Assembly: GCA_964630525.1 (NCBI GenBank)
Contig: CAZVUY010000004.1
Coordinates: forward strand, 11,448-75,447
Source of the DNA: an uncultured Candidatus Saccharibacteria bacterium
GTDB lineage: Bacteria; Patescibacteriota; Minisyncoccia; Phycocordibacterales; WO2-35-19
Length of the DNA: 64,000 nt
Direction: 5' to 3'
The translations under genes and the position numbers were made by a program. The notes below the pieces were generated by a model. The model worked only from the letters and a program-made list of their open reading frames with translations. It made no database searches and was not told the origin of the DNA. The number at the start of each line of letters is the position of its first letter. Positions within the stretch are counted from its first letter, which is position 1. This document shows, piece after piece, positions 1 to 64,000 of this stretch.

Positions 1-199
1 TCTTTCCTATGAAAGATTGGGCAGAGACAATGACGCTATCGCCCAATTTGAAGCGATCCAGAAAACCAATCCGGGCAATCAAGAAGTCGAGCTCATCCTC
101 AGCAATCTCAAAGCCGGTCGTTCTCCATTCAACGACGCCAAACCGCCGATCGACGCTGAACCAGAAAAACGCGCCGAACCTCCAATAGAAGAAAATTAA
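1..199 (+). CDS. C-terminal end of a TPR-like protein (5' truncated by the window edge)
   Basis: GRDNDAIAQFEAIQKTNPGNQEV resembles a TPR helix pair; stop at 197-199. Confidence 0.55.
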   Translation, partial: LSYERLGRDNDAIAQFEAIQKTNPGNQEVELILSNLKAGRSPFNDAKPPIDAEPEKRAEPPIEEN

Positions 200-207
200 T
201 CCAACTG

Positions 208-1836
208 ATGGTAGCTCGCACCATAAGAATGATTACAAGCAAGATAAGCGGCTTGAGGGAAGCCGCTTTCTGGCTTTCGGTTTTTGCTTTATTTTCGCAA
301 ATTCTAGCGCTTTTGAGAGACCGACTTTTGGCCCATTATTTTGGTACTGGTGCGGCTCTCGATGTGTATTATGCCGCCTTCAAGGTACCAGATCTGATTT
401 TTGTGACAGTGGCTTCTTTGGTTTCCGTCTCTGCTCTAGTTCCTCTCTTTGCTAAGAAAGAACAGGAGCCAGGTCGACTCAAAGAAACGGCCGAATCCAT
501 CTTTACTGTTTTTTCGATTGCGATCGTAGCTTTTTGTTTTTTGGCTTGGTTTCTGATGCCCAGCGTTATCAATTTTTTCTTTACCGGACTTTCGGTTGAG
601 GCCAAGGTTGAGACGATTTTTCTCTCCAGACTCCTACTAGCTTCGCCGCTTTTTTTGGGCTTCTCCAATTTCTTTGGCAGCATTGTCCAGTACGAAAAGC
701 GGTTTATTCTTTATTCGATTAGTCCACTTCTTTATAACTTGGGCATTATCGCCGGGGTTGTTTTTTTCACCACTTCTTTAGGAATTACAGGAGTGGTGAT
801 CGGGGTGATGATCGGTGCACTGTTCCACCTCTTGCTCCAAGCGGCTTTTGTTTTGAACTCTGCTATCAAGCCCAAATTTACAACTAAAATCAATTGGTCG
901 GTAGTAAAAGAGACAGCGCTCCTTTCGGTGCCTCGGACTTTCGCTCTATCGATCGTTAGTTTTGTCGGATTTTTTTTCGTCGCTCTGGCCTCAAAAATAT
1001 CTGAAGGTTCGATCGCGGTATTCAATTTGGCATTAAACTTGCAGTCGGTACCGCTCTCTTTGATCGGCGTCAGCTTTAGTTTGGCGGCTTTTCCGGCGCT
1101 GTCGGTATCGGTCGCCAAAAAAGAGACAGATGAAGTGATAGCCAAAATTAGTGACGGTTTGCGTCAGATTATTTTCTGGTCGTTGCCTTTTTCGGCACTC
1201 ATCATTATTCTCCGAGCGCATATTGTGAGGGTTGTTTTGGGTTCTGGTGCTTTTGATTGGTCGGCGACGAGGCTGGTAGCCGCTACTTTGGCAGTCTTTG
1301 TGATCTCTACTGTTTTTCAAAGTGTCCAACTATTTCTTTCACGTAGTCATTATGCTCTTGGTAAAACCAAATGGCCGCTTATCGGCAATCTTTTGGGAGG
1401 CTTGGTGTCTGTGGTGACGGCGCTTATTATCTTTTATCAACCAGAGGCTTTTTCTTTCTGGTTTGATTGGCTCGCTTGGGCGCTCAATGTCTCAGATTTG
1501 TCTTCAAAAATACTTTTCTTGCCACTTGCGTATTCTCTTGGCGCTTTGGTGAGTGCGGTCGTGCTTTTTCTGGCTCTCGATGGACATCTTGTTGGCCATG
1601 TTTGGCGGGCCATTCGGTCTTCTGTGTTGATTGGTATTTTCACCGCCTTGATAGCAGCTTTGGTAGCCTATGCCAGTCTGCAGCTGACGGCTCAATTGTT
1701 TAACCTCAACACCTTTTTTGGGGTTTTGGGTCACGGTGCTTTGGCCGGACTGTCGGGGATTGCTTTTGGAGTAGCTTTTCTTGTAGTATCTAAAAATAAG
1801 GAAATGAAAGAATTAACAGACCGATTTTATAAATGA
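208..1836 (+). CDS. murJ: Lipid II flippase MurJ (MviN)
   Basis: LLRDRLLAHYFG..DVYYAAFKVPD motif; many TM segments; 542 aa. Confidence 0.92.
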   Translation: MVARTIRMITSKISGLREAAFWLSVFALFSQILALLRDRLLAHYFGTGAALDVYYAAFKVPDLIFVTVASLVSVSALVPLFAKKEQEPGRLKETAESIFTVFSIAIVAFCFLAWFLMPSVINFFFTGLSVEAKVETIFLSRLLLASPLFLGFSNFFGSIVQYEKRFILYSISPLLYNLGIIAGVVFFTTSLGITGVVIGVMIGALFHLLLQAAFVLNSAIKPKFTTKINWSVVKETALLSVPRTFALSIVSFVGFFFVALASKISEGSIAVFNLALNLQSVPLSLIGVSFSLAAFPALSVSVAKKETDEVIAKISDGLRQIIFWSLPFSALIIILRAHIVRVVLGSGAFDWSATRLVAATLAVFVISTVFQSVQLFLSRSHYALGKTKWPLIGNLLGGLVSVVTALIIFYQPEAFSFWFDWLAWALNVSDLSSKILFLPLAYSLGALVSAVVLFLALDGHLVGHVWRAIRSSVLIGIFTALIAALVAYASLQLTAQLFNLNTFFGVLGHGALAGLSGIAFGVAFLVVSKNKEMKELTDRFYK

Positions 1837-3692
1837 AGAATATACGTAATTTCAGTATCATAGCCCATATTGATCACGGCAAATCTACTCTAGCTGACCG
1901 GATGCTCGAGATTACTGGCACGATCGAAAAGCGCAAAATGCAAGATCAGGTGCTCGATTCGATGGAGCTTGAGCGAGAGCGAGGGATCACGATCAAGATG
2001 CAACCTGTTAGGATGATATATCATCCTAACAGATTAGAGCTTAGAGCTGAAAGCTTAGAGGATTCAAAACTAAAAGCTCCAAGCTCTCAGCTCCAAGCTT
2101 CTTATGTTTTGAATCTGATCGATACTCCCGGCCACATCGATTTTTCTTATGAAGTTTCAAGGGCTCTAAAAGCGGTGGAAGGATCTATTTTGTTGGTCGA
2201 CTCGACCCAAGGAGTCCAGGCTCAAACTCTGACCACTCTCAACATGGCTCGCGAGCTCGGCCTTACCATTATCCCTGTTCTTAGCAAAATCGATTCTCCT
2301 TTGGCTCGAGTGGAAGAGGTGAAGCAGGAAGTAGTCAAGCTCTTGGGTTGTTACCCAGAGGAGATTTTGGAAGTATCGGGCAAAACAGGCGAAGGGGTCG
2401 CCAATCTACTGTCCAAAATTGTAACCCTTATTCCGTCCCCCAAAGAGGATGCTGGGCAATCATTCCGTTCTTTGATTTTTGATTTCAAATATTCGACTCA
2501 TCGAGGAGTGATTGTTTTCGTCCGAGTGATGAGTGGCGAAGTTTCGCGCAACACCCCGCTAGTTTTCAAGGTAGCTGGTGAAAAATTTAATTCTATTGAA
2601 GTAGGCATTTTTTCTCCGACCGAAGTGGCGACGGAAAAACTTGGGGCAGGGGAGATTGGTTATATTGTTACCGGGATCAAAGAGCCAGGCATTGCTTCGG
2701 TGGGAGACACTGTTACTCTTTTGAATGATACCCAACCTCCGCTCCCTGGCTACATGTCACCAAAACCGGTGGTCTGGGCCTCGATCTACCCGGAAAGCCA
2801 GGATGATTTTGTTTTGTTAAAACAATCTTTGAGCAAGCTCAAACTTTCCGACTCTTCTTATTCTTATGAAGAAGAATCTTCGGGGGCGCTTGGGCGCGGT
2901 TTTCGTTGCGGCTTTTTGGGGATGCTTCATTTGGAGATTGTGACCGAGCGACTCAAAAGAGAGTTTGGGTTGGAGCTCGTGGTGACGATGCCGACCATCA
3001 CTTATGAAGTGGTTTATAAAGGTGGTCCAAAAAATGGCAAAAAAGAAATGATTTATTCGCCAGCCAATTTCCCCGACGATGGTACTATTTCCGAAGTCCA
3101 TGAACCTTGGACTGTCGTCACCATCATCACACCAAGTGCGTATTTGGGTACCCTGATGCCTCTTTTGTATGAACACGAAGCTTTGTTGGGTGATTCCGAA
3201 AACTTTGGTGATGATAAAACCCGTTTGTATATAGAAATGCCGCTTCGGGAATTGATGCGCAATTTTTTCGATAAAATAAAAAGTGCTTCTTCTGGCTTTG
3301 CTTCCATTTCTTATGAGATCAAAGATATGCGACCAGCCGAAGTGACCAGGCTCGATATTTTGGTGGCCGATGAAGTCCAACCGGCTTTTTCGAGAGTGGT
3401 TTCCAAACGGGTGGTAGAAAGTGAGGCCGAAGCGGCTGTCGAGAAGCTCGCCAACATTATCCCACGCCAAATGTTTGCCATGAAAGTGCAAGGCAAGGCA
3501 CTCGGGCGAATTATTTCTTCTCGTTCGATTTCTGCCTTTAGAAAAGATGTGACCCAACACATGTACGGCGGTGATATTACGCGCAAAATGAAGTTGCGAG
3601 AGAAGCAAAAGAAAGGGAAGAAGAAGATGAAAGAGCGCGGCAACATCAACATCCCGCACGATGTCTTTTTGAAAATGATGCGGTCTGATTAG
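1833..3692 (+). CDS. lepA: Elongation factor 4 (LepA) with a ~20-aa repeat-derived insertion
   Basis: IRNFSIIAHIDHGKSTLADR, LIDTPGH, GFRCGFLGMLHLEI, C-terminal YGGDITRKMKL. Confidence 0.98.
   Translation: MKNIRNFSIIAHIDHGKSTLADRMLEITGTIEKRKMQDQVLDSMELERERGITIKMQPVRMIYHPNRLELRAESLEDSKLKAPSSQLQASYVLNLIDTPGHIDFSYEVSRALKAVEGSILLVDSTQGVQAQTLTTLNMARELGLTIIPVLSKIDSPLARVEEVKQEVVKLLGCYPEEILEVSGKTGEGVANLLSKIVTLIPSPKEDAGQSFRSLIFDFKYSTHRGVIVFVRVMSGEVSRNTPLVFKVAGEKFNSIEVGIFSPTEVATEKLGAGEIGYIVTGIKEPGIASVGDTVTLLNDTQPPLPGYMSPKPVVWASIYPESQDDFVLLKQSLSKLKLSDSSYSYEEESSGALGRGFRCGFLGMLHLEIVTERLKREFGLELVVTMPTITYEVVYKGGPKNGKKEMIYSPANFPDDGTISEVHEPWTVVTIITPSAYLGTLMPLLYEHEALLGDSENFGDDKTRLYIEMPLRELMRNFFDKIKSASSGFASISYEIKDMRPAEVTRLDILVADEVQPAFSRVVSKRVVESEAEAAVEKLANIIPRQMFAMKVQGKALGRIISSRSISAFRKDVTQHMYGGDITRKMKLREKQKKGKKKMKERGNINIPHDVFLKMMRSD
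2005..2099. repeat. 28-bp perfect palindrome plus inverted heptamer arrays inside lepA
   Basis: ctgttaggatgata|tatcatcctaacag (2005-2032); agattag-agcttag-agctgaa-agcttag (2031-2058) versus ctaaaag-ctccaag-ctctcag-ctccaag (2070-2097). Confidence 0.85.
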
Positions 3693-3865
3693 AGAGGGGA
3701 GCTATTTTGTGTGAGCTTCACTAAAAAGGCAGGTAGCTCAATATCAAGCCTAAAATTACGATGATCGAAATAAAAATCGATAGAACTCTTGTTATTTTGC
3801 GTACTTTTGGATCCCAGAGCATTTGGCGTATTTAAGAATTAAGTATTAAAATATTAGCATCAAGT

Positions 3866-4243
3866 ATGCGTGGCGTAAAGACAAAGACAGCGGGCCGCTG
3901 GAAGAGGGTGGTGATCTCCCTCACTTTGTTTTTCGTCTTGGCTATTTTCCTCAACGCGGTCAACAACGTCTATCAAAAGAAAAAGAGTGCCGAGGCTCTT
4001 TTGGTGCGGATGGAGAATGAGGTCCAGGAGCTCAAAGAGCGCGAATCTTTTCTTTCAAGCTCGCTCTCTCGGCTTCAGACGGTCGAAGGTATCAAGTTTG
4101 AAATTCGCCGCAAGCTCAATGTGGCTGAAGCGGGGGAGAGTGTGGCGATCATCGTTGCCCAAGAAGAAACCGATCGCGCCAACCCTTCCGATCTCTCTGC
4201 TTGGCAAAAAATCAAACTCTTTTTCACCAAACTTTTTGAATAA
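3866..4243 (+). CDS. Septum formation initiator (FtsB/DivIC-like) protein
   Basis: One N-terminal TM segment, a coiled coil, and EIRRKLNVAEAGE resembling the FtsB 'R..L....GE' motif. Confidence 0.7.
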   Translation: MRGVKTKTAGRWKRVVISLTLFFVLAIFLNAVNNVYQKKKSAEALLVRMENEVQELKERESFLSSSLSRLQTVEGIKFEIRRKLNVAEAGESVAIIVAQEETDRANPSDLSAWQKIKLFFTKLFE

Positions 4244-4245
4244 GA

Positions 4246-4271
4246 AAAGCGCCCTCTTGCGAGAGCGCTTT
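4246..4271. terminator. Hairpin, probable intrinsic terminator
   Basis: aaaagcgccctc-ttgc-gagagcgcttt just after the 3866-4243 stop. Confidence 0.55.
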
Positions 4272-4568
4272 GCCGAGCTTTGCGACTTACTGTTCACCGC
4301 AACCTTTCTTTCTAGTGGTTACCCGGTGCGCATCATCGCTCGGTGTTGGTGCATTTTGTTTCTAGTGGGAATAGCACCTTTCTCCCGGGCCGTTTTCCTT
4401 TCAACACCTTTCGCTGTTAAAAGAAGAAGTCTTGCCATGTCGAGTACTGACTAGTTAATTGATAGTACTCTTCGACTCCCGGTTTTTTTAAGGTCTACCA
4501 CGGACCGCTTTTTTGCTGAGGGTTGGGCTCCCTCCGCATTCTAAACTTCATCTGGCCTCCTGTCTAGA

Positions 4569-4596
4569 ATTGTATCATATATAAAAATATTGTCAA
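4569..4596 (-). promoter_or_regulatory. Sigma70-type promoter
   Basis: Minus strand TTGACA-N16-TACAAT, followed by AGGAGG and ATG at 4551. Confidence 0.6.
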
Positions 4597-4644
4597 GTAT
4601 AAAAAGTGAATTCTCAAAATATGTTGAAGAATAAGGGTTTATTG

Positions 4645-4715
4645 TGCGGGTAGGGGGAATCGAACCCCCGTCTCAACCTTGGGAAGGTCGCATCATACCA
4701 CTAAACTATACCCGC
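4645..4715 (-). tRNA. tRNA-Gly(CCC)
   Basis: Minus strand GCGGGTA..TAGTGGTA..CGACC-TTCCCAA-GGTTG..GGTTCGATTCC..TACCCGC-A folds as a cloverleaf; no encoded CCA. Confidence 0.95.
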
Positions 4716-4765
4716 TTTTTGTTTTTCACTTCAATATTATCACATCCTCATTATTTACTGTTACC

Positions 4766-4799
4766 AACCCCTAGTTGACCGATCGGTCAACTAGGGGTT
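4766..4799. repeat. 34-bp perfect palindrome (left flank of the PaaX/Cas2-like gene)
   Basis: aacccctagttgaccga|tcggtcaactaggggtt. Confidence 0.95.
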
Positions 4800-4819
4800 A
4801 AAATGAAAAATAAAAAGTT

Positions 4820-5428
4820 ATGAGTAAAGTAGTGGATAAAATAGAAAGAGCGAAAAAATTTATAAGAGATGAAAGAACTTTGGAAATTTTGGAAGCCATT
4901 GCGAAATTGGGAACCATAGCTTTTCTTGCTACTGTTGCGCCAAATGCTGCCGGTCATATTATTAAACTTTTGGGATGGGTACCAGATTATCGCAGCAGGT
5001 ACAGGGTTCAAAGGATCTTAAAATCTTTAGAGAAGCAAAAATTTATCAGATTTTGGATCAAAAATGGAAAAGGTAAACTTGAATTGACCCGCGAAGGAAA
5101 ACTTTATTTTGCTGGATTGAAAGTGAAGCACATCAAACTTCAGACTAAACCAAAATGGGACAAGTTGTGGAGAATAGTAACATTTGATATTCCCGAAGAG
5201 TTAAAAGCCAATAGGAGACGTTTCAGCAGGACTCTCCTTGCAAAAGGTATGTTCAGTCTAGAAAGATCTATCTTCGTCTATCCGCACGAATGTAAGGAAG
5301 AAATATACAAAATTGCTCGCTTGTATGAAGTGGATGATTATATCTGTTATATTACAGCAAGTGCAGTAGTACCTGATTCAAAGTTGAAGTCTGCATTTCC
5401 TTACACTAACTTATCCGCCCCTAAGTGA
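4820..5428 (+). CDS. PaaX-like protein (wHTH plus Cas2-like ferredoxin-fold domain)
   Basis: LELTREGK..KWDKLWRIVTFDIPEE..RRRF..LERSIFVYPH pattern of the PaaX central/Cas2-like domain. Confidence 0.75.
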   Translation: MSKVVDKIERAKKFIRDERTLEILEAIAKLGTIAFLATVAPNAAGHIIKLLGWVPDYRSRYRVQRILKSLEKQKFIRFWIKNGKGKLELTREGKLYFAGLKVKHIKLQTKPKWDKLWRIVTFDIPEELKANRRRFSRTLLAKGMFSLERSIFVYPHECKEEIYKIARLYEVDDYICYITASAVVPDSKLKSAFPYTNLSAPK

Positions 5429-5447
5429 CCGATCGGTCACTTAGGGG
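5418..5447. repeat. 30-bp perfect palindrome (right flank, contains the stop codon)
   Basis: cccctaagtgaccga|tcggtcacttagggg. Confidence 0.95.
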
Positions 5448-5536
5448 TTACAGACGACAGGCAAAGCAAATTTTAAATTCTTTTTAAATTATTTAGTAAA
5501 TTATTTTAGGAGTAAATTATTTCAGATTACAGAGGA

Positions 5537-6934
5537 TCAAATCAGAGAGGAAAGTTTGCGGCGAATCAGGCTCTGACCATCTTTGTCTTCCAAAATATAA
5601 CCTTCTTTTTCTATTTCTTCCCGCAAACGATCGCTTTTCTCCCAATCTTTTTCTGTTCTGGCTAGGTTACGTTCATTTTGAAGCTCTTTGATTTCTTCCG
5701 GTATCAAACCAAACATTTTTTCAGCCAAATTTTTAAGACCAAGACCGAAAACACGATCCATTGTATCGATTGCTTTTTTTGATTTGGCCTCTTGCAGGAG
5801 GGCGATGGTGATCGGGGTATTGAGGTCGTCGCTGATCGCAGTTTCAAATTTGGCGATCAATGACTCATCGCTCTCGTGGTCTGTTGGCAATCCGGGGTAG
5901 CCACTGATTATTTTTTCGAAAGCATTTTGGGCTCCTTGGACACTCTCCCAGGTGAAATTGGCATGAGTCTTGTAGTGTGAAGTGAGCAGCCAGTAGCGAA
6001 AGGAGAGTGGGTGGATCAAGTGCGACTTGAAATCACTGAGATAAATCACTGTTCCAGTTGATTTGGCTATTTTCTGGTCATCAATCTTGAGATGGGCCCG
6101 ATGAAGCCAAAATTTGGCAAACGGCTTTTTGCCGGTCGCTGATTCGGATTGGGCGATCTCGTTGTTGTGATGTACTGGTATGTGTTCGATGCCACCGGTG
6201 TGAATGTCGATTTGTTCTCCAAGAATCTTTACGATCATCGCCGAGCACTCTATATGCCAACCGGGGAAGCCTAGACCCCAAGGTGATGACCAGCCGATTT
6301 TTTCGTCTTTTTTCCAGAGGACAAAGTCGGTCGGGTTTCTTTTTTCACTTTTTTCGACCCGGGCTCCTTCGGTGAGGCCCGCGAGATTGATATTGCCTAG
6401 TTTGCCGTAGTCGGGAAATTTGCTGGTATCGAAATAAACTCCTTTTTCACCAACGTAGGCAAATTCTTTTTCGACCAAAGTTTCGATCATTTTGATCTGG
6501 TCGGGAATATAGTCGGAAGCATAAGGAAAGGTGATTTCGTTGGTGTTGATGTTTAGATTATCTAGGTCCGAGATAAACAATTTGGCGTATTTCTCAGCCA
6601 GTTGACGCATGTTCTCCAGGGTGAGCGCCATCCCTTCACGCTTCAAGCCTTTGGTCATCCGGTCTTCGCCTTGGTCGGCATCGCCCTCGTTGTCGCCGGA
6701 GAGGTGACCAAAATCGGTGAAGTTTATCACTTGTTTTACTTCGAACCCAGCATACTCCAGAGTTTTTCTTAGTACGTTGGTGAACACATACATAGAGAGA
6801 TTGCCGATATGTTGCGGCCCATAAACGGTTGGACCACAGTTGTACATCTTTACCGTGTTTGGTGTAAGTGGTGAAAAAACCTCTTTTTGGTTGGAGAGGG
6901 TATTTTGTAGGCTAATCTTCATCTTTATATCCAT
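5537..6934 (-). CDS. cysS: Cysteine--tRNA ligase
   Basis: MYNCGPTVY, HIGN, DFVLWK, PGWHIECSAM; KMSKS variant KIAKS. Confidence 0.97.
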   Translation of the reverse strand: MDIKMKISLQNTLSNQKEVFSPLTPNTVKMYNCGPTVYGPQHIGNLSMYVFTNVLRKTLEYAGFEVKQVINFTDFGHLSGDNEGDADQGEDRMTKGLKREGMALTLENMRQLAEKYAKLFISDLDNLNINTNEITFPYASDYIPDQIKMIETLVEKEFAYVGEKGVYFDTSKFPDYGKLGNINLAGLTEGARVEKSEKRNPTDFVLWKKDEKIGWSSPWGLGFPGWHIECSAMIVKILGEQIDIHTGGIEHIPVHHNNEIAQSESATGKKPFAKFWLHRAHLKIDDQKIAKSTGTVIYLSDFKSHLIHPLSFRYWLLTSHYKTHANFTWESVQGAQNAFEKIISGYPGLPTDHESDESLIAKFETAISDDLNTPITIALLQEAKSKKAIDTMDRVFGLGLKNLAEKMFGLIPEEIKELQNERNLARTEKDWEKSDRLREEIEKEGYILEDKDGQSLIRRKLSSLI

Positions 6935-7827
6935 TTTTTAAATCTAGCATAAATGAGCGAAGAGAACATGGCGATGAACATCAAGCCTAGAATAATCCAA
7001 AAAGCATAAGGATTGCTCTTGAGTGGGAAATATAAGACACTTAGCCCAAAAATTTGACCAATAATAGAGATAGGGAGAACAATCGACCCGATCACTGTCA
7101 ACTGTTTGGTAGTGTCATTTTGTTTGGTGGAAAGAATCGAGTCATTTGTTGCTCGGAGTTCGCTTACCGTATCGCTCAGGTTGGTCAGCTCGTCTGTCAT
7201 CCTTTGCCAATCTTCAATCAAAGAATCAACTTCTTTCTTAAAGCCAACATCAAATGTATCACCAGCCTCTCCCTTGATTGATAGCAAGACCAACTCATGA
7301 GATCTGATAATTCTTTTGAAATTTAAAATGTTGCGGGATATTAGTGAAATGGTGAAGACCATTGCTTTCTCGTGGCCGGCAAAAATTTTTATTTCAGTTT
7401 CTTTGAGCCAGTCTCTCAAATATTCGATCTCATCAAATAGGAAGCCATAGATTACTTTCATTAGTCCAAAAAAGAGGTGAGATTTTTCGTTTTTCCTCAA
7501 AATCTCGTTGACTTCTATTTGTTTGGCGAAGTGGTGCAGCGCATCGATGCTGTCATAACGGGTGGTGAATAGACTGTCCTTGGTAATTATAAAGTCGATT
7601 TCTTGCTTCGGGTCTTCGTTGTGGTTGTGTCGGAAAAAAGGGATATGGAGCACCGCATAGATACCTTGATCAAAGACGCGAGCATGTTGCTTGGGGGTGG
7701 GGGTCAGGAGATCTTTGACCACCAACGGGTCGAGTTTGTGATCAATGACCAAAAGATCGAGCTCATTCTTACTCGGCGAGCTTATGTCTACCCAAGTCTG
7801 GTCTTTGAATTGTCTATTGGTGATCAT
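6925..7827 (-). CDS. CorA-family divalent cation transporter
   Basis: TWVDISSPS, soluble funnel domain, two C-terminal TM segments; GMN motif degenerate (FGLS). Confidence 0.82.
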   Translation of the reverse strand: MITNRQFKDQTWVDISSPSKNELDLLVIDHKLDPLVVKDLLTPTPKQHARVFDQGIYAVLHIPFFRHNHNEDPKQEIDFIITKDSLFTTRYDSIDALHHFAKQIEVNEILRKNEKSHLFFGLMKVIYGFLFDEIEYLRDWLKETEIKIFAGHEKAMVFTISLISRNILNFKRIIRSHELVLLSIKGEAGDTFDVGFKKEVDSLIEDWQRMTDELTNLSDTVSELRATNDSILSTKQNDTTKQLTVIGSIVLPISIIGQIFGLSVLYFPLKSNPYAFWIILGLMFIAMFSSLIYARFKKWI

Positions 7828-7888
7828 CGGGGAAAGTTTGGTGGAAAATTTTTAATAAAATTCCGATTATGATATATTGTATCAGAAA

Positions 7889-9103
7889 ATGAACACCGAA
7901 AGATATACTCAAGTCTGGATTTCTTTGTTTATAATTATTCTCGTCTTTACGGCTGGTTTTTATGCCGGCAAAAAGGACTCGGTAGATCTCGGCTCACTGC
8001 AGGTTTTGAACGCCACCACGACCGACAGTGTCGACCTCGAGCCTTTTTGGAAAGCTTGGTCGGTGCTGGAAGAAAGGTTTTCACCAGCTTCTTCGACCAC
8101 TCCGAAGGTGGCCAATCAAGATAAGATTTGGGGTGCGATCCAAGGTCTCGCCGCTTCCTACAATGATCCTTATACCGTCTTTTTCCCGCCAGTTGAATCT
8201 AAAGTGTTTGAAGAAGAGATCAGTGGCAGCTTTGGTGGGGTAGGTATGGAGATTGGTCTGACCGATGGGGTGCTGACCGTGATCGCTCCCCTCAAGGGTA
8301 CCCCAGCCTATCGGGCTGGCGTACTTTCGGGTGATAAAATTGTAGCCATCGATGACAAACCAGCTCTCAAGATGAGTACCGATGAGGCCATTAAGTTGAT
8401 TCGTGGCGAGATTGGTACAAAAGTTTCCATTACTTTTATTCGCGACGGAGTGGATGAGCCGATCATTAAAACTATCGAAAGAGATGCGATCGAGATACCG
8501 ACAGTCAGCACCAAATTGTTGCCAGAGAATGTGTTTTTGATCGAGCTCTATAATTTTTCAGCCACTTCACCGAGTCTTTTCCGGTCCGGCTTGCGTGAGT
8601 TTGTCGAGTCCGGGACTGACAAACTCATTATCGATCTACGCAACAATCCAGGCGGCTACCTCGAGGCGGCTCTTGATATGGCAAGTTGGTTTTTGCCGAC
8701 CGGCAAAGTGGTAGTGACTGAAGATTTTGGTAATGCCGAAGAAGACCGGGTTTATCGTAGCAAAGGCTATGATATTTTTACCGACCAGCTCAAATTGGTG
8801 ATCTTGGTGAACGAAGGCTCGGCTTCTGCCTCGGAAATTTTGGCTGGTGCTCTACGAGAACATGGCAAGGCCACCCTGATCGGCGAGAATACTTTCGGCA
8901 AAGGTTCGGTCCAGGAGCTTTTGCCGATCACGAACGATACTTCTTTAAAAATTACGGTCGCCCATTGGTTTACTCCGCTTGGCAATTCTATTTCTGATGG
9001 CGGTTTGGCCCCGGATATCGAAGTCGAGCTTACTCCAGAGAACACCAAAAATGGTGCCGATCCGCAGCTAGAGAGAGCAGTAAAATATTTGTTAGAGAAA
9101 TAA
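7889..9103 (+). CDS. S41 family C-terminal processing peptidase (CtpA/Prc) with PDZ domain
   Basis: DPYTVF, IDLRNNPGG, SASASEI, TFGKGSVQ. Confidence 0.95.
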   Translation: MNTERYTQVWISLFIIILVFTAGFYAGKKDSVDLGSLQVLNATTTDSVDLEPFWKAWSVLEERFSPASSTTPKVANQDKIWGAIQGLAASYNDPYTVFFPPVESKVFEEEISGSFGGVGMEIGLTDGVLTVIAPLKGTPAYRAGVLSGDKIVAIDDKPALKMSTDEAIKLIRGEIGTKVSITFIRDGVDEPIIKTIERDAIEIPTVSTKLLPENVFLIELYNFSATSPSLFRSGLREFVESGTDKLIIDLRNNPGGYLEAALDMASWFLPTGKVVVTEDFGNAEEDRVYRSKGYDIFTDQLKLVILVNEGSASASEILAGALREHGKATLIGENTFGKGSVQELLPITNDTSLKITVAHWFTPLGNSISDGGLAPDIEVELTPENTKNGADPQLERAVKYLLEK

Positions 9104-9112
9104 TATCAAAAT

Positions 9113-9559
9113 ATGAAAGTGATTTTAAAACATGATGTGAAAGGAGTGGGGCGGAAATACGAGATCAAAGAGGTTTCCGATGGTTATGCCAACAATTTTT
9201 TACTACCTCAAAAGTTGGCCGAGTTTGCTACCAAGGAAGCGGTCCGCAAGGCTGAGATTTTGCACTCAGCAACTTTGGCAGAAATGAAAATCCAAGATGA
9301 TCTGGCTCAAAAACAGATCGCTGTTTTAAAAGAAACAAAGATTGTTTTAAAAAAGAAAGCCAACGAAAAGGGTCATCTATTTGAACAGGTACATGCGAAT
9401 GAGATCGCTGAGGCACTTAAAAATCAGGCGAAAATAGTTTTAGATCAGAGCCACTTGGTTATTGATAAACCAATCAAGGAAGTGGGGGAGCACGAAGTGA
9501 CTGTTCGGCTTGGTAAAAAAGAAGGCAACTTTAAGCTCTTGGTTGAAACGGAGAGCTAA
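9113..9559 (+). CDS. rplI: 50S ribosomal protein L9
   Basis: [26 protein letters not shown]. Confidence 0.97.
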
Positions 9560-9828
9560 ACCACACTGGCTACTTTTTTGATGAGAGTAGAACCATCGAA
9601 GTGAACCTTTCGTTTGGAGGTCATTTTGACAGTGCCGGCCTTGAGGGCAAAGAGGGTGTGATCGCGGCCGATGCCGACACCGTTGCCTGGAAGAATTTTG
9701 GAACCTCGTTGACGCACCAAAACAGAGCCGACAATGCATTTCTCGCCGTCCGCCACCTTGACACCCAGGTACTTTGGTCCCGAGTCTCTACCGTTTTTTG
9801 TTGTTCCAGCCGCTTTTTTATGTGCCAT
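9556..9828 (-). CDS. rpmA: 50S ribosomal protein L27
   Basis: [34 protein letters not shown]. Confidence 0.98.
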
Positions 9829-9908
9829 ATGATTAGGTTGAAAGTGAAAAATTAAAAGTGTAAAGTTATTACACTGTTCGCTCCAAGTATAACTCTAAGA
9901 TACTAAAA

Positions 9909-10373
9909 ATGCAAGAGGAGAAAATAGAAGAGGAATACGTGGTTTTGGATGAGGCGGGGGAGGTAGAGAAAGCCAATCTGAAGGCTAAAGTAGAGGGTTT
10001 TTTAGAAAGCCGGTTGTTCGTAGCGACTGTTTTGGTGCTCGTATCCCTTATCGCTTTTTTCTTGGGGAGGGTGTCGGTTTCTAAGGTTGGGAAGGTCCCG
10101 GTCAGAGTGATAAATAGTAGCACGGCTGCTTCGATCAGCGGAGGAGTGGTCAATACTGGGGCGAACCTCCAGGTCGATGAGTCAGATGGTGCTATGCCGG
10201 CTGATTCGACCAGCGAAATAGTGGTCGGCTCTAAAAACGGCAACAAATATCACTATCCTTGGTGTCCTGGCGCCAAACAGATCGCCGATAAAAATTTAAT
10301 CAAGTTCAATTCCATTGCAGAAGCGAAATCTAAAGGTTATACTCCTGCTAGCAATTGCAAAGGTCTAAAATAA
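9909..10373 (+). CDS. Membrane-anchored protein with Ada-like metal-binding domain
   Basis: One TM segment; C-terminal VGSKNGNKYHYPWC..GYTPASNC. Confidence 0.75.
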   Translation: MQEEKIEEEYVVLDEAGEVEKANLKAKVEGFLESRLFVATVLVLVSLIAFFLGRVSVSKVGKVPVRVINSSTAASISGGVVNTGANLQVDESDGAMPADSTSEIVVGSKNGNKYHYPWCPGAKQIADKNLIKFNSIAEAKSKGYTPASNCKGLK

Positions 10374-10375
10374 AA

Positions 10376-11656
10376 ATGTCTAAGTCTTATTATAAAACGT
10401 CCAACGATTTTCTCATCTCCCTCAAGTTGGGATTTTTTTTGGCACTGCGCCAAGTCAAAAGGTCAAACAAGGCGACTACTGGCTTGATTATTTTTGTGAT
10501 GACCCTCACTTTTTTAAACTTGGTGGTAGTAAGAGGGGTTTTGGTCGGACTGATCGAGGGTTCGGTTCAGGTCTATCGCAATTTTTCGACCGGAGAAATT
10601 TTTATTTCCAAGCTGCCCAAAAAAAGCTACATAGAAAATAGTCCTTATATATTGGAGACGGTGAAAACCCTGCCCTGGGTTCAATCTTTCTCAGCGCGTT
10701 ATCTAGAGTCTGGCAATATTGAAGCTGATTATAAAACCAAGATTCGCCTGACAGATGCTTCCAATAGTGCTGGAGGAGTGATCGCCGGCATCAATCCAGA
10801 GGCTGAAAATGCGACCACCAATCTTTCCGCGAAAATAGTTGAAGGCCAGTTTCTAACCTCAGAAGACACCGAATACATTTTACTTGGTTCTAGTTTGTTG
10901 AAAAAATATGTGCCGGTCGACTCGGCCAGCTTCAGTTTTTTGGAAAATGTCGAGCCGGGTACTAAAGTGAGGGTCACGGTGGGTGGCAATACCAAAGAAT
11001 TTACAGTGAAAGGGGTGATCCAAAGCAAGGCCGATGAGGTCGATTTTCGAGCCTATATCTTGGATACAACCTTGCGCAACATGATTGGTCGCACCGACTA
11101 CAATGTCGATGAAGTGGCTATCAGGTTGAAGCCGGGAGTCGATCCGGTGTTGGTGAAAGAGGCGCTCCTCAAGTCAGGGGCGGGGGAGACTGCGAGAGTA
11201 CAAACAGCGGACGACGCGCTCCCTAAGTTTGTGATCGATATCAAGAATACTTTTGCCATTTTGGGTAATGTTGTCGGCTCAATTGGTTTGGTGGTAGCTT
11301 CGATCACTATCTTTATTGTGATTTTCGTCAATGCGATCACGCGCCGCAAATTTATCGGTATTTTGAAAGGGATTGGTATCAGTTCTCAGGCGATCGAGAT
11401 CGCTTATGTTTTCCAATCTCTTTTTTATGCCATCTTGGGTATTGGTATCGGACTCCTCTTTCTTTATGGTTTCTTGGTCCCGTTTATTGCCGCCAACCCG
11501 ATCAAGTTTCCGTTTAGCGACGGTATTTTGGTAGCTGAGGTACCAGCCACTTTCTTCCGGGTTTTCTTGTTGTCTGTCGCCACTTTAGTGGCTGGCTATG
11601 TGCCAGCAAGGATTGTGGTAAAGAAAAACACGCTGGACTCAATATTGGGGAGATAG
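10376..11656 (+). CDS. ABC transporter permease (FtsX/MacB-like)
   Basis: TM, periplasmic domain, three C-terminal TMs; RRKFIGILKGIG; YVPAR. Confidence 0.88.
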   Translation: MSKSYYKTSNDFLISLKLGFFLALRQVKRSNKATTGLIIFVMTLTFLNLVVVRGVLVGLIEGSVQVYRNFSTGEIFISKLPKKSYIENSPYILETVKTLPWVQSFSARYLESGNIEADYKTKIRLTDASNSAGGVIAGINPEAENATTNLSAKIVEGQFLTSEDTEYILLGSSLLKKYVPVDSASFSFLENVEPGTKVRVTVGGNTKEFTVKGVIQSKADEVDFRAYILDTTLRNMIGRTDYNVDEVAIRLKPGVDPVLVKEALLKSGAGETARVQTADDALPKFVIDIKNTFAILGNVVGSIGLVVASITIFIVIFVNAITRRKFIGILKGIGISSQAIEIAYVFQSLFYAILGIGIGLLFLYGFLVPFIAANPIKFPFSDGILVAEVPATFFRVFLLSVATLVAGYVPARIVVKKNTLDSILGR

Positions 11657-11683
11657 TATGACGAGCTCACTATAAATAATTTT

Positions 11684-12376
11684 ATGAATATTATTGAAGT
11701 AAAAAATTTAACAAAGTCTTTCAAAAGCGGCGATCAAGAGCTGGTGGTTTTGAATGAAATGTCTTTTGAGATAGCACAAGGTGAATTTTTTGCGATCACT
11801 GGTCGTTCTGGTTCTGGTAAATCGACCCTTCTTTACCAATTAGGCCTTTTGGATCATCCAAACTCTGGTGAAATCATTATTGATGGGGTGAACGTCTCAC
11901 TTCTCGACAATGAAGGTAGAACCAAGTTTAGACTCAAAGAACTCGGCTATGTTTTCCAGGATTATGCACTGGTACCGGAATTGTCGGCTATCGAAAATAC
12001 AGTCATCCCTCTTTTGATGCAAGGGCTAGAAAAAAAAGAGGCTTATCAAAAAGCGGAGGCAGCTCTAACAAAAATAGGTTTGGGGGGTAGATTGAACAAT
12101 TTGCCAAACCAACTCTCTGGTGGTGAGCAGCAAAGAGTGTCGATCGCTAGAGCGATCGCTCATGATCCGAAGATTATCTTTGCCGACGAACCAACCGCCA
12201 ATCTTGATTCAGAAACAGCCGATACCGTGATGAAAGCCTTTATTGATCTCAATCAGCAAGGCCAAACCATCATCATGGTCACTCATGAACCAGAATACGC
12301 CGCTTTGACCCGAAGAGCGATCAAGATTGGTGATGGCAAGATCTTGGCTGACGGCAAGCCAGACGAAGTGATTTAG
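11684..12376 (+). CDS. ABC transporter ATP-binding protein (LolD/MacB-like)
   Basis: GRSGSGKST, LSGGEQQRV, ADEPTANLD. Confidence 0.95.
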   Translation: MNIIEVKNLTKSFKSGDQELVVLNEMSFEIAQGEFFAITGRSGSGKSTLLYQLGLLDHPNSGEIIIDGVNVSLLDNEGRTKFRLKELGYVFQDYALVPELSAIENTVIPLLMQGLEKKEAYQKAEAALTKIGLGGRLNNLPNQLSGGEQQRVSIARAIAHDPKIIFADEPTANLDSETADTVMKAFIDLNQQGQTIIMVTHEPEYAALTRRAIKIGDGKILADGKPDEVI

Positions 12377-12404
12377 TCAAAATAATTTGTTATAATAGCG
12401 ATTT

Positions 12405-13889
12405 ATGAGTTTCCCAAATTTTATTTCCAAGAAATTTATATTTTATTTTATTGGTATTTTAGCCGTCGGTTTTATTGGTGTCAGTGTTTTCAAAAATGGC
12501 AACGGCAAACAGACTGTTTCTGTAAATTATACTGATATTATCCAAGAAGTGGCGGCGACCGGCAAAGTGAAGCCAAATCAAAGTGTTGATCTGGGTTTTG
12601 ATAAGTCTGGTCGGGTCGCTTCGGCGGCAGTTGTGGTCGGAGACACAGTAAGCCCTGGCCAAGTTCTGGCTACTTTGGAAGCGGGGGAGATATTAGCGGA
12701 TCTCAATAAAGCCAAAGCCACCCTGGTGGAGGAGAACATTAAGCTGCGTGAACTAAAAAATACTTCCCCAGTCTCTTATAGCGATGCGGGAACCAATCTG
12801 CAGGCGGCGATTCGAGAAGGTTTTGTTATCGCTGATAACGCGGTTCGCAACAGAACTGATCAATTTTTCAAAAACATTGCAAACAACCCCTACTTTGAAG
12901 TTTCTTTTACTGATGGCAACTATGTTCATTATTTTAAAGTACCGAGCGAGATCATACTGGATATCAACAACTCTCGTAAACAAGTCGAGATTATTTTAGA
13001 CAATTGGCAGAGTCGTACCAATAACCTAGGTCAATCCAATCTGGTGGCCGAATCAGAGAAAGCGTTGGCTGATCTCAACTACATCGCTTCTTTCTTGAAT
13101 AAAGTCGCGAGTGCTGTCAACACTTTTTCTCCAGCCGAATATGCCTATGAATCAACCGTTACTACTTACAAAACTACTGTTTCTTCGGCGAGGACCGAAG
13201 TGGCCAATGCTATATCTGATCTAGTGTCAGCTAAGGACAAATTCAACACCGCCCCAACTTTGGGTGCCGGGGGTCAATTTGAAGACATTCTAGCCCAAGA
13301 ATCAAAAGTGGCTCAGGCCCAATCTTCCATAGCCGCTTTGGAAGCGAGTCTTAACAAAACAATTATCCGAGCCCCTTTTAGCGGGGTAGTGACTCTACAA
13401 GATGCCAAGGTTGGCAATGCTGTTTCTCCTGGCAGCACTCTTATATCAATCATTAGCCAAAACCAAATGTATGTTGAAGCTAATATTTCTGAAATCCAAA
13501 TTGGCAAAATCAAGGTAGGCGATAGGGTGTCGATCACTTTCGATGCTTTTCCGAATGAAAAATTTAGTGGAGCAGTCGCTTATATTGAGCCGGGGGATGT
13601 GATTATCGACGGAGTGGTCAATTATAAAATCCGAGTAAGCCTAGATAGCTATGAGGAACGTATCAAAAGCGGCTTGACCGCCAACCTCAAGATAGAAACA
13701 GCTCGCAAGTCCGGTGTCCTCGCTGTCCCACTTTACGCTGTTGTGAAAGAAGACGGTAAGGCCTTTGCCAACAAGAAAATTGGAGAAAAAGAGTACCAAA
13801 AAGTACTGATTGAGCTTGGTCTCTCTGGCAACAACGGCCTAGTGGAAGTGCTAAACGGCCTCTCCGAAGGCGACACCCTCGAGTTCTGA
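12405..13889 (+). CDS. Efflux periplasmic adaptor (HlyD/MacA-like)
   Basis: Lipoyl half-motifs, long coiled coil, IRAPFSGVV, KSGLTANLKI. Confidence 0.88.
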   Translation: MSFPNFISKKFIFYFIGILAVGFIGVSVFKNGNGKQTVSVNYTDIIQEVAATGKVKPNQSVDLGFDKSGRVASAAVVVGDTVSPGQVLATLEAGEILADLNKAKATLVEENIKLRELKNTSPVSYSDAGTNLQAAIREGFVIADNAVRNRTDQFFKNIANNPYFEVSFTDGNYVHYFKVPSEIILDINNSRKQVEIILDNWQSRTNNLGQSNLVAESEKALADLNYIASFLNKVASAVNTFSPAEYAYESTVTTYKTTVSSARTEVANAISDLVSAKDKFNTAPTLGAGGQFEDILAQESKVAQAQSSIAALEASLNKTIIRAPFSGVVTLQDAKVGNAVSPGSTLISIISQNQMYVEANISEIQIGKIKVGDRVSITFDAFPNEKFSGAVAYIEPGDVIIDGVVNYKIRVSLDSYEERIKSGLTANLKIETARKSGVLAVPLYAVVKEDGKAFANKKIGEKEYQKVLIELGLSGNNGLVEVLNGLSEGDTLEF

Positions 13890-13915
13890 TTTGACTAGTG
13901 TGGTATAATAGGAAA

Positions 13916-14674
13916 ATGTTAGAAAAATACCTGCAGGACATAGGACTGAGTGATAAAGAAGCCACTATTTATTTGGCACTTTTATCTGTCGAGTACGCTT
14001 CCGTGCTTGATTTGTCAAAAAAGACCAAAATAAAAAGACCAACCGTTTACGTAATTTTGGAGTCACTTGCCAAAAAGGGTTTGGTCGGCGAAACCACAAT
14101 CGGCAAAAAAACCAATTATCAAGCCGAACCTCCGGAACGATTGGAAACCTTTGTTGAACGCCGGAAATTGCAATTAGAGGAGTCAGAAAAAGTTTTGAAG
14201 GATGTTATTCCTCGTATCAAAAGTTTTTCTAGAGATGCGGGAGAAAAGCCAATCATCAAATATTTTGAAGGTAAAGAGGGGATTGTAAGTACCGCTGAAG
14301 AGTTTTTTGCTAGCGAGACCGATAATAACGACCTGGTCTATTTGCTCTATCCCAGAGACTTGCTCGATGAAACTTTCCCCCAGAAAGAAAGAGAAAAATA
14401 TCGTAAGTCCAGGTTAGACAGGAAGATAAAGTCAAAAGTTTTATATACCTATACTAAAGGGGTGATCGCTTCTGACGAAATGGGGGAAAGGATTAAGGTT
14501 GATGAAAAAAGATACCCTGTTACTTGTGATATCGGAATCTATAAAGACAGGGTACGTATCAGTGTACTGGGTAAAAAATTGTCCGGTATTTTCATCAAGA
14601 GCAAAGATGTAGCCGATACTCTTCAGAGCTTGTTTAGAATGGCGTTTGAATCGATGAACAAAAATAATAAGTAG
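13916..14674 (+). CDS. TrmB-family transcriptional regulator
   Basis: IGLSDKEATIYLALL..RPTVYVILESLAKKGLV wHTH; KYFEGKEGI. Confidence 0.88.
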   Translation: MLEKYLQDIGLSDKEATIYLALLSVEYASVLDLSKKTKIKRPTVYVILESLAKKGLVGETTIGKKTNYQAEPPERLETFVERRKLQLEESEKVLKDVIPRIKSFSRDAGEKPIIKYFEGKEGIVSTAEEFFASETDNNDLVYLLYPRDLLDETFPQKEREKYRKSRLDRKIKSKVLYTYTKGVIASDEMGERIKVDEKRYPVTCDIGIYKDRVRISVLGKKLSGIFIKSKDVADTLQSLFRMAFESMNKNNK

Positions 14675-14677
14675 AAA

Positions 14678-14723
14678 ACCCCACAGATTACTTGCTCATA
14701 CGACAAGCTTTCATCTGTGGGGT
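14678..14723. terminator. Hairpin, probably bidirectional terminator
   Basis: accccacagat (14678-14688) pairs with atctgtggggt (14713-14723). Confidence 0.6.
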
Positions 14724-14982
14724 CCCGCCAACTACTCTCACTGTCTAAATGGCTCTAAACAGTGAGAGAACGCTATTTCCCTTTGTACCGTTTTTTTGGA
14801 CCGGCTCAGGGTTGTACTGGAGCGTCCCCCATAGGGAACACCTCCTTTTGCAAAGTACCTGGTTGGAGGTCGACTTTGTCGGATCCTCAAGACCGCTTCC
14901 TGAAGAGTTATGCTACCTCAGGAAGCGGTCCTTTTGGACCCTTCTAGTCGAACATAACTACCTCCTTTCCAGATCTGCACTA

Positions 14983-15010
14983 AGTATAGCAAATTATTAA
15001 AATTTGTCAA
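14983..15010 (-). promoter_or_regulatory. Sigma70-type promoter
   Basis: Minus strand TTGACA-N16-TATACT, followed by GGAAAGGAGGT. Confidence 0.65.
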
Positions 15011-15165
15011 CTATTTTTGTCTTTTTTAATTTTTTAAACCACCAAAATTAGCATTATTTGTCAGGCAAAATAATCACTAAATATTTCAGTATAACCTTAA
15101 AATGGCTTATTTTAAGGTCTTTTTTCGATCGTACAAAAGAAAATAAAATTAAATGTCAAAAATAC

Positions 15166-15193
15166 TTGACAAAATTAGTGCCGTGAGTATAAT
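15166..15193 (+). promoter_or_regulatory. Sigma70-type promoter
   Basis: TTGACA-N16-TATAAT. Confidence 0.75.
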
Positions 15194-15289
15194 AGCCATC
15201 AGAAAGTTTGAAAAGAGCTTCTGCCCCAACTTTTGAGCCCGGCCCAGTAACATATCGCCAGGGCTCACAAGTGGGAGCGGAAGCAAACT

Positions 15290-15553
15290 ATGTGGCCCAA
15301 AAGGGCAACCCCACTGCGAGGGTATTTCGGAGGGACCAAGGTCTACTCCACACATGGTGGTGTCGCAGACCAGCTATCCGCTCCCGTGAATATAACAACG
15401 ACTCAACTTCAGCTGGTTCGTGTAGCGGATCGGATCCTGGCAAAGGCCGGCCTGAACAAGGTTGGTCAGCCGAAGAGAAACTGCAAGTATGAAGATCTGT
15501 TGGTGAAAGCCATCAAGACTCCTTGTGGTGGACAACCTGGTTGGCGACGGTAG
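15290..15553 (+). CDS. Small basic hypothetical protein (87 aa), or part of a structured leader RNA
   Basis: ATG just after the leader hairpin and a hairpin after the stop; no recognisable family. Confidence 0.4.
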   Translation: MWPKRATPLRGYFGGTKVYSTHGGVADQLSAPVNITTTQLQLVRVADRILAKAGLNKVGQPKRNCKYEDLLVKAIKTPCGGQPGWRR

Positions 15554-15682
15554 GGGAGATTACTCCCCAATCTTTTCAGGATTTAAGTAAATTGAATTTT
15601 GGAAAGACCACATGATTGCAAAATCGTGTGGAAAAGAGTTCTTTGATTTTTTGATCCAGTAAACCCTGACCGAAAGGCAGGT

Positions 15683-16735
15683 ATGGATAAGGAGATTTTT
15701 GTGAACAACAATAGCAAGCTCGTCACGATTTTCGGTGCTTTGGTGCCGACGTTCTTCACGACCAAAGGTGGTGTCTCCATTTCGGAGGTTGCTCGCCTGC
15801 AAGCTGAAGCCAAGCAGCAGAACGATACGTTCTGGGCCAGGCTGACCGATGCAACCCGCGGTGTGTTTCGCAAGGTTGTTTCGTTCGTGGGGGCCGGTTC
15901 TTCGGTGCCTCAGACTGTCGCTGGCCCGACCATTTCGGTTGGGGAAATCGGCGGCTACGGCGAGGTGGCGGCGCGCAACGCGTCGACGGCGGTGTTTATG
16001 CACGGTGTCAAGCTCTTCAAGAGTTTGCAGGAGAGGCTTGAGGTGATGGATTTGCGGCTTTTTGTCGTAGAGAAGTTGCCCGAAGCTCCTCCTAGCCCCG
16101 AGCGTCCGCAAGAACCCTCAGAGCCCACACGGGCAAAGAGTGGTACGGTCTGTGACACCCCGGTGTTCATGATGCTCGGCAACATCGACGAGATGATTGC
16201 TGGCCTCAAGCCGGAGGTGCTCGCGCGGTTCGACTTCGCCTTCTGGAAGAGGGCGAATGAGCTCAATGCTCGCGCGGCGGTGATCGGCAAGCTGCTCTCG
16301 GAGCAGGGTTCGTTCTTCCGTGAGGTGATCAAGCCTCTACCTTCGGGTGGTGAGCAGGTCACCCAGGCTGGGGTAGTGATATTCCGGTACGAGAAGGCTT
16401 ACTCGCCCGACGAGCTCGTCGACTTCGTTCGCATTCGCGAGACCCTCCAGGCTGAGTACAACGATTTGCAGAAGCAGCTCAATGGGCTGAAGAAGCAGAT
16501 CAAGGACGCCGTCCGGGCTTACAACCTGGAACAGGAGCGTCAGTACCAGGCCGCGTATGGTGAGTACAGACTCGCATACGCCTCCTATCAGGCTGCCGTT
16601 AAGGAGCTCTTGGTTAATCACCAAGACGCTCTGAAGCGGCACGCCCAGGAGATGGAGCGGATTCGCTCTTCTGCCGAAACGTTGCGACAGGAGGCGCTGG
16701 CTGAAATGGCCACCCTCCGCGTGCGCACGGAGTAG
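15683..16735 (+). CDS. Hypothetical alpha-helical/coiled-coil protein (350 aa)
   Basis: Long GC-rich ORF with heptad-rich C-terminal half and a Pro-rich linker (PEAPPSPERPQEPSEP). Confidence 0.85.
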   Translation: MDKEIFVNNNSKLVTIFGALVPTFFTTKGGVSISEVARLQAEAKQQNDTFWARLTDATRGVFRKVVSFVGAGSSVPQTVAGPTISVGEIGGYGEVAARNASTAVFMHGVKLFKSLQERLEVMDLRLFVVEKLPEAPPSPERPQEPSEPTRAKSGTVCDTPVFMMLGNIDEMIAGLKPEVLARFDFAFWKRANELNARAAVIGKLLSEQGSFFREVIKPLPSGGEQVTQAGVVIFRYEKAYSPDELVDFVRIRETLQAEYNDLQKQLNGLKKQIKDAVRAYNLEQERQYQAAYGEYRLAYASYQAAVKELLVNHQDALKRHAQEMERIRSSAETLRQEALAEMATLRVRTE

Positions 16736-16741
16736 CGCAGG

Positions 16742-17027
16742 GCTGACGAGAGGACATGTGCATCCGTAGAGGTTGGTAGAGTAGGAGGTTGAAAGATCTT
16801 CTGCTCCCGCCTCTGCGCGCGCGTGGTCCCACGCTGTTGTGATAAAAAATACAATGAGAATTGTATTGGTTTAAAATCAAACCAAGACACCACACACATC
16901 GGAGCGTTCCCGCGATTTTTCCACTCAGGTCTGAGTCTGGAGTCTGCAGGGAAGGCTCGTCTGGGTCTGTGGCTGTGTCTGCGTTTGGGTCTACAACCTT
17001 CACAACGGCGTGGGACACCTCGTCAGT
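16742..17027 (+). ncRNA. Candidate structured ncRNA with GTCTGN hexamer repeats
   Basis: Nested long-range stems 16743-16750/17019-17026 and 16826-16842/17000-17016; GAAA and GAGA tetraloop hairpins; hexamers at 16929-16994. Confidence 0.65.
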
Positions 17028-17045
17028 AAAATCTTCTTTGTTCTT

Positions 17046-17107
17046 AGCTCGAGAGAATTCTCGAGCTCCCATTTGAGAAAGTAATAAGTTATTTTCTGAA
17101 ATGGGAG
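17046..17107. terminator. Two overlapping hairpins, terminator-like
   Basis: agctcgaga-gaat-tctcgagct and ctcccattt..aaatgggag. Confidence 0.45.
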
Positions 17108-17172
17108 AAGGGGAGCCATTTGTTTAATCTTCCGAAAGTTTTGAAGGGAGAAATCCTGCCTAGGGACTACCC

Positions 17173-17201
17173 TTGACAAAGGTGGTTGATAGGTGTATAA
17201 T
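17173..17201 (+). promoter_or_regulatory. Perfect consensus sigma70 promoter
   Basis: TTGACA-N17-TATAAT (TG immediately upstream of TATAAT); SD AAAGGAGGT at 17211-17219. Confidence 0.85.
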
Positions 17202-17224
17202 ATAAGGCAGAAAGGAGGTCAATC

Positions 17225-17437
17225 ATGACCTGGGCAGATTTTTTCAACAGGCCGAAGTACGTCTTCGGCCTCCTCGCCACCTTGGTGGTAGTGTGGTTCC
17301 TCTTCCACCCGGAGGTCTTGGTTGACCTCATCAACCGGGTGGTGATGCCCCTCTTGATGCAGGGGCTGGTGATCGCTATCGTGATCTGGGGTATCAGGAT
17401 CATGATCTTCGGCACCAAAAAGCCACCGAAGAAGTAG
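17225..17437 (+). CDS. Small 2-TM membrane protein (70 aa)
   Basis: Strong promoter and SD; two hydrophobic helices; basic tail KKPPKK. Confidence 0.8.
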   Translation: MTWADFFNRPKYVFGLLATLVVVWFLFHPEVLVDLINRVVMPLLMQGLVIAIVIWGIRIMIFGTKKPPKK

Positions 17438-17626
17438 CGGCGCAAAATCCGGTGACCAGCTTTCGCTGAAGCTTCAGCAGGGCAAGCGCACCGGTGTCCG
17501 AGTGAATATACCTCGGGCTTCTACCATAATTTCTTTGAAATTTTAAGGAGATTATGGTGGGAGTAAAAACCCAAAGTTCTTTCAAAATCGCCGGCGGGCA
17601 TTGTACGCAAAGAGGAGACTACTATC

Positions 17627-18037
17627 ATGAAATACATCGCAACACCGTATACACTTACCTTCGTGCCCGCAAACGATGATATTGTGCGAATGAAGGCGAT
17701 GCAACTTCTTATTGATGCTGCGTGGTCAGCTCAGTGGGATGCATGTCAAAATGAGCAGGAGGGCTGGGTGCGCCACTGCCGGTTAAAACTCGAGAGTGGA
17801 CATGTTACTTTGTTGGTGCGTCACTACCAGACCAAGGAAGAAAACTGGGCAGTTCGCATCAACTGCAATAACACGACGAATGGTAAGTTTGTCGTGAGAG
17901 CCTCTTCCAAAAAAGACTTGGAGGAGATTTGGAAGGTAGTTTCAAACCCTCGCCCTGGCAGATTCTTCGACATGGAGTATCTTACTCCTAGGGATATCCA
18001 AGGGGGCGCGGTCTTCTCCGTTGAGTCTGATCAGTAG
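17627..18037 (+). CDS. Hypothetical protein (136 aa)
   Basis: SD AGAGGAG upstream; no recognisable motif. Confidence 0.7.
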   Translation: MKYIATPYTLTFVPANDDIVRMKAMQLLIDAAWSAQWDACQNEQEGWVRHCRLKLESGHVTLLVRHYQTKEENWAVRINCNNTTNGKFVVRASSKKDLEEIWKVVSNPRPGRFFDMEYLTPRDIQGGAVFSVESDQ

Positions 18038-18201
18038 AAAAGGCCTGACCAGCCGTAAAGAGGTCTCTACCTACGAAAGGAGGTGAAAAAACAGGCTGCT
18101 TGGGAACAGGCAGTCTTTTTACATGTAAAAAATAGGTTTTGTCTTCATTTTGGCTTCAAAATGGGTCAAAAAGGGGAGGTAAATAGCACAATATTTGGGG
18201 C

Positions 18202-18230
18202 TTGACGTCAAATCTATAATATGCTATAAT
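18202..18230 (+). promoter_or_regulatory. Sigma70-type promoter
   Basis: TTGACG-N17-TATAAT. Confidence 0.65.
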
Positions 18231-18463
18231 AAAGGCAATCCAGTAGTAATGCTGGATTTTGCCTTATATAGAGCCTCATTCTAAGAATGGGCTAAAAGGT
18301 AAGGAGGTTGAGTGTTAAAGCAGAACAAAAATTTCAGGTTCGCGTTCTGATTCTTTCACTTCGAACTCCCTTGGTCTTTGCTGCTCCTAGCCAAATAGGC
18401 AAGGGGACTAATTTGAGAAATAAATAGCAAAGGTCGGGATTAAAATTAAACAATCGGCTTATT

Positions 18464-18961
18464 TTGCAGACTACCGCTTTGGGTTTACTGATGATCGCTT
18501 CTGGTATCACTGGGTTCAACGGAGCCCCTTCGGCAGCCAATGTTCTGCCTCCGGAAGTTATTGAGGTAAATGAAGTTCTTCCAGATAATAAGAAAAAGGA
18601 AGAAGAAAGGGTGATCAAAAGAAGTATGACAGTCGAGGAGTATGTGAGAAATTATTTTTCTGATATACCAGTTTTGATCGAGGTGGCTAAGTGTGAATCA
18701 CGGTTTCGTCAGCATGATAAAAATGGCGAAGTTCTACGTGGTGAAGTTAACAACCTTGATCGTGGTGTGATGCAGATCAATGAATATTATCACAATGAAG
18801 ATTCAGCTAAGCTTGGCTACGACATATTGACCATAGAAGGGAACACTGCCTATGCTCGCTACCTTTTCGAGAAGTATGGCATAAAGCCATGGAACTCCTC
18901 AGCTCCTTGTTGGAGCAAAACATTTGCTTATTCCGAATATAAGGAATTGGCATTAAAATAA
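18464..18961 (+). CDS. Secreted lytic transglycosylase-like (lysozyme-fold) protein
   Basis: VAKCESRFRQ (catalytic Glu), DRGVMQINEYYH, GIKPWNSS; start codon uncertain (TTG). Confidence 0.75.
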   Translation: MQTTALGLLMIASGITGFNGAPSAANVLPPEVIEVNEVLPDNKKKEEERVIKRSMTVEEYVRNYFSDIPVLIEVAKCESRFRQHDKNGEVLRGEVNNLDRGVMQINEYYHNEDSAKLGYDILTIEGNTAYARYLFEKYGIKPWNSSAPCWSKTFAYSEYKELALK

Positions 18962-18967
18962 TCAGCT

Positions 18968-19008
18968 AAAACAAAACAACTTTCTTAACAGGGAAGTTGT
19001 TTTGTTTT
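18968..19008. terminator. Bidirectional intrinsic terminator
   Basis: aaaacaaaacaactttc..gggaagttgttttgtttt. Confidence 0.7.
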
Positions 19009-19178
19009 GTACCAAAATCAAAAACAGGGGTCATGTGCCCAGTTTTTAAATCCTTACGAGGGGAGGAGCTCCTGAGAATGATAGGAACGTCGCACAATAT
19101 ATCTTTTACGTACTATCTCTAGATACAAAAAAGGGGCCGTTAAGACCCCTCTTTTGAACCCCTTCCCTGTCGCCATTT

Positions 19179-19418
19179 TTAAAATTTGGCCAAAATATTT
19201 TTAATTAAATTTTTGAGATAATCCCAAATTGTAATGATCAGGTCTTGATACTTCTCCCAGCCTTGGCTGCCAAAATTGTAGATTTTGTCTAAAACTGATC
19301 TGAACTTGCCGGTGGTCAAAAATTCGATTATATCGATGCTGTATGCGTACTTCAGGATCACCAATGCTCCGACTATTATCAAAGTGATCTGGATAAAGCC
19401 TCTTTTATCGTTTTTCAT
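19179..19418 (-). CDS. Small membrane protein with prepilin-like N-terminus
   Basis: MKNDKRG|FIQITLIIVGALVIL. Confidence 0.6.
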   Translation of the reverse strand: MKNDKRGFIQITLIIVGALVILKYAYSIDIIEFLTTGKFRSVLDKIYNFGSQGWEKYQDLIITIWDYLKNLIKNILAKF

Positions 19419-19580
19419 GGTATTAATAGTATCAATAAAGTTATTTAGAGACAAAGTCATTGTTGCTTAGCTTAGTTAGATAAAAACAAAAATAAAATTT
19501 TCAAAAGCTGCAGATAAATCTCGCTTGTTGAAAATTTTATTTTATTTTTGTTTCTTGTTTGTTGAGCGTTTAAAAATTTA

Positions 19581-20852
19581 TTAGAAATATAACATTGGGT
19601 CCAAATAAGCTTTAACATCGGCAATTGGAATGCTCATATTTTTGCAATTGCGGCTCGAAGAGTATTTTTGAATGGTCACACCTTGGCTTGCATAAAGGGT
19701 TAGATGCAAATGTGGACCAGTCGAATATCCGGTTTGGCCGCTATAACCAATAACTTCACCAGTACCAACAACCTGACCAGCACCAACCTTGATCAGGTCC
19801 AAGTGCGCATAAAGACTTGATAGGCCATTGTCGTGTTTGATGAGTACCCACTTACCATAAGAATAACAGCCACGTTGCTCGTCAGTATTGCCTACCCCTT
19901 GGACCGTCCCAGAAAGGACCGCTTTGACCGGAGTCCCACGGCTGGCTCTAAAATCAACCCCGTTGTGGGTGCCGGAAACATAGAGACGCTTCGAGTCGAC
20001 TGTCCGACCAAAACTTTGGGTTATAAAGACGTTGTCGAGTGGCCAAGATAAGATGCCTTTCTTGGCACTTGGAAAGCTATTTGGATCAATCGCTCTTTTC
20101 AGGTCTGATTCAAACTGAAACAATTCTTTTTCAAAGCGCTCCTTCTCGGCTTGGCGTTCGGCGAGAATTCTTTTATATTCAGCTTCCTTGTTTTTGGTTT
20201 CGGCGAGCAGATTGTTCTTCTCCTTTTTATTGATATCAAGTATTTTCTTTTGGTCACTCAGATCCGATTTTAGAGAAAGCAAGGTCTTCTTTTCTTTTTC
20301 GGTACTATTCTTTTTTTCAGAGAGGTCTATTTTGTGGTTTTGCAAGGCCGCCGATTGTTCGCGGATTTTTAGTTGGACTTGGCTTATGGCTTCGTACTGA
20401 TCCAATACTTCTGAAAGGCTTTGACTATTGAGAAAACTCTCGATTAGAGAACTTTCATCATTCTGACGAATTTCATTCAGGGTTTTCTTTATCGCTTCGG
20501 TGTTAGCTTTGATTTTTTGCTCGGTATCTCCTATTTCGCCACCCAGTTGTTCGATAGTGAGAGCGGTTTTTTCAATATTGGTTTCCGTTTTTTTGATCTC
20601 GGTACCTATCTTTTTTTGGTTGATGTCGAGAGTCTTGATTGTATTCTGTAAATTTTTGGCCTCGCCGCCCACTATTTCAATTTGTCTTGAGTAAGCTTTT
20701 ATTTCCTCTTCCAAAGCTTTTATTTTTTCGTTGTGAGAATCGATATTTTCTTTTAACTTATCGACCGATTGAGCCCGGCCTGTGCTAACAAAAACCAGGC
20801 TTACCAAAAATATCAGGGTGATTAATTTTCTGATTTTAAAATCAAATTTCAT
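19581..20852 (-). CDS. M23 family peptidase with coiled coil (EnvC/PcsB-like)
   Basis: Signal peptide, long coiled coil, HNGVD, YAHL, STGPHLH. Confidence 0.92.
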   Translation of the reverse strand: MKFDFKIRKLITLIFLVSLVFVSTGRAQSVDKLKENIDSHNEKIKALEEEIKAYSRQIEIVGGEAKNLQNTIKTLDINQKKIGTEIKKTETNIEKTALTIEQLGGEIGDTEQKIKANTEAIKKTLNEIRQNDESSLIESFLNSQSLSEVLDQYEAISQVQLKIREQSAALQNHKIDLSEKKNSTEKEKKTLLSLKSDLSDQKKILDINKKEKNNLLAETKNKEAEYKRILAERQAEKERFEKELFQFESDLKRAIDPNSFPSAKKGILSWPLDNVFITQSFGRTVDSKRLYVSGTHNGVDFRASRGTPVKAVLSGTVQGVGNTDEQRGCYSYGKWVLIKHDNGLSSLYAHLDLIKVGAGQVVGTGEVIGYSGQTGYSTGPHLHLTLYASQGVTIQKYSSSRNCKNMSIPIADVKAYLDPMLYF

Positions 20853-22258
20853 TAGTTCTCAAGGATATTTATTGCTGCTTTGAGTCTTTGTTCGCTCTCA
20901 GCCACTCCTATTATATCGAATAAGGTAATTGGGTCGGGGGATTTCTCTTGGCCGGATAGGGCATAACGCAAAGGCCAGAACACCTCACCTCTCCCCTTTT
21001 CTTCGGCAAAGGCAATCAGTCTTTTTTTGATCTCCTCATCTGACGTTTGGGAATTTATTATCGCTAGCATTTCTCTCAAATTTTTCTTGGCATCTTCCAA
21101 AGATTGGTTTTTCCAGCAGAACCTATCTTTTTGGTGGGCAGGACCCTCGAAGAGATAGTTAAATTCCCCCGCCGCCAAGATCTCCCCTACTTCACCCCAA
21201 CGATGGATCCGGTCGAGCATTATTTTGAGTAATTTTTCCATAAAAACTGTATCTTTGGTTTTCGGATGGTCTTTGAATTTTGAGTTCGATACTTGAAGAT
21301 TGAAAATTGAAAATTGTTCTTCTTTTGGTTGTTGCAGGATGTATTCTCGGTTGAGCCAATCAAGTTTTTCCACATTGAAAATCGCTCCTTTTTTCTGGAC
21401 TTTGGTCAGATCAAAAATTTTAATCAGTTGATCTAAGCTGAAAATTTCTTGGTCTGTTCCCGGATTCCAACCAATGAGAGCTAGGAAATTGATAATCGCT
21501 CCAGGTTCATAGCCCTTATCTCGATAAAACTTCAAAGAAACCATTTCTCCATGCTTTCTCTTGGAGAGTTTTGATTTATCCGGTGCCAGGATCATTGGCA
21601 AATGAGCATATTCTGGTATGTCAAAGGGCACCTTTGACACCTCGGTGATCGCCTTCCAGATCAGGATTTGCCTTGGAGTATTTGAAATATGATCCTCGCC
21701 TCTGATGATGTGGGTGATACCACTCTCTAAATCATCAATCACTACTGCTAGATGATAGAGGGGCTCATTTATGTTTCGAGCAATGACAAAATCACCAAGC
21801 GAGTCTACCTCTATCTCTATTTCTCCTCTGATTAAGTCGTGAAATTTTATTTTGCCGCCCGGATTTTTAAATCTTACTACCCTCCTCTCTTCGTGGTTTT
21901 TTGTTGCAGATAAAATATTCTCCTCGTTCTCGACTTTTTGCTCTTCAGCAATATAGGCAACACCTGCTTCAATAAGTTTGTCGAGATATTTTTTGTAGGT
22001 ATCTATCCTCTCGGTTTGTCGCCATTCTTGACCTTGATTATCGTGTTCTAAACCCAACCATTTCATGCTCTCAAACATATTTGTCTCGTATTCTTTTTTT
22101 GATCTAAGTCTGTCTGTGTCTTCTACTCTGATCAAAAAAGCACCGCCATTTTTTCTGGCAAATAAATAGTTGTAAAGAGCAGTGCGGACGTTGCCCATAT
22201 GCAAAAGCCCGGTTGGGCTTGGAGGGAATCTGACTACTACTTTTTGATTATCTGTCAT
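20852..22258 (-). CDS. gltX: Glutamate--tRNA ligase
   Basis: RFPPSPTGLLHMGN, RVEDTD, IRGEDH, KLSKR. Confidence 0.97.
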   Translation of the reverse strand: MTDNQKVVVRFPPSPTGLLHMGNVRTALYNYLFARKNGGAFLIRVEDTDRLRSKKEYETNMFESMKWLGLEHDNQGQEWRQTERIDTYKKYLDKLIEAGVAYIAEEQKVENEENILSATKNHEERRVVRFKNPGGKIKFHDLIRGEIEIEVDSLGDFVIARNINEPLYHLAVVIDDLESGITHIIRGEDHISNTPRQILIWKAITEVSKVPFDIPEYAHLPMILAPDKSKLSKRKHGEMVSLKFYRDKGYEPGAIINFLALIGWNPGTDQEIFSLDQLIKIFDLTKVQKKGAIFNVEKLDWLNREYILQQPKEEQFSIFNLQVSNSKFKDHPKTKDTVFMEKLLKIMLDRIHRWGEVGEILAAGEFNYLFEGPAHQKDRFCWKNQSLEDAKKNLREMLAIINSQTSDEEIKKRLIAFAEEKGRGEVFWPLRYALSGQEKSPDPITLFDIIGVAESEQRLKAAINILEN

Positions 22259-22301
22259 TAGGGTCTATTTTACCAAAAATAGCCCAATTTGCCTACTTAA
22301 T

Positions 22302-23435
22302 TTATTCCAACTTCTCGTGAGAAATGACGATCGAAAGGAGCTCCTCGGCTATTTCAGCGGCAGCGCCAGGTTTGAAGAAAGATTTGGCACTCTCTTTCAT
22401 TTTTTTGACTAATTCTTTGTCGCTGAGAATCCTTCTTATTTCAGCTATGAAAATATGGGTCTTCAGATTTTCTTCTTGGAGGACCGAGCAAGCGCCGGCA
22501 TGAGCATAAGCAAAAGCATTTTTGACTTGGTGGTTTTCGTTGGAATCAGTGATCGGGATAATGATTGAGGGTAAACCCCAAGAGGCAATTTCAAAGATGG
22601 TAGACCCCGCTCGACTGATCACGAGAGAAGCGGCGCCGGCGGCCATTCGCATTTCGAGACTGTTGAGGTAAGCAAAAGGTTTGTAGCGATGCTGCTTAGG
22701 GTTATTGATAAGGATCGCGGCGGCAGACTGCTTCATCACCTCGATATGTTCTTGGCCGGTCTGGTGAATAATTTGAAAGTCTTTGACTAGATCTGGCAAG
22801 GCGTCTAGTACAGCATTGTTGATCACCTCGGCTCCCTGAGAACCCCCAAGGACAAGCAAGGTCGGGACACTAAGGTCAAAACCAAAAAACTCAAGGGCGT
22901 TAGCGACTATCGGCTCTAATCTCTCTGTCAACACTGGTTGGCCAGTGTAGGCCACTTTTTTATTTTTGAAATAAGGAGCCGCTTCTTTATAAGAAAGGGC
23001 GATTCGGTCGGCAAACTTACCAGCCCATTTGTTTACTCTACCTGGGGCGGAGTCTGATTCGTGGATAAATACTGGTATTCGCAAGATTCGGGCTGCAAGT
23101 ACGGTCGGGAAACTACCATAACCACCCTTACTAAAAACCACATCAGGAAAGATATCGAAAACGTCTAAGAGTGCCCCTAAAACACCCCAAGCAGTTTTAA
23201 AAATATCAAAGAAATTGGCGATCGAAAAATAACGTCGAAGTTTGCCCGCTATCACTTTTTTGTATTTGATATTGTGGTCGTAAAGGATACCTTGGTTGTA
23301 AGGGTTTGGACCAAAAAAATACATCTCCGGAGTGAGCAGTTTTTTCTCTTTAGTAACTTTTTGGATTGCTTCGACGATGGCAATGATCGGATAAAAGTGT
23401 CCGCCAGAACCGCCTCCGGTAAATATTATTTTCAT
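22302..23435 (-). CDS. murG: UDP-GlcNAc--lipid I transferase MurG
   Basis: TGGGSGGHFYP, KGGYGS, GGSQGA, SRAG, HQVKNA. Confidence 0.96.
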   Translation of the reverse strand: MKIIFTGGGSGGHFYPIIAIVEAIQKVTKEKKLLTPEMYFFGPNPYNQGILYDHNIKYKKVIAGKLRRYFSIANFFDIFKTAWGVLGALLDVFDIFPDVVFSKGGYGSFPTVLAARILRIPVFIHESDSAPGRVNKWAGKFADRIALSYKEAAPYFKNKKVAYTGQPVLTERLEPIVANALEFFGFDLSVPTLLVLGGSQGAEVINNAVLDALPDLVKDFQIIHQTGQEHIEVMKQSAAAILINNPKQHRYKPFAYLNSLEMRMAAGAASLVISRAGSTIFEIASWGLPSIIIPITDSNENHQVKNAFAYAHAGACSVLQEENLKTHIFIAEIRRILSDKELVKKMKESAKSFFKPGAAAEIAEELLSIVISHEKLE

Positions 23436-24541
23436 CTTTTTATTTTACTGTTTCTTGAAATATTCATAATAATACCAACTTCGACCAGATTGATGAAAAG
23501 GGCTGTCCCTCCGTGGCTAACAAATGGCAGTGGGATGCCGGTAAGCGGCAGCACCCCGATGATTCCACCGATATTGATCATTGCTTGCGATACGATAAGT
23601 ATAACAATTCCAATCGAGAGGAGTCTACCAAAATCGTCTGGTGCTTTCTGTCCAATCTTCATTCCCTCGATACCAAACATCACAAAGATTCCAATTAGAA
23701 TAAACGTGCCGAAAAATCCAAATTCTTCGGCGGCAACTGCAAAGACCGAATCACCGATCGGCTCTGGCAAATAGCTAAATTTTTGGATGCTCTGACCAAA
23801 ACCTTTACCCCAAAATTGTCCGGAACCGACAGCGATCAAGGATTGGTTGAGTTGGTAAGTGGAAGTTTGGCTGTTGGCGTTTGGGTTTAATACGGAGTCG
23901 ATCCTTTGTTTGATGTAAGGTCTGGTAAAGGCGAGTAGGGCTAAGATCGCCACCCCTGCCACTATGATAGCTAAAACATGTCGCCACTTGGCACCGGAAA
24001 CCAGGTACATAGATAGACCACCAAAGACTGTTACCGCAAAAGTGTCAGTGTCTGGTTGAGAAAGCAAGATAGCCCCAAGGATGGCGGATAAAACTAAAAA
24101 TGGAGCCAACCCCCAACTAAAGGTTTCGACTTTTGATTTGAGACTTGAGAGCCAGGCGGCAAAATAGATCGTAAACGCTATTTTTAAAAATTCAGCTGGC
24201 TGGAAAGTGATAAAGCCGAGGTTGATCCAGCGTTTGGCACCACCATGTTCCATGCCTATCCCCGGCATAAAAACTAACAAAGTTAGTAAGATAGAACCAA
24301 TAAAAAAGATGAAGGCGTAGCGTTTCCAAATACGGTAATCAATTCTGGCGGCAAACAGGCAAGCGATTGACCCCAAGAAAAGCCCATAAAAAACTTGGTT
24401 GAAAGCTACAGAGCTAAACTTCACTTCGTTTTTAGCTAGCTCTCCAAGCGAGGCCGACATGAAAATTAAAAAACCGGCTACTACGAGCACGATAGTCCAA
24501 AACAAAAACGGCCTACTCACCTTCCCTACTTTTGTCGCCAT
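23432..24541 (-). CDS. ftsW: SEDS peptidoglycan polymerase FtsW
   Basis: GAKRWI, FQPAEFLK, QPD, AEEFGF, LPFVSHGGT; lies between mraY and murG. Confidence 0.92.
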   Translation of the reverse strand: MATKVGKVSRPFLFWTIVLVVAGFLIFMSASLGELAKNEVKFSSVAFNQVFYGLFLGSIACLFAARIDYRIWKRYAFIFFIGSILLTLLVFMPGIGMEHGGAKRWINLGFITFQPAEFLKIAFTIYFAAWLSSLKSKVETFSWGLAPFLVLSAILGAILLSQPDTDTFAVTVFGGLSMYLVSGAKWRHVLAIIVAGVAILALLAFTRPYIKQRIDSVLNPNANSQTSTYQLNQSLIAVGSGQFWGKGFGQSIQKFSYLPEPIGDSVFAVAAEEFGFFGTFILIGIFVMFGIEGMKIGQKAPDDFGRLLSIGIVILIVSQAMINIGGIIGVLPLTGIPLPFVSHGGTALFINLVEVGIIMNISRNSKIKR

Positions 24542-24553
24542 AAATTGATTATA

Positions 24554-25639
24554 TCATCCAATCAAGGCTAAGGTGATGCCTAAAATGGCGCAAATCGTGG
24601 ATAGGATCCAATAGCGCATGGTGACTTTGTAAGACGGCCAACCTTTGGCTTCAAAATGGTGATGAAGTGGAGCGATCAAGAAAAACTTTTTACCTCGAAA
24701 TTTTTTGGACAGTACTTGGATCAGGTTTGAAAGAACGGTGATCACAAGTGGTAGCGCGATCACTGGTAGAACCAAGAGGCCATAACCATCCCCTAATCGA
24801 TCAGTCATAAAAGCAACTACGGTAAGAGTGATAGTAAGCCCCATACTCCCAGTCTCAGACATGTAGAAACGAGCGGGTGGGATGTTGAACCATAAGAAGG
24901 CTAAAAGTCCGCCAGCGACAGTAGCGCAAAAAGCAGCCAGGTCGATTTGCTGTTGATAAAAAGCAATACCAGCATAAGCGGCGAACATAGTGGTGAAAAC
25001 TCCACCGGCGAGACCATCAATCCCATCGATCACTCCCCCGGCGTACATACAGAGCGTGGTAAAGACAAAAAATAAAACAAAAAATGGTCCGAGATAAAGT
25101 TCGCTTTGGCCAAATATTCCAACAAAGGGTAGACCGATTGAGGCAACATCTAGTTTGACAAAAAACCACAAAGCGCAAAATAAAGAGATAGCCGATACTG
25201 CTCCAAGTCGGACTAAAAGTGACAACCCTCCCTTGCCCCCATTTAAAGAACCCTTCACTTCGAGCCAATCATCTATCAGTCCAACTAAAGCTCCCAAAAG
25301 CAAGGTGCCGAGTGGAACCCAGGTTTGGCTTCTTGATATGAAATCAAGTTTGATGCTTGTTTCTGTTGGTAGCAAAAAGGCGACCAGCCAAGTGGCTAAC
25401 ATGACAAAACTGGCACTAAACCAGATCACTATCCCACCCATTCTTGGGGTGTTGACCTCTCTTTCCTTGTGTAGATCGTTGAAGACGGCAGCCTGGCTAC
25501 CATCAAGAGCGATCTTGCCCGCTTTTTTCTTCCACATCTTGTGGGTGTAGAGATAGTCAGTCAAAAAGGGTGTGAAGAAGATGCCAAGTAAAAAGGCGCC
25601 AACAGATGGTAGGAAGACTTTGACAATATCGATGATCAT
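24554..25639 (-). CDS. mraY: Phospho-MurNAc-pentapeptide transferase
   Basis: TPRMGG, IDD, DGIDGLA, APLHHHFE. Confidence 0.96.
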   Translation of the reverse strand: MIIDIVKVFLPSVGAFLLGIFFTPFLTDYLYTHKMWKKKAGKIALDGSQAAVFNDLHKEREVNTPRMGGIVIWFSASFVMLATWLVAFLLPTETSIKLDFISRSQTWVPLGTLLLGALVGLIDDWLEVKGSLNGGKGGLSLLVRLGAVSAISLFCALWFFVKLDVASIGLPFVGIFGQSELYLGPFFVLFFVFTTLCMYAGGVIDGIDGLAGGVFTTMFAAYAGIAFYQQQIDLAAFCATVAGGLLAFLWFNIPPARFYMSETGSMGLTITLTVVAFMTDRLGDGYGLLVLPVIALPLVITVLSNLIQVLSKKFRGKKFFLIAPLHHHFEAKGWPSYKVTMRYWILSTICAILGITLALIG

Positions 25640-26589
25640 TTATTTTGATTTAGATATTTCATACTCGCTTCGACTAATTGCAAAGTGTCGCTAAAACGGC
25701 CGGTTTCACTGGAGCCGAGGATCGCGATGACAATCGGCTGGTTTAGCCCAGGATCGAAGGCGATCACCAGATTTCCTTGAGCGAGATCTGTATAACCAGT
25801 TTTTGAAGCGATCAGATTTGGTATTTTGCTCACAAAGATATTGGTATTTTGGGCATCGTAAGCTTTTTCGGCACTAGCGAAATGCAAGTTCGGGTAGCGG
25901 GTGGCCTCAAGCAAACCTGGCTGGCTTTCAAGGGCGTATTCAAAAAGTCGAGCCATGTCTCTCGCAGTACCATAAGCACCACCCTTCTCCAAGGTTCGGT
26001 CAAGACCGTGTTCATTGAAAAAACGGCTATTGGTCAAGCCTACTTCTTTAGCTTTTTCGTTCATTGCTTTAATAAAATTCAATCGATCACCTTCTTTGTT
26101 GGTAGCGGTCCCAGCTTTGGTCGCTGCCGCTAGGGCGAAAGCACCGTCATTGGAAGAAGTTAGCAAGGTAAAATCTCGTAGGTCACCAGCTGTCCAAGTA
26201 TCACCAACGACGAGGGCCGAATCCCCCTCTGGCTCAAGGTATTCTGAAGCAATACTAACTTTAGTATCAGGAGACATTTGTGAGGCAGTAACAGCAGTCA
26301 TCACTTTAGTCAAAGAAGCAAGTGGTAGAGGGACGTCTGGATTTTTCACAAAGAGTTCTTGTTGGTTGACAATATCCCAGACGATCGCACTCTTTGCTTC
26401 CAAATTTATTTCAGCAAAAGGATTGTTCTGTTGGTCACTTGTCGCGGTAGATTTTTTAGTTTTTACATCATCACTATTTACAATGAGTAGCACGAAAATC
26501 ATCACTGCGGCTATAAACAGAAAAGAGATGAAGTGACCGAAATATTTCGTTCTATTTTCAATATTAAATATTTCTCTGAAATTATTCAT
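25636..26589 (-). CDS. D-Ala-D-Ala carboxypeptidase (S11, DacA-like)
   Basis: ASLTK (SxxK), SSN (SxN), KTG. Confidence 0.92.
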   Translation of the reverse strand: MNNFREIFNIENRTKYFGHFISFLFIAAVMIFVLLIVNSDDVKTKKSTATSDQQNNPFAEINLEAKSAIVWDIVNQQELFVKNPDVPLPLASLTKVMTAVTASQMSPDTKVSIASEYLEPEGDSALVVGDTWTAGDLRDFTLLTSSNDGAFALAAATKAGTATNKEGDRLNFIKAMNEKAKEVGLTNSRFFNEHGLDRTLEKGGAYGTARDMARLFEYALESQPGLLEATRYPNLHFASAEKAYDAQNTNIFVSKIPNLIASKTGYTDLAQGNLVIAFDPGLNQPIVIAILGSSETGRFSDTLQLVEASMKYLNQNK

Positions 26590-27133
26590 TGTTGTCTTGA
26601 TTTTCGTTTTGTTGTTCGAGCGTTGTTCTGAGTGTTTGCTGCAGCTCGGTAAATTGGGGCAAGTCTTCCCTTCGACTCAACCCCAAATGGGCCAACAAAG
26701 CCAAGGTGGGCTGGTATCTAAAAGTGCGTTGATCAGCCGGGTTTTGTTCTTTTTCGATCAGCCCTCGGATACTTAGGTTGCGCAATATAAAAGCGGAATT
26801 TACTCCGCGAATATAATCGATCTCTCGACGAGAGACTCCCTGATTATACAATATGATAGCGAGAGTCTCCAGACCGGCTTTACCGATCTCCTCACTCATC
26901 TCCCCTTTAGCGACACTCTCAATGAGAGCAGACAATTCTTGATTAGTAGCTAACACCACTTCTTTCTCGTTTCTGACAACGCAGATACCGCGGTTTTTCA
27001 AAGATTCGGCCAGATTGTCGACACTCTCCCTTACCTCGCTCTCGGTAACCGCCAAAATCTCTGCCAATTTTTTGATTGTTTGTGGCTCGTTCTTATAAAA
27101 CAATACCGCTTCTATTTTTTGTTCGAGATTCAT
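26582..27133 (-). CDS. scpB: SMC-Scp complex subunit ScpB
   Basis: IEAVLF, LETLAII, IDYIRGVNS. Confidence 0.93.
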   Translation of the reverse strand: MNLEQKIEAVLFYKNEPQTIKKLAEILAVTESEVRESVDNLAESLKNRGICVVRNEKEVVLATNQELSALIESVAKGEMSEEIGKAGLETLAIILYNQGVSRREIDYIRGVNSAFILRNLSIRGLIEKEQNPADQRTFRYQPTLALLAHLGLSRREDLPQFTELQQTLRTTLEQQNENQDNNE

Positions 27134-27135
27134 TT

Positions 27136-27864
27136 TTAATAACTGGGTATGCTTATATTATCAGATTCCATCTCAATATCATCAAAATGATTTTCCTGGT
27201 TTGCTCGTACCAAGCCTTGTTTGACAAGCTCGAGCATGGCTAGGAAACTCACGATCACATGCACGCGCTCTGCTTTGCCTAGGCCCGCAAAATCTTTGAA
27301 GCTGGTTCTCAAGCTTTTTTGGACCCGCTCGGCCAAAGTGCCGATCATTTCCTCCAGGCTGACCACTTTGGCGACTGATATTTTTGGTAGTGGTGCCTCT
27401 GTTTTTTGCAGATTTTGGAGCACTTCTCTCAGGCTATGATGCAAAGTGTCGGGAGTGATCTCGTAAGTCGGCGAGAAAACTACTTTCATCACTTTTCTCT
27501 CTCTGGCAAAGTACAAGAAATTACCGAAGAGCTTGCTTACTTCGGTTGCTAATTCTTTATATTGTTTATAAGTGGCCAATCTTTTTTCCAACTCATCGAT
27601 GCTTTGCTCTTCCTCGGTGGAAAGGTCGAGGGTTGGCAGGAGCGATTTTGATTTGATGAGCAATAAGGTAGAAGCGATCAAGATGAAGTCAGCTGAGTCG
27701 GCTAGCGGAAAATTCTCGAAAGATTTGGTGTACTCGATGAAATCGTCGGCGACCGCGGAGATAGCGACATTTGAAATGTGGAGCTTCCTTTTTTCGATTA
27801 GCTCGAGCAAGAGCTCAAGCGGCCCTTCAAACTCCCCCACTTTGACTTTAAAATCGGTTTCCAT
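27136..27864 (-). CDS. scpA: Segregation and condensation protein ScpA
   Basis: FEGPLELLLELI, IKSKSLLP, FLAMLELVK. Confidence 0.94.
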   Translation of the reverse strand: METDFKVKVGEFEGPLELLLELIEKRKLHISNVAISAVADDFIEYTKSFENFPLADSADFILIASTLLLIKSKSLLPTLDLSTEEEQSIDELEKRLATYKQYKELATEVSKLFGNFLYFARERKVMKVVFSPTYEITPDTLHHSLREVLQNLQKTEAPLPKISVAKVVSLEEMIGTLAERVQKSLRTSFKDFAGLGKAERVHVIVSFLAMLELVKQGLVRANQENHFDDIEMESDNISIPSY

Positions 27865-27993
27865 CCTGTAGTAGAAAATGGCATTGCTCTAAAGAAGCTT
27901 ACCACTTAAATTGAAAATTACTTAATAAAATCAACCCTGCTACTGATTCGGATTTTTCACTGTAGACTTTAATGCCATTTTTCACTACAGGAT
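27863..27993 (-). promoter_or_regulatory. Long-range inverted repeat overlapping the scpA start
   Basis: atcctgtagtagaaaatggcatt (27863-27885) pairs with aatgccatttttcactacaggat (27971-27993). Confidence 0.6.
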
Positions 27994-28066
27994 CCATCTT
28001 GTTATTTTAACAGTATTTGGTAACATTTTGAAAGACCGCGACCTTTCAACAGGTCTTCTTCTGGTA

Positions 28067-28092
28067 AGGCCCGGGGCAACCTGGGCCTTTTT
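28067..28092. terminator. GC-rich terminator hairpin
   Basis: aaggcccggg-gcaa-cctgggcctt followed by a T-run. Confidence 0.65.
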
Positions 28093-29510
28093 TATTTCTT
28101 CTTTTTGATTTCTATCCTCAGTTCGCGGAGCTGTTTCTCAGAGATTGGGCTTGGTGAGTCCATCATCGCATCCCTACCCTCTCCTGTTTTCGGGAAAGCT
28201 ATCACTTCACGGATATTCGGTTCTCCTTGAAGAAGCATCACAAATCTGTCCAGACCCCAAGCGATACCTCCGTGCGGCGGAGTCCCAAGTTTAAATGCTT
28301 GCAACATGTGACCAAAATCTTTTTCTATAGACTCTTTTTCATAACCCAATATCTCAAAGACCTTTTGTAAAGCTTCGTATTGATGGTTTCTGATACTACC
28401 ACCCCCTATCTCATACCCGTTCAAAACAACGTCATATTGAGAAGTGATAATCTCGCCTATATTTTCTTTTGCCATTAGCCAGTTCATATGATCGTTGAGC
28501 GGTCTGGAAAATGGATTGTGGGTAAAGGTCCAATCTCCCTGAGTCTGTTTATTATCCGAAGTTTTAGTTTTTTCAAAAAATGGAAAATCTATAACCCAAC
28601 AGAAAGCTAGTAGGTCTGGATCATTCTTGTCTTTCCGAATATCTGGCCTGTCAGTACCGTATTTTTCCATAGCATCTTTATAAGTAATTTTAGGGAATGG
28701 TGTCTCCTGGATTTTTTTATGAGGATAAAGTTCTTTAATTATTTTGATTATAAGATTTTCGTTTGTTTGCATCACATCTTCTCGTTCTACGAAACTCATT
28801 TCCATATCAAGCTGAGTAAATTCTGGTTGTCTGTCCCCCCTTGTATCTTCATCACGCAAGCATTTTGCTATTTGGAAATATTTTTCTATGCCGCCTGTCA
28901 TCAAAAGCTGTTTATATTGTTGGGGTGATTGAGGTAAGGCATAAAATTCTCCAGGGTAAATCCTAGCAGGTACTACGTAGTCCCTGGCACCTTCTGGAGT
29001 GGACTTAGTGAGTATCGGGGTCTCTACTTCTATGAACCCTTCTTGGTCCAAATGATCTCTTATAATTTTTATTATTTTATGTCTGGCTCTGATGTTTTTT
29101 TGGACTCTATTGGATCGCAAGTCTACGTACTTGTATTTTAATCTTATATTCTCGTCAATGATAGAGGTGTCGGCACTGATATCAAACGGCAAGGTTTCCG
29201 CTTGATTTAAAACCTTGATGTCGGTCACCTCAAGCTCGATATCGCCGTTCCCCACCTTCTCATTTACCATTTTTTCGGGTCGTTTGTTGACGATACCTCT
29301 CACCTCTACTACCCATTCAGAACGGATCGGCTTCGATCTTTCTACTAGATCACCTTTGTTGGAGAGGACTACTCCTTGGACTAGGCCGGTCATGTCGCGG
29401 AAGTCAAAAAAGAGCATTTTGCCTTGATCGCGCGCCACTGCCACCCAGCCAGATATTGACACTTCTTTCCCAATATGATCTTTGAGATCCTTAATGTAGA
29501 TTCTTTTCAT
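28092..29510 (-). CDS. aspS: Aspartate--tRNA ligase (short, apparently lacking the GAD insertion)
   Basis: STPEGARDY, ALPQSPQQYKQ, RQPEFTQLD, GGGSIR, PPHGG; 472 aa. Confidence 0.95.
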   Translation of the reverse strand: MKRIYIKDLKDHIGKEVSISGWVAVARDQGKMLFFDFRDMTGLVQGVVLSNKGDLVERSKPIRSEWVVEVRGIVNKRPEKMVNEKVGNGDIELEVTDIKVLNQAETLPFDISADTSIIDENIRLKYKYVDLRSNRVQKNIRARHKIIKIIRDHLDQEGFIEVETPILTKSTPEGARDYVVPARIYPGEFYALPQSPQQYKQLLMTGGIEKYFQIAKCLRDEDTRGDRQPEFTQLDMEMSFVEREDVMQTNENLIIKIIKELYPHKKIQETPFPKITYKDAMEKYGTDRPDIRKDKNDPDLLAFCWVIDFPFFEKTKTSDNKQTQGDWTFTHNPFSRPLNDHMNWLMAKENIGEIITSQYDVVLNGYEIGGGSIRNHQYEALQKVFEILGYEKESIEKDFGHMLQAFKLGTPPHGGIAWGLDRFVMLLQGEPNIREVIAFPKTGEGRDAMMDSPSPISEKQLRELRIEIKKKK

Positions 29511-29615
29511 AGTCCGATTCTAACAAAATAGCCCCTTTTTTACAATGCGGTATAAAGATGGTCTTGTTGACATTGAACCTTTTTAACGTTATTGTGTCAA
29601 ATGGAAGGGGGTTAG

Positions 29616-29921
29616 GTGCTGGTAGCTTTCGCGTGTGTCGTGGGCGCTATCTGCGCCATCACGCAACTCATGAATTTTTTAGAGAGTCGCGATCCCTGGG
29701 CTCTCTTGGTTGTGGCGATCTCCTTATCCATTTTATGGATCTGTGGGATGAGTGAGGAGGAGATTCGGGAAAGGATCTTATGGACAGCTTCTTTGAAGTT
29801 TTTGATCTGCGAATTCTCGGCTATTGTTGCGCGGGGGTTTGCGCGATTCTCTCTTTTGCTCTTGTGGCGTCCGCTTTCTTTTTTGCGGGAAAAAAAGAGC
29901 GGATACCCTAACGTGAGGTGA
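29616..29921 (+). CDS. Possible small membrane protein
   Basis: Hydrophobic GTG-start ORF behind a promoter-like TTGACA; no family recognised. Confidence 0.35.
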   Translation: MLVAFACVVGAICAITQLMNFLESRDPWALLVVAISLSILWICGMSEEEIRERILWTASLKFLICEFSAIVARGFARFSLLLLWRPLSFLREKKSGYPNVR

Positions 29922-30891
29922 CGCCGATAGCCTGTTTGGCTTCGGCAAGTTTAGGCCCGGCGACTGCGCGGGCCTTTTCCTTACCTTCTTCAAGAACCTT
30001 TTTGATTAATCTTTCATCTTTGGCGATTTCTTTTCTTTTTTCGCGCAAAGGTCTGATAAAGTTTTTCACATCTTCTATCAACATTTCTTTCAATTTTTTA
30101 TACTGACCCTTGTTTTCTTGATAAACTTCTTCAAGTTTATCAATGGTGAGCGAAGTCGAACCATTCGCAAACAGCTTATGAATCGCAAAAACATTTTCCG
30201 GATATTCTGCTTTTGAATCGGTGACTATGGCCATCACTTTTTCTTCGATTTCACCATCTTCGGCAAAAAGTGGGATGGTGTTGCCATAGCTCTTGCTCAT
30301 CTTCTTTCCATCAATGCCGGGCACCGTCTCCACATCTTTCATAATGTATTCTGCCGGCAGTTTGAAAATATCTCGGCCGAAAGCTGGACCGAATATTCTA
30401 TTAAATTTTTCGGCGGTGTCTCTGGCAAACTCGATGTGTTGCTTCTGATCTTGACCGACGGGGATAATATCTGGGCTGTAGAGCAAAATATCGGCCGCCA
30501 TCAGCATGGGGTAATTGAAGGTGCCCATACTGATCTCTTCCTCCCCACCTTTCGCTACTGCATCTTTATAGGCATGAGCGCGTTTGAGGTAAGGTAGAGT
30601 GGTGATCGTATCAAAAATCCAACAGAGCTCGGTGTGCTCGGGCACATCAGACTGCTTGAACAAAATATTTTTTTCGATATCAAAGCCGAGAGTCAGGTAG
30701 TCGACGACTAGTTCGTGAGTCAAGCTGCGCATTTCATCGGCGTTTTGAATGAAATTGAGGGCGTGATAATCGACAATGATAGCAAGTACCTTGCCTTCAT
30801 TTTGCATTTCGACGAGCTGTCTCATCATGCCAAAATAGTTGCCCAAATGCGGCCGCCCAGTTGGTTTGATGCCTGAAAGGATGGTTTTCAT
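29908..30891 (-). CDS. trpS: Tryptophan--tRNA ligase
   Basis: SGIKPTGRPHLGN, YPMLMAADIL, VGQDQKQH, KMSKS. Confidence 0.97.
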   Translation of the reverse strand: MKTILSGIKPTGRPHLGNYFGMMRQLVEMQNEGKVLAIIVDYHALNFIQNADEMRSLTHELVVDYLTLGFDIEKNILFKQSDVPEHTELCWIFDTITTLPYLKRAHAYKDAVAKGGEEEISMGTFNYPMLMAADILLYSPDIIPVGQDQKQHIEFARDTAEKFNRIFGPAFGRDIFKLPAEYIMKDVETVPGIDGKKMSKSYGNTIPLFAEDGEIEEKVMAIVTDSKAEYPENVFAIHKLFANGSTSLTIDKLEEVYQENKGQYKKLKEMLIEDVKNFIRPLREKRKEIAKDERLIKKVLEEGKEKARAVAGPKLAEAKQAIGVTSR

Positions 30892-30931
30892 ATTTCTTAA
30901 ATATAACCCACCCTGCCCCCCCTTACAACAC

Positions 30932-31049
30932 TAATCTCCCCCAGCCCCTCTTTATGTTAAAGAGGGGTGACTAAAATCTAGATTTTAGTGAAATTTTAGT
31001 TATGTTGCGCAGGCCTCCCTTTAAAGTGAAGGGAGGTTAGGAGGGATTA
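30932..31049. repeat. Double-hairpin intergenic repeat, copy 1
   Basis: taatctccc..cccctcttt-atgtt-aaagagggg..cctcccttt-aaagt-gaagggagg..gggatta; related copy at 46086-46190. Confidence 0.75.
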
Positions 31050-31074
31050 TTTGGAAGAACAGGTGGAGGTGAAG

Positions 31075-31971
31075 TTACCTCTCCCAAATTGCAAAGATGG
31101 ACATTGGCAATAGTCGAGCCGTCTCAAGAGCCGAGCTGAAATTTTCCTGTGGTATGGCGAGTTCGCCTGCTTTGATATTGCCGCCAAGGTTTTTAGTAAT
31201 GTCAGAAAGGATATTGACAGCAGAGACAGCGGAGAGCTCGGTCGAATACATGTTGAGGATTATAAAAAGCGGATCATCGCTCAAGAGCTCTTTGCAAAGA
31301 AGTAGCAGATTGTCTAATTTTTCTTCTATTTTCCAAACTTCCCCTTTTGGACCTTTGCCGTAGCTTGGCGGGTCCATGATAATGGCGTCGTACCTTTCCT
31401 TTCTTTTTACTTCTCTTTTCAAAAATTTGACCACATCGTCTACAATCCAGCGGATGGGAGCATTCTCAAGTCCGGAAAGTTTTTGGTTTTCTCTCCCCCA
31501 ATCAACACTCTGTTTTGAAGCATCTACATGAGTAACCTCTGCCCCACTCTTCGCCGCTACCAAGCTAGCGATTCCAGTATAGCCAAATAGGTTTAATATT
31601 CTTAAACCTTTAATTTTCAATTTAGAATTTTCAATTTTTAATTCCCCATCCTTGATTCTAGATTCTAGATTCGAGATTCTATTTTTTACCCATTGCCATT
31701 GTGTAAATTGCTCGGGAAAAATCCCTATATGCTTTGATCCTTCCTTAAACTTTATTTTGCATTTGACTCCCAAATCTCCCAAATCTAAGACCGTTTCCAA
31801 TTCTTTGCCCGCATCTTGCCACTTGCTACTTTCTAGCTCTTTTTGCCACCACGCTCGTGGTTCTTTCCTTACAATCTTGATCCCGTTTATTTCCTCTAGT
31901 TTCTCCCCTGCTCCACTATCAAGTAGTTTGTATCCGGGTACTTCTCTCGCCCAAATTTCAATATTTTTCAT
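31075..31971 (-). CDS. Class I SAM-dependent methyltransferase (RlmI/RlmK-like)
   Basis: HIGIFPEQ, LNLFGYTG, HVDAS, MDPPSYG. Confidence 0.9.
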   Translation of the reverse strand: MKNIEIWAREVPGYKLLDSGAGEKLEEINGIKIVRKEPRAWWQKELESSKWQDAGKELETVLDLGDLGVKCKIKFKEGSKHIGIFPEQFTQWQWVKNRISNLESRIKDGELKIENSKLKIKGLRILNLFGYTGIASLVAAKSGAEVTHVDASKQSVDWGRENQKLSGLENAPIRWIVDDVVKFLKREVKRKERYDAIIMDPPSYGKGPKGEVWKIEEKLDNLLLLCKELLSDDPLFIILNMYSTELSAVSAVNILSDITKNLGGNIKAGELAIPQENFSSALETARLLPMSIFAIWER

Positions 31972-31989
31972 GGTTTTAAAGATAACATA

Positions 31990-33630
31990 TTACAAAAACA
32001 AGCGGACGAGGCGGAGGTCGTCGTAAGAGTATTTACTGCCGAGGAGTTCTTTGACTGGTGCAAGGCGGTATTGGCCACCTTCGCTTGTACCCACCTTCTT
32101 AAACGCATTGTAGATAGCCTGAAACTTGTTTTTAGGAATGTTGCTGCGGAGATTGTAGATATTAAACTTCGGATCATTGCTTCTGATTTCTTCGATATGG
32201 TCAAAGATGGTGTTTGATTTCAACCCCCTCTCTTTTGCTACCTCTTTGACCCCGAAACCTTTTTCGAGCAATTGTTTGGTTTGGGTGACTGTATCAACCT
32301 TTTTTATTTTCTTTTTGTGATCGTTACTTATTTTTTCGGCGAAGTCAGTGTGCATTTGTGAAATTTTCTGATCACCCATAGTGCGAACATGGAAAGCATT
32401 GGTGGCTGACAACTTTTTGAATTTTTGATCAAAATCAATCACTTCCTCATCTACTTCCAATGCTTTCTCGTTGAAACCTTTTAGGAAAAGACCGGAGAGC
32501 GAGCGGACTCGGGAGAGGGCGACATAGCCCATGCCCTTTTCAAAAGAACGTGATAGATCTATTTGGGCTGCGTCGAGCGACATTCCCTGGCTTTTGTGTA
32601 CCGTGATCGCCCAAGCCAGGCGCAAGGGGTACTGGTTTATCTCGGCTTTGATCTTGTCATCTTCCTCGATAACCCAGGAAGCCCTTTCGACATCGATCTT
32701 CTGGCTGTTTAAGGTTTTCACTCGTATTTCTTCATAACCACAATGCTCGACTGTGCCGAGAGTGCCGTTCACATAACCCTCGTCAAAATTGTTTTTGACA
32801 AACATCACTTTAGCGCCAACTTTGAGTTCCAATTTTTCTGGTGCGAGACAACTTTTCTTCAAAAGTTCTACAAGTGACGGGGTGCCCCGGCTATGCATCT
32901 CGTAAACATGATTTTTATTGTCGATCTTTTTTAGCTCAGTCTGGTTTTCCGAATCAACATCTCGGTTGTGAGAATACAATCTGGTGGGCGACAAGTCTGT
33001 AGATTGGTCGAACCTAGTTTTTAGAATCTCTCGGGTTTCTGTGGTGACCTGATTGTTCCTGATGTCGTTTAATATTTTCAAGAAAAGGTTGTCGTTCTGG
33101 CGGTGCTGCTCCTCGAGGTAGCAGATTTTTAGATCCAAGTTTCGCCAAATATCGGCATGGTAGGCAAAGCGAGCTTCTCGCTCACCGCTCCGGTGCACTG
33201 GCGGTAATTGGAAAAAGTCGCCACAGAAGACTATTTGCATGCCACCAAACGGTTGGTCGACCGACTTGACCGCTCTGATGATCTGATCGACCAGATCAAG
33301 TCGAAAGTGGTGGAGCATCGATATTTCGTCGATTATCAAAACTTGAGCATCCCGGATTTTTTTGCGGATGTGTGATTTTTCGGCGATCTCTAAAGCTTCG
33401 CTATGGCTCAAGCTGTCGCGAATGCCAATGCCCGACCAAGAATGGATGGTGATACCGCCCATGTGGGTAGCGGCTATGCCGGTTGAGGCAGTGACTCCAA
33501 AATCGGCATCAAGTTTTTTGAGGTAGGCTATGTATTCTCGCAAGACATAGGTTTTGCCGCTGCCGGCTGCTCCGGTGAGGAAGACATTGCGTCCAGTTTT
33601 CAAGATATCGAGAGCTTCTTTTTGGGTCAT
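31990..33630 (-). CDS. PIF1-like SF1B helicase with C-terminal HTH
   Basis: TGAAGSGKT, IIDEISM, GDFFQLPPV, AITVHKSQG, YVALSR. Confidence 0.92.
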   Translation of the reverse strand: MTQKEALDILKTGRNVFLTGAAGSGKTYVLREYIAYLKKLDADFGVTASTGIAATHMGGITIHSWSGIGIRDSLSHSEALEIAEKSHIRKKIRDAQVLIIDEISMLHHFRLDLVDQIIRAVKSVDQPFGGMQIVFCGDFFQLPPVHRSGEREARFAYHADIWRNLDLKICYLEEQHRQNDNLFLKILNDIRNNQVTTETREILKTRFDQSTDLSPTRLYSHNRDVDSENQTELKKIDNKNHVYEMHSRGTPSLVELLKKSCLAPEKLELKVGAKVMFVKNNFDEGYVNGTLGTVEHCGYEEIRVKTLNSQKIDVERASWVIEEDDKIKAEINQYPLRLAWAITVHKSQGMSLDAAQIDLSRSFEKGMGYVALSRVRSLSGLFLKGFNEKALEVDEEVIDFDQKFKKLSATNAFHVRTMGDQKISQMHTDFAEKISNDHKKKIKKVDTVTQTKQLLEKGFGVKEVAKERGLKSNTIFDHIEEIRSNDPKFNIYNLRSNIPKNKFQAIYNAFKKVGTSEGGQYRLAPVKELLGSKYSYDDLRLVRLFL

Positions 33631-33682
33631 AGGAGATATTGTAGCTCTTTGTGTCCCTTTTTCAATTTCCCCATTTTGGGTA

Positions 33683-33712
33683 TTGACAAAAAGCATCCTT
33701 TGGTTCTATAAT
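33683..33712 (+). promoter_or_regulatory. Sigma70-type promoter
   Basis: TTGACA-N18-TATAAT. Confidence 0.7.
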
Positions 33713-33718
33713 AAACCT

Positions 33719-33891
33719 AGAAAGTTCAGGCTTGCTGAAGCCGCTCAAATTGTCCGTGCGCCTCCTCCACCCACGGATCTCCAACTGAGCGGTTCGCAGC
33801 TGCCCCCGAGATTGCAGGCGTTCTCCCTGGTCACACAACCACTCCTTACACCAGGGTAACATGAACGCCTCTCTCGGGGGTGTTTTCTTTT
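33719..33891 (+). ncRNA. Candidate small RNA with two long hairpins and C/U-rich loops
   Basis: Promoter upstream; stems 33734-33800 and 33802-33881; U-tract 33883-33891; no plausible ORF. Confidence 0.6.
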
Positions 33892-33909
33892 ATAAATTTT
33901 TAGGGTTGA

Positions 33910-35538
33910 TTAAGAATATTTTGGCAATTCGATCGTGAAGGTGGTGCCTTTGCCCAGACCATCGGAATCAACCTTGATATCTCCTTGGTGCGCCTCAACC
34001 ATCTTCTTGGCGATGTAGAGGCCAAGACCGGTACCGATGACGTTGGTTTTATTGGCATCTTTGGTGCGCGAGAATTTGGCAAAAAGCTTGCCCATTTCTT
34101 GAGGATCGATACCAACTCCGGTGTCTTTGATGGCCACCTTTACTTTATTACCCTCAGTGAAGACCGCGATCGATATGTCACCTTTCACGGTGTATTTAAT
34201 GGAATTGTCGATCAGATTGCTGATTGCCTGTTTGATTTTGTTACGGTCGGCATTGACCTCTTGTTTTGCACTTTTGATGTTGACCTGAAGCTCTAATCCA
34301 GCATTTTGTATGTTGGGCTTTATTTCATTTGCTACCTCGTTTACCAGAGCACCGATATCAAAAATCGATTTTTCATAAACCATCCTCCCCTGTTCAATTC
34401 GAGAAATATTAAGGAAATCATTGACAATATTGATGAGGTTTTGGCACGATTTCATAACGATCTCTACTGAGCTTGCCGCCTTGGGTGGCAAGACTCCAAA
34501 ATCCCCCTCAAGCAACATCGAGGAGTAGCCTTTAATGGCGGTGAGCGGTGCTCGGATCTGGTGTGTCGCCAGGGAGAGGAATTCTGATTTGAGTTGGTCG
34601 AGCTCCTTGAGCTTATCGTTGGCTAATTGGAGGTCTTTGGCCAACTTCTCAATCTTTTCTCTCTGTTCGACTTCTCTAAAAACACTTTTAACAATAAGTA
34701 TACCAAGTGTAACAACCAGTATAAATATTCCGCTTCTGAAAATCACTAACTCTAGATTGTTTTTTGCGACTATAACCTCAAACAGACTAACTATTGATAA
34801 TACAAAAGTAAGCGTGCTTGTTGCCAAAACCTTAATTTTAAGAAGATTTTGTTTCGATATTGCGTAAAATGTAAGAATAACGAATGGGAAAAAGAATACC
34901 GGTGCTAGCCCAACGTATCTTGATTTGTCCAATAATGCTGGCAGAATAAAATTGAATATAATGATAAACGAGAAAGTGATAAAAGTACCCAAAGCCACTA
35001 GTTTGTAAGGTTTTCTTTGTCCGCTCTGAACACGAATGGCTTTTCTAATAACTATAAATATTCCACTGACAACAAGGCTTAGTATAATTAACCCAAACAA
35101 AACTATCGCTGGTCCGTTGTTTACCTCCAGTATTTTCCCTGTGTCAGAGGCGGCTTTGATACTACTGAATATGAGAGGAGTGAACGCTACTAAAGAACTT
35201 ACTGTCACTAGGGGTAATAGTAGATATTTATAGGATTTAGGAAAAATTATCAAGTCATTAGGAAAAACATAAAATAATCTAAAGAAAGAAAATGCGTGCC
35301 AAATTGCAAAGAATATAGTTAATTTTAGTAGCCAGAATCCTAAAGTTAAATTTGTGGCTTGATATACCAAGTAATTGGTTACGCTGTAGAGCACTGTAAG
35401 TATTGAGAAGAAAAGAAATGATTGGTTGGTAACACTCTTTGTATTATTAAAATAAACGGTAAAACCAAGGGTGATAATGGCCGATGTTGTTATTGCTACT
35501 GCGAGCAGGTCTAGATTTGTAATTTCATTTATACTCAT
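33910..35538 (-). CDS. Sensor histidine kinase with multi-TM N-terminal sensor
   Basis: About 8-9 TM segments; ATHQIRAPL (H-box), NLIDNSIKY, DTGVGI, GTGLGL. Confidence 0.93.
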   Translation of the reverse strand: MSINEITNLDLLAVAITTSAIITLGFTVYFNNTKSVTNQSFLFFSILTVLYSVTNYLVYQATNLTLGFWLLKLTIFFAIWHAFSFFRLFYVFPNDLIIFPKSYKYLLLPLVTVSSLVAFTPLIFSSIKAASDTGKILEVNNGPAIVLFGLIILSLVVSGIFIVIRKAIRVQSGQRKPYKLVALGTFITFSFIIIFNFILPALLDKSRYVGLAPVFFFPFVILTFYAISKQNLLKIKVLATSTLTFVLSIVSLFEVIVAKNNLELVIFRSGIFILVVTLGILIVKSVFREVEQREKIEKLAKDLQLANDKLKELDQLKSEFLSLATHQIRAPLTAIKGYSSMLLEGDFGVLPPKAASSVEIVMKSCQNLINIVNDFLNISRIEQGRMVYEKSIFDIGALVNEVANEIKPNIQNAGLELQVNIKSAKQEVNADRNKIKQAISNLIDNSIKYTVKGDISIAVFTEGNKVKVAIKDTGVGIDPQEMGKLFAKFSRTKDANKTNVIGTGLGLYIAKKMVEAHQGDIKVDSDGLGKGTTFTIELPKYS

Positions 35539-36596
35539 ACCTTTTTAATTTTGGGAGGTTGTTTTTGTGAGCGAGCGGTTACTTTGTCAGCATAACCAAT
35601 TCTGAATACGAAACTCACAACATCTTTTTTTATATTGAAAATTTCTCTAATTATACTATATGTTTTTTTTATTTCATGAATGTGCTTTTCTTTGAAGATA
35701 ATTTTATCATTATGGATAATTTTGTTTGCCAAGAATACTATACCTGTAATTGGTTGTATATATAAATTATGTTTGGTGGCTATTAACCAAATTTTCTGCA
35801 TTATTCTTCCCACCTCAATAAATTTTATCGGCTCATATTTCTCAATGGTAATAATTCCGATACCTCCACCATGGCCGTATATTTTAGCGTTTGTTTTTGA
35901 TACTAAATTAGAGAACCCAAAAATATTCAGAAATCTAACGATGGGCCATACTTTGATTATTCTAAAGATGTATTCTACTATGGCCGGTAATTCTAAGGTT
36001 TTTATGTATAGTCCATGAGTGAACTGACTATTCTCCTGTTCTTTCCAGTTTATTTCAGCAAAAAACGATTGATGGATCAACTTGTTTTCTAGGGCAATTT
36101 TTTCCATTATACTTACAGCTTTCGCAAGAGCGGTTCTTTTAGTTCTACTTTCAGTTATAAGAATTCTGATTCCCGAATCATTTTGATTTACGGATAGGAT
36201 TTCAGTTTTAGCTAACTGATCAATCTTTTTATCGTAATAAATCTTTCGGTTTGTATGCCTGCCGGTTATATAACTGAAAAGTTTGCTGTTGGGATTTTTT
36301 TTTGTTTTTATAAAAGATATGATGGCGACTAAATCTTTTTCTTTAGCCTTATTTAGTACAAGATCTATTTTAGCCTCATACCCATAATGGCTTGAGGCTA
36401 TACAAATATTTTCTATAAGAGCTCCGTGGGCTATATAAGAACCAGTTTGCTCAAAATTCAGCACCGGATTATCTTTGTCTGGTATGTTGTATAAAAAAAG
36501 TTTATTCGATTTTATTTCAAATCTCCATGGTTGTGAATTACCGCCAGAGGGGGCTTGGATACCATAATAGATTATATCTTCTATTAACTTATTCAT
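35535..36596 (-). CDS. Nitroreductase-fold (Acg-like) protein
   Basis: APSGGNSQPWRF, RHTNR, GRIMQKIWL, FRIGY. Confidence 0.85.
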   Translation of the reverse strand: MNKLIEDIIYYGIQAPSGGNSQPWRFEIKSNKLFLYNIPDKDNPVLNFEQTGSYIAHGALIENICIASSHYGYEAKIDLVLNKAKEKDLVAIISFIKTKKNPNSKLFSYITGRHTNRKIYYDKKIDQLAKTEILSVNQNDSGIRILITESRTKRTALAKAVSIMEKIALENKLIHQSFFAEINWKEQENSQFTHGLYIKTLELPAIVEYIFRIIKVWPIVRFLNIFGFSNLVSKTNAKIYGHGGGIGIITIEKYEPIKFIEVGRIMQKIWLIATKHNLYIQPITGIVFLANKIIHNDKIIFKEKHIHEIKKTYSIIREIFNIKKDVVSFVFRIGYADKVTARSQKQPPKIKKV

Positions 36597-36598
36597 TC

Positions 36599-38182
36599 CT
36601 AAATTTCTTCTAATCTCATAATTTCTATTATTTTTTCTACATCTTTGTTTAGAGGTCTGTCGATATTAACAAAAGAAGACACCTTCCTAATCTTTTTTAC
36701 TACATTTTGAGAATGTGTCGAGCAATTATTCAACCCCCTAAATTCCAAAGCTTGCGCGCTCGAGATTGTTAGTATAGAAACCAGTCTTTCTAGATTCGCC
36801 ACAGATTCCTTTAGGTCTTGTGCTGCGTGTGCTGCTAAGCTGTTTACGTCCTGATTATCTCCTTCTGTGGGGATCATATACGCTTGTTGTGATTGGGCCA
36901 ATTTCCTATTTTGTACCGTAAGTGAAGCAGATAAAATGTGCAGAGGTCTAAATCCATTATAAATTTCAGAATGTTCAATTAGATTTGCTGGAAGACCAAA
37001 ATTTTTTCTCGGGTGATAAAGGTTACTTAATATTGCGTGCAACCAGGTTGAAGCCTGAGAGACGTCCATTTTTAAAAGATCACACGCTTCAGTAACATAA
37101 TAGCCCATAAAGTTTGCTCCGTGACATATTTTCATTGAACTAGGATCTATCACGGGGTTATCATTTATCGAATTTATCTCATCTTCAATCCACTTTTCTG
37201 CTGTTTGTAGGTTCTCTTTAAATACACCAAACCCTTGTGGTACTGACCTAAGAGAATAATAATCTTGAAGATTATTATCTATATTGTTGGACCCGTTTGT
37301 TTTGAAGTTTTTTAAGCTTTTTATTCTCAAATCAGAAAGATTTCTAATCAATCGACTTCCTTTCCATAATTTTCTAATAATATTATTAACTTCAATTTCC
37401 CCACTATGATTTTTTAATTTGTGTACCAATGGATCGTATGCGCTATCGATTACACGGAGTGACTCAAGTGCCATTGATATTGCTGACAGCATTTGATCAA
37501 ATATTCTTTTTAGGTCATACAATGAAATTGCTGCGACCGATGTCATAAAGGATGTTCCATTTATAAGCGCCAAACCCTCACGGGTTTCTAGTTGTAATTT
37601 CTCAAGCCCAACATTTTTCATAGCAATTGCAGATTCAATTTTTCGATTTCCATACAATACCTCTCCTTTTCCTATGAGGGCACTTGCAATACTTGATAAA
37701 GGTATCAAATCACCACTAGCACCAATTGACCCATATTTTCGAATAACCGGATGTATTTTATTGTTTATAAAATCTAAAAGAGAATCAACTACTATTGGTC
37801 TAACACCAGAATGACCAAGTGCCAAACAGTGGGATCTCAACAACATAGTTGCTCTTGAGATCTCCTCGCCCATTTCTTCTCCGAGCCCACAATTATGGGA
37901 AATAACGAGATTTAGTTGGCGATTTTTTAACGACTCAGAATACTCTTTTTCATCACTGTCTAAGTTTTTATCCAATATATTAACCTGGCTGCCAAACTGT
38001 GTGTTAAGTCCATAAACAGGCGTTCTTGTGTCAGCTGAATTTATAAGTATCTGATGAGAAGCCTTCATTTTTGCGATAGATTGTTCGGATAGTCTCACTT
38101 TTGAATTTTCTCTAGCCACCGCTTTGATTGCTGTTAAATCCAATTTTCTTCCTACACCTATAGTTATCATTTTCGTTTTCAT
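36599..38182 (-). CDS. MIO-dependent aromatic amino acid ammonia-lyase/aminomutase
   Basis: VYGLNTQFG, GSIGASGDL (MIO-forming ASG), GLALINGT, QDYYSLR, NDNP, HGANF, NQDVNS. Confidence 0.93.
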   Translation of the reverse strand: MKTKMITIGVGRKLDLTAIKAVARENSKVRLSEQSIAKMKASHQILINSADTRTPVYGLNTQFGSQVNILDKNLDSDEKEYSESLKNRQLNLVISHNCGLGEEMGEEISRATMLLRSHCLALGHSGVRPIVVDSLLDFINNKIHPVIRKYGSIGASGDLIPLSSIASALIGKGEVLYGNRKIESAIAMKNVGLEKLQLETREGLALINGTSFMTSVAAISLYDLKRIFDQMLSAISMALESLRVIDSAYDPLVHKLKNHSGEIEVNNIIRKLWKGSRLIRNLSDLRIKSLKNFKTNGSNNIDNNLQDYYSLRSVPQGFGVFKENLQTAEKWIEDEINSINDNPVIDPSSMKICHGANFMGYYVTEACDLLKMDVSQASTWLHAILSNLYHPRKNFGLPANLIEHSEIYNGFRPLHILSASLTVQNRKLAQSQQAYMIPTEGDNQDVNSLAAHAAQDLKESVANLERLVSILTISSAQALEFRGLNNCSTHSQNVVKKIRKVSSFVNIDRPLNKDVEKIIEIMRLEEI

Positions 38183-39624
38183 TTGTTATCAGATAATATT
38201 ATTTTAGGTTTTTTACCATTGATGCTTACTAATTTAGTTTCCGTTGGCTCAACAAGATTACTTTCATTATATTTTAGAAGTTTGATTACTGGTCGAGCTT
38301 TTTCTCCAATGGCTGAATATAGTTTGCTAAACTCTATGTTCTTTTCAACTAACTCATTTAAAATACGATCGGTGATTTTGGTAAGTATATTGGTAGATGG
38401 TTCTACTCCCTTGGCGAGTTCTAGTGAGATGTGAAGTTTTTGTACCATGTTATTTTTGGTATTTTTGTTATACGCACTAAAATTTCCACTCAATAATTTG
38501 TAGACACTTTTATTTTCTGTGGCCGCCCGAATTGTTTCAGGATATATATTTATTGCATAAAAAGTTACAGCTATATCCGCTCTACCACTTACTATAACGA
38601 ATGGTAGATTCCAGCCAGTATATTCTGAAAGAGATATTTTGTGATTTGTGTCAGCGAGATTTAGTTTTGATAAAATCTCCGATTTTTTATATAAAATCCC
38701 AGTATCGTGTATGTTATAACGTATTAAAGGAGAAAAAGTTGGAGCAGTTAAGATCAACTCCTCGTTTATTGTTTCAAAGTATATATATTCTGGGTGGTAT
38801 TGGAATATGGCTGGGATATTTTTTACTGTACCAAACAAATCTTCGCGAAGTTGATTATTATCAGCCACTCTTTTTCTTAAATAGATAGTAAGTGGTGTTT
38901 CGTGCCCTAGTATACCCGCATCGGCTGAACCGTAAATACTTATTAAATGATGGGAGGATTTCAAGCCAAATTCTTTTACTGCGCAGTCTCTCCATTCCTC
39001 AGTAAACTTATCTCCAGCAGTAATTATGAATTTTCTTTTATTTAAGATAGTTATTTTTTTCTTTTTACACTCATTAATTATATCCATAACAAAAGGTGGG
39101 TATCCTGCCAATATCACGGTATTGAAGTTTGGGGCCACTTCTCTTAGGGTGTTTAAAATATCATTCATTTCTACCCCCGGTGTAACGGTAGTCAGGTTGT
39201 ACCCTCTTCTTGACAGGTGGCGACATGAAGCAAGAGTATAATTACCAGCAACCCAAACACCCATGGCGAAACATACTATTACTAGAACACTCTCTTTTTT
39301 TGTTATTTCAAAAACATTCTTAAATATGTATTCATGAATTTGACCACCAATGATCTCTTGTTCATCACTTCTGGACCAGAAAGTGGGTTTACCAGACGAA
39401 CCAGAGCTTGCGTATATCATGGGAGGAAACTTTTTATTGGGAAATAGGTCAATAAAATTATTTTTATTAAAATAAGATTTTTTATCGGCAATCGGTAGTT
39501 GCTTAAATTCTTCGATTGAGGTTATTCTGTCTTTTTTAAAATTAAGGCTATTTACAAATTGCTTATAACACTTTATCTCGGACATAGCTTTATTTGACAA
39601 ACTTACGACATCTAAATTTTTCAT
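38179..39624 (-). other. Phenylacetate--CoA ligase (PaaK-like) adenylate-forming enzyme
   Basis: ASSGSSGKP P-loop, YGSADAG, LIRYNIHD, GRAD. Confidence 0.87.
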
Positions 39625-39638
39625 TGGATTTATTGGTA

Positions 39639-40763
39639 TTAGAAATTTTTTAAAAAAAACTTTAAATTTTTTTGTCTAGCCTTTTTATTTTGAAGAGAAT
39701 TATAGTCTAATGATATCTGCTTCTCTAAGTTTACAATGTATCTTCCAGAGAGTACTTTTTCTTTGTTTGCCATTTTACGAAGTACATATGCAATAGCCGA
39801 TCCCGCCATTGATGCAGTAGCGCCTAACTGAGGAACGGCGTTGATTGTTTTTCCAATTTTTAAAATAGAATCCCTCATACTTATAGGTAAATAGCTAGGA
39901 TTAACTATTTTGGTAGCAAGGGAAAGCCACTCCTTATAATCCATTTTACTAAAATCCTGATCCTCTATTTTATCTATCAAACCATGGAATAATTTCCTGT
40001 TTGGTTCAAGGTCGTATCTTTCTATATCTAGCACCAAACTGTCGCCATTATCAGTTGCCATAACTATTGGGATTTTCCTTGATCTGGCTATTAGGCGACA
40101 CTTTATTTTTAGTGCAATATCGTCCATTTCATCAATTAAGACATCTATCGCTGGTTTGTTACAAATAAATTTTTCTAGGTTAATTATATTTAGTCCCCTT
40201 TCCCATAATTCTACTTTGGCGTAAGGGTCTAGGTCGTATATGTTTCTAGCTGCAACTAATGTTTTTGGTGATCCGATATCTGAAATCTTTGCTTCAATTC
40301 GGTTTAAATTTGTAATATCTATAGTGTCAAAATCTGCTATTCTTATGTATTTAGGACCCCCACTTTGTATTAGGGTTGATATTATTTTTGAACCAACTGA
40401 TAACCCAGCTATACCGACTCTAAAATCCCTATATTTTTGTTGCTGAGTTTGGGTGATGATATCTCTATTTCTTGCTGTGCGAAGCTTAAAATAGATTTCT
40501 TCCGGAACAGTTTTGATTAGTGTATTTGACCACGGTAAATATATCCATTCTGGTTTTAATTTTCTCTGATTATTAACATATTGCTCTAATAGTTGCTTCG
40601 CTTTCTGATCCTGAGGTCGATATTTGGGATTTTCAATATAAAAAAGTTCTTTTATTGCTTTTAAGTAAATATCAACAAAAACCAGATCTCCTCTATTTTT
40701 TAGGAATTTTTTTAATGTTGACTCATTCTTTATGATCTTTGGTTTTTGGAACACCCTTTTCAT
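39639..40763 (-). CDS. ThiF/E1-like adenylyltransferase
   Basis: LRTARNR, GIAGLSVG, IADFDTIDITNLNRI, DIERYDLEP, PQLG. Confidence 0.88.
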   Translation of the reverse strand: MKRVFQKPKIIKNESTLKKFLKNRGDLVFVDIYLKAIKELFYIENPKYRPQDQKAKQLLEQYVNNQRKLKPEWIYLPWSNTLIKTVPEEIYFKLRTARNRDIITQTQQQKYRDFRVGIAGLSVGSKIISTLIQSGGPKYIRIADFDTIDITNLNRIEAKISDIGSPKTLVAARNIYDLDPYAKVELWERGLNIINLEKFICNKPAIDVLIDEMDDIALKIKCRLIARSRKIPIVMATDNGDSLVLDIERYDLEPNRKLFHGLIDKIEDQDFSKMDYKEWLSLATKIVNPSYLPISMRDSILKIGKTINAVPQLGATASMAGSAIAYVLRKMANKEKVLSGRYIVNLEKQISLDYNSLQNKKARQKNLKFFLKNF

Positions 40764-40842
40764 CTGTTCTGGCGGATCTATTCCTACACTTACTGATCTG
40801 GCTATTCTACAATAAATTCTTAAAAATTACTATCAAAGATTA

Positions 40843-42669
40843 TTACTCAAAATCTTGCTTTTGTTTTTGGTAAGCTAGGGCGTAGCGACCGCCAAGGTTT
40901 AAAAGTTCGGCATGTTTACCCTTCTCCACTACTTCCCCTTCATGCAAGACAATGATCTCGTCAGCTCGTTTGATGGTGGCAAAGTTGTGGGAAATCAAGA
41001 CAGCCGAAATGTCGTCGGGCAAATTTTCGATTTCATTGAAAATAATATTGGCTGATTCGGCATCGATCGAGGCAGTTGGTTCGTCCAGAATCAAAAACCT
41101 CTTTCCTTTATAAAAAGCGCGGGCAATCGCCAGCTTTTGGCGCTGACCTTTTGATGGTTCGATCCCACCAAATTCTACACCGATCATATGGTTGTATTTC
41201 TGATCGAGTTCTTCAATGAAGTCTCCAATCGTACTTTTCTTGGCAGACTCTTTGACATCGTCCAACCTTATTTTCTCAGATATATTACCGACAGCGATCG
41301 ACTCTTTGACCGTAAAATTGTAAGTAGTGAAATCTTGAAGTAGGACACCCAACTCTTGCCACCATTTTGCTAAATCAAGCTGCTTTAGGTCGACCCCACC
41401 CACCGTGATTTTGCCTTTGACTGGATCGTGGATACGTAAAAGTAGGCGAACCAAGGTCGATTTGCCAGCGGCGTTGTTGCCGACCAAGCCGATTTTTTGG
41501 CCGGGCTCTATGACGAAGGACACATTTTTTAAAGCCCATTTTTGTTGCCCAGGATATTTGAAGTAGACATTTTCAAAGACCACTCTTGGTGCTTGGTGCA
41601 GATCAAGCTTTTTAGGATTTTTTGGGTATTTAAGAGCTGGACTTTCGTCGAGAATACTAAAAATGTCTGTTACGTAAAGGTTTCTTTCCAAGATACGGGC
41701 GGTGTTGGAGAGCATGCTAGAAGTCCAGCCGCTTACTCGGTTTAAAGTATCAAAGGCAAACACGACTGTACCGATAGCTACTAGACCAGCGATAGCATCA
41801 TTGATAATGATCGCTGTACCTACAAAAAGGCCTGCAGCTGCAAATATACTGGCCGAAATTTTCATTATTGTTTTCCAATGTTCGGCACTAAGTTGTTCTT
41901 TTGTAAAACCGCTCAAAATTTGTTTGATATCTGACAAAAATTTTTCTCCCGTTTGGTAAAGTTTGCTATCGATAACTGATATTTTTTGCATAAAAAATCT
42001 TCTCAGATCTATATATCTGCGTTGCTCAGTACTATTTTTGGCCCAGATAGCCCAAATTCGGCCTCCGTGTTTGATATCAATCCAAAAATTAGGTATAGAA
42101 GTGACAAAAACTAGTAGAAACACTCGCCAATCGATGGTGGCTGCCGCGATCGACCCCACCACGATACCGCAGAAAATTTCTAAATTTTGGATTTGAGCAT
42201 CGACCACGTTGATGAATGGGTAGATACCATTGTTGAAAGCGCGTTGCAGCCTGTCTTGGAATTTTGGATCTTCATATTGAGCAATATCAAAGGAGCCGCG
42301 CTTTCTGAGGGTGATGAGTTCGAATAGGTCTTGCATTTTCAAAAATAGGTTTCGGTCAATAAAGGAAACAACATTTCTAATGACGGTAGGGATGGCGGTA
42401 AGGATGGCAAACCAAATAAGGGCTGGGTAGGCCACTGACACATCAGAAGTTTCCACTCCTTCTATTATTTTATCTATCAAGGTGCCCAGTGCTTTGGCTG
42501 AGAAAATGGGTACGATACCCATAATAATTGTCAATACTAAGATTGATGAAAATAGCCATGGCAGATGCCTAAAAAGAATGGCAAAAATTCGGCCAGTATT
42601 TCTAAATAAGGCTTTGAAATTTTCTATGCTTTTCTGTTGTTTTGCTAGATTTTCAGTATTTTGACTCAT
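40843..42669 (-). CDS. ABC exporter (fused TMD and NBD)
   Basis: TM N-terminal half; GNNAAGKST, signature variant PSKGQRQ, LDEPT. Confidence 0.92.
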   Translation of the reverse strand: MSQNTENLAKQQKSIENFKALFRNTGRIFAILFRHLPWLFSSILVLTIIMGIVPIFSAKALGTLIDKIIEGVETSDVSVAYPALIWFAILTAIPTVIRNVVSFIDRNLFLKMQDLFELITLRKRGSFDIAQYEDPKFQDRLQRAFNNGIYPFINVVDAQIQNLEIFCGIVVGSIAAATIDWRVFLLVFVTSIPNFWIDIKHGGRIWAIWAKNSTEQRRYIDLRRFFMQKISVIDSKLYQTGEKFLSDIKQILSGFTKEQLSAEHWKTIMKISASIFAAAGLFVGTAIIINDAIAGLVAIGTVVFAFDTLNRVSGWTSSMLSNTARILERNLYVTDIFSILDESPALKYPKNPKKLDLHQAPRVVFENVYFKYPGQQKWALKNVSFVIEPGQKIGLVGNNAAGKSTLVRLLLRIHDPVKGKITVGGVDLKQLDLAKWWQELGVLLQDFTTYNFTVKESIAVGNISEKIRLDDVKESAKKSTIGDFIEELDQKYNHMIGVEFGGIEPSKGQRQKLAIARAFYKGKRFLILDEPTASIDAESANIIFNEIENLPDDISAVLISHNFATIKRADEIIVLHEGEVVEKGKHAELLNLGGRYALAYQKQKQDFE

Positions 42670-44075
42670 CCGAATATTTTACTCTTGTTTATATTGTCCC
42701 GCAATTTGCGGTGGAAGGAGAGAGCGAAGCGATGCGCCTCGGAGTTTGCGAGGAGGATTTGTTTTTCTAATTCCTTTATTTTCAATTTTAAATTTTTAAA
42801 TTTTTCGATATTCAATATTTGTTTTGGTCTATGTTTCTCATCTTTGGTTACCGCCACTATTTTTATATCTTCCAATCTTTCGACCTGTCCCGTTGATCCA
42901 AGGCGGACCTGTAAATTTTTTAATGTGCTTTCTGTAACATTGAGCTGAGCCACTCCCCCATCTACCACTATCAAGTCCGGAAAAGCCCATTCTGGGTGTT
43001 TGAACCTGCGCTCCAATATTTCACTCAGAGCTTTTGTATCGTTTGCATTTTTTTGACCTTTGATTTTGAACATTCGATATTTTGCTTTATTTGGCCCGCC
43101 ATTTTCAATGTTGACCATGACTCCGACCATGTTGCTGCCAGAAATATGAGCTACATCGTAAGCTTCGATAGAAAAAGCTGGAGACTGAGGACTGAAAGCT
43201 TGGAGGTCGGTTTCTATTAAAGCTACATCTTGAATGTGTTTTAAGGCAAACACTTTTTTCTTGATCTCGGCTGCTTTTTCAAATTCTCTTTTTTGGGCCA
43301 GCACTTTCATTTCTTTTTCTAAATCGCGAATCAATTTTTTCTTGTTGCCTTCAAAAAAAGTTTTGATGTGCTTGATCGTTTTCGCGTATTCTTGTTTACT
43401 GATCGCACCGATGCAGATGCCCGGACAGATGCCAAGTTGATAATTGAAGCATGGAAGACCCCTCTCCGCTCTGGGGGTACATTTATCTCTAAATGGGAAA
43501 ATTTTGCGAATAATTTTCAGAGCTTCTTTCAGATTATTTCCGTGGGGAAAAGGTCCAAAGGCTTCTGAAATTATTGAATTATCCGAGCCGTCTTCCTGAG
43601 AAAACCCTCGGGAGGAGCGACGGCGACGGACGGAGGAAATTTTTAGCAGAAAATTTCCGTGGTTTTCGATGGATGCGGCGACAGATAATTTAGTCATATC
43701 TCTTTCTCGCATCACCAAAACTCTTGGAAATTCTTCGTCAGTGATTACGACATAATTGAAGCTTTTTTGGTCTTTATCAGCGCTATTGTAAGGGGGCATC
43801 CATTTTTTTATCAACCTTGATTCTAAAATCAAAGCCTCCAATACCGAGTCGGTCTTTTCAAAATTCAAGTCGACTGCTTCTGCTACCATCTTGGCAATCA
43901 GGGGACTTCTTTTTTCGGCAATATTCGTACCAAAATAACTGCGCACTCTGTTTTTGAGCGAAGTAGCTTTGCCAATGTACAAAATCTCCTTCTTGGATCC
44001 GAGGAAGAGGTAAACTCCGGGGCCGTCTGGGAGTTTGGCAATTTTTGTTTTTAGGCTTTCTTGAGCTTTGGTCAT
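42666..44075 (-). CDS. uvrC: UvrC-like excinuclease (GIY-YIG, UVR, RNase H-like; no evident C-terminal HhH) with an in-frame hairpin insertion
   Basis: PGVYLF..YIGKA, EALILE, FEKAAEI, EAYDVAH, VVDGG, EAHRFA. Confidence 0.85.
   Translation of the reverse strand: MTKAQESLKTKIAKLPDGPGVYLFLGSKKEILYIGKATSLKNRVRSYFGTNIAEKRSPLIAKMVAEAVDLNFEKTDSVLEALILESRLIKKWMPPYNSADKDQKSFNYVVITDEEFPRVLVMRERDMTKLSVAASIENHGNFLLKISSVRRRRSSRGFSQEDGSDNSIISEAFGPFPHGNNLKEALKIIRKIFPFRDKCTPRAERGLPCFNYQLGICPGICIGAISKQEYAKTIKHIKTFFEGNKKKLIRDLEKEMKVLAQKREFEKAAEIKKKVFALKHIQDVALIETDLQAFSPQSPAFSIEAYDVAHISGSNMVGVMVNIENGGPNKAKYRMFKIKGQKNANDTKALSEILERRFKHPEWAFPDLIVVDGGVAQLNVTESTLKNLQVRLGSTGQVERLEDIKIVAVTKDEKHRPKQILNIEKFKNLKLKIKELEKQILLANSEAHRFALSFHRKLRDNINKSKIFG
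43577..43690. repeat. Hairpin element with AGCAGAAAA core, in frame within uvrC
   Basis: Core ggaggaaatttttagcagaaaatttccgtg; outer arms aattatc..gaaaacc and ggttttc..gataatt. Confidence 0.7.
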
Positions 44076-44098
44076 AAATCGCTTATAATCTACAACAT

Positions 44099-45394
44099 AT
44101 GTTTGGAATCGGCAAAAACAAATTATCGACTGAGAGCTACAAAGGGGTGAGAGATTTTTATCCGGAAGATCAAGATATCCAGAACTACATTTTCAATATT
44201 ATGCGCTCAGTAGTCGAATCTTGGGGTTATGTTGAATACGGCGCCTCTATTTTAGAGCCCCTGGAGCTTTACAAATCCAAAACAAGCGAAGAAATAGTCA
44301 ACGAACAGATATATTCCTTTGTCGACCGAGGCGGCCGCGAAGTGGCTCTACGGCCGGAGATGACTCCGACCGTTGCCCGTATGATCGCTGGCAAAATCCA
44401 AGAACTCCCCTCGCCTATCCGTTGGTATTCGATACCAAATCTTTTTCGTTATGAGAAGCCACAGCGTGGCAGGCTACGTGAACATTGGCAGCTCAATGTC
44501 GACCTTTTTGGAGTAGCCGGACCTTTTGCGGATGCAGAAGTGGTCAATGTGGCGAGCGACATTATGTCCGCCTTCGGCGCGAAAGCGGCTGATTTTCAAA
44601 TCAAAATCAGTAGCCGCAGTTTACTCGATGAGATTTTGACAAAAATCAAAATAGACGATGAAAAGAAACAATTTGTCTATCGCCTTCTCGACAAGAAAGA
44701 CAAAATGGAACAGGCCAAGTTTAAACAATCGATGGTTGCCTTGATTGGCGAAGATAAGGCCAAAGATTTGCTGGAAACTCTTTACTTTGGTGAAGGAGTA
44801 CTTACGATGCTGGGCGGCAGCGAAACTGCCAAATATCTAAATCAAACCATCAACACTCTGAGAGGTCGTGGGATTAAAAATATTGTATTCGACCCTACTT
44901 TAACGCGAGGTTTTGACTATTATACCGGGGTGGTGTTTGAGGTTTTCGATACCAACAAAGAAAATCCAAGATCAATTTTCGGTGGTGGCCGGTATGACGA
45001 TCTGGCCAATAACTTTGTGAACAGTTCGATACCTGCTGCTGGTTTTGGTATGGGAGATGTGACCACTCGCGACTTCCTGACTACCCATGACCTCTTGCCC
45101 AAATTATCACCCAAGACCGATCTTTATATTTGTGTAGCACCAGAAACTGAATTGGAGACGGTGTATGATTTGGCGCGACAATTGAGAGAAGGTGGAGTCC
45201 GAGTAGCTGTCGATATTTCTGGTAGGAAACTTTCTGACCAACTAAAAAGTCTTGATAAAAGGAAGATCCCTTTTGTTTTGACAGTCGGTCCGGAAGAATT
45301 GAAAAATCAAAAGTTTGTAATTAGAAATACTGAAACAAGAGAAGAAAAAAGTGGCACTATTGAAGAGGTTTTAGGTGTTATAAAAAATATTTGA
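44099..45394 (+). CDS. hisS: Histidine--tRNA ligase
   Basis: LRPEMTP, RYEKPQRGRLREH, RGFDYYTG, GGGRYD. Confidence 0.97.
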   Translation: MFGIGKNKLSTESYKGVRDFYPEDQDIQNYIFNIMRSVVESWGYVEYGASILEPLELYKSKTSEEIVNEQIYSFVDRGGREVALRPEMTPTVARMIAGKIQELPSPIRWYSIPNLFRYEKPQRGRLREHWQLNVDLFGVAGPFADAEVVNVASDIMSAFGAKAADFQIKISSRSLLDEILTKIKIDDEKKQFVYRLLDKKDKMEQAKFKQSMVALIGEDKAKDLLETLYFGEGVLTMLGGSETAKYLNQTINTLRGRGIKNIVFDPTLTRGFDYYTGVVFEVFDTNKENPRSIFGGGRYDDLANNFVNSSIPAAGFGMGDVTTRDFLTTHDLLPKLSPKTDLYICVAPETELETVYDLARQLREGGVRVAVDISGRKLSDQLKSLDKRKIPFVLTVGPEELKNQKFVIRNTETREEKSGTIEEVLGVIKNI

Positions 45395-45485
45395 TAAAAT
45401 GCCTTGCGAGGCTTGACTGAAGCGAGCACGAGCAAATTTTCAGCAGAAAATTATCGTGCATTTTAGCGAATATTTTTTAGAACAC
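45375..45485 (+). repeat. Hairpin element with conserved core, copy A
   Basis: Core 45400-45460; first 33 nt identical to the reverse complement of copy B; own outer stem. Confidence 0.85.
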
Positions 45486-45499
45486 TGGTTTTATAAATT

Positions 45500-46078
45500 A
45501 TGAAAAAAGTAGTATTTGATATAGAAACTAGCAATATTTTTCAGGAAGTTGGATCGAACAATCCGGCTGATTTGTCGATCTCGGTGGTCGGACTTTATGA
45601 CTACTCTACCGACTCCTACCAAACTTTTTTGGTAGAAGAGTTTGGTAGTCTCTGGCCGATTTTAGAAAATGCCGATATGCTGATCACCTTCAACGGCGAC
45701 CACTTCGATATCCCTCTACTCGACAAATATTATTCGGGCAGTTTGTTTAAAATAAAAAGTTTGGATATTTTGAAAGAAATGCAAAAGAGTGCTGGTCGGA
45801 GGATGAAGCTCGACCAGATCGCCGAAGGGACTTTGGGTATTAACAAGAGTGGTCACGGGCTTGATGCTATAAAATGGTGGCGGGAGGGTGAAGTGGAGAA
45901 AGTAAAGAAATATTGTTTGGATGATGTGAAGATTACCAAAGATATTTATGAATACGCGCTTCAAAATGGCAAATTGATTTTCAAAGAAGGACCCAATCTC
46001 AATACCGTCAAACTTGATACCACTGATTGGGAAAAATTGCCCGAAGCTGCCGCTCTCAATTTCACCTTGCCGTTTTAA
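45500..46078 (+). CDS. RNase H-like (YprB/DEDD-type) domain protein
   Basis: VFDIET, FNGDHFDIP, YCLDDVKIT. Confidence 0.85.
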   Translation: MKKVVFDIETSNIFQEVGSNNPADLSISVVGLYDYSTDSYQTFLVEEFGSLWPILENADMLITFNGDHFDIPLLDKYYSGSLFKIKSLDILKEMQKSAGRRMKLDQIAEGTLGINKSGHGLDAIKWWREGEVEKVKKYCLDDVKITKDIYEYALQNGKLIFKEGPNLNTVKLDTTDWEKLPEAAALNFTLPF

Positions 46079-46085
46079 TATTTCC

Positions 46086-46190
46086 TAATCTCCTCCCGAC
46101 CTCCTCTTTACCTTAAAGAGGAGGTGACTCCTATTCGAGTTTTGTAGTTTGGCTCCCCTCTTTAAAATAAAGAGGGGTTAGGGGAGATTA
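46086..46190. repeat. Double-hairpin intergenic repeat, copy 2
   Basis: taatctcc..cctcctcttta-cct-taaagaggagg..cccctcttta-aaa-taaagagggg..ggagatta. Confidence 0.75.
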
Positions 46191-46213
46191 TATTGGAACA
46201 GATCAGAGGAAGA

Positions 46214-46999
46214 TTAGAACATAAAAATAATTACCCCAGCGAGGAGGAGGCGGTAGATGATGAAAGGAGTAAATGAGTGGTGGGAGAGGTATTTAATTAA
46301 AAATTTGACTGACCAAATGCCAGAGACGAGGGCGGCAGCGAAAGCAACAAATAATTGAATATTTAGAAATTGACTAGTCAATAAATCAGTACTGCCGATA
46401 TCGAGCAAAACTTTTAATAAAGCGCCGAGTGAAATGGGAATTAGAAGAAGGAAAGAAAATCTAATCGCCTCTTCTCTCGAAAGTCCGGAGAGGATACCGC
46501 CGGAAATGGAAATACCAGAACGAGAGATACCTGGGATGAGGGCCAAGGTTTGAAAGAGACCCACCACCAATCCTCTCCCAACATTCAGACCATTTTTCCT
46601 TTGCCATCGATCGGCCGCGAACATCACAATACTGCCAAAGATAAGACTCAGAGCGACCACCTTGCCGCCCCGCAAAGCATTTTCGATAATGTCTCCATAC
46701 AGGAAGCCGACTAGCCCAGCAGGAATGGTACCGACAATAAGGGCACAGATCAGGGTTTTGTTTCTACTAGAAAACCCATTGCTCAAGAGGTCTCTTAGGA
46801 TTGATTTTAATTCACCAAAGAAACAGAAAATAACGGCGAGCAAGGTGGCGGTGTTTAGAAAAATATCGAAAGCCAAACTGCCCTCAAGAGGAATATTTAA
46901 AAATTCTCTAAACAAAATCAGGTGGCCAGAAGAAGAGACAGGCAAAAATTCGGTTAGTCCTTGGATAAGGCCGAGCAAAACAGATTCAAGTATGTTCAT
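46214..46999 (-). CDS. uppP: Undecaprenyl-diphosphate phosphatase
   Basis: QGLTEFLPVSSSGH, PGISRSG, YRL. Confidence 0.96.
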   Translation of the reverse strand: MNILESVLLGLIQGLTEFLPVSSSGHLILFREFLNIPLEGSLAFDIFLNTATLLAVIFCFFGELKSILRDLLSNGFSSRNKTLICALIVGTIPAGLVGFLYGDIIENALRGGKVVALSLIFGSIVMFAADRWQRKNGLNVGRGLVVGLFQTLALIPGISRSGISISGGILSGLSREEAIRFSFLLLIPISLGALLKVLLDIGSTDLLTSQFLNIQLFVAFAAALVSGIWSVKFLIKYLSHHSFTPFIIYRLLLAGVIIFMF

Positions 47000-47016
47000 T
47001 TTAATTTATGTTTAGA

Positions 47017-47128
47017 GTTTGTATAAATAGCTTCTTTCGCTTTGCACGGATATTTTTCTGCTGAAAAATTCCTCGTGCTCGCTTCAGTCAAGCCTCGCAA
47101 GGCACGCTCAAGAACTATTTATACAAAC
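47017..47128 (-). repeat. Hairpin element with conserved core, copy B
   Basis: Core 47043-47104; outer stem gtttgtataaatag / ctatttatacaaac. Confidence 0.85.
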
Positions 47129-47154
47129 ATTACTTTTTTGTTATAATTACCACC

Positions 47155-47877
47155 ATGAATGATACCGTATCCAAATCAGAAAAACTAATGTTGCCAGTGT
47201 CGATCATCATCGCCGGCCTTTTGATCGGTGGCGGGGTCTACTTGAATGGTCGCTTGGCTAAAGACGCTCCTTCCCCAGCTAGCAACCAGCAGGCTATCTC
47301 TACTGATTTGGCTGGTACGCTCCGCGAGATCGATGCCAATGATCATGTACTTGGCAGTGCCGACGCGCGGGTGATCATCGTCGAATATTCTGATACCGAG
47401 TGTCCGTTTTGCAAAATTTTCCATTCCGCCATGCTCTCGATCATGCAAGACTATGGCAAAGACGGCCAAGTGGCTTGGGTTTATCGCCACTTCCCAATGG
47501 TTGATATTCATTCCCGCGCTTTCAAAGAAGCCGAAGCGCTAGAGTGCGCGGGCGAGCTCGGGGGCAACAGCAAGTTTTGGGAGTACACCAACAAAGTCTA
47601 CGAAGTCACCCCTTCCAACAACGAGCTTGATCCGGCCGAACTTATAAATATTGCGACAAGTGTCGGCCTCTCCTCGACCGCCTTTAAAAATTGTTTGGAC
47701 AGCGGGCAATATGCACCCCGGGTCAATGCTGATATTGAAAACGCTCGAGAAATCGGCGCCGAAGGCACTCCATACAGCATCCTGATCGACACTAAAACCG
47801 GCGACCACTACCCTCTCGAAGGCGCTTATCCTTACGCCCAACTAAAGCAGGTGATTGACCTTATTCTTCAGAGCTAG
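47155..47877 (+). CDS. DsbA-family thiol-disulfide oxidoreductase
   Basis: N-terminal TM; EYSDTECPFC, YRHFP, GTP. Confidence 0.93.
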   Translation: MNDTVSKSEKLMLPVSIIIAGLLIGGGVYLNGRLAKDAPSPASNQQAISTDLAGTLREIDANDHVLGSADARVIIVEYSDTECPFCKIFHSAMLSIMQDYGKDGQVAWVYRHFPMVDIHSRAFKEAEALECAGELGGNSKFWEYTNKVYEVTPSNNELDPAELINIATSVGLSSTAFKNCLDSGQYAPRVNADIENAREIGAEGTPYSILIDTKTGDHYPLEGAYPYAQLKQVIDLILQS

Positions 47878-47996
47878 GTTGACTAAAATCGTAAAATGTA
47901 GTTCCATATAAATGTCAGAAAGCTAAGGTTTTCTGGCTACTCGTAAACTATGCCCTAAGGGGGAGTCCAAGAGTAATTCTTTGACAGGAGAAAAGT

Positions 47997-48929
47997 ATGG
48001 AAATGGAAATGGCAGTATTTGTGGTCTGGATTTTGGTGGGTGTGGTGTTTGTCGCCACACTTGGTTTGTGGGTCGCTCTTGGGCTTACGAATCGCTACCG
48101 CAAAATCCCTCATTTCTTTTGGAACCAGGTTGGGAGCCAGATTGCATTCTGTGCAACCAGCGACTTCTATGTCGCCAAAAAGAAAGGCCATCCGGTTCAA
48201 ACTCCGGGTGGGAGAGATGTGGTTGTTGTGAACGAAACCTTTAGTTTTCATTCGGGTTGCGTCGACTCAAATAGGAAGTGCGAATGGTTTTATCCACGCG
48301 CTTTTCAGCCTGAACTTTTTGTTCCGTTCGCGTCACATTCAATCAATCTTCCGGAAGAGATTAATTTTTTGCATCAAAAATATTTGGACCAGGGGTGGAT
48401 AAGAAAAAAACAAGAACAAAACAAATCTCATTTTTTCCGGATGAGGTTTGCTGAAGAACAATATAGGATCAGCGAGTGGTTGTTGTGGTGTTTGACAATC
48501 CTTTTCGTCCTCCTGGTATTCGCTTTTCTGGGCCAGTCTCACTTAAACGGAATATCTAATAATGAAAGGATTGTGTCAGTATACCTTACTGACGACAATG
48601 GCGAGGTGTATGAGGTCAGCTCGAAGAGGAAGGATGCTCACAAGCTTCTTGTCCTTGAATCGCCCAACCGAACTCTTTTCAAGGGAACGGTCCAGTCGGC
48701 GCAAACTCTAAGCAGTAACATGCATAGAGCCTGTGTTGTCTCAAAAAATCAATCTACTCTTTGTGGGTTTGTTGCGCCCTCCTTGGTTCCACAGAAGGGT
48801 GATACGGTTTACTTGAGAGTTGCGGAATTCATGCATTCTCTCGGTAAACCGAGAATATTTGGGGTGTGGGTAGTCCCGGATAAGGATGCCCAAAATCTCA
48901 TCAGATCCGGTTTTGCTGTTGAGGAGTGA
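47997..48929 (+). CDS. Hypothetical membrane protein (2 TM)
   Basis: SD AGGAG; two hydrophobic segments; no family recognised. Confidence 0.7.
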   Translation: MEMEMAVFVVWILVGVVFVATLGLWVALGLTNRYRKIPHFFWNQVGSQIAFCATSDFYVAKKKGHPVQTPGGRDVVVVNETFSFHSGCVDSNRKCEWFYPRAFQPELFVPFASHSINLPEEINFLHQKYLDQGWIRKKQEQNKSHFFRMRFAEEQYRISEWLLWCLTILFVLLVFAFLGQSHLNGISNNERIVSVYLTDDNGEVYEVSSKRKDAHKLLVLESPNRTLFKGTVQSAQTLSSNMHRACVVSKNQSTLCGFVAPSLVPQKGDTVYLRVAEFMHSLGKPRIFGVWVVPDKDAQNLIRSGFAVEE

Positions 48930-48988
48930 GAGTTTGTTGGTGGCGAGCTTGGACTGGTTGTCTGGCTCGCCTTTTTATTTGGTTTTAT

Positions 48989-51934
48989 CTAATACTTACA
49001 ATACTTACAATCAGGATCCTCACATTTTTGGGAGAGGAGCTGGCCAGACCAGACGGTATCGATGAGGAGGGTGATCTGATCTTCGACTGATCTAATGTCA
49101 GCCTCTTCGATTGGTAGAGAGATGGTCGGGCAGCGACCCTTCTCATCAGGTCTCACGAAAACCAAAGCCGGCTCGATCGTTTTGCTTTTATATTTTTCTT
49201 TATCTTTGAGTAGCATTTTATAAAAAACCAATTGTCGGAAATAGTCGCCATTTTCGTTCAAGGTTCCCGCCCGCAACGCTCTCGCTTGCGAGGCGGGCGG
49301 GTCCCCTTTGATGGCATTTACACTCATCGCTTTTTTGGTTTTGTAATCATAAATCAAGATATTTTTTTCTTGTTCTATTACTGTATCTAGTTTGCCATGT
49401 ATACGAAATGTAATTTTTTCTTTTCCATAAGTATGGACCATCTCTTTCTCTTGCCACTCTTCAGTGAGTACTCGGCCGGGCTGATTGAAGTGAGGCACAA
49501 GTTCGCTTGCTACTTTAGGCGCATCTTCCAACAGCTCTTTGAGGATAGTTTCTTTTTCAAATTTGAATAATAAAGATTTTTCCAAATAATTTCTGATTGC
49601 CGTTTCTATAGTGTGCTTTATTTCAACCTCACTTTTGTTTTGATGCTGCCAGACTTGGCGCATCGCTTCGTGCATGGCATTGCCTTTTTCGGAAGTTGGG
49701 TTTGGTGCCTCGGGCAGTTTCAGAATGCTTTTGTAGAAAAATTTGTTTGGGCATTCTAGAAAATGGTTGAGCGCGGTGACAGACAGCCCTTTTTCTAGAA
49801 TCACACTTTTGGCAAACTCTATTTTCTCGGTATCCAGCCTGTTTTTTAGAGTCTGCAAGCTCTTTGGTTCCGCTTCTTTTGTTTTTGGTTCTGGGGTTTG
49901 TACTGACAATTTGTTCACTCCTAACTCATCGATAAAACGCAATGGAGTCGTGGTTTTGCCCGCGGAGCTTTCGAGATGGTAGCTTATGGTTACCGCCTTT
50001 TTGGCTCGAGTCAGGGCTACATAAAAGAGTCTTCGGTCGTCTCTAATATCGTCCTCATTTTCTTTTTCTCGCGGTAGGACGAAGGTGCCACTGCGGTCTC
50101 TTTTGATCCAACTCTCCTCCAGAGCATAAGGCAAGAATACATAGTCGAACTCCAATCCTTTGGAGCCGTGAGCAGTCATAATATGAATCTGAGCCCCATT
50201 TTTACCGGCTTTTATTTTGACAGAGCGCCTCTCGGCTGTTTTTTTGTAAGAGAGCAAGGCTTCGATCAAGCTCTTCGGACTCTCTATACCTTGCGAGCGG
50301 GCTATTTCTTCACTTAAATTCAAAATGGCTCGCCAGACCGCACTACCGAGCGTCGTCATTTGAGCGATCTCTGTAAAACCAGAGACTTGGGCTGCATAGA
50401 CAAGGTACTCAATGACACCAGAGTGGTTGATCACTTTTTGTAGTTCTTCGATTTGCGGTAGCTGGGAAAATATTTCCTGAGTTTTGTGGGAGCGAGCGAG
50501 AGCAATAAGCTTGGTTTGATCAGCAAAAGAGAGTTGCCAGAGCCCCCGGGCAAAGGTATCGGCCAAACTCTCTATCTTGCTTGGGTCAGCCAAAAAATCT
50601 ATCAGTGCAAAATACATTTGACCTATCGGATGCTCAAAAATGTTAGCCCCTTTTTCGGCTTGGGCAGGAATGCCGTTCTCTTCGAGGGTGGTGAGAAGTC
50701 TCTCGACATCGCTATTGCGGCGGACAATGATGGCGATTGTGCTTTCTGGATCTTCTTCTTTAATATTTTTTAATTTTTCTACCAATACGATCTCCTCGGT
50801 GGTCTGGTCGGGACAGATGGAGAGTTCGATCGGTTCGGGCTTCAACTTGCTTTTGGCGAGCAGTTTGACTCTCAAATCCTCATGCTCCCCCTCCTTATAA
50901 TTTTTTTCAATCATTTGGAAAGCAGTGTCCAGGATATCTTGATGAGAGCGATAATTTTCTTCTAGTGGAATAATTTTCATATTGCCCCAGGTTTTTTGGA
51001 AGCCTAGGAAATTTTCGACCGAAGCACCCTGAAAGCGATAAATGGCCTGCTTTTCATCTCCCACTACAAACAGGTTGGGGCTTTCAAAAAAATTGGCGAT
51101 CAGTTTGACGATCAGGTTTTGGGTATCATTGGTGTCTTGGTGCTCGTCGACCATGAGGTAAAGGTATTTTTCTTGCAAACTACGGAGCAACACCTCATCG
51201 GCCCGGAGTGCCTGAAGCAATTCGAAAAGCATGTCATCAAAATCGATCTTTCTCTCCTCCTTCTTTATTTTTTCGTATTCTTCGTAAACTTGAGCGAAGA
51301 GAATTGTTCTTTCACATTTTTCAATGCGTTTCAAAGCTTCTCCTTTTAGTTCTCCTTTGGTTTTGCCACGGGTGGAGAGACTACTCTCACCGTTCTTGAT
51401 TCTCTCGGTTTCTTCTCTGGCGAAGCTTGCTACCATCTCTGGTGTCCAAGCCTCTCTTTTGCAATCGCTCACCGTGCCGATAATTTTGCCTACATAGTAT
51501 TCTGGGTCGCCGCTTGGTCGCAATTTGGCAAACTGAGGTTGTTTTAAAATTTTTCTAATCAGATTTTCGGCCTCAACTTCTGTTAGCTCTTTCGACCGAG
51601 CGAGATGTGGGAAATGATCTTCAAATTCTCGGATCACTGACATGGCAAATCCGTGGAAGGTGTGGATCGGTATTTCGAGCGCTCGCTCACCTATTATTGT
51701 TCGAAGCTTGGCTCGCATGGCTCTTACTCCTGCATCAGTGAAAGTGAGAGCCAAGATGCCGGAAGGTGGTGTGTCGGTTAAACGCAAAATATTGGCGATT
51801 CTGAGGGTTAAAATGGTGGTTTTGCCAGTCCCAGGGCCTGCTATCACCATCACCGGCCCCTCAATACTATCCACTGCCTCCTTTTGGGCTTTGTTTAGCT
51901 TTTTATATTCAATCTCAAAATCTTTGGTCTCCAT
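48989..51934 (-). CDS. UvrD/REP-family helicase fused to a PD-(D/E)XK nuclease (AdnAB/AddA-like)
   Basis: AGPGTGKT, VDEHQD, GDEKQAIYRF, HGSKGLEF, YVALTRA, GKLD..DYKT, C-terminal Cys cluster. Confidence 0.92.
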   Translation of the reverse strand: METKDFEIEYKKLNKAQKEAVDSIEGPVMVIAGPGTGKTTILTLRIANILRLTDTPPSGILALTFTDAGVRAMRAKLRTIIGERALEIPIHTFHGFAMSVIREFEDHFPHLARSKELTEVEAENLIRKILKQPQFAKLRPSGDPEYYVGKIIGTVSDCKREAWTPEMVASFAREETERIKNGESSLSTRGKTKGELKGEALKRIEKCERTILFAQVYEEYEKIKKEERKIDFDDMLFELLQALRADEVLLRSLQEKYLYLMVDEHQDTNDTQNLIVKLIANFFESPNLFVVGDEKQAIYRFQGASVENFLGFQKTWGNMKIIPLEENYRSHQDILDTAFQMIEKNYKEGEHEDLRVKLLAKSKLKPEPIELSICPDQTTEEIVLVEKLKNIKEEDPESTIAIIVRRNSDVERLLTTLEENGIPAQAEKGANIFEHPIGQMYFALIDFLADPSKIESLADTFARGLWQLSFADQTKLIALARSHKTQEIFSQLPQIEELQKVINHSGVIEYLVYAAQVSGFTEIAQMTTLGSAVWRAILNLSEEIARSQGIESPKSLIEALLSYKKTAERRSVKIKAGKNGAQIHIMTAHGSKGLEFDYVFLPYALEESWIKRDRSGTFVLPREKENEDDIRDDRRLFYVALTRAKKAVTISYHLESSAGKTTTPLRFIDELGVNKLSVQTPEPKTKEAEPKSLQTLKNRLDTEKIEFAKSVILEKGLSVTALNHFLECPNKFFYKSILKLPEAPNPTSEKGNAMHEAMRQVWQHQNKSEVEIKHTIETAIRNYLEKSLLFKFEKETILKELLEDAPKVASELVPHFNQPGRVLTEEWQEKEMVHTYGKEKITFRIHGKLDTVIEQEKNILIYDYKTKKAMSVNAIKGDPPASQARALRAGTLNENGDYFRQLVFYKMLLKDKEKYKSKTIEPALVFVRPDEKGRCPTISLPIEEADIRSVEDQITLLIDTVWSGQLLSQKCEDPDCKYCKY

Positions 51935-51948
51935 GTGGGGATTATAAC

Positions 51949-51983
51949 AGAAAAACTCCCACCTTTTTGGCGGGAGTTTTTCT
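51949..51983. terminator. Intrinsic terminator after rpoD
   Basis: agaaaaactccc..gggagtttttct. Confidence 0.7.
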
Positions 51984-53215
51984 TACATATAATGCTGTAA
52001 TCGTTTTGTTTTTTCGTGTTGGCGCATTTTTTCGAGTGCTTTGGCTTCGATCTGGCGGATACGTTCTCGGGTGACACCAAATTCTTTACCCACATCTTCG
52101 AGGGTGTGGTAAACACCATCGATGAGCCCATTTCTCATCTCAATAATTTTCTTTTCTTTCGGCGGCAGGTCGGCCAAGATTTCCTGGAGTTGATCTTTGA
52201 TAATCCGATGGTTGGCTTCCTGATCAGGGGCGAGGATTTTGTCATCGGCCAAGAAGTCGCCGAGGGTTGATTTGTCCTCTTCATCACCGACTGGAGTTTC
52301 GAGCGAGAAGGTGCCCTGGTCAATCTTTTCGATCATATAAATTTTTTCCGGTTCGATACCCATCTCGATGGCGATCTCCTCTGGTAGCGGGTCCCTTCCC
52401 AAATCCTGCAAAAGTCTGCGAACTACTTGTTTGTATTTGGCGATCGTCTCCACCATATGCACTGGTACTCGGATGGTGCGTGATTGGTCGGCTAGAGCGC
52501 GAGTGATCGCTTGGCGGATCCACCAAGTGGCGTAGGTCGAAAATTTGTAACCCTTGGTGTAGTCGAATTTGTCTACCGCTTTGAAAAGCCCAAGGTTGCC
52601 TTCTTGGATCAGGTCCAGTAAAGTGAGGTCAGCGCTGCGGTTGGCGTATTTCTTGGCGATCGAGACCACTAATCGCAGGTTGGCTTTGGCCAAGATGTTG
52701 CGAGCGCCAGCGTCGCCGGCGACGATTCTTTTGGCCAACTCTTTTTCCTGGGCACCAGAGATCAGTTGATGGCGACCGATCTCTTTGAGGTACATCTGGA
52801 TTGAATCATAAGAGGCATCGTCTTTGAAATAATCTTTTTCTTTGCCCAATGAGTCTTCAAGTAGCTTGCCGCTTTCTAAAACGTCGATTCCTTCAGTGGC
52901 GCATTCCTCGTACATTTTTTCTAAAAGTTCCACATCGTTTTCAATCTGTGGGAATTCTTTGAGGATCTCATCGAAGGTGATGAAGCCTCTTTCTTTGCCT
53001 TTGGCGATCAGTCTCGCCTGCTTGGCAAGTGCTTCGGAAGCAGGTTTGGCTACTACTTTTTTGGTAGCTGCTTTTTTGATTTTGGCAACAGGTTTTTTTG
53101 TTTTGGTTTTTGTTTTTTGAATCTTAGCCTTTTTTAGTCGGGCTGCTTTAATTTTTTTATAAACTTCTTTTTTGTTGCCGCCACTCTTTTTTGTTTTTTT
53201 AGTTTTTTTGACCAT
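51983..53215 (-). CDS. rpoD: Primary sigma factor (RpoD/SigA) with Lys-rich N-terminal extension
   Basis: [45 protein letters not shown]. Confidence 0.96.
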
Positions 53216-53258
53216 CTTTTTATTTAAAATTGATAATTGGCTTGTTGATAATTGTTAC

Positions 53259-54953
53259 TTAAATTTTGATTTCATAATCCCTAATCCGTTTTTGTATTTT
53301 TTCAAACTCTGTTCGCACCTCCTTTTCTCTAGTTGCCGAGATGTCCGGATCATCCAAAATAGACGCGGTTTTTTGCAACTCTTTTTTCAGAGTTTGGAGC
53401 TCAATCCTTTTTAATAAGATCGACCAAGTTTTTTCTGTACCGTCCTCTTTGTCATCTTTTGAGCTGTGTTGTTCGGCTAGAAAACTGAGAGCTTCTTTTT
53501 CATCCTGATAAGAGAGTAGTATTTCATCAACCTCTGCTTGACCGGCTATCTTTTGCCACTCTTTTCTGGTGTGACTCTCCTTTTTTCCGCCCCGGCTTTC
53601 TTCTAGGAAAACGAAACCAGCCATCAAGCGCTCAAGATTTGGTATTGGTAATCCGACATCCTTTACTATCTCGCCAGTCTTTTCAGCCTCTTTTATTTTG
53701 GCGACATCCTTCCAGACTGTTTCGGTGCTAACTCCCAGTTTGGCGGCTACTTTGTTTACAAACTGAGCCTTCTCGATATCGCTCTTGATAAAACTGATGA
53801 GGGGTAGCACGTTTTCCAAAATATCTCTGGTCACTTTTCTGCCCTGCCCTATTCCGGAATTGTTGATCATGAAGTCGATGAAGTGTACTGAGTTTCGTAA
53901 AGATTGTTTCCAAAGTTCAGGATTTTTTTTGACAGTTGAGGCCGGATCTTCGCCAGGTTCGAGAGAAGCGATCTTTGCCTCCATGCCTAGTGAAAGGGCG
54001 AGTTCGGCTGCGCGTCTGGCCGCTTTTTCTCCCGCCGAGTCAGAATCGTAGGCGATGATAATCCGATTCGATAATTTCTGAATCTTTTGGATATGAAGCG
54101 GTGAAAGAGCGGTTCCGGAGGAAGCGACGGTGTTTTGGACTCCTGCCTGGTGAGACATGACCAGATCCATCTGGCCTTCTACTAGGACCGCGTAATCCGC
54201 TTTTCGGATATTGGTCTTGGCTAGGTGAAGGCCGTAGAGTGTCTCTGATTTGTGGAAGAGTTTGGTTTCTGGCGAATTCAGATATTTCGGTATTTTGGGG
54301 TCATCCTTTAGGGTGCGGCCCGAGAAGGCAACTGTCCGGCCAGCACTGTCACAGAGTGGAAACATTATCCTGTCTCTAAAGGTATCATAATATTTACTCT
54401 CATTTTCAACTTTTTTAATCAAGCCGGTGGCCAACATCTCTTCTCTACTAAACCCCTTGCCTTCCAGATGGTCGTGCAGATTGCGCCAACCTTCTTTGGC
54501 GAAACCCAAATGCCATTTTTTAAACGAATCCTCGTTTAAACCTCGACGCCGCAAGTATTCTTGTATTTTTTGGTTTCCATCTAACATTTGGCTGAAATAA
54601 TCAGCCGCCTGGTCCATTATCTCAAAGAGCCTATCTTTCTCGCCATCTTCCCTGGCATCTTTTTTGGCATATTTTATTTCGACGCCAGCTCTTTTGGCTA
54701 AAGATTCGAGAGCCCCTTTAAAATCAAGACCTTCGAATTTTTCTACAAAAGAGAAGATGTCTCCTTTTTCACCGCAACCAAAACAGTAGAAAGATTGTCT
54801 CGTTGGTGAGATGAAGAAGGAGGGAGTTTTTTCGTTGTGGAAAGGGCACCGGGCTTTGTAGTTGATACCAGCTTTTTCTACTTTCACATAGGAACCAATA
54901 ACATCTACGATGTCTAGTTTTTCCTTTATTTGTCCAATATTGGAGGAAGTCAT
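53259..54953 (-). CDS. dnaG: DNA primase
   Basis: CPFHNEKTPSF..CFGC, KYLNSPET, EGQMD, YDSDSAG. Confidence 0.97.
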   Translation of the reverse strand: MTSSNIGQIKEKLDIVDVIGSYVKVEKAGINYKARCPFHNEKTPSFFISPTRQSFYCFGCGEKGDIFSFVEKFEGLDFKGALESLAKRAGVEIKYAKKDAREDGEKDRLFEIMDQAADYFSQMLDGNQKIQEYLRRRGLNEDSFKKWHLGFAKEGWRNLHDHLEGKGFSREEMLATGLIKKVENESKYYDTFRDRIMFPLCDSAGRTVAFSGRTLKDDPKIPKYLNSPETKLFHKSETLYGLHLAKTNIRKADYAVLVEGQMDLVMSHQAGVQNTVASSGTALSPLHIQKIQKLSNRIIIAYDSDSAGEKAARRAAELALSLGMEAKIASLEPGEDPASTVKKNPELWKQSLRNSVHFIDFMINNSGIGQGRKVTRDILENVLPLISFIKSDIEKAQFVNKVAAKLGVSTETVWKDVAKIKEAEKTGEIVKDVGLPIPNLERLMAGFVFLEESRGGKKESHTRKEWQKIAGQAEVDEILLSYQDEKEALSFLAEQHSSKDDKEDGTEKTWSILLKRIELQTLKKELQKTASILDDPDISATREKEVRTEFEKIQKRIRDYEIKI

Positions 54954-54955
54954 GG

Positions 54956-55426
54956 AAAGATTTAAAGATGAAAAGAAGTAAAGATTGGGAGTAATGCTTT
55001 ACTTTTTATTACTGGTAGAGATTAAGAATTTTCGGAAGTTTGATAATTGGGCTGAGATATTTTCGATCTTCGAGCACAATTCTATGAACTCTTCCTTGTT
55101 TATGTATTCATTATCTTCCAGGAGGTGAAGTATCGATCTGACTTCACCCGCCGATCCTTTGGCGATATTCAGGAAATTGGCGAATTCTTTGTTTGATCCC
55201 CTTTCAAACCCTTCAGCGATATTTAGCATTATGGAGTAAGAGGCACGTTTCAGTTGGTCTACAAGAGAGAAATCTTTTTGTAATTTCTGATGCGTGTAGA
55301 TAATGTTATAAATTCTGTTTACGAATTCCTTCGACTCATTCCATACTTTGATTTCTTCAAATCTTTTGTACTGCATGAGCGTGTTTTTTTAATCTTTCCT
55401 TCTTTCCATTTTTGCTTCTTTTAATC
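54956..55426. repeat. Inverted octamer arrays flanking the four-helix-bundle gene
   Basis: aaagattt-aaagatga-aaagaagt-aaagattg (54956-54987) and aatctttc-cttctttc-catttttg-cttctttt-aatc (55391-55426). Confidence 0.65.
54999..55376 (-). CDS. Four-helix-bundle protein (23S rRNA IVS protein-like family)
   Basis: FEEIKVW..DQLKRASYSIMLNIAEGFER..FLNIAKGSAGEV. Confidence 0.92.
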   Translation of the reverse strand: MQYKRFEEIKVWNESKEFVNRIYNIIYTHQKLQKDFSLVDQLKRASYSIMLNIAEGFERGSNKEFANFLNIAKGSAGEVRSILHLLEDNEYINKEEFIELCSKIENISAQLSNFRKFLISTSNKK

Positions 55427-58400
55427 AAGCCTCCCTATCCAACTTTTCTTGCAGTTCTTTGATTGTCTTGTATTTGTCGCTACCTTTAAAGCCAGTACCA
55501 GCTGGTATCAATCGGCCAATGATCACATTTTCTTTGAGGCCACTGAGTTCATCTTCGGTACCACGCAGTGCGTTTTGGATAAGCATACGGGTGGTATGTT
55601 GGAATGAAGCTGAGGAAAGGAAGCTCTTTCTTGAAAGCGAAACTTCAGTGATACCGAGTAGTAATGGTTCTGATTTGGCTTCATCTTTGCCAAGTTTTTT
55701 CATTTCCTCATTTTCTAGCAAGAGATCTTGTTCGGAAACAACATCACCCTGAGAGAATCTGGTGTCGCCCGGATGTTTGATCTTTCTTCTTGAAAACATT
55801 TGTTTGATGATAACCTCGATATGTTTTCGAGAGACTGGTTCACCCTGGAGTTCGTAAATTTTGGTAATCTCGTTGATGATGTAGTTTTGGGTCTGTTCTT
55901 TGCTGGTGTATTTGAAGAGTTCGTCGAGATCGACTGAACCGTCGGTCATCAGATCACCCTTTTTCACCTTATCTCCAACTTTGACCATGATCACTCGGTG
56001 GTAGTTGACCAAGTATTCGGTGTTCGATTTGGCTTTTGAACGATCAGCCTCATCGGGCAAGATGATGATCATCTTATCTTTTCCTTCAACCTTAATGTCG
56101 CTGACGGTACCATCTACTCTGGCGATAACGGCAGGGTTTTTAGGTGAACGGTTTTCAAAAACTTCTTCGACTCTTGGCAAACCGGAGGTGATATCTCCAC
56201 CGACAGAGGCGGTACCTCCAGCGTGGAAAGTTCTCATGGTTAGCTGGGTGCCTGGCTCACCGATCGCTTGGGCGGCTACTGTACCCACTGCTTCACCGAG
56301 GCCGATAATCTTGTTTTTACCAAGGTCGGCGCCGTAGCAACGAACACAAACTCCGTCTAAAGTTTTGCAAGTGAGCGGAGAACGGACCACCACACTTTCT
56401 ACACCATTTTCTTCAATCAGGGCGACATCGTCTCGGGTCAAGAAATGATTCTTCTTCAAAATCACCTCGCCGTTTTTACCCTTGATATCTTCGGCTAGAA
56501 ATCTACCCTTGGCTATTTTACCTATCGGTACTTCGATTCCAGAAGAGCTGATTTTGTTGAGGACGACACCTTCTTTGCTACCGCAATCTTCCTCGCTGAT
56601 CAGACAGTCCTGAGCAACATCGAAAAGTTTTCTGGTCAGGTAACCAGCTTTGGCGGTATTGAGCGCGGTGTCAGACAGACCTTTGCGGGCGCCGTGAGTG
56701 GTGATGAAGTATTCGATCGGAGTCAAACCTTCTTTGTAAGAAGAGATGATCGGGAAATCGATCGTCTCTCCAGTCGTGTTGACGATCAAACCTTTCATGC
56801 CTGCCATTTGAGTAAGCTGACCGATCGAACCTCTGGCCTCTGATTTTACGAGGTCGTAAACCGAACCCGATTTGTCCATCGCTTCTTGCATCGACTTCTG
56901 CACTTCTTCTTTGGCTTCGGTCCACTTCTCGATATTTTTTGCTCGCTTTTCATTTTGCGACAAGAGACCAGCGTCAAATTGTTCTTGAATTAGGGCGACT
57001 TTTTCCTTGGCCTTTTCGATGATCTCGTATTTATTGGCCGGAATAGTGACATCGTCAATGCTCCAAGTAGTACCAGAAGTAGTGGCATATTTGAAGCCGA
57101 ACTCTTTGATCTTGTCCATGATACTTGGGATCGATTCGATGCCGTATTTTTGGATCAAGTCATCAACCATACCGGACATTTTTTTCTTGTTGATTTCTGC
57201 GTTGATGAATGGGTAGTCGTTTGGCAAGACAGAGTTGAAGAGGAGCCGGCCGACAGTAGTTTCAAAAAGTTCACCATTGAATTTGGCATATTTTGGCGAA
57301 TCAGTGCCAAGCACTTTTATCTTGGCTCGGAAATCAACCACCCCGAAGTCATAAGCGGTGATGGCGCTGTTTGGATTGCCAAACATCATACCCTCCCCTT
57401 TTTCACCAGCGACGTCCTTGGTCATCCAGTAACAGCCCAAAATGATATCGAGTAGTTTGTTGGAGACAGTCGGATCACCACTACCTGGCTTCAAAATGTT
57501 TTTATCTGAGGCCATAATGGTCTGAGCTTCAAGCTGAGCTTCCGGAGAAAGTGGGACGTGGACCGCCATCTGGTCTCCATCGAAGTCGGCATTGAAAGCG
57601 TTACAAACCAAAGGATGAACCTGGATAGCGTTACCCTCAATCAGGATTGGTTTGAAAGCTTGGATACCAAGTCGGTGCAAAGTCGGTGCTCGGTTGAGCA
57701 ATACATAACGGTTTTTGATCACTTCTTCCAAAATCGCCCAGACTTCCGGTATTTTGTCTTCGATCAGTCGGCTGGCGCCACGCACGTTGTAAGCCAATTC
57801 TTGTTTTAGCAAAGCTGAAATAACGAATGGTTTGAAAAGTTCGAGGGCCATGTGTTTTGGTAAACCACACTGGTCGAGCTTCAGCTCCGGTCCCACCACG
57901 ATCACCGATCGGCCGGAATAATCTACTCGTTTACCGAGCAGGTTCTGACGAAACAAACCTCTCTTGCCTTTCAAGTTGTCAGCCAAACTCTTGAGTTCTC
58001 TAGCTCGGCTAGCCTGGGAGACTACTTGCTGGCTGTTGTTGTGGCGGATGGAGTTGTCTATCAAAGCATCTACCGCTTCCTGCAAGATTCTTTTTTCGTT
58101 TCGCAAGATCACGTCCGGAGCGCTGATCTCCTTGAGTTTTTTCAATCGATTGTTGCGGTTGATCACGCGTCGGTACAGGTCGTTGACATCGCTGGTTGCG
58201 TAGCGACCGCCGTCGAGCGGCACCATCGGACGCATTGCTGGTGGGATAACTGGTATTCGAGTGAGGAACATCCATTCTGGTCGGGTGTTAGAACGAATCA
58301 TGGTTTGGATCAAGGCCAGTCTCTTGGCGATCTTGGTTGTTTCCACTGATTTTGAATTATCCAACTCCTCCTTGATTTTAGTCTCCAGCTTGTGAAGATC

Positions 58401-59084
58401 GATTCTCTTGAAAAGATTGTAGATCGCTTCGGCGCCGATTTCGGCTTCAAACAAAGTACCGTAATCTTTAGAATATTTGTGGTAAGCGACTTCATCGATC
58501 ACTTTGCCTTCGACGATGCTCTCGATTTCTCTTTTGCGAGCCAACAGATTTTCTTTGAGTTCTTCTTTACTTTTTTCATCATTCAAACTTTTGATTCTGG
58601 ATTTGAACTCAGCGTCGAGATCTTTGAGTACCGATTGTTTTTCTTCGTCTGATACTTTAGTGATGATATAGCCGGCGAAATAAATCACCTTCTCTACGTC
58701 AGCAGAGGTGGTGCCCAGTACCAAGGCAATCCTAGAGGGCATGCTCTTTAAAAACCAGATATGAGAAACTGGTGCGCAAAGGTCGATATGACCCATTCTC
58801 TCTCTCCTTACGATTGATCGGGTGATTTCCACGCCGCATTTCTCACAAACAATGCCCTTGTAGCGGATACCTTTGTACTTACCACAATAACACTCAAAAT
58901 CTCGGTCTGGACCGAATATTTTTTCATCGAATAAGCCGTGGCGCTCGCTCCGCTGAGTACGATAGTTGATAGTTTCTGGTTTGGTCACTTCTCCGTAAGA
59001 CCAGTTTTTGATTGCTTCCGGCGAAGCCAGAGAGAGCTTCATTAGATCGAAGTCAGCGATGCCGGTGGTTGGTTTGTTTTGCAT
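55425..59084 (-). CDS. rpoC: RNA polymerase subunit beta'
   Basis: KPETINYRT, NADFDGDQMAVH, GEPGTQLTMRTFH. Confidence 0.99.
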   Translation of the reverse strand: MQNKPTTGIADFDLMKLSLASPEAIKNWSYGEVTKPETINYRTQRSERHGLFDEKIFGPDRDFECYCGKYKGIRYKGIVCEKCGVEITRSIVRRERMGHIDLCAPVSHIWFLKSMPSRIALVLGTTSADVEKVIYFAGYIITKVSDEEKQSVLKDLDAEFKSRIKSLNDEKSKEELKENLLARKREIESIVEGKVIDEVAYHKYSKDYGTLFEAEIGAEAIYNLFKRIDLHKLETKIKEELDNSKSVETTKIAKRLALIQTMIRSNTRPEWMFLTRIPVIPPAMRPMVPLDGGRYATSDVNDLYRRVINRNNRLKKLKEISAPDVILRNEKRILQEAVDALIDNSIRHNNSQQVVSQASRARELKSLADNLKGKRGLFRQNLLGKRVDYSGRSVIVVGPELKLDQCGLPKHMALELFKPFVISALLKQELAYNVRGASRLIEDKIPEVWAILEEVIKNRYVLLNRAPTLHRLGIQAFKPILIEGNAIQVHPLVCNAFNADFDGDQMAVHVPLSPEAQLEAQTIMASDKNILKPGSGDPTVSNKLLDIILGCYWMTKDVAGEKGEGMMFGNPNSAITAYDFGVVDFRAKIKVLGTDSPKYAKFNGELFETTVGRLLFNSVLPNDYPFINAEINKKKMSGMVDDLIQKYGIESIPSIMDKIKEFGFKYATTSGTTWSIDDVTIPANKYEIIEKAKEKVALIQEQFDAGLLSQNEKRAKNIEKWTEAKEEVQKSMQEAMDKSGSVYDLVKSEARGSIGQLTQMAGMKGLIVNTTGETIDFPIISSYKEGLTPIEYFITTHGARKGLSDTALNTAKAGYLTRKLFDVAQDCLISEEDCGSKEGVVLNKISSSGIEVPIGKIAKGRFLAEDIKGKNGEVILKKNHFLTRDDVALIEENGVESVVVRSPLTCKTLDGVCVRCYGADLGKNKIIGLGEAVGTVAAQAIGEPGTQLTMRTFHAGGTASVGGDITSGLPRVEEVFENRSPKNPAVIARVDGTVSDIKVEGKDKMIIILPDEADRSKAKSNTEYLVNYHRVIMVKVGDKVKKGDLMTDGSVDLDELFKYTSKEQTQNYIINEITKIYELQGEPVSRKHIEVIIKQMFSRRKIKHPGDTRFSQGDVVSEQDLLLENEEMKKLGKDEAKSEPLLLGITEVSLSRKSFLSSASFQHTTRMLIQNALRGTEDELSGLKENVIIGRLIPAGTGFKGSDKYKTIKELQEKLDREA

Positions 59085-59108
59085 ACTTTTTAGATTATTT
59101 GACTAAGA

Positions 59109-62100
59109 TTATTCTTGGTTTTTAAGAAGCTCCACATTGAGAGCGAGACCACGCAAATTGCTGATCAAGACGTTGAAGGCGGCCGGCAAATTCTCGCTTC
59201 TCATTCGCTCTCCCTTGATAATGGCGTCGAAAGTGGCGCTGCGACCAGTGATATCATCAGACTTGACGGTCAGCATTTCTCTCAGGGTGTAGGCGGCACC
59301 ATGTCCAAGCAGGGCCCAAACTTCCATTTCACCAAATCGTTGGCCTCCTCCTTGAGCTTTACCTCCAAGTGGCTGCTGGGTAATCAGAGAGTAAGGTCCG
59401 ATCGAACGCATATGGATCTTGTCTTCAACCATGTGGTCGAGCTTGAGCATGTACATGTAGCCGACAGCGGTAGCTTGTTTGAAAGCTTCGCCGGTGCGGC
59501 CATCGTAAAGTTGAATTTTGCCGTTCTCGTTCCAGCCAGCTTTATTCAATTCCTCCTTGATTTCTTTGTCGGTTGCTCCAGCAAAAGGAGGTACGACCGC
59601 TTGGTAGCCGAGAGTTTTGGCCGCCAAACCTAAGTGTAGTTCCAATATTTGACCCAAGTTCATTCGAGACGGCACACCAAGTGGCGTGAGTACCATGTCG
59701 ATCGGAGTACCATCTGCCATGTAAGGCATGTCTTCAATCGGCAGGATTTTTGAAATAACTCCTTTGTTACCGTGGCGACCAGCTAGCTTGTCACCCACGG
59801 AGACGTTGCGGATCTGGGCAATTTCAATATGAATTCTCTTGATGATGCCAGATTCTAGTTTGTCGCCTTTTTCTCTTGAAAATACTTGAATATTGACGAC
59901 TCTCCCCTTCTTACCACCCTCCACTCTCTTAGAAGTGTCCTTGATGTCTCTCGATTTTTCACCGAAGAGTGAACGAAGCAATCTTTCTTCTGGAGTGAGC
60001 TGGGTCTCGCCTTTCGGAGTGATTTTACCAACCAAGATATCACCTGGGTTTACTTCGGCTCCAATGCGGATGATACCGTCCTCAGCCAAGTTTTTCAGTT
60101 TATTTTCGCCGACGTTTGGGATATCGCAGGTGGTGACTTCCGGACCAAGCTTGGTGTCGCGTACGTTGACTACCACCTCATCGATGTGAACAGTCGTGAA
60201 TTTATTTTCTCTGATTAGTCTCTCGGAAAGGATGATGGCGTCTTCATAGTTGGACCCTGACCAAGAAAGGAAGGCGATCAAGATGTTTTGACCGAGTGCC
60301 ATTTCACCATTGACGCTAGTGAGAGTGTCAGCCAAGACATCACCTTTTTTGACGTGATCTCCAATGTTGACGATTGGTCGCTGATGGAAACAGGTAGCGC
60401 TGTTGGTTTTGGCGAAATTGACCAGTTTGTAAGTAGTTTTGTTATTTTTATTGTCAGTTACTTCTATCAAGCTCCCGTCTACTTTTGATACGATCCCGTC
60501 GCTAAGCGAGATGACCAGTCGGCCAGTATCGCGCATCGCCTGACCCTCAATGCCAGTTGCTACCAAAGGAGCTTCCGGCTCCACGCAAGGGGTAGCCTGC
60601 TTCTGCATGTTTGAACCCATGAGAGCGCGGTTTGCGTCATCGTGGTTTAGAAACGGGATCATGGAAGTCGCGATCGAAAAGGCTTGGTTGGTCGCCACGT
60701 CCATGTATTCAACTTCTTTTTTAGCGACCATACCAGGTTTGCCATTGATTCTCGCCTCGACTACCTCTTGGCTGATGTGACCTTTTTCGTCGCGATCGAT
60801 CGCGGCGTGGGCGATGATAAACTTCTCTTCCTCAAGAGCGTTTAGATATTCTATTTCATCGGTCACTACCCCGTTCTTCACTTTGACGTAAGGGGTTTCG
60901 ATCATACCAAATTCGTTGATTCGGGCATAAAGAGACAAGTGCAAAATGAGACCAATGTTTGGACCTTCTGGTGTGTGGATTGGGCAAAGTCGGCCGTAGT
61001 GAGAAGGGTGTACGTCGCGCACTTCGAAACCAGCTCGGCTTCGGTTTAGACCGCCAGGACCGAGAGCGGAGAGTAGACGCAAGTGCTCGATCTCAGCGAG
61101 AGCATTCTCTTGAGACATAAATTGGGAAAGCTGGTTGGTGGTGAAAAATTCTTTGAGTCTGGCCTGCAGCGGTTTTGGGATAATAAACTGTACCGGCAAG
61201 GTGACGTCAGCATCGACGGTCGACATGCGATTTTGCATGTTACGTTTGATCTGAGCCATACCCATGCGAAATTTTTGCTGCAACATTTCACCAACATAAC
61301 GAACGCGGCGGCTGCCGAGGTGGTCGATATCATCTTCGAGAGCGTCGGGGTTGGTGTTGAGAGTGATGATATGGTTGACCACCAAGCGGATATCGTTGAG
61401 ATCAAGAGTGCGTCGATCGGCATCTTTACCTGAAGTTGGCAAACCAAAGCGAGAGTTGAATCGGAAGCGACCAACTTTCTGCAAATCGTATCGCTCTGAT
61501 TCAAAAAGACTCTTGAAAAATTCGCGAGCATTTTCGGCGGTCGCCAAGTCGCCATCGCGCAATCGGCGGTAAATTTCGACGAAAGATTCGTCAGCAGTCT
61601 TCGCGTGATCTTTGGCGAGAGACTTCTCTATATATTCTTTAGCAGCTGGATTGTCTTTAAATAGAGAGAAGATTTCTGAATCAGTCTCGGCACCAAAGGC
61701 TCGGAATAATGAAGTGACCGGAAACTTCCTTTTTCGGTCGATACGGACATAGATGGATTTATCGACATCAGTCTCGATCTCGATCCAAGCACCTCTTGAT
61801 GGGATGATCTTGGCACCAAAGAGGGCCCGGCCTTTTATTTCGGTTTTGGTGAAGAAAACACCAAAGGAACGAGCCAGCTGTGGGACGATCACTCTCTCGA
61901 TACCGCTTACAATGAAAGTACCGTGAGAAGTCATCATCGGAAATTCGGTCATGAAGAGCTCCTGCTCTTTGGAGGTGTTGAGAGTTTTGTTGGTGAGGCG
62001 GACACGGGCTTTGAGCGGGGCTTCATAAGAGAGCTTCTTCTCTTTGGCGTAGTATTCGTCGTATTTTGGTTCCTCGAGTTCAAAACTCAAAAATTCAAAT

Positions 62101-62303
62101 TTGAATTTTTTGCCGGAGAAATCGTTGATGACTGCAAACTCGTCCATCACCTCTTTGACTCCGTGCTCGACTAGCCATTTGAAAGATTCTACTTGGTCTT
62201 TCACCAAGTTAGGCATCTGAGCCAACGGCTTCTTGAATTTACTGAAATATTTTTTGGGCAGTGCTTTGAGCGATCCAATTTTTTCTTTTGTGGCGGCCGT
62301 CAT
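59109..62303 (-). CDS. rpoB: RNA polymerase subunit beta
   Basis: RDVHPSHYGR, GDKLAGRHGNKG, GGQRFGEME. Confidence 0.99.
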   Translation of the reverse strand: MTAATKEKIGSLKALPKKYFSKFKKPLAQMPNLVKDQVESFKWLVEHGVKEVMDEFAVINDFSGKKFKFEFLSFELEEPKYDEYYAKEKKLSYEAPLKARVRLTNKTLNTSKEQELFMTEFPMMTSHGTFIVSGIERVIVPQLARSFGVFFTKTEIKGRALFGAKIIPSRGAWIEIETDVDKSIYVRIDRKRKFPVTSLFRAFGAETDSEIFSLFKDNPAAKEYIEKSLAKDHAKTADESFVEIYRRLRDGDLATAENAREFFKSLFESERYDLQKVGRFRFNSRFGLPTSGKDADRRTLDLNDIRLVVNHIITLNTNPDALEDDIDHLGSRRVRYVGEMLQQKFRMGMAQIKRNMQNRMSTVDADVTLPVQFIIPKPLQARLKEFFTTNQLSQFMSQENALAEIEHLRLLSALGPGGLNRSRAGFEVRDVHPSHYGRLCPIHTPEGPNIGLILHLSLYARINEFGMIETPYVKVKNGVVTDEIEYLNALEEEKFIIAHAAIDRDEKGHISQEVVEARINGKPGMVAKKEVEYMDVATNQAFSIATSMIPFLNHDDANRALMGSNMQKQATPCVEPEAPLVATGIEGQAMRDTGRLVISLSDGIVSKVDGSLIEVTDNKNNKTTYKLVNFAKTNSATCFHQRPIVNIGDHVKKGDVLADTLTSVNGEMALGQNILIAFLSWSGSNYEDAIILSERLIRENKFTTVHIDEVVVNVRDTKLGPEVTTCDIPNVGENKLKNLAEDGIIRIGAEVNPGDILVGKITPKGETQLTPEERLLRSLFGEKSRDIKDTSKRVEGGKKGRVVNIQVFSREKGDKLESGIIKRIHIEIAQIRNVSVGDKLAGRHGNKGVISKILPIEDMPYMADGTPIDMVLTPLGVPSRMNLGQILELHLGLAAKTLGYQAVVPPFAGATDKEIKEELNKAGWNENGKIQLYDGRTGEAFKQATAVGYMYMLKLDHMVEDKIHMRSIGPYSLITQQPLGGKAQGGGQRFGEMEVWALLGHGAAYTLREMLTVKSDDITGRSATFDAIIKGERMRSENLPAAFNVLISNLRGLALNVELLKNQE

Positions 62304-62549
62304 AAAATGATTTTTCTATTAATATTTATAAAAAAGACACAAACACACAAAGACACCCCGATTCAGGGGGCCTACCAAAGCTCTCCTTTTTAACTTTTTA
62401 TTTTGCTATAAGCCAAGCCAGAGAATTTGCCTGTAATCCTCTATTGACCCTGTTAGATAGAAATCCTAGATTTCTTCTAAAATGTTATCAACATTTTGTT
62501 ATCTAACGGGGTTGACAACCACAACTCATCCGTCTCAATAGTAAGTACC

Positions 62550-62578
62550 AGTATATTCCCCCGATCAAATTCTGTCAA
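62550..62578 (-). promoter_or_regulatory. Sigma70-type promoter for the rpoBC operon
   Basis: Minus strand TTGACA-N17-TATACT, about 240 nt upstream of rpoB. Confidence 0.7.
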
Positions 62579-62604
62579 GTTTTGCAATCTTGACTGTGGA
62601 TAAG

Positions 62605-62632
62605 AAAAAAGCCCAAACCGCAAGGTTTGGGC
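62605..62632 (-). terminator. Intrinsic terminator closing the DGQHR-array transcript
   Basis: Minus strand gcccaaacc-ttgc-ggtttgggc-tttttt. Confidence 0.85.
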
Positions 62633-62636
62633 GATG

Positions 62637-62874
62637 ATGGACCAGTTGTCGGGAAGGCCCAAAAGAGCCAATGTATATGTAGGTCCATAATTAATGAGAA
62701 CAGACTATTACGAGGCTTTCACCAGATCTTCCAAAGTTCTCATCAATACCTTAAAGGATAAATTTAAGGGAGCACCAACCGGTCTTTAGGGTTAACCAAA
62801 GTTGACATAGGTGCTCCCTGGGTAGCTAGGACACTCGGGTCAAAGGTTTGTTAACCAGTCGATAGATGGTCCTA
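62637..62874 (-). ncRNA. TIGR-like dual-spacer stem-loop array (4 units)
   Basis: Units at 62827-62874, 62767-62819, 62690-62747, 62637-62688; each is stem-[C/A]C[T/C]-N10-TGG-loop-CCT-N10-TG[G/T]-stem; all 8 spacers exactly 10 nt and all different. Confidence 0.82.
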
Positions 62875-62875
62875 A

Positions 62876-63988
62876 CTAGAGCTTGTGCTTCGACTTCTGA
62901 AAGATCAGAGAGTCAAGTTGCCGAGCGATTTCGGCTGGGCTCGGAAAGATCGCATCTGGTCCACGGAATCTTTTGAAATCCCAAGCGTAGCGTTCAGCGC
63001 AAGATAGCAGACCTTTCACTCGATTTTCTTGCGGCCTAGACAGACCTCCCTGCTTCAGCCACAAAGCCAGAGATTTTTTGAATTGCTGGCCAACGACTGG
63101 TAGCAGGATGAGCGACTTCACCCCCTCTGTTCGCCGCAGAAAGTAGTTTTGGGGATCACTCCATTCCTTTGGCCAAATTTCTTTGGCTGCAGAGATGATT
63201 CGGAAGACAACTTCTTGTTGAACTTCCGCATCCTGTTTTAGGATTACAGAGTGAGCCGAAGATACCACTTTCTTTAACTCACCAAAAATACTACCAACAT
63301 TTATGATGCCGAGAGTGTGTTCGCGGAGCATCACTGCTGGAGGTATAGAAGAGAGCAAGGGCGCAAGGCGCTTGGCGTCTTCTTCTGTCGGATGCTTTCG
63401 CGGAGGTCTTTCCTCAAGGCGGATAAGACCGAAAAGAGGAGAATTAGGGTCGTTAGCAAGCCGTTTCCCCAAGGCATACGCCCTCTCGCTGATGTTGTCA
63501 GGAAAGAGACCAGTCTTGTCTTGCAGTTGTAAGACCAATTGACCGTCAATCTTCAACCGCTTGGTTTGTTGCAAGAACATTCGCACTCTCTGTTCATAAG
63601 AGATGCCGAGAGTTGCGGTAACCTTCAGTTGCCACACGCTCCTCTCTTCTTCAGAGAGGAGGTGGAGCGCAGCAATCCTCTGTTGACCGTCGTCGACCGA
63701 GAGATAGCCGTCCCTATTCCCCATGAGCGTATTCGTGTCTTTATCAACGATCCACTCCCCTTCCAAATTGCCGAGAATTGGTTCGGCGAATGTGGCATGA
63801 GATTGCCTCATTGCGTCGCGGATCTTTACGACTTGCGGATAATGAAGCAATCGCTGAACACCTTTGTGATTCGGGTCTTCGTTAAACCTTTCCACGCGGG
63901 CGATTTCCAAAAGTGTCGAAGCCGATACTACAAACGTGTAGAGTTCCGACCCCGGTTGACCTTCGCGAATGAAGTGGAATTCTCGCAC
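62876..63988 (-). CDS. DGQHR-domain (DndB/ParB-Srx-like) protein; may extend beyond the window
   Basis: GVQRLL and LSVDDGQQRIAAL motifs; the frame stays open to the window edge upstream of GTG 63988. Confidence 0.8.
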   Translation of the reverse strand: MREFHFIREGQPGSELYTFVVSASTLLEIARVERFNEDPNHKGVQRLLHYPQVVKIRDAMRQSHATFAEPILGNLEGEWIVDKDTNTLMGNRDGYLSVDDGQQRIAALHLLSEEERSVWQLKVTATLGISYEQRVRMFLQQTKRLKIDGQLVLQLQDKTGLFPDNISERAYALGKRLANDPNSPLFGLIRLEERPPRKHPTEEDAKRLAPLLSSIPPAVMLREHTLGIINVGSIFGELKKVVSSAHSVILKQDAEVQQEVVFRIISAAKEIWPKEWSDPQNYFLRRTEGVKSLILLPVVGQQFKKSLALWLKQGGLSRPQENRVKGLLSCAERYAWDFKRFRGPDAIFPSPAEIARQLDSLIFQKSKHKL

Positions 63989-64000
63989 TTCTTTGTCTCC

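Follow-up and report, generated by a model that had tools for sequence, protein, structure and literature searches.

The locus lies at the end of the window, the 64,000-nt stretch of DNA from an uncultured Candidatus Saccharibacteria bacterium that was analyzed here, and continues beyond it on the genome contig. Along the minus strand it consists of a promoter-like site, tasR, eight dual-spacer units, a terminator, the DGQHR gene, four further units and a second terminator, with the DGQHR gene embedded in the array. We are highly confident that this is a TIGR-TasR locus containing an embedded DGQHR gene.

The DGQHR gene (62876-63988, minus strand) is an ORF with a GTG start that encodes a 370-aa protein with a DDGQQR motif. 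The initial annotation had described a DGQQR-motif protein encoded just upstream of the array, on the same strand and with a common terminator, and the ORF, the motif and the terminator were all found. It had also noted that the frame reaches the window edge without closing and might carry more N-terminal sequence. On the genome contig, the frame is closed 19 codons upstream, giving a maximum of 389 aa from a TTG start, and the GTG aligns with the start point of the homologues. There is therefore no hidden N-terminal domain, and the protein is complete as read. Nor is the protein fused to a Nop domain, as the upstream closure shows. Among the best 150 of 527 matches, 10 longer relatives carry the DndB domain only, one with added pentapeptide repeats, and none has a Nop or Tas domain.

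The protein belongs to the DGQHR family, since it has the DGQ(H/Q)R motif and matches NCBIfam TIGR03187 ('DGQHR domain') at 65.5 bits against a curated cut-off of 58.85, with residues 12-297 aligned to profile positions 3-268 of 276. The DDGQQR motif spans residues 99-104, of which D99, G101 and Q102 never vary and D100 and R104 hardly vary among 11 homologues. In the predicted model, the N-terminal domain has a ParB/Srx-like fold; VIA-align matched the model to PadC, pNOB8 ParB, Atu1540 and sulfiredoxin, and the top Foldseek match was Noc, which is absent among the VIA-align matches. No relatives were found in a viral contig collection or by tblastn against 50,697 phage records.

Two narrower assignments were rejected. 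The protein is not DndB proper, as Pfam DndB (PF14072) scored 24.5 bits, under its gathering score of 29.1, and no dnd operon surrounds the gene. DndC (TIGR03183) had no match in the whole genome (completeness estimate 100), and we detected no dnd-like genes among the ORFs flanking the locus or the six neighboring ORFs scanned with Pfam; the neighbors are tas, rpoB and unrelated genes. Nor is it a DpdB orthologue: PADLOC DpdB matched at E 4.9e-11 over the N-terminal domain only, and the NF041060 DpdB equivalog model gave 37.3 bits against a cut-off of 300.

Stem-loop units downstream of the DGQHR gene

The ~240 nt that follow the DGQHR gene (62637-62878) hold four hairpins, and these are closed by one terminator, all on the minus strand. 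U11 (62823-62878) has a 10-bp stem and two 9-nt spacers and reads C-NN-N9-UG-central-CUU-N9-U-G; U12 (62767-62819, 10-bp stem) and U13 (62690-62747, 12-bp stem) were each recognized by inverted repeat, hairpin and parse and have two 9-nt spacers as well. U14 (62637-62688) has a 7-bp stem, longer with flanking pairs, and again two 9-nt spacers. The intrinsic terminator (62601-62632, stem 62611-62632) combines a 9-bp G+C-rich stem with a T-run and would close a predicted transcript of the gene plus units, and past it lies a promoter-like site for rpoB (62550-62578). A 291-nt stretch of this region folds at -96.8 kcal/mol (z = -5.74), and none of 200 shuffles folded as well.

Repeat finders detected no direct or tandem sequence repeats in the locus, an expected outcome for units with differing stem sequences; the regularity is structural. 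Each unit opens and ends with the arms of a variable stem. Inside it come C-N-N, a 9-nt spacer and (U/C)G, next a small central hairpin, and after that a second set of C-N-N, 9-nt spacer and (U/C)-G. Exact 9+9-nt spacers were present in all 12 of the units chosen at the locus as non-coding hairpins with an internal loop (hairpins in coding sequence were set aside, as was a fully paired one at L002 2522-2569), with stems of 7-12 bp, and seven of the 12 also have the strict C-U-N / U-G form. A detector combining motif and stem gave 14 raw hits (11 distinct units) in the 2.3 kb of the locus, all on the minus strand, and 109 raw hits in the remaining ~1.45 Mb, both genome strands counted. Rfam yielded only two sub-threshold matches at the locus, suhB on the terminator hairpin and CcsR1 inside coding sequence.

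With two 9-nt spacers between box motifs, variable stems and an adjoining Tas gene, the locus has the sequence-level features of a stem-loop TIGR-Tas system. Judged from its sequence, the hairpin grammar is the one described for stem-loop TIGR arrays in candidate-phyla-radiation (CPR) bacteria, and the proposal that the downstream hairpins are dual-spacer guide units is supported by the 9+9 parse here and in related loci. We searched the spacer pairs against the organism's own 727-kb genome in both arrangements with gaps of 0-2 nt and obtained no sites with one mismatch or fewer; there were four sites at two mismatches versus five for reversed-spacer controls, and the counts at two to three mismatches resemble those of the controls. 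By our own estimate, exact 18-nt spacer matches are expected by chance in large viral and metagenome collections.

The 5' stem of U11 opens with the UAG at which the DGQHR gene stops, leaving no room for a promoter between the gene and the units. Of the coupling that had been proposed, the physical part is firm and the transcriptional part probable; we infer that the gene is transcribed together with the four downstream units. Between the tas sub-array and the DGQHR gene lies a terminator-like hairpin, so tas and DGQHR need not form one operon. No good promoter match was found before the DGQHR gene at this locus; by eye, a TTGACA-17-TAGATT sequence lies ahead of the gene at a related locus, L003. 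In an RNA library, two 151-nt contigs fell on the 5' end of tas, possibly through DNA carry-over, and none on the DGQHR gene or units, though contigs of this kind cannot show absence. An independent 2018 groundwater run contained the locus on one 2103-nt contig with three differences.

The upstream tas gene and conservation of the arrangement

The initial annotation saw no Tas gene in view but allowed that one might lie just upstream. The first statement holds for the window and fails for the contig, and the second was correct: a same-strand ORF of 436 aa (tasR; G000:C4:76337-77644, minus strand), beyond the window, lies 898 nt upstream of the DGQHR start and matches TIGR-TasR by sequence and fold. 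With phmmer, it matched PDB 9mty_A (TIGR-TasR) at E 5.7e-10, and a family profile gave E 2.9e-25. NCBIfam NF052498 ('TIGR-Tas system RNA-guided endonuclease') scored 90 bits over positions 2-215 of 215, with a cut-off of 100, and the IS110 transposase model scored 19.8 bits. The best Foldseek matches of its AlphaFold model (mean pLDDT 82.4) were 9mty_A/B TIGR-TasR (E 3e-10), then IS621, then TasH. A co-fold of Tas with the DGQHR protein scored 0.00, which has no bearing either way.

The Tas protein has an N-terminal RuvC-like domain in which the acidic residues D6, E76 and D104, at the expected positions, are largely conserved. The suggestion of a nuclease-free module is therefore not supported by this predicted site, and in the TasR subclade that the locus represents, the RuvC-like site may have stayed intact.

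Among the loci with a close DGQHR homologue (46-53% identity), all four that could be tested keep the order tas, units, DGQHR, units, and they lie in differing genomic contexts: rpoB flanks our locus, and a different downstream gene is found in each of L003 and L033. A same-strand upstream Tas HMM match was present in each of the four close-homologue loci with enough upstream DNA (our own, L003, L033 and L034). Two more, L035 and L036, have just 400-470 nt of sequence ahead of the DGQHR gene and could not be judged for Tas; both carry units. Close homologues lacking arrays or Nop-domain genes had been named as evidence against the association, and all four testable loci carry tas and units. 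Across them the DGQHR proteins share 46-53% and the Tas proteins 53-60% identity, and the loci come from two classes. The linkage rests on these four independent testable loci, which are mutually related. Three further pairs of DGQHR and Tas homologues have equal longest contigs (4644, 3775 and 33044 nt), making their linkage circumstantial. A Tas-alignment search of genome contigs re-found only the L003 contig.

The 9/9 spacer parse applied to 5/5 hairpins in L003, 23/26 in L033, 10/11 in L034 and 6/7 in L036; by coordinates, the exceptions in L033, L034 and L036 fall inside coding sequence. Related loci keep stems and change spacers (e.g., L034 versus L036), and one unit with the same stem is positionally conserved just upstream of the DGQHR gene in L033, L034/L035 and L036. 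Matches to the strict grammar numbered 7, 5, 23, 8, 4 and 5 in the six loci with close homologues, every one of them on the gene strand, and there were none in 12 distant-homologue loci or in 22 other Tas/IS110-like loci. That the hairpins are merely an ordinary structured 3' UTR, attenuator or REP-like elements would fit the lack of a sequence repeat or Rfam family and the confinement of the RNA library contigs to the tas 5' end. Such elements are nevertheless very improbable here, given the unvarying 9+9 layout of 12/12 units, with C-U-N and U-G at conserved positions, the restriction of strict matches to the gene strand of Tas-bearing loci with none in the 34 control loci, and the bona fide Tas gene next to them.

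The L033 array also harbors a HicA-like gene. In L020, L030 and L031, which represent one region of genome G073, there were many loose hairpin hits on both strands and none that were strict; L030 has long ORFs overlapping on both strands.

The DGQHR family is rare: a sample of 401 genomes from the class contained one genome with a match, and a sample of 401 from the phylum contained two; the second phylum match is the genome of L003, from another class. Tas-like hits occurred in 20 of the 401 class genomes, and 19 genomes with Tas/IS110-like hits lack the DGQHR family, which indicates that the DGQHR protein is not a general Tas partner. Distant homologues (28-35% identity) have neither Tas nor units and adjoin a different, conserved 440-aa partner with no Pfam or NCBIfam match. 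We considered this partner as a Tas-like protein and rejected it (hhalign probability 0.1).

Could the DGQHR gene simply be a passenger, an independent defense or mobile-island gene that landed in an ancestral array and was then inherited? Arrays do tolerate insertions, as the HicA-like gene in L033 illustrates, the supporting loci represent one protein clade that could stem from a single ancient insertion, and the relatives at 28-35% identity pair with a different partner. We nonetheless consider a passenger quite unlikely, since order, strand and flanking units are kept despite the divergence of both proteins across two classes and the DGQHR stop codon is built into the stem of the first unit. 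A functional tie between the DGQHR gene and the TIGR-TasR system is likely, and we infer that it encodes an accessory factor dedicated to this TasR subclade.

Possible roles of the DGQHR protein

Our preferred reading is that the DGQHR protein is probably a conserved accessory ParB/Srx-fold NTPase of the stem-loop TIGR-TasR system. The initial annotation had pictured a guide-loaded protein that would recruit the ParB-like protein to DNA for silencing or partitioning. The analogy of DpdB, SspE and ParB suggests a dimeric NTPase that combines a ParB/Srx-fold N-terminal domain, bearing the DGQQR nucleotide motif, with a helical, DNA-facing C-terminal domain; it may act on DNA at or around sites opened by the TasR-tigRNA complex. 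That it acts specifically as an NTPase at the RNA-specified target is a tentative idea, with the balance of probability against it. The protein might aid duplex opening or turnover, much as the ATPase of DpdB does for DpdA, or clamp loading might extend the effect of the bound complex, leading to silencing or exclusion of a mobile element.

The most detailed version, which we regard as improbable, is an NTP-driven ParB-like clamp or motor that would be loaded where TasR-tigRNA, and not a fixed parS-like sequence, directs it: the 9-nt spacer pair would open the duplex, and a DGQHR dimer would engage the opened DNA and spread along it or remodel it. If true, this would turn an RNA-guided complex bound at a single point into a device for regional silencing or exclusion, in an episymbiont with a minimal genome. 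In a bolder variant of the clamp, the DGQHR protein would also renew spacers between conserved stems, providing a route of TIGR adaptation.

The protein might instead be a DndB-like, nucleotide-modulated regulator that binds promoter or array DNA and sets tas and tigRNA levels and does not act at targets. The founding member of the family, DndB, regulates the dnd operon according to PMC4507180 and to PMC10164549 (ref. 51 therein). The position of the gene between two sub-arrays, right after a terminator, is a plausible control point, and the conserved same-stem unit upstream of the gene in L033, L034/L035 and L036 would fit this reading. However, the locus yielded no repeated DNA site resembling an operator, a plain regulator needs no embedding among guide units in every locus, and in sequence the protein is only weakly similar to DndB proper (24.5 bits with Pfam, under the cut-off). 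We consider a regulator unlikely.

Service to the array itself seems a little less probable still. Here, the DGQHR protein would be a maturation factor that trims stem-loop tigRNAs or would renew spacers while keeping stems, as the same stems with different spacers in L034 and L036 might suggest. In the main text of Xu et al. (bioRxiv 10.64898/2026.09.09.750476), the addition of 2,215 nt of downstream flank sharpened tigRNA boundaries, leaving room for a factor encoded in the flank, and the text of Faure et al. 2025 (PMC12045711) calls array expansion an enigma. Against such service, the ParB/Srx-fold DGQHR proteins treated in sections of PMC10164549 are known as DNA-linked NTPases, not RNases. 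We saw no nuclease motif in the protein: by inspection, it lacks the SspE-type EHxxP motif, and its only EH pair is not conserved in the 11-sequence alignment. Most stem-loop TIGR loci, moreover, evidently manage without the gene (1/401 class genomes versus 20/401 with Tas-like hits). An accessory NTPase remains our favored interpretation, and the compact ~4.3-kb cassette offers a means of testing such a role in target opening, spreading, turnover, guide maturation or spacer renewal.

Comparison with known systems

TIGR-Tas systems were described only in 2025. The published CPR TasR clade, as presented in the main texts of Xu et al. 2026 (bioRxiv 10.64898/2026.09.09.750476) and Faure et al. 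2025 (PMC12045711), has CUU/UG box C/D motifs and a loop that contains a hairpin, and its arrays flank tas on both sides. Our locus resembles these stem-loop TIGR-TasR systems in its Tas protein (RuvC-like N-terminal domain plus Nop-type domain), its units (variable palindromic stems, two ~9-nt spacers, C-U-U/U-G boxes and a loop hairpin), the placement of units on both sides of the genes and its host, likewise a small-genome bacterium and of the same phylum as the L003 genome. It differs in two respects. The RuvC sites of the published CPR TasR proteins are inactivated, whereas D6, E76 and D104 of the predicted site are largely conserved here, and a DGQHR gene lies among the units. DndB and DGQHR go unmentioned in the main texts of both papers, and ParB has no occurrence in that of Xu et al. 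2026. The DGQHR gene looks like an undescribed accessory gene of a TIGR-Tas system.

Among modification systems, DndB, the regulator of dnd phosphorothioation, shares the DGQHR-domain family and the ParB/Srx superfamily with the protein. DpdB of the Dpd 7-deazaguanine DNA modification system, as described in sections of PMC10164549, likewise has a ParB-fold N-terminal domain with a DGQQR motif and a helical C-terminal domain, and its structural neighbors there largely overlap those of our model (PadC, pNOB8 ParB, Atu1540, sulfiredoxin and Noc). The same sections present DpdB as an ATPase that partners a DNA-acting enzyme; in our locus, an RNA-guided Tas protein is the partner.

The closest precedent in genomic logic is tasParB, which the text of Faure et al. 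2025 (PMC12045711) describes as a parB-like gene operonized with tasA and dual-repeat arrays. In both cases, a gene of the ParB superfamily accompanies tas, and arrays lie upstream, downstream and between the genes. The likeness is one of genomic logic. TasA in those operons is described as having no nuclease domain and its arrays are of the dual-repeat type, whereas our locus has a TasR-type protein, stem-loop units and a DGQHR (DndB/DpdB-like) partner. The coupling of a ParB-type gene to tas and arrays is, then, not wholly new but a variant of the TasA-TasParB pairing. What the locus adds is a second ParB-superfamily partner, of DGQHR/DpdB type, which is conserved within the stem-loop arrays of one CPR TasR subclade, suggesting that the pairing of an RNA-guided DNA binder with a ParB-fold NTPase is a recurrent solution and not a one-off.

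A separate tas gene upstream of the DGQHR gene

The DGQHR gene was delimited as a 370-aa ORF on the minus strand (62876–63988) with a GTG start, preceded at 8 nt by an AAGGAG motif that spans the window end. Because its frame is open at the window edge, the initial annotation had allowed for further N-terminal sequence, for fusion to a Nop/Tas domain, or for a tas gene just upstream. On the genome contig, where the window occupies G000:C4:11448–75447, the frame closes 19 codons beyond the edge, giving a maximum of 389 aa from a TTG, and in the alignment the start of all DGQHR homologues coincides with the GTG; the protein is therefore complete and has no extra N-terminal domain. The upstream DNA carries a separate tas gene, which disposes of the fusion and bears out the third possibility: a 436-aa minus-strand ORF (G000:C4:76337–77644, or 2838–4145 in L002, the locus of the same genome that runs past the window end), on the DGQHR gene's strand and 898 nt upstream of where that gene starts. 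A promoter-like site lies 5' of tas (L002 4300–4273, minus), and this is the single Tas locus in the genome.

A Pfam scan of the tas product returned no hit. The protein matched the TIGR-TasR structure 9mty_A with an E-value of 5.7e-10 (2.9e-25 with a 15-sequence family profile), scored 90 bits over the whole NCBIfam profile NF052498, "TIGR-Tas system RNA-guided endonuclease" (cut-off 100), and scored 19.8 bits against the IS110 transposase model. When its predicted structure (mean pLDDT 82.4) was ranked by Foldseek, 9mty_A/B came first (E 3e-10), followed by the IS621 bridge-RNA recombinase and then TasH. The model opens with a beta-beta-beta-alpha-beta-alpha-beta-alpha domain that is RuvC-like, and acidic residues are largely kept in the family at the expected positions (D6; E76 in T-E-L-G-G; D104 in D-E-Q-K-R-Q-R), so that the "nuclease-free" module proposed earlier is not borne out. 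Most of the 15 family members have the acids at these positions (D6, E76, D104-E105), with E76 replaced in two. Whereas published TasR proteins from the candidate phyla radiation (CPR) are reported to be catalytically dead (Xu et al. 2026, bioRxiv 10.64898/2026.09.09.750476), the predicted RuvC acids of this TasR look intact, and it may be an active nuclease. Two 151-nt contigs of a bioreactor metatranscriptome cover the tas 5' end and leader (L002:3875–4218), a faint hint of tas expression given that DNA carry-over is possible.

Stem-loop units flanking the DGQHR gene

The stretch 3' of the DGQHR gene has a predicted fold of −96.8 kcal/mol (z −5.74; equalled by 0/200 shuffles), consisting of four hairpins in succession and then a predicted terminator (stem 62611–62632, minus). 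Each hairpin has an outer stem of 7–12 bp and a loop of 33–38 nt holding a small central hairpin. The 240 nt past the stop codon yielded no direct or tandem repeats and no Rfam match; stem-loop TIGR arrays are described as being without repeats (Faure et al. 2025, PMC12045711). The UAG stop codon is itself the start of the first hairpin, leaving no space in which a promoter could separate the gene from the units. 3' of the gene, the first terminator-like site found comes past the fourth unit. Together these confirm the earlier view that gene and hairpins lie on the same strand and share a terminator. We infer a shared transcript for the gene and its four downstream units. We also observed a 13-nt inverted repeat (62447–62512; 92% complementary, arms 40 nt apart) located 5' of the rpoB start and past its promoter-like site; it might form a hairpin in the rpoBC leader.

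Non-coding hairpins with an internal loop were parsed as units: the four in the window and eight alike further upstream. The tas stop codon sits within the stem of the first unit 3' of tas, and a terminator-like hairpin follows the eighth (L002 2176–2146, minus). One grammar fits all twelve, with both spacers exactly 9 nt: a C-ending stem, two nucleotides (U first in 11/12), 9 nt and (U/C)G in the 5' half, then a 7–12-nt central element, C plus two nucleotides, 9 nt, (U/C), and the G opening the 3' stem. By this grammar the hairpins are stem-loop tigRNA-like units, and the guide-like array recognized initially stands. CPR TasR systems have CUU and UG box motifs, an inter-spacer loop that can itself form a hairpin, and units flanking genes on either side (Xu et al. 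2026, 10.64898/2026.09.09.750476). In a genome-wide scan with a looser detector, 2.3 kb of the locus returned 14 raw hits, equivalent to 11 distinct units and all on the minus strand, vs. 109 raw hits in the remaining ~1.45 Mb (both strands counted). The spacer pairs had no match in their own genome, so their targets are presumably foreign. Midway in the sub-array that separates tas from the DGQHR gene lies a fully paired ~21-bp hairpin without spacer loops, followed by a T-rich run (L002:2522–2569, minus, outside the window), which may be an internal terminator or processing site.

Conservation of the cassette among DGQHR relatives

The DGQHR family is small, with only 11 representatives found among clusters at 90% identity. 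When its profile was run against 1.84 billion representatives, 527 hits reached E ≤ 0.001, and 58 of them E ≤ 1e-30. We compared 18 loci with a DGQHR relative (our own, five from species genomes and twelve from metagenomes), which fell into six close-homologue loci (46–53% identity) and twelve distant ones (28–35%). A tas homologue lay upstream on the same strand, with units between, in all four close loci with enough upstream DNA (our own, L003, L033 and L034); L035 and L036, which stop 400–470 nt upstream of the DGQHR gene, fall outside this count. The Tas of L003, whose genome belongs to the same phylum but another class, is 60% identical to ours. Strict-grammar units occurred on the gene strand in all six close loci (7, 5, 23, 8, 4 and 5), nearly all parsing with 9+9-nt spacers. 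The distant loci, six of which have at least 4 kb on each side, had neither Tas hits nor strict units. The neighbours of DGQHR homologues support the proposed coupling for the close group: the TasR gene, the twelve dual-spacer units and the DGQHR gene embedded among them make up a single conserved cassette. An independent groundwater run contained a near-identical locus on one contig, with 3 differences in 2103 nt. That the DGQHR gene is a passenger seems very unlikely to us; the genes flanking the close loci vary from locus to locus. The family was found in one genome of a 401-genome class sample and two of a 401-genome phylum sample, our own included. Tas/IS110-like hits occurred in 20/401 class genomes vs. 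1/401 for DGQHR, which argues that the gene is specific to one TasR subclade and contradicts a role as a general Tas partner.

The unit just 5' of the DGQHR gene has the same stem in L033:5794–5841, L034:2971–3025 and L036:473–520 with different 9-nt spacers, as does a second pair (L034:4380–4437 vs. L036:1879–1936). Stems kept while spacers differ should be the behaviour expected of guide units, and the comparison suggests spacer turnover between conserved stems. A part for the DGQHR protein in guide maturation or spacer renewal is nevertheless decidedly improbable in our estimate. Within the array of L033, an ORF whose product has a HicA toxin domain (4066–4494; Pfam E 2.2e-19) also lies between tas and the DGQHR gene.

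In four distant loci, a conserved ~440-aa protein is encoded 3' of the DGQHR gene (L006:7917–10367, L007:7974–10483, L041:2531–4959 and L043:5932–8394, both genes included). The motif N-L-D-I-C-G-S is invariant in this protein and its helical C-terminal tail is conserved; it matched nothing in Pfam or NCBIfam, and proved unrelated to Tas on comparison; the pair may be a separate two-gene system. In L004, L041 and L043, the DGQHR gene directly follows an ~89-aa and ~545-aa gene pair that we take to be groES-groEL.

The DGQHR protein and known TIGR-Tas systems

The protein contains D-D-G-Q-Q-R at residues 99–104 and exceeds the cut-off of the NCBIfam "DGQHR domain" model TIGR03187 (65.5 bits vs. 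58.85), and by sequence it is a DGQHR-domain protein. It falls below the cut-offs of Pfam DndB (24.5 vs. 29.1 bits) and the DpdB equivalog NF041060 (37.3 vs. 300 bits), which rules out DndB proper and DpdB proper; the PADLOC DpdB model gave E 4.9e-11. DndC was not found in the genome (727,506 bases, 9 contigs, completeness estimate 100). We consider it unlikely that the protein is a DndB-like regulator of the locus. Its model (mean pLDDT 82, pTM 0.73) has an alpha/beta N-terminal domain (residues ~1–146), whose top structural matches are all ParB/Srx-fold proteins: PadC (7.9; rmsd 3.1 A, 99 aligned), sulfiredoxin (6.4), KorB (6.4), free serine kinase (6.0), pNOB8 ParB (5.6), SspE (4.7) and BrxU (4.6). 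The helical C-terminal half had no convincing match, and the SspE nicking motif EHxxP was absent on inspection by eye. The product would act on DNA together with the TasR-tigRNA complex. By analogy with DpdB, ParB and SspE, we tentatively favour a role that depends on NTP and is exerted at the opened target or near it, in which the protein might aid duplex opening and turnover or might be loaded as a clamp, widening silencing or exclusion.

Published work already describes TIGR-Tas, stem-loop arrays and the TasR clade of CPR bacteria (PMC12045711; 10.64898/2026.09.09.750476). In term searches of the main texts, neither Faure et al. nor Xu et al. mentioned DndB or DGQHR, nor did the latter mention ParB; the 2026 PlTasA/SpTasH preprint mentioned neither ParB nor DndB. 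No literature joining DGQHR or DndB with TIGR-array terms was among the matches listed. Two of the references in Faure et al. deal with dnd genes and ParB/Srx proteins; neither appears in 12 of the 27 matching main-text places. The DGQHR-TasR finding extends an already published idea with the support of four related loci, and in the very young TIGR-Tas field the cassette gives a compact and concrete starting point for work on accessory functions. Published too is the parB-like gene tasParB, which forms an operon with tasA and dual-repeat arrays (Faure et al. 2025, PMC12045711). What appears new here is that the candidate accessory gene is of the DGQHR type within the ParB superfamily and lies embedded in the stem-loop arrays of a TasR subclade with RuvC residues that look intact.

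What the first reader, a model, noticed from the sequence alone, without database searches (positions are those of the whole stretch)
62637..62874. TIGR-like tandem-spacer guide-RNA array made of four stem-loops
Seen (minus strand, 5'->3'): U1 TAGG-ACC-atctatcgac-TGG-ttaacaaa-CCT-ttgacccgag-TGT-CCTA; U2 AGGGAGCA-CCT-atgtcaactt-TGG-ttaac-CCT-aaagaccggt-TGG-TGCTCCCT; U3 ATTGATGAGA-ACT-ttggaagatc-TGG-tgaaag-CCT-cgtaatagtc-TGT-TCTCATTAAT; U4 ATGGA-CCT-acatatacat-TGG-ctcttttggg-CCT-tcccgacaac-TGG-TCCAT. The outer stems differ in sequence but always pair, so standard repeat/CRISPR finders would likely miss it. The short CC(T) and TG motifs and the 10-nt spacing are essentially invariant. The last spacer base is a pyrimidine in 7 of 8 spacers, so they can also be read as 9 nt + YTG. 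The array begins 1 nt after a stop codon and ends at a strong terminator. Established: TIGR-Tas systems of phages and parasitic/CPR bacteria use units with two ~9-nt spacers framed by box C/D-like CC(A)/TG motifs, bound by Nop-domain Tas proteins. Inference: this encodes four dual-spacer guide RNAs for an RNA-guided DNA-binding system, in a CCT-N10-TG variant.
Basis: partly seen in the sequence, partly recalled or inferred. Interest (0 to 1): 0.95.

Follow-up and report, generated by a model that had tools for sequence, protein, structure and literature searches.

The report
Guide-RNA array of a TIGR-Tas system

Summary
Four hairpins at window 62637-62878 (minus strand) each carry two 10-nt variable stretches framed by N-C-U ... 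U-G-N' motifs. They start at the stop codon of a gene and end at an intrinsic terminator. The interpretation also holds. 2 kb upstream, 887 nt beyond the window end, lies a 436-aa gene whose closest solved relative is TIGR-TasR (profile E 7.8e-34; Foldseek top hit). It is followed by nine more units of the same anatomy, a terminator, a DGQHR (DndB/DpdB-like, ParB/Srx-fold) gene, and then the four reported units. The strict motif occurs three times in the 727-kb genome, all in this locus. Across eight related loci a motif-light scan finds 60 units on the tas strand and none on the other. Stem-loop TIGR arrays in CPR bacteria are published (Faure 2025; Xu 2026 preprint), so this is a new member of a known kind, and "CCT-N10-TG" is the known CUU/UG box with 9-10-nt spacers. 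Three things may be new: the DGQHR gene embedded between sub-arrays (4 of 5 informative loci), a retained D/E/D RuvC triad, and the locus being a 5-kb island beside rpoB. No expression data and no targets were obtained.

The parts
   Evidence: MFE -19.2, z -4.2; 3 motif mismatches to CCT/TGG, one of them a real deviation of box C (C-C for C-U)
62767..62819 (-). tigRNA unit B2 (U2): 8-bp stem, CCT-N10-TGG, 5-nt loop, CCT-N10-TGG
   Evidence: strict motif hit; z -4.2; one loop base differs in a groundwater contig (window 62791)
62690..62747 (-). tigRNA unit B3 (U3): 10-bp stem, ACT-N10-TGG, 6-nt loop, CCT-N10-TGT
   Evidence: z -2.7; inverted repeat I1
62637..62688 (-). tigRNA unit B4 (U4): 5-bp stem, CCT-N10-TGG, 10-nt loop forming a small hairpin, CCT-N10-TGG
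   Evidence: strict motif hit; z -3.5
62601..62632 (-). intrinsic terminator closing sub-array B; also the edge of the inserted island
   Evidence: I3; homology to the GH15-rpoB spacer of same-family genomes resumes at its T-run
62876..63988 (-). DGQHR-domain gene (370 aa, GTG start; ParB/Srx-fold N-terminal domain) whose 3' untranslated region is sub-array B
   Evidence: NCBIfam TIGR03187 65.3 bits, cut-off 58.85; PADLOC DpdB E 6e-11; model pLDDT 83, best structural matches ParB-like PadC Z 7.7, KorB 6.3, sulfiredoxin 6.1; orthologues in the same position in L002, L026, L028
62550..62578 (-). context only: promoter-like site (TTGACA-17-TATACT) of rpoB, conserved in same-family genomes; not part of the system

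Best explanation
The four stem-loops are the distal sub-array (units 10-13 of 13) of a stem-loop TIGR-Tas locus in a CPR (Patescibacteria/Paceibacteria-like) bacterium. On the minus strand the locus reads: promoter-like site, tasR (436 aa, outside the window), nine units starting at its stop codon, terminator, DGQHR gene, the four units starting at its stop codon, terminator. Shown: the anatomy, its restriction to this locus, the TasR identity of the neighbouring protein, and conservation of the whole arrangement in related loci. Inferred from published TIGR-Tas work: the units are transcribed as the 3' ends of the tasR and DGQHR messages and cut into roughly 45-58-nt tigRNAs. Each tigRNA is held by a TasR dimer through the pseudo-symmetric N-C-U(U)...U-G-N' boxes, with the box C cytosine pairing with the box D guanine. 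The dimer is guided to an 18-20-bp DNA site, spacer A pairing with one strand and spacer B with the adjoining stretch of the other. Whether this TasR cuts DNA or only binds it (repression) is open. Its RuvC-like domain keeps acidic residues at the three canonical positions.
For: Anatomy and non-randomness. Same anatomy directly after the tas stop codon, outside the window: giving 13 units in all. Protein: 9mty_A (TIGR-TasR) at phmmer E 5.7e-10 and profile E 7.8e-34, against IS621 at 6e-4. NCBIfam NF052498 TIGR_Tas_endo E 2.1e-25, 90 bits. AF2 model pLDDT 82.6 with Foldseek rank 1-2 = 9mty (E 2e-11, TM 0.68 on target), then IS621 and TasH. Comparative: a motif-light scan of the own locus plus 7 related loci (48,284 nt per strand) gives 60 units on the tas strand and 0 on the other. 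The inner box D3:C1 pair, not imposed by the scan, pairs in 56 of 60 units with five pair types. Spacer positions 2-10 show no conserved base. Synteny tas - units - DGQHR - units holds in 4 of 5 loci with at least 2 kb downstream of tas. Host: nearest named rpoB relatives (84-89%) are Paceibacterota, Zambryskibacteria and Parcubacteria. The genome is 727 kb and 100% complete, the lineage in which chromosomal stem-loop TIGR arrays are reported. RuvC triad: D6 in 11 of 11 close relatives that have the N-terminus, E76 in 10 of 12, D105 in 12 of 12, sitting at the end of strand 1, the end of strand 4 and in the helix after strand 5 of the model.
Against: There is no evidence of transcription or processing of the array. 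The only RNA run holding part of the locus covers just the 5' part of tas. No DNA target was found: in the own genome no half-site pair has fewer than 2 mismatches of 20, and the two plausible geometries are not enriched over control arrangements. The Tas protein scores 90 bits, under the 100-bit curated cut-off of the NCBIfam equivalog, and the Pfam Nop model finds nothing in the genome. A strong terminator separates sub-array A from the DGQHR gene, and the simple promoter scan finds no promoter for that gene, so how sub-array B is transcribed is not shown. U1 has C-C instead of C-U in its first box. E76 is replaced (A, G) in 2 of 12 close relatives, which weakens the case for an active nuclease.
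Confidence: 0.88

Rival explanations
1. The four units are a decayed or orphaned remnant of the array, cut off from tas by the DGQHR gene and a terminator. They would no longer be expressed or loaded and would serve at most as a stabilising 3' end of the DGQHR message.
For: A strong terminator lies between sub-array A and the DGQHR gene, and no promoter was predicted for that gene. U1 deviates in box C. There are no expression data.
Against: Two of the four units match the strict motif perfectly, as well as any unit beside tas. Units downstream of the DGQHR gene are kept in L002, L026 and L028, with different spacers and intact boxes and stems. The units are nearly unchanged in an independent groundwater sample: 3 differences in 2103 nt, one of them in a loop.
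Confidence: 0.07
2. The tasR-like gene is an IS110-type RNA-guided recombinase and the hairpins are bridge-RNA-like guides that move the 5-kb island.
For: The locus is an insertion relative to same-family genomes. A relative carries the module at another site, beside trmD. IS621 is the second-best structural match.
Against: The family profile matches TasR at E 7.8e-34 against IS621 at 6e-4. NCBIfam IS110 scores 19.8 bits against a 140-bit cut-off, and Pfam Transposase_20 only E 0.11. There are 13 tandem dual-spacer units rather than one two-loop bridge RNA. No spacer pair matches the own genome, including the island borders.
Confidence: 0.03
3. The hairpins are generic palindromic elements (REP-like or terminator clusters) unrelated to any guide function.
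For: They lie in an intergenic 3' region and end in a terminator.
Against: Fixed 10-nt spacing between invariant C-U and U-G dinucleotides on both sides. The motif is confined to this locus in the genome and shows strict strand bias with tas in eight loci, 60 to 0. No Rfam family reaches its gathering score.
Confidence: 0.02

Closest known systems
Stem-loop TIGR-Tas systems of CPR bacteria (CsTasR, PateTasR; Xu et al. 2026 bioRxiv 10.64898/2026.09.09.750476, Results read; Faure et al. 2025 Science, PMC12045711, passages read)
   Same: Tandem hairpin units with variable palindromic stems; two spacers of about 10 nt framed by pseudo-symmetric CUU/UG-type boxes; units before and after tas and starting at its stop codon; RuvC-plus-Nop-like Tas protein; CPR host; short C-terminal tail of Tas.
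   Different: The Tas protein is only remotely related to the 515-548-aa relatives in my search (24-29% identity). That those relatives belong to the published CsTasR clade is my guess from their length. It keeps D/E/D at the RuvC positions, where the published CPR TasRs are described as dead. The first spacer base is U in only about 5 of 12 own units, against 42 of 60 across all units scanned, own ones included. A DGQHR gene sits between the sub-arrays.
TIGR-TasA operons with tasParB (Faure et al. 2025, Discussion passage and Methods section 44 read; fig. S14 not seen)
   Same: [quoted passage not shown]
   Different: Those are described as nuclease-less TasA with dual-repeat arrays, and a ParB-like CTPase-type partner predicted to dimerise by its C-terminus. 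Here a RuvC-bearing Tas with stem-loop units is paired with a DGQHR (DndB/DpdB-type) protein. Whether TasParB includes DGQHR proteins could not be checked, because the supplements were closed. The paper's reference list holds a dnd paper and a ParB/Srx paper that I did not find cited in the main text.
IS110/IS621 bridge RNA recombinases
   Same: RuvC-like plus Nop-like/Transposase_20-like architecture; guide segments displayed in internal loops of hairpins; second-best structural match.
   Different: One bridge RNA with two loops per element rather than a 13-unit array; family scores far below cut-off.
Archaeal/eukaryotic box C/D sRNPs (Nop5/Nop56/58)
   Same: Two guide segments framed by box C and box D-like motifs and bound by a dimeric coiled-coil Nop-domain protein. 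This analogy is the one drawn in Faure 2025.
   Different: No Pfam Nop match and no snoRNA family among the Rfam matches. K-turn boxes (RUGAUGA/CUGA) and L7Ae or fibrillarin partners were not searched for. The Foldseek match to Nop5 is only E 0.05.
DndB / DpdB DGQHR proteins of DNA phosphorothioation and 7-deazaguanine systems
   Same: DGQHR domain above the curated cut-off; ParB/Srx-like N-terminal fold.
   Different: DpdB and DndB equivalog scores are far below cut-off (37 against 300; 19 against 450). No DndC was found in the genome and no dnd or dpd genes among the ten neighbouring ORFs scanned. The conserved neighbour is tas.

Membership tests
TIGR-Tas system, stem-loop array type | A Tas protein (coiled-coil plus Nop-like RNA-binding domain related to the IS110 C-terminal domain) encoded beside the array | tested here: met
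   9mty_A TasR E 5.7e-10 and 7.8e-34 with the family profile; Foldseek top hit 9mty, TM 0.68 on target; gene 2 kb upstream on the same strand
TIGR-Tas system, stem-loop array type | [quoted passage not shown] | tested here: met
   All 4 units, and 13 in the locus, have N-C-U/N10/U-G-N' twice; genome-wide the strict motif occurs only in this locus
TIGR-Tas system, stem-loop array type | Variable but always palindromic flanks instead of conserved edge repeats; no direct repeats | tested here: met
   Outer stems of 5-10 bp with different sequences; TRF finds nothing; stems of 5-13 bp in 60 units of 8 loci
TIGR-Tas system, stem-loop array type | Box C cytosine pairs with box D guanine; the neighbouring pair covaries; the two halves are pseudo-symmetric | tested here: met
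   Inner D3:C1 pairs in 56 of 60 units with G:C, U:A, A:U, G:U and C:G; outer pair is A:U 42, C:G 12, U:A 4, U:G 2, though pairing there was imposed by the scan
TIGR-Tas system, stem-loop array type | Units on the tas strand, upstream and/or downstream of tas | tested here: met
   60 units on the tas strand, 0 on the opposite strand in 8 loci
TIGR-Tas system, stem-loop array type | Stem-loop class Tas lacks the long C-terminal Y/H processing loop | tested here: inconclusive
   The model's last helix ends at residue 424 of 436, leaving a 12-residue tail. No residue-level alignment to SpTasH was made.
TIGR-Tas system, stem-loop array type | Array transcribed and processed into unit-length tigRNAs bound by Tas | not testable with these tools
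   One RNA run holds only 326 nt of tas, as contigs
TIGR-Tas system, stem-loop array type | DNA targets matching spacer A on one strand and spacer B on the adjoining part of the other | tested here: inconclusive
   Own genome only: no pair with fewer than 2 mismatches of 20 and no excess over control arrangements. Foreign DNA was not searched.
NCBIfam NF052498 TIGR_Tas_endo (equivalog) | Score at or above the curated cut-off of 100 bits | tested here: not met
   90 bits, E 2.1e-25: a relative, not an equivalog by NCBI's threshold
IS110 family RNA-guided transposase | NF033542 at or above 140 bits, or Pfam Transposase_20 at or above 21.3 bits | tested here: not met
   19.8 bits; 13.4 bits
CRISPR array | Conserved direct repeats separating spacers | tested here: not met
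DGQHR domain proteins (TIGR03187), for the embedded gene | Score at or above the 58.85-bit cut-off | tested here: met
   65.3 bits. Pfam DndB scores 24.5 bits, under its 29.1 cut-off, for the own protein; 14 of 15 clade members match at E <= 0.01.
DpdB / DndB equivalogs | Equivalog score and dpd/dnd partner genes | tested here: not met
   37 bits against 300 and 19 against 450; no DndC in the genome

The most novel reading that the evidence does not exclude
This clade is a two-protein TIGR system not yet described. It would pair a compact stem-loop TasR that keeps an intact RuvC D/E/D triad (so may cut DNA, unlike the published dead CPR TasRs) with a dedicated DGQHR/ParB-fold partner whose own message carries guide units. 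The partner would act at the DNA sites that the tigRNAs specify, for example as an NTP-dependent clamp, repressor or modifier. That would make it an RNA-guided way of loading a ParB-like protein. The module moves as an island between CPR lineages.
Probability: 0.3. Interest if true: 0.75.

Novelty: new member of a known kind. Interest (0 to 1): 0.45.

Why it matters
The result shows that a repeat-free guide-RNA array can be recognised from raw sequence alone, and that the inference can be confirmed by finding its effector outside the window. The array itself adds one more member to the 2,559 stem-loop TIGR arrays already catalogued. The natural role of TIGR-Tas is still open, though. A conserved accessory gene wedged between sub-arrays (DGQHR, ParB/Srx fold) gives a concrete handle for experiments. 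A 436-aa stem-loop TasR with a possibly intact nuclease site would also interest those developing compact genome-editing tools.

Tried and rejected
Rfam scan of 60000-64000 at E <= 10: six weak matches, all far under their gathering scores.

Pfam Nop (PF01798) in the whole genome: no match. This was misleading, because the Tas domain is too divergent for that model.

The search for related loci with the 28-sequence alignment gave an error for lack of a conserved stretch. I repeated it with the 12 closest sequences.

Self-target search: 13 units, two plausible geometries and two control arrangements, gaps 0-3, 10+10 and 9+9 nt. No hit had 0-1 mismatch. The counts at up to 3 mismatches were alike across arrangements (9+9: 32 and 38 against 45 and 36).

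Complex prediction TasR + DGQHR: no verdict, score 0.00. This is neither for nor against binding.

Sequencing runs: the one RNA run covers only L001 4375-4700 (tas 5' part) as contigs, so it says nothing on the array. The sludge runs cover only parts of the locus.

Viral contigs: no relative of the Tas clade or the DGQHR clade.

DGQHR clade in 400 other genomes sampled from the phylum: one, which by its coordinates is the L002 contig again.

DndC in the own genome: none.

The three small ORFs of the island (115, 122 and 128 aa; no Pfam family, or only a sub-threshold GreA-like hit) have no counterpart in the other 15 loci searched, so I do not count them as part of the system.

The search of earlier findings was not open.

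Targets in foreign DNA (phage, plasmid or host sequences) were not searched, so what the spacers recognise is left open.

Full report
OBSERVATION. On the minus strand of window 62601-62878 the sequence reads, after the stop codon TAG (62878-62876) of an ORF, four hairpins and then an intrinsic terminator. Each hairpin has an outer stem of 5-10 bp and different sequence. It then carries N-C-T (C-C in U1), ten variable bases, T-G-G, a loop of 5-10 nt, C-C-T, ten variable bases, T-G-N', and the other arm of the stem. The region folds exactly this way: MFE -96.8 kcal/mol against -67.6 +/- 5.1 in 200 dinucleotide shuffles, z -5.8. Each unit alone also folds this way. Tandem Repeats Finder reports nothing. 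The repeat tool sees only the four outer stems and the terminator, as inverted repeats. A scan of the whole 727-kb genome on both strands for CCT-N10-TGG-loop-CCT-N10-TGG with a flanking stem of at least 4 bp gives 3 hits, all in one locus. With up to 1 mismatch it gives 9 hits, 7 in the locus. With up to 2 mismatches it gives 26 hits, 12 in the 2.3-kb locus and 14 elsewhere.

WHAT LIES AROUND IT. The window is G000:C4:11448-75447, and the contig runs on for another 17.8 kb. The ORF ending at 62876 is a 370-aa DGQHR-domain protein (window 62876-63988). It scores 65.3 bits on NCBIfam TIGR03187 (cut-off 58.85), is DpdB-like in PADLOC, and falls just under threshold for Pfam DndB. Downstream of the array are rpoB and rpoC.

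Beyond the window end, on the same strand, the order is as follows:
- a promoter-like site;
- a 436-aa ORF (P0001, C4:76334-77644);
- nine further units of the same anatomy, beginning at its stop codon (window-equivalent 64229-64893);
- a strong terminator, followed by the DGQHR gene.

One of the nine units has a perfect core motif but a mismatch at the base of its stem. The locus thus holds 13 dual-spacer units in two sub-arrays. The finding is the distal one.

THE PROTEIN. P0001 has no Pfam family above threshold; Transposase_20 reaches only E 0.11. It does match the solved TIGR-TasR (9mty_A) at E 5.7e-10, and at 7.8e-34 with a profile of 28 relatives. The next match is the IS621 recombinase, at 6e-4. 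NCBIfam's 'TIGR-Tas system RNA-guided endonuclease' model gives E 2.1e-25, 90 bits against a cut-off of 100. An AlphaFold2 model (pLDDT 82.6) has an N-terminal RNase-H-like domain, a long coiled coil and a helical C-terminal domain. Its best Foldseek hits are 9mty (E 2e-11, TM 0.68 on the target), then IS621, then TasH.

In the 12 closest relatives (41-73% identity) the acidic residues at the end of strand 1 (D6), the end of strand 4 (E76) and in the helix after strand 5 (D105) are kept. The counts are 11 of 11 with an N-terminus, 10 of 12, and 12 of 12. More remote relatives of 515-548 aa have A, C, T or R at the first position. That these are the catalytic positions is my inference from fold topology and from the published D11A mutant of TaTasR (Faure 2025, passage read). 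It was not checked by superposition.

COMPARATIVE EVIDENCE. Relatives of P0001 occur in 12 of 200 other genomes sampled from the same order and in neither of the 2 same-family genomes. Close relatives (53-64%) were fetched from one species-representative genome (L002, titled an uncultured Saccharibacteria MAG) and seven metagenome contigs. I then ran a scan that fixes only C-U and U-G on both halves (at most 1 mismatch of 8), 10-nt spacers and a stem of 5 or more pairs. It found 60 units on the tas strand and none on the opposite strand in 48,284 nt per strand. The set was the own locus plus 7 loci; L029 was left out as a duplicate of L025. The pair next to the inner boxes, which the scan does not impose, is a standard pair in 56 of 60 units with five pair types. 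The outer one is A:U 42, C:G 12, U:A 4, U:G 2. The first spacer base is U in 42 of 60 units on both sides, so box C reads CUU followed by 9 variable bases. The last spacer base shows no pyrimidine bias (34 and 33 of 60). Spacer positions 2-10 show no conserved base, and no spacer is shared between loci in the listings.

COMPARISON WITH PRINT. Faure et al. 2025 (PMC12045711; passages and section 44 read) describe stem-loop TIGR arrays. [quoted passage not shown] The paper also describes a CPR clade of TasR with an inactive RuvC. Xu et al. 2026 (bioRxiv 10.64898/2026.09.09.750476; whole Results read) report the following:
- 2,559 stem-loop arrays, with units upstream, downstream or inside tas;
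- symmetric CUU/UG boxes in PateTasR and two 10-nt spacers in CsTasR, of which 9 pair;
- processing at a CUU motif at the stem base;
- dead TasR and TasA acting as RNA-guided repressors.

Every defining sequence feature I could test is met (see Membership tests). The array is therefore a new member of a known kind, and 'CCT-N10-TG' is not a new variant.

WHAT MAY BE NEW. (a) The DGQHR gene is embedded among the units. A homologue (49-53% identity) lies downstream of tas, with units on both sides, in the own locus, L002, L026 and L028. That is 4 of the 5 loci with at least 2 kb downstream of tas. L029, with 5 kb on either side, lacks it; four other contigs are too short to tell. Three more pairs are suggested only by equal contig lengths in the two protein searches (4644, 3775 and 33044 nt). 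The more distant Tas-bearing genomes of the order have no such gene, and the two genomes with distant DGQHR homologues (33-35%) have no Tas match. The model of the protein (pLDDT 83) has a ParB/Srx-like N-terminal domain: PadC Z 7.7, KorB 6.3, sulfiredoxin 6.1. These are middling scores but a consistent family.

Faure 2025 reports a 'tasParB' gene operonised with tasA and dual-repeat arrays. No paper in the searchable library combines DGQHR or DndB with TIGR-Tas (71 for TasParB). I could not see the supplements, where this may be covered. A complex prediction gave no verdict.

(b) The retained D/E/D triad contrasts with the published dead CPR TasRs.

(c) The locus is an island. In both same-family genomes a GH15-like gene sits 335 and 236 nt before rpoB, against 5,347 nt here. 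Homology to their spacer resumes exactly at the T-run of the terminator that closes the four units. A relative carries the module beside trmD instead.

WHAT IS NOT SHOWN. Expression, processing and targets are all untested. A near-identical copy of the locus exists in a groundwater sample from another study: a 2103-nt contig with 3 differences, one in the loop of U2. The only RNA run covers part of tas alone. No spacer pair matches the own genome better than control arrangements. Foreign DNA was not searched.

VERDICT. The system is of a known kind. Interest is moderate and comes from the conserved DGQHR partner and the possibly active nuclease.

Noticed in passing
G000:C4 about 74058-79096 (window 62611 to window-equivalent 67649): The whole TIGR-Tas/DGQHR locus, plus three small ORFs of 115, 122 and 128 aa without a family, is a ~5-kb insertion between a GH15-like gene and rpoB, relative to the two same-family genomes. 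The rpoB promoter-like region (TTGACA-17-TATACT) is conserved and starts right after the array's terminator.
   Followed up: yes
L027:157-2192: In a metagenome relative the tas module, with three units upstream of tas, lies directly beside a trmD gene 69% identical to the own trmD. That is a different insertion site from the own genome.
   Followed up: partly
L001:3020-3068 (minus; window-equivalent 64572-64620), inside sub-array A: A long, almost perfect hairpin of about 20 bp sits where a unit would be expected. Its outer stem resembles unit stems, but the two 'spacer' stretches are complementary to each other. A shorter hairpin follows it. It could be a degenerate unit or a processing element; this is unexplained.
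   Followed up: no
L002:5700-5770, 7299-7365, 8910-8982: In the Saccharibacteria-labelled relative, each of three sub-arrays begins with a unit whose long outer stem and following 8 nt are nearly identical in all three copies while the spacers differ. One copy overlaps the tas stop codon. U1 of the window has a similar stem core.
   Followed up: partly
G000:C4:76334-77644 (outside the window): The protein on record for this gene is 379 aa, starting at an internal Met. Relatives align from residue 1-3 of the 436-aa GTG-start reading, which also supplies the first RuvC strand with D6. The recorded start is therefore probably too short.
   Followed up: partly
G000 contigs C6, C7, C9: Three small contigs (5.8, 4.4 and 1.1 kb) have G+C of 0.50-0.62 against 0.42-0.44 for the large contigs.
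   Followed up: no
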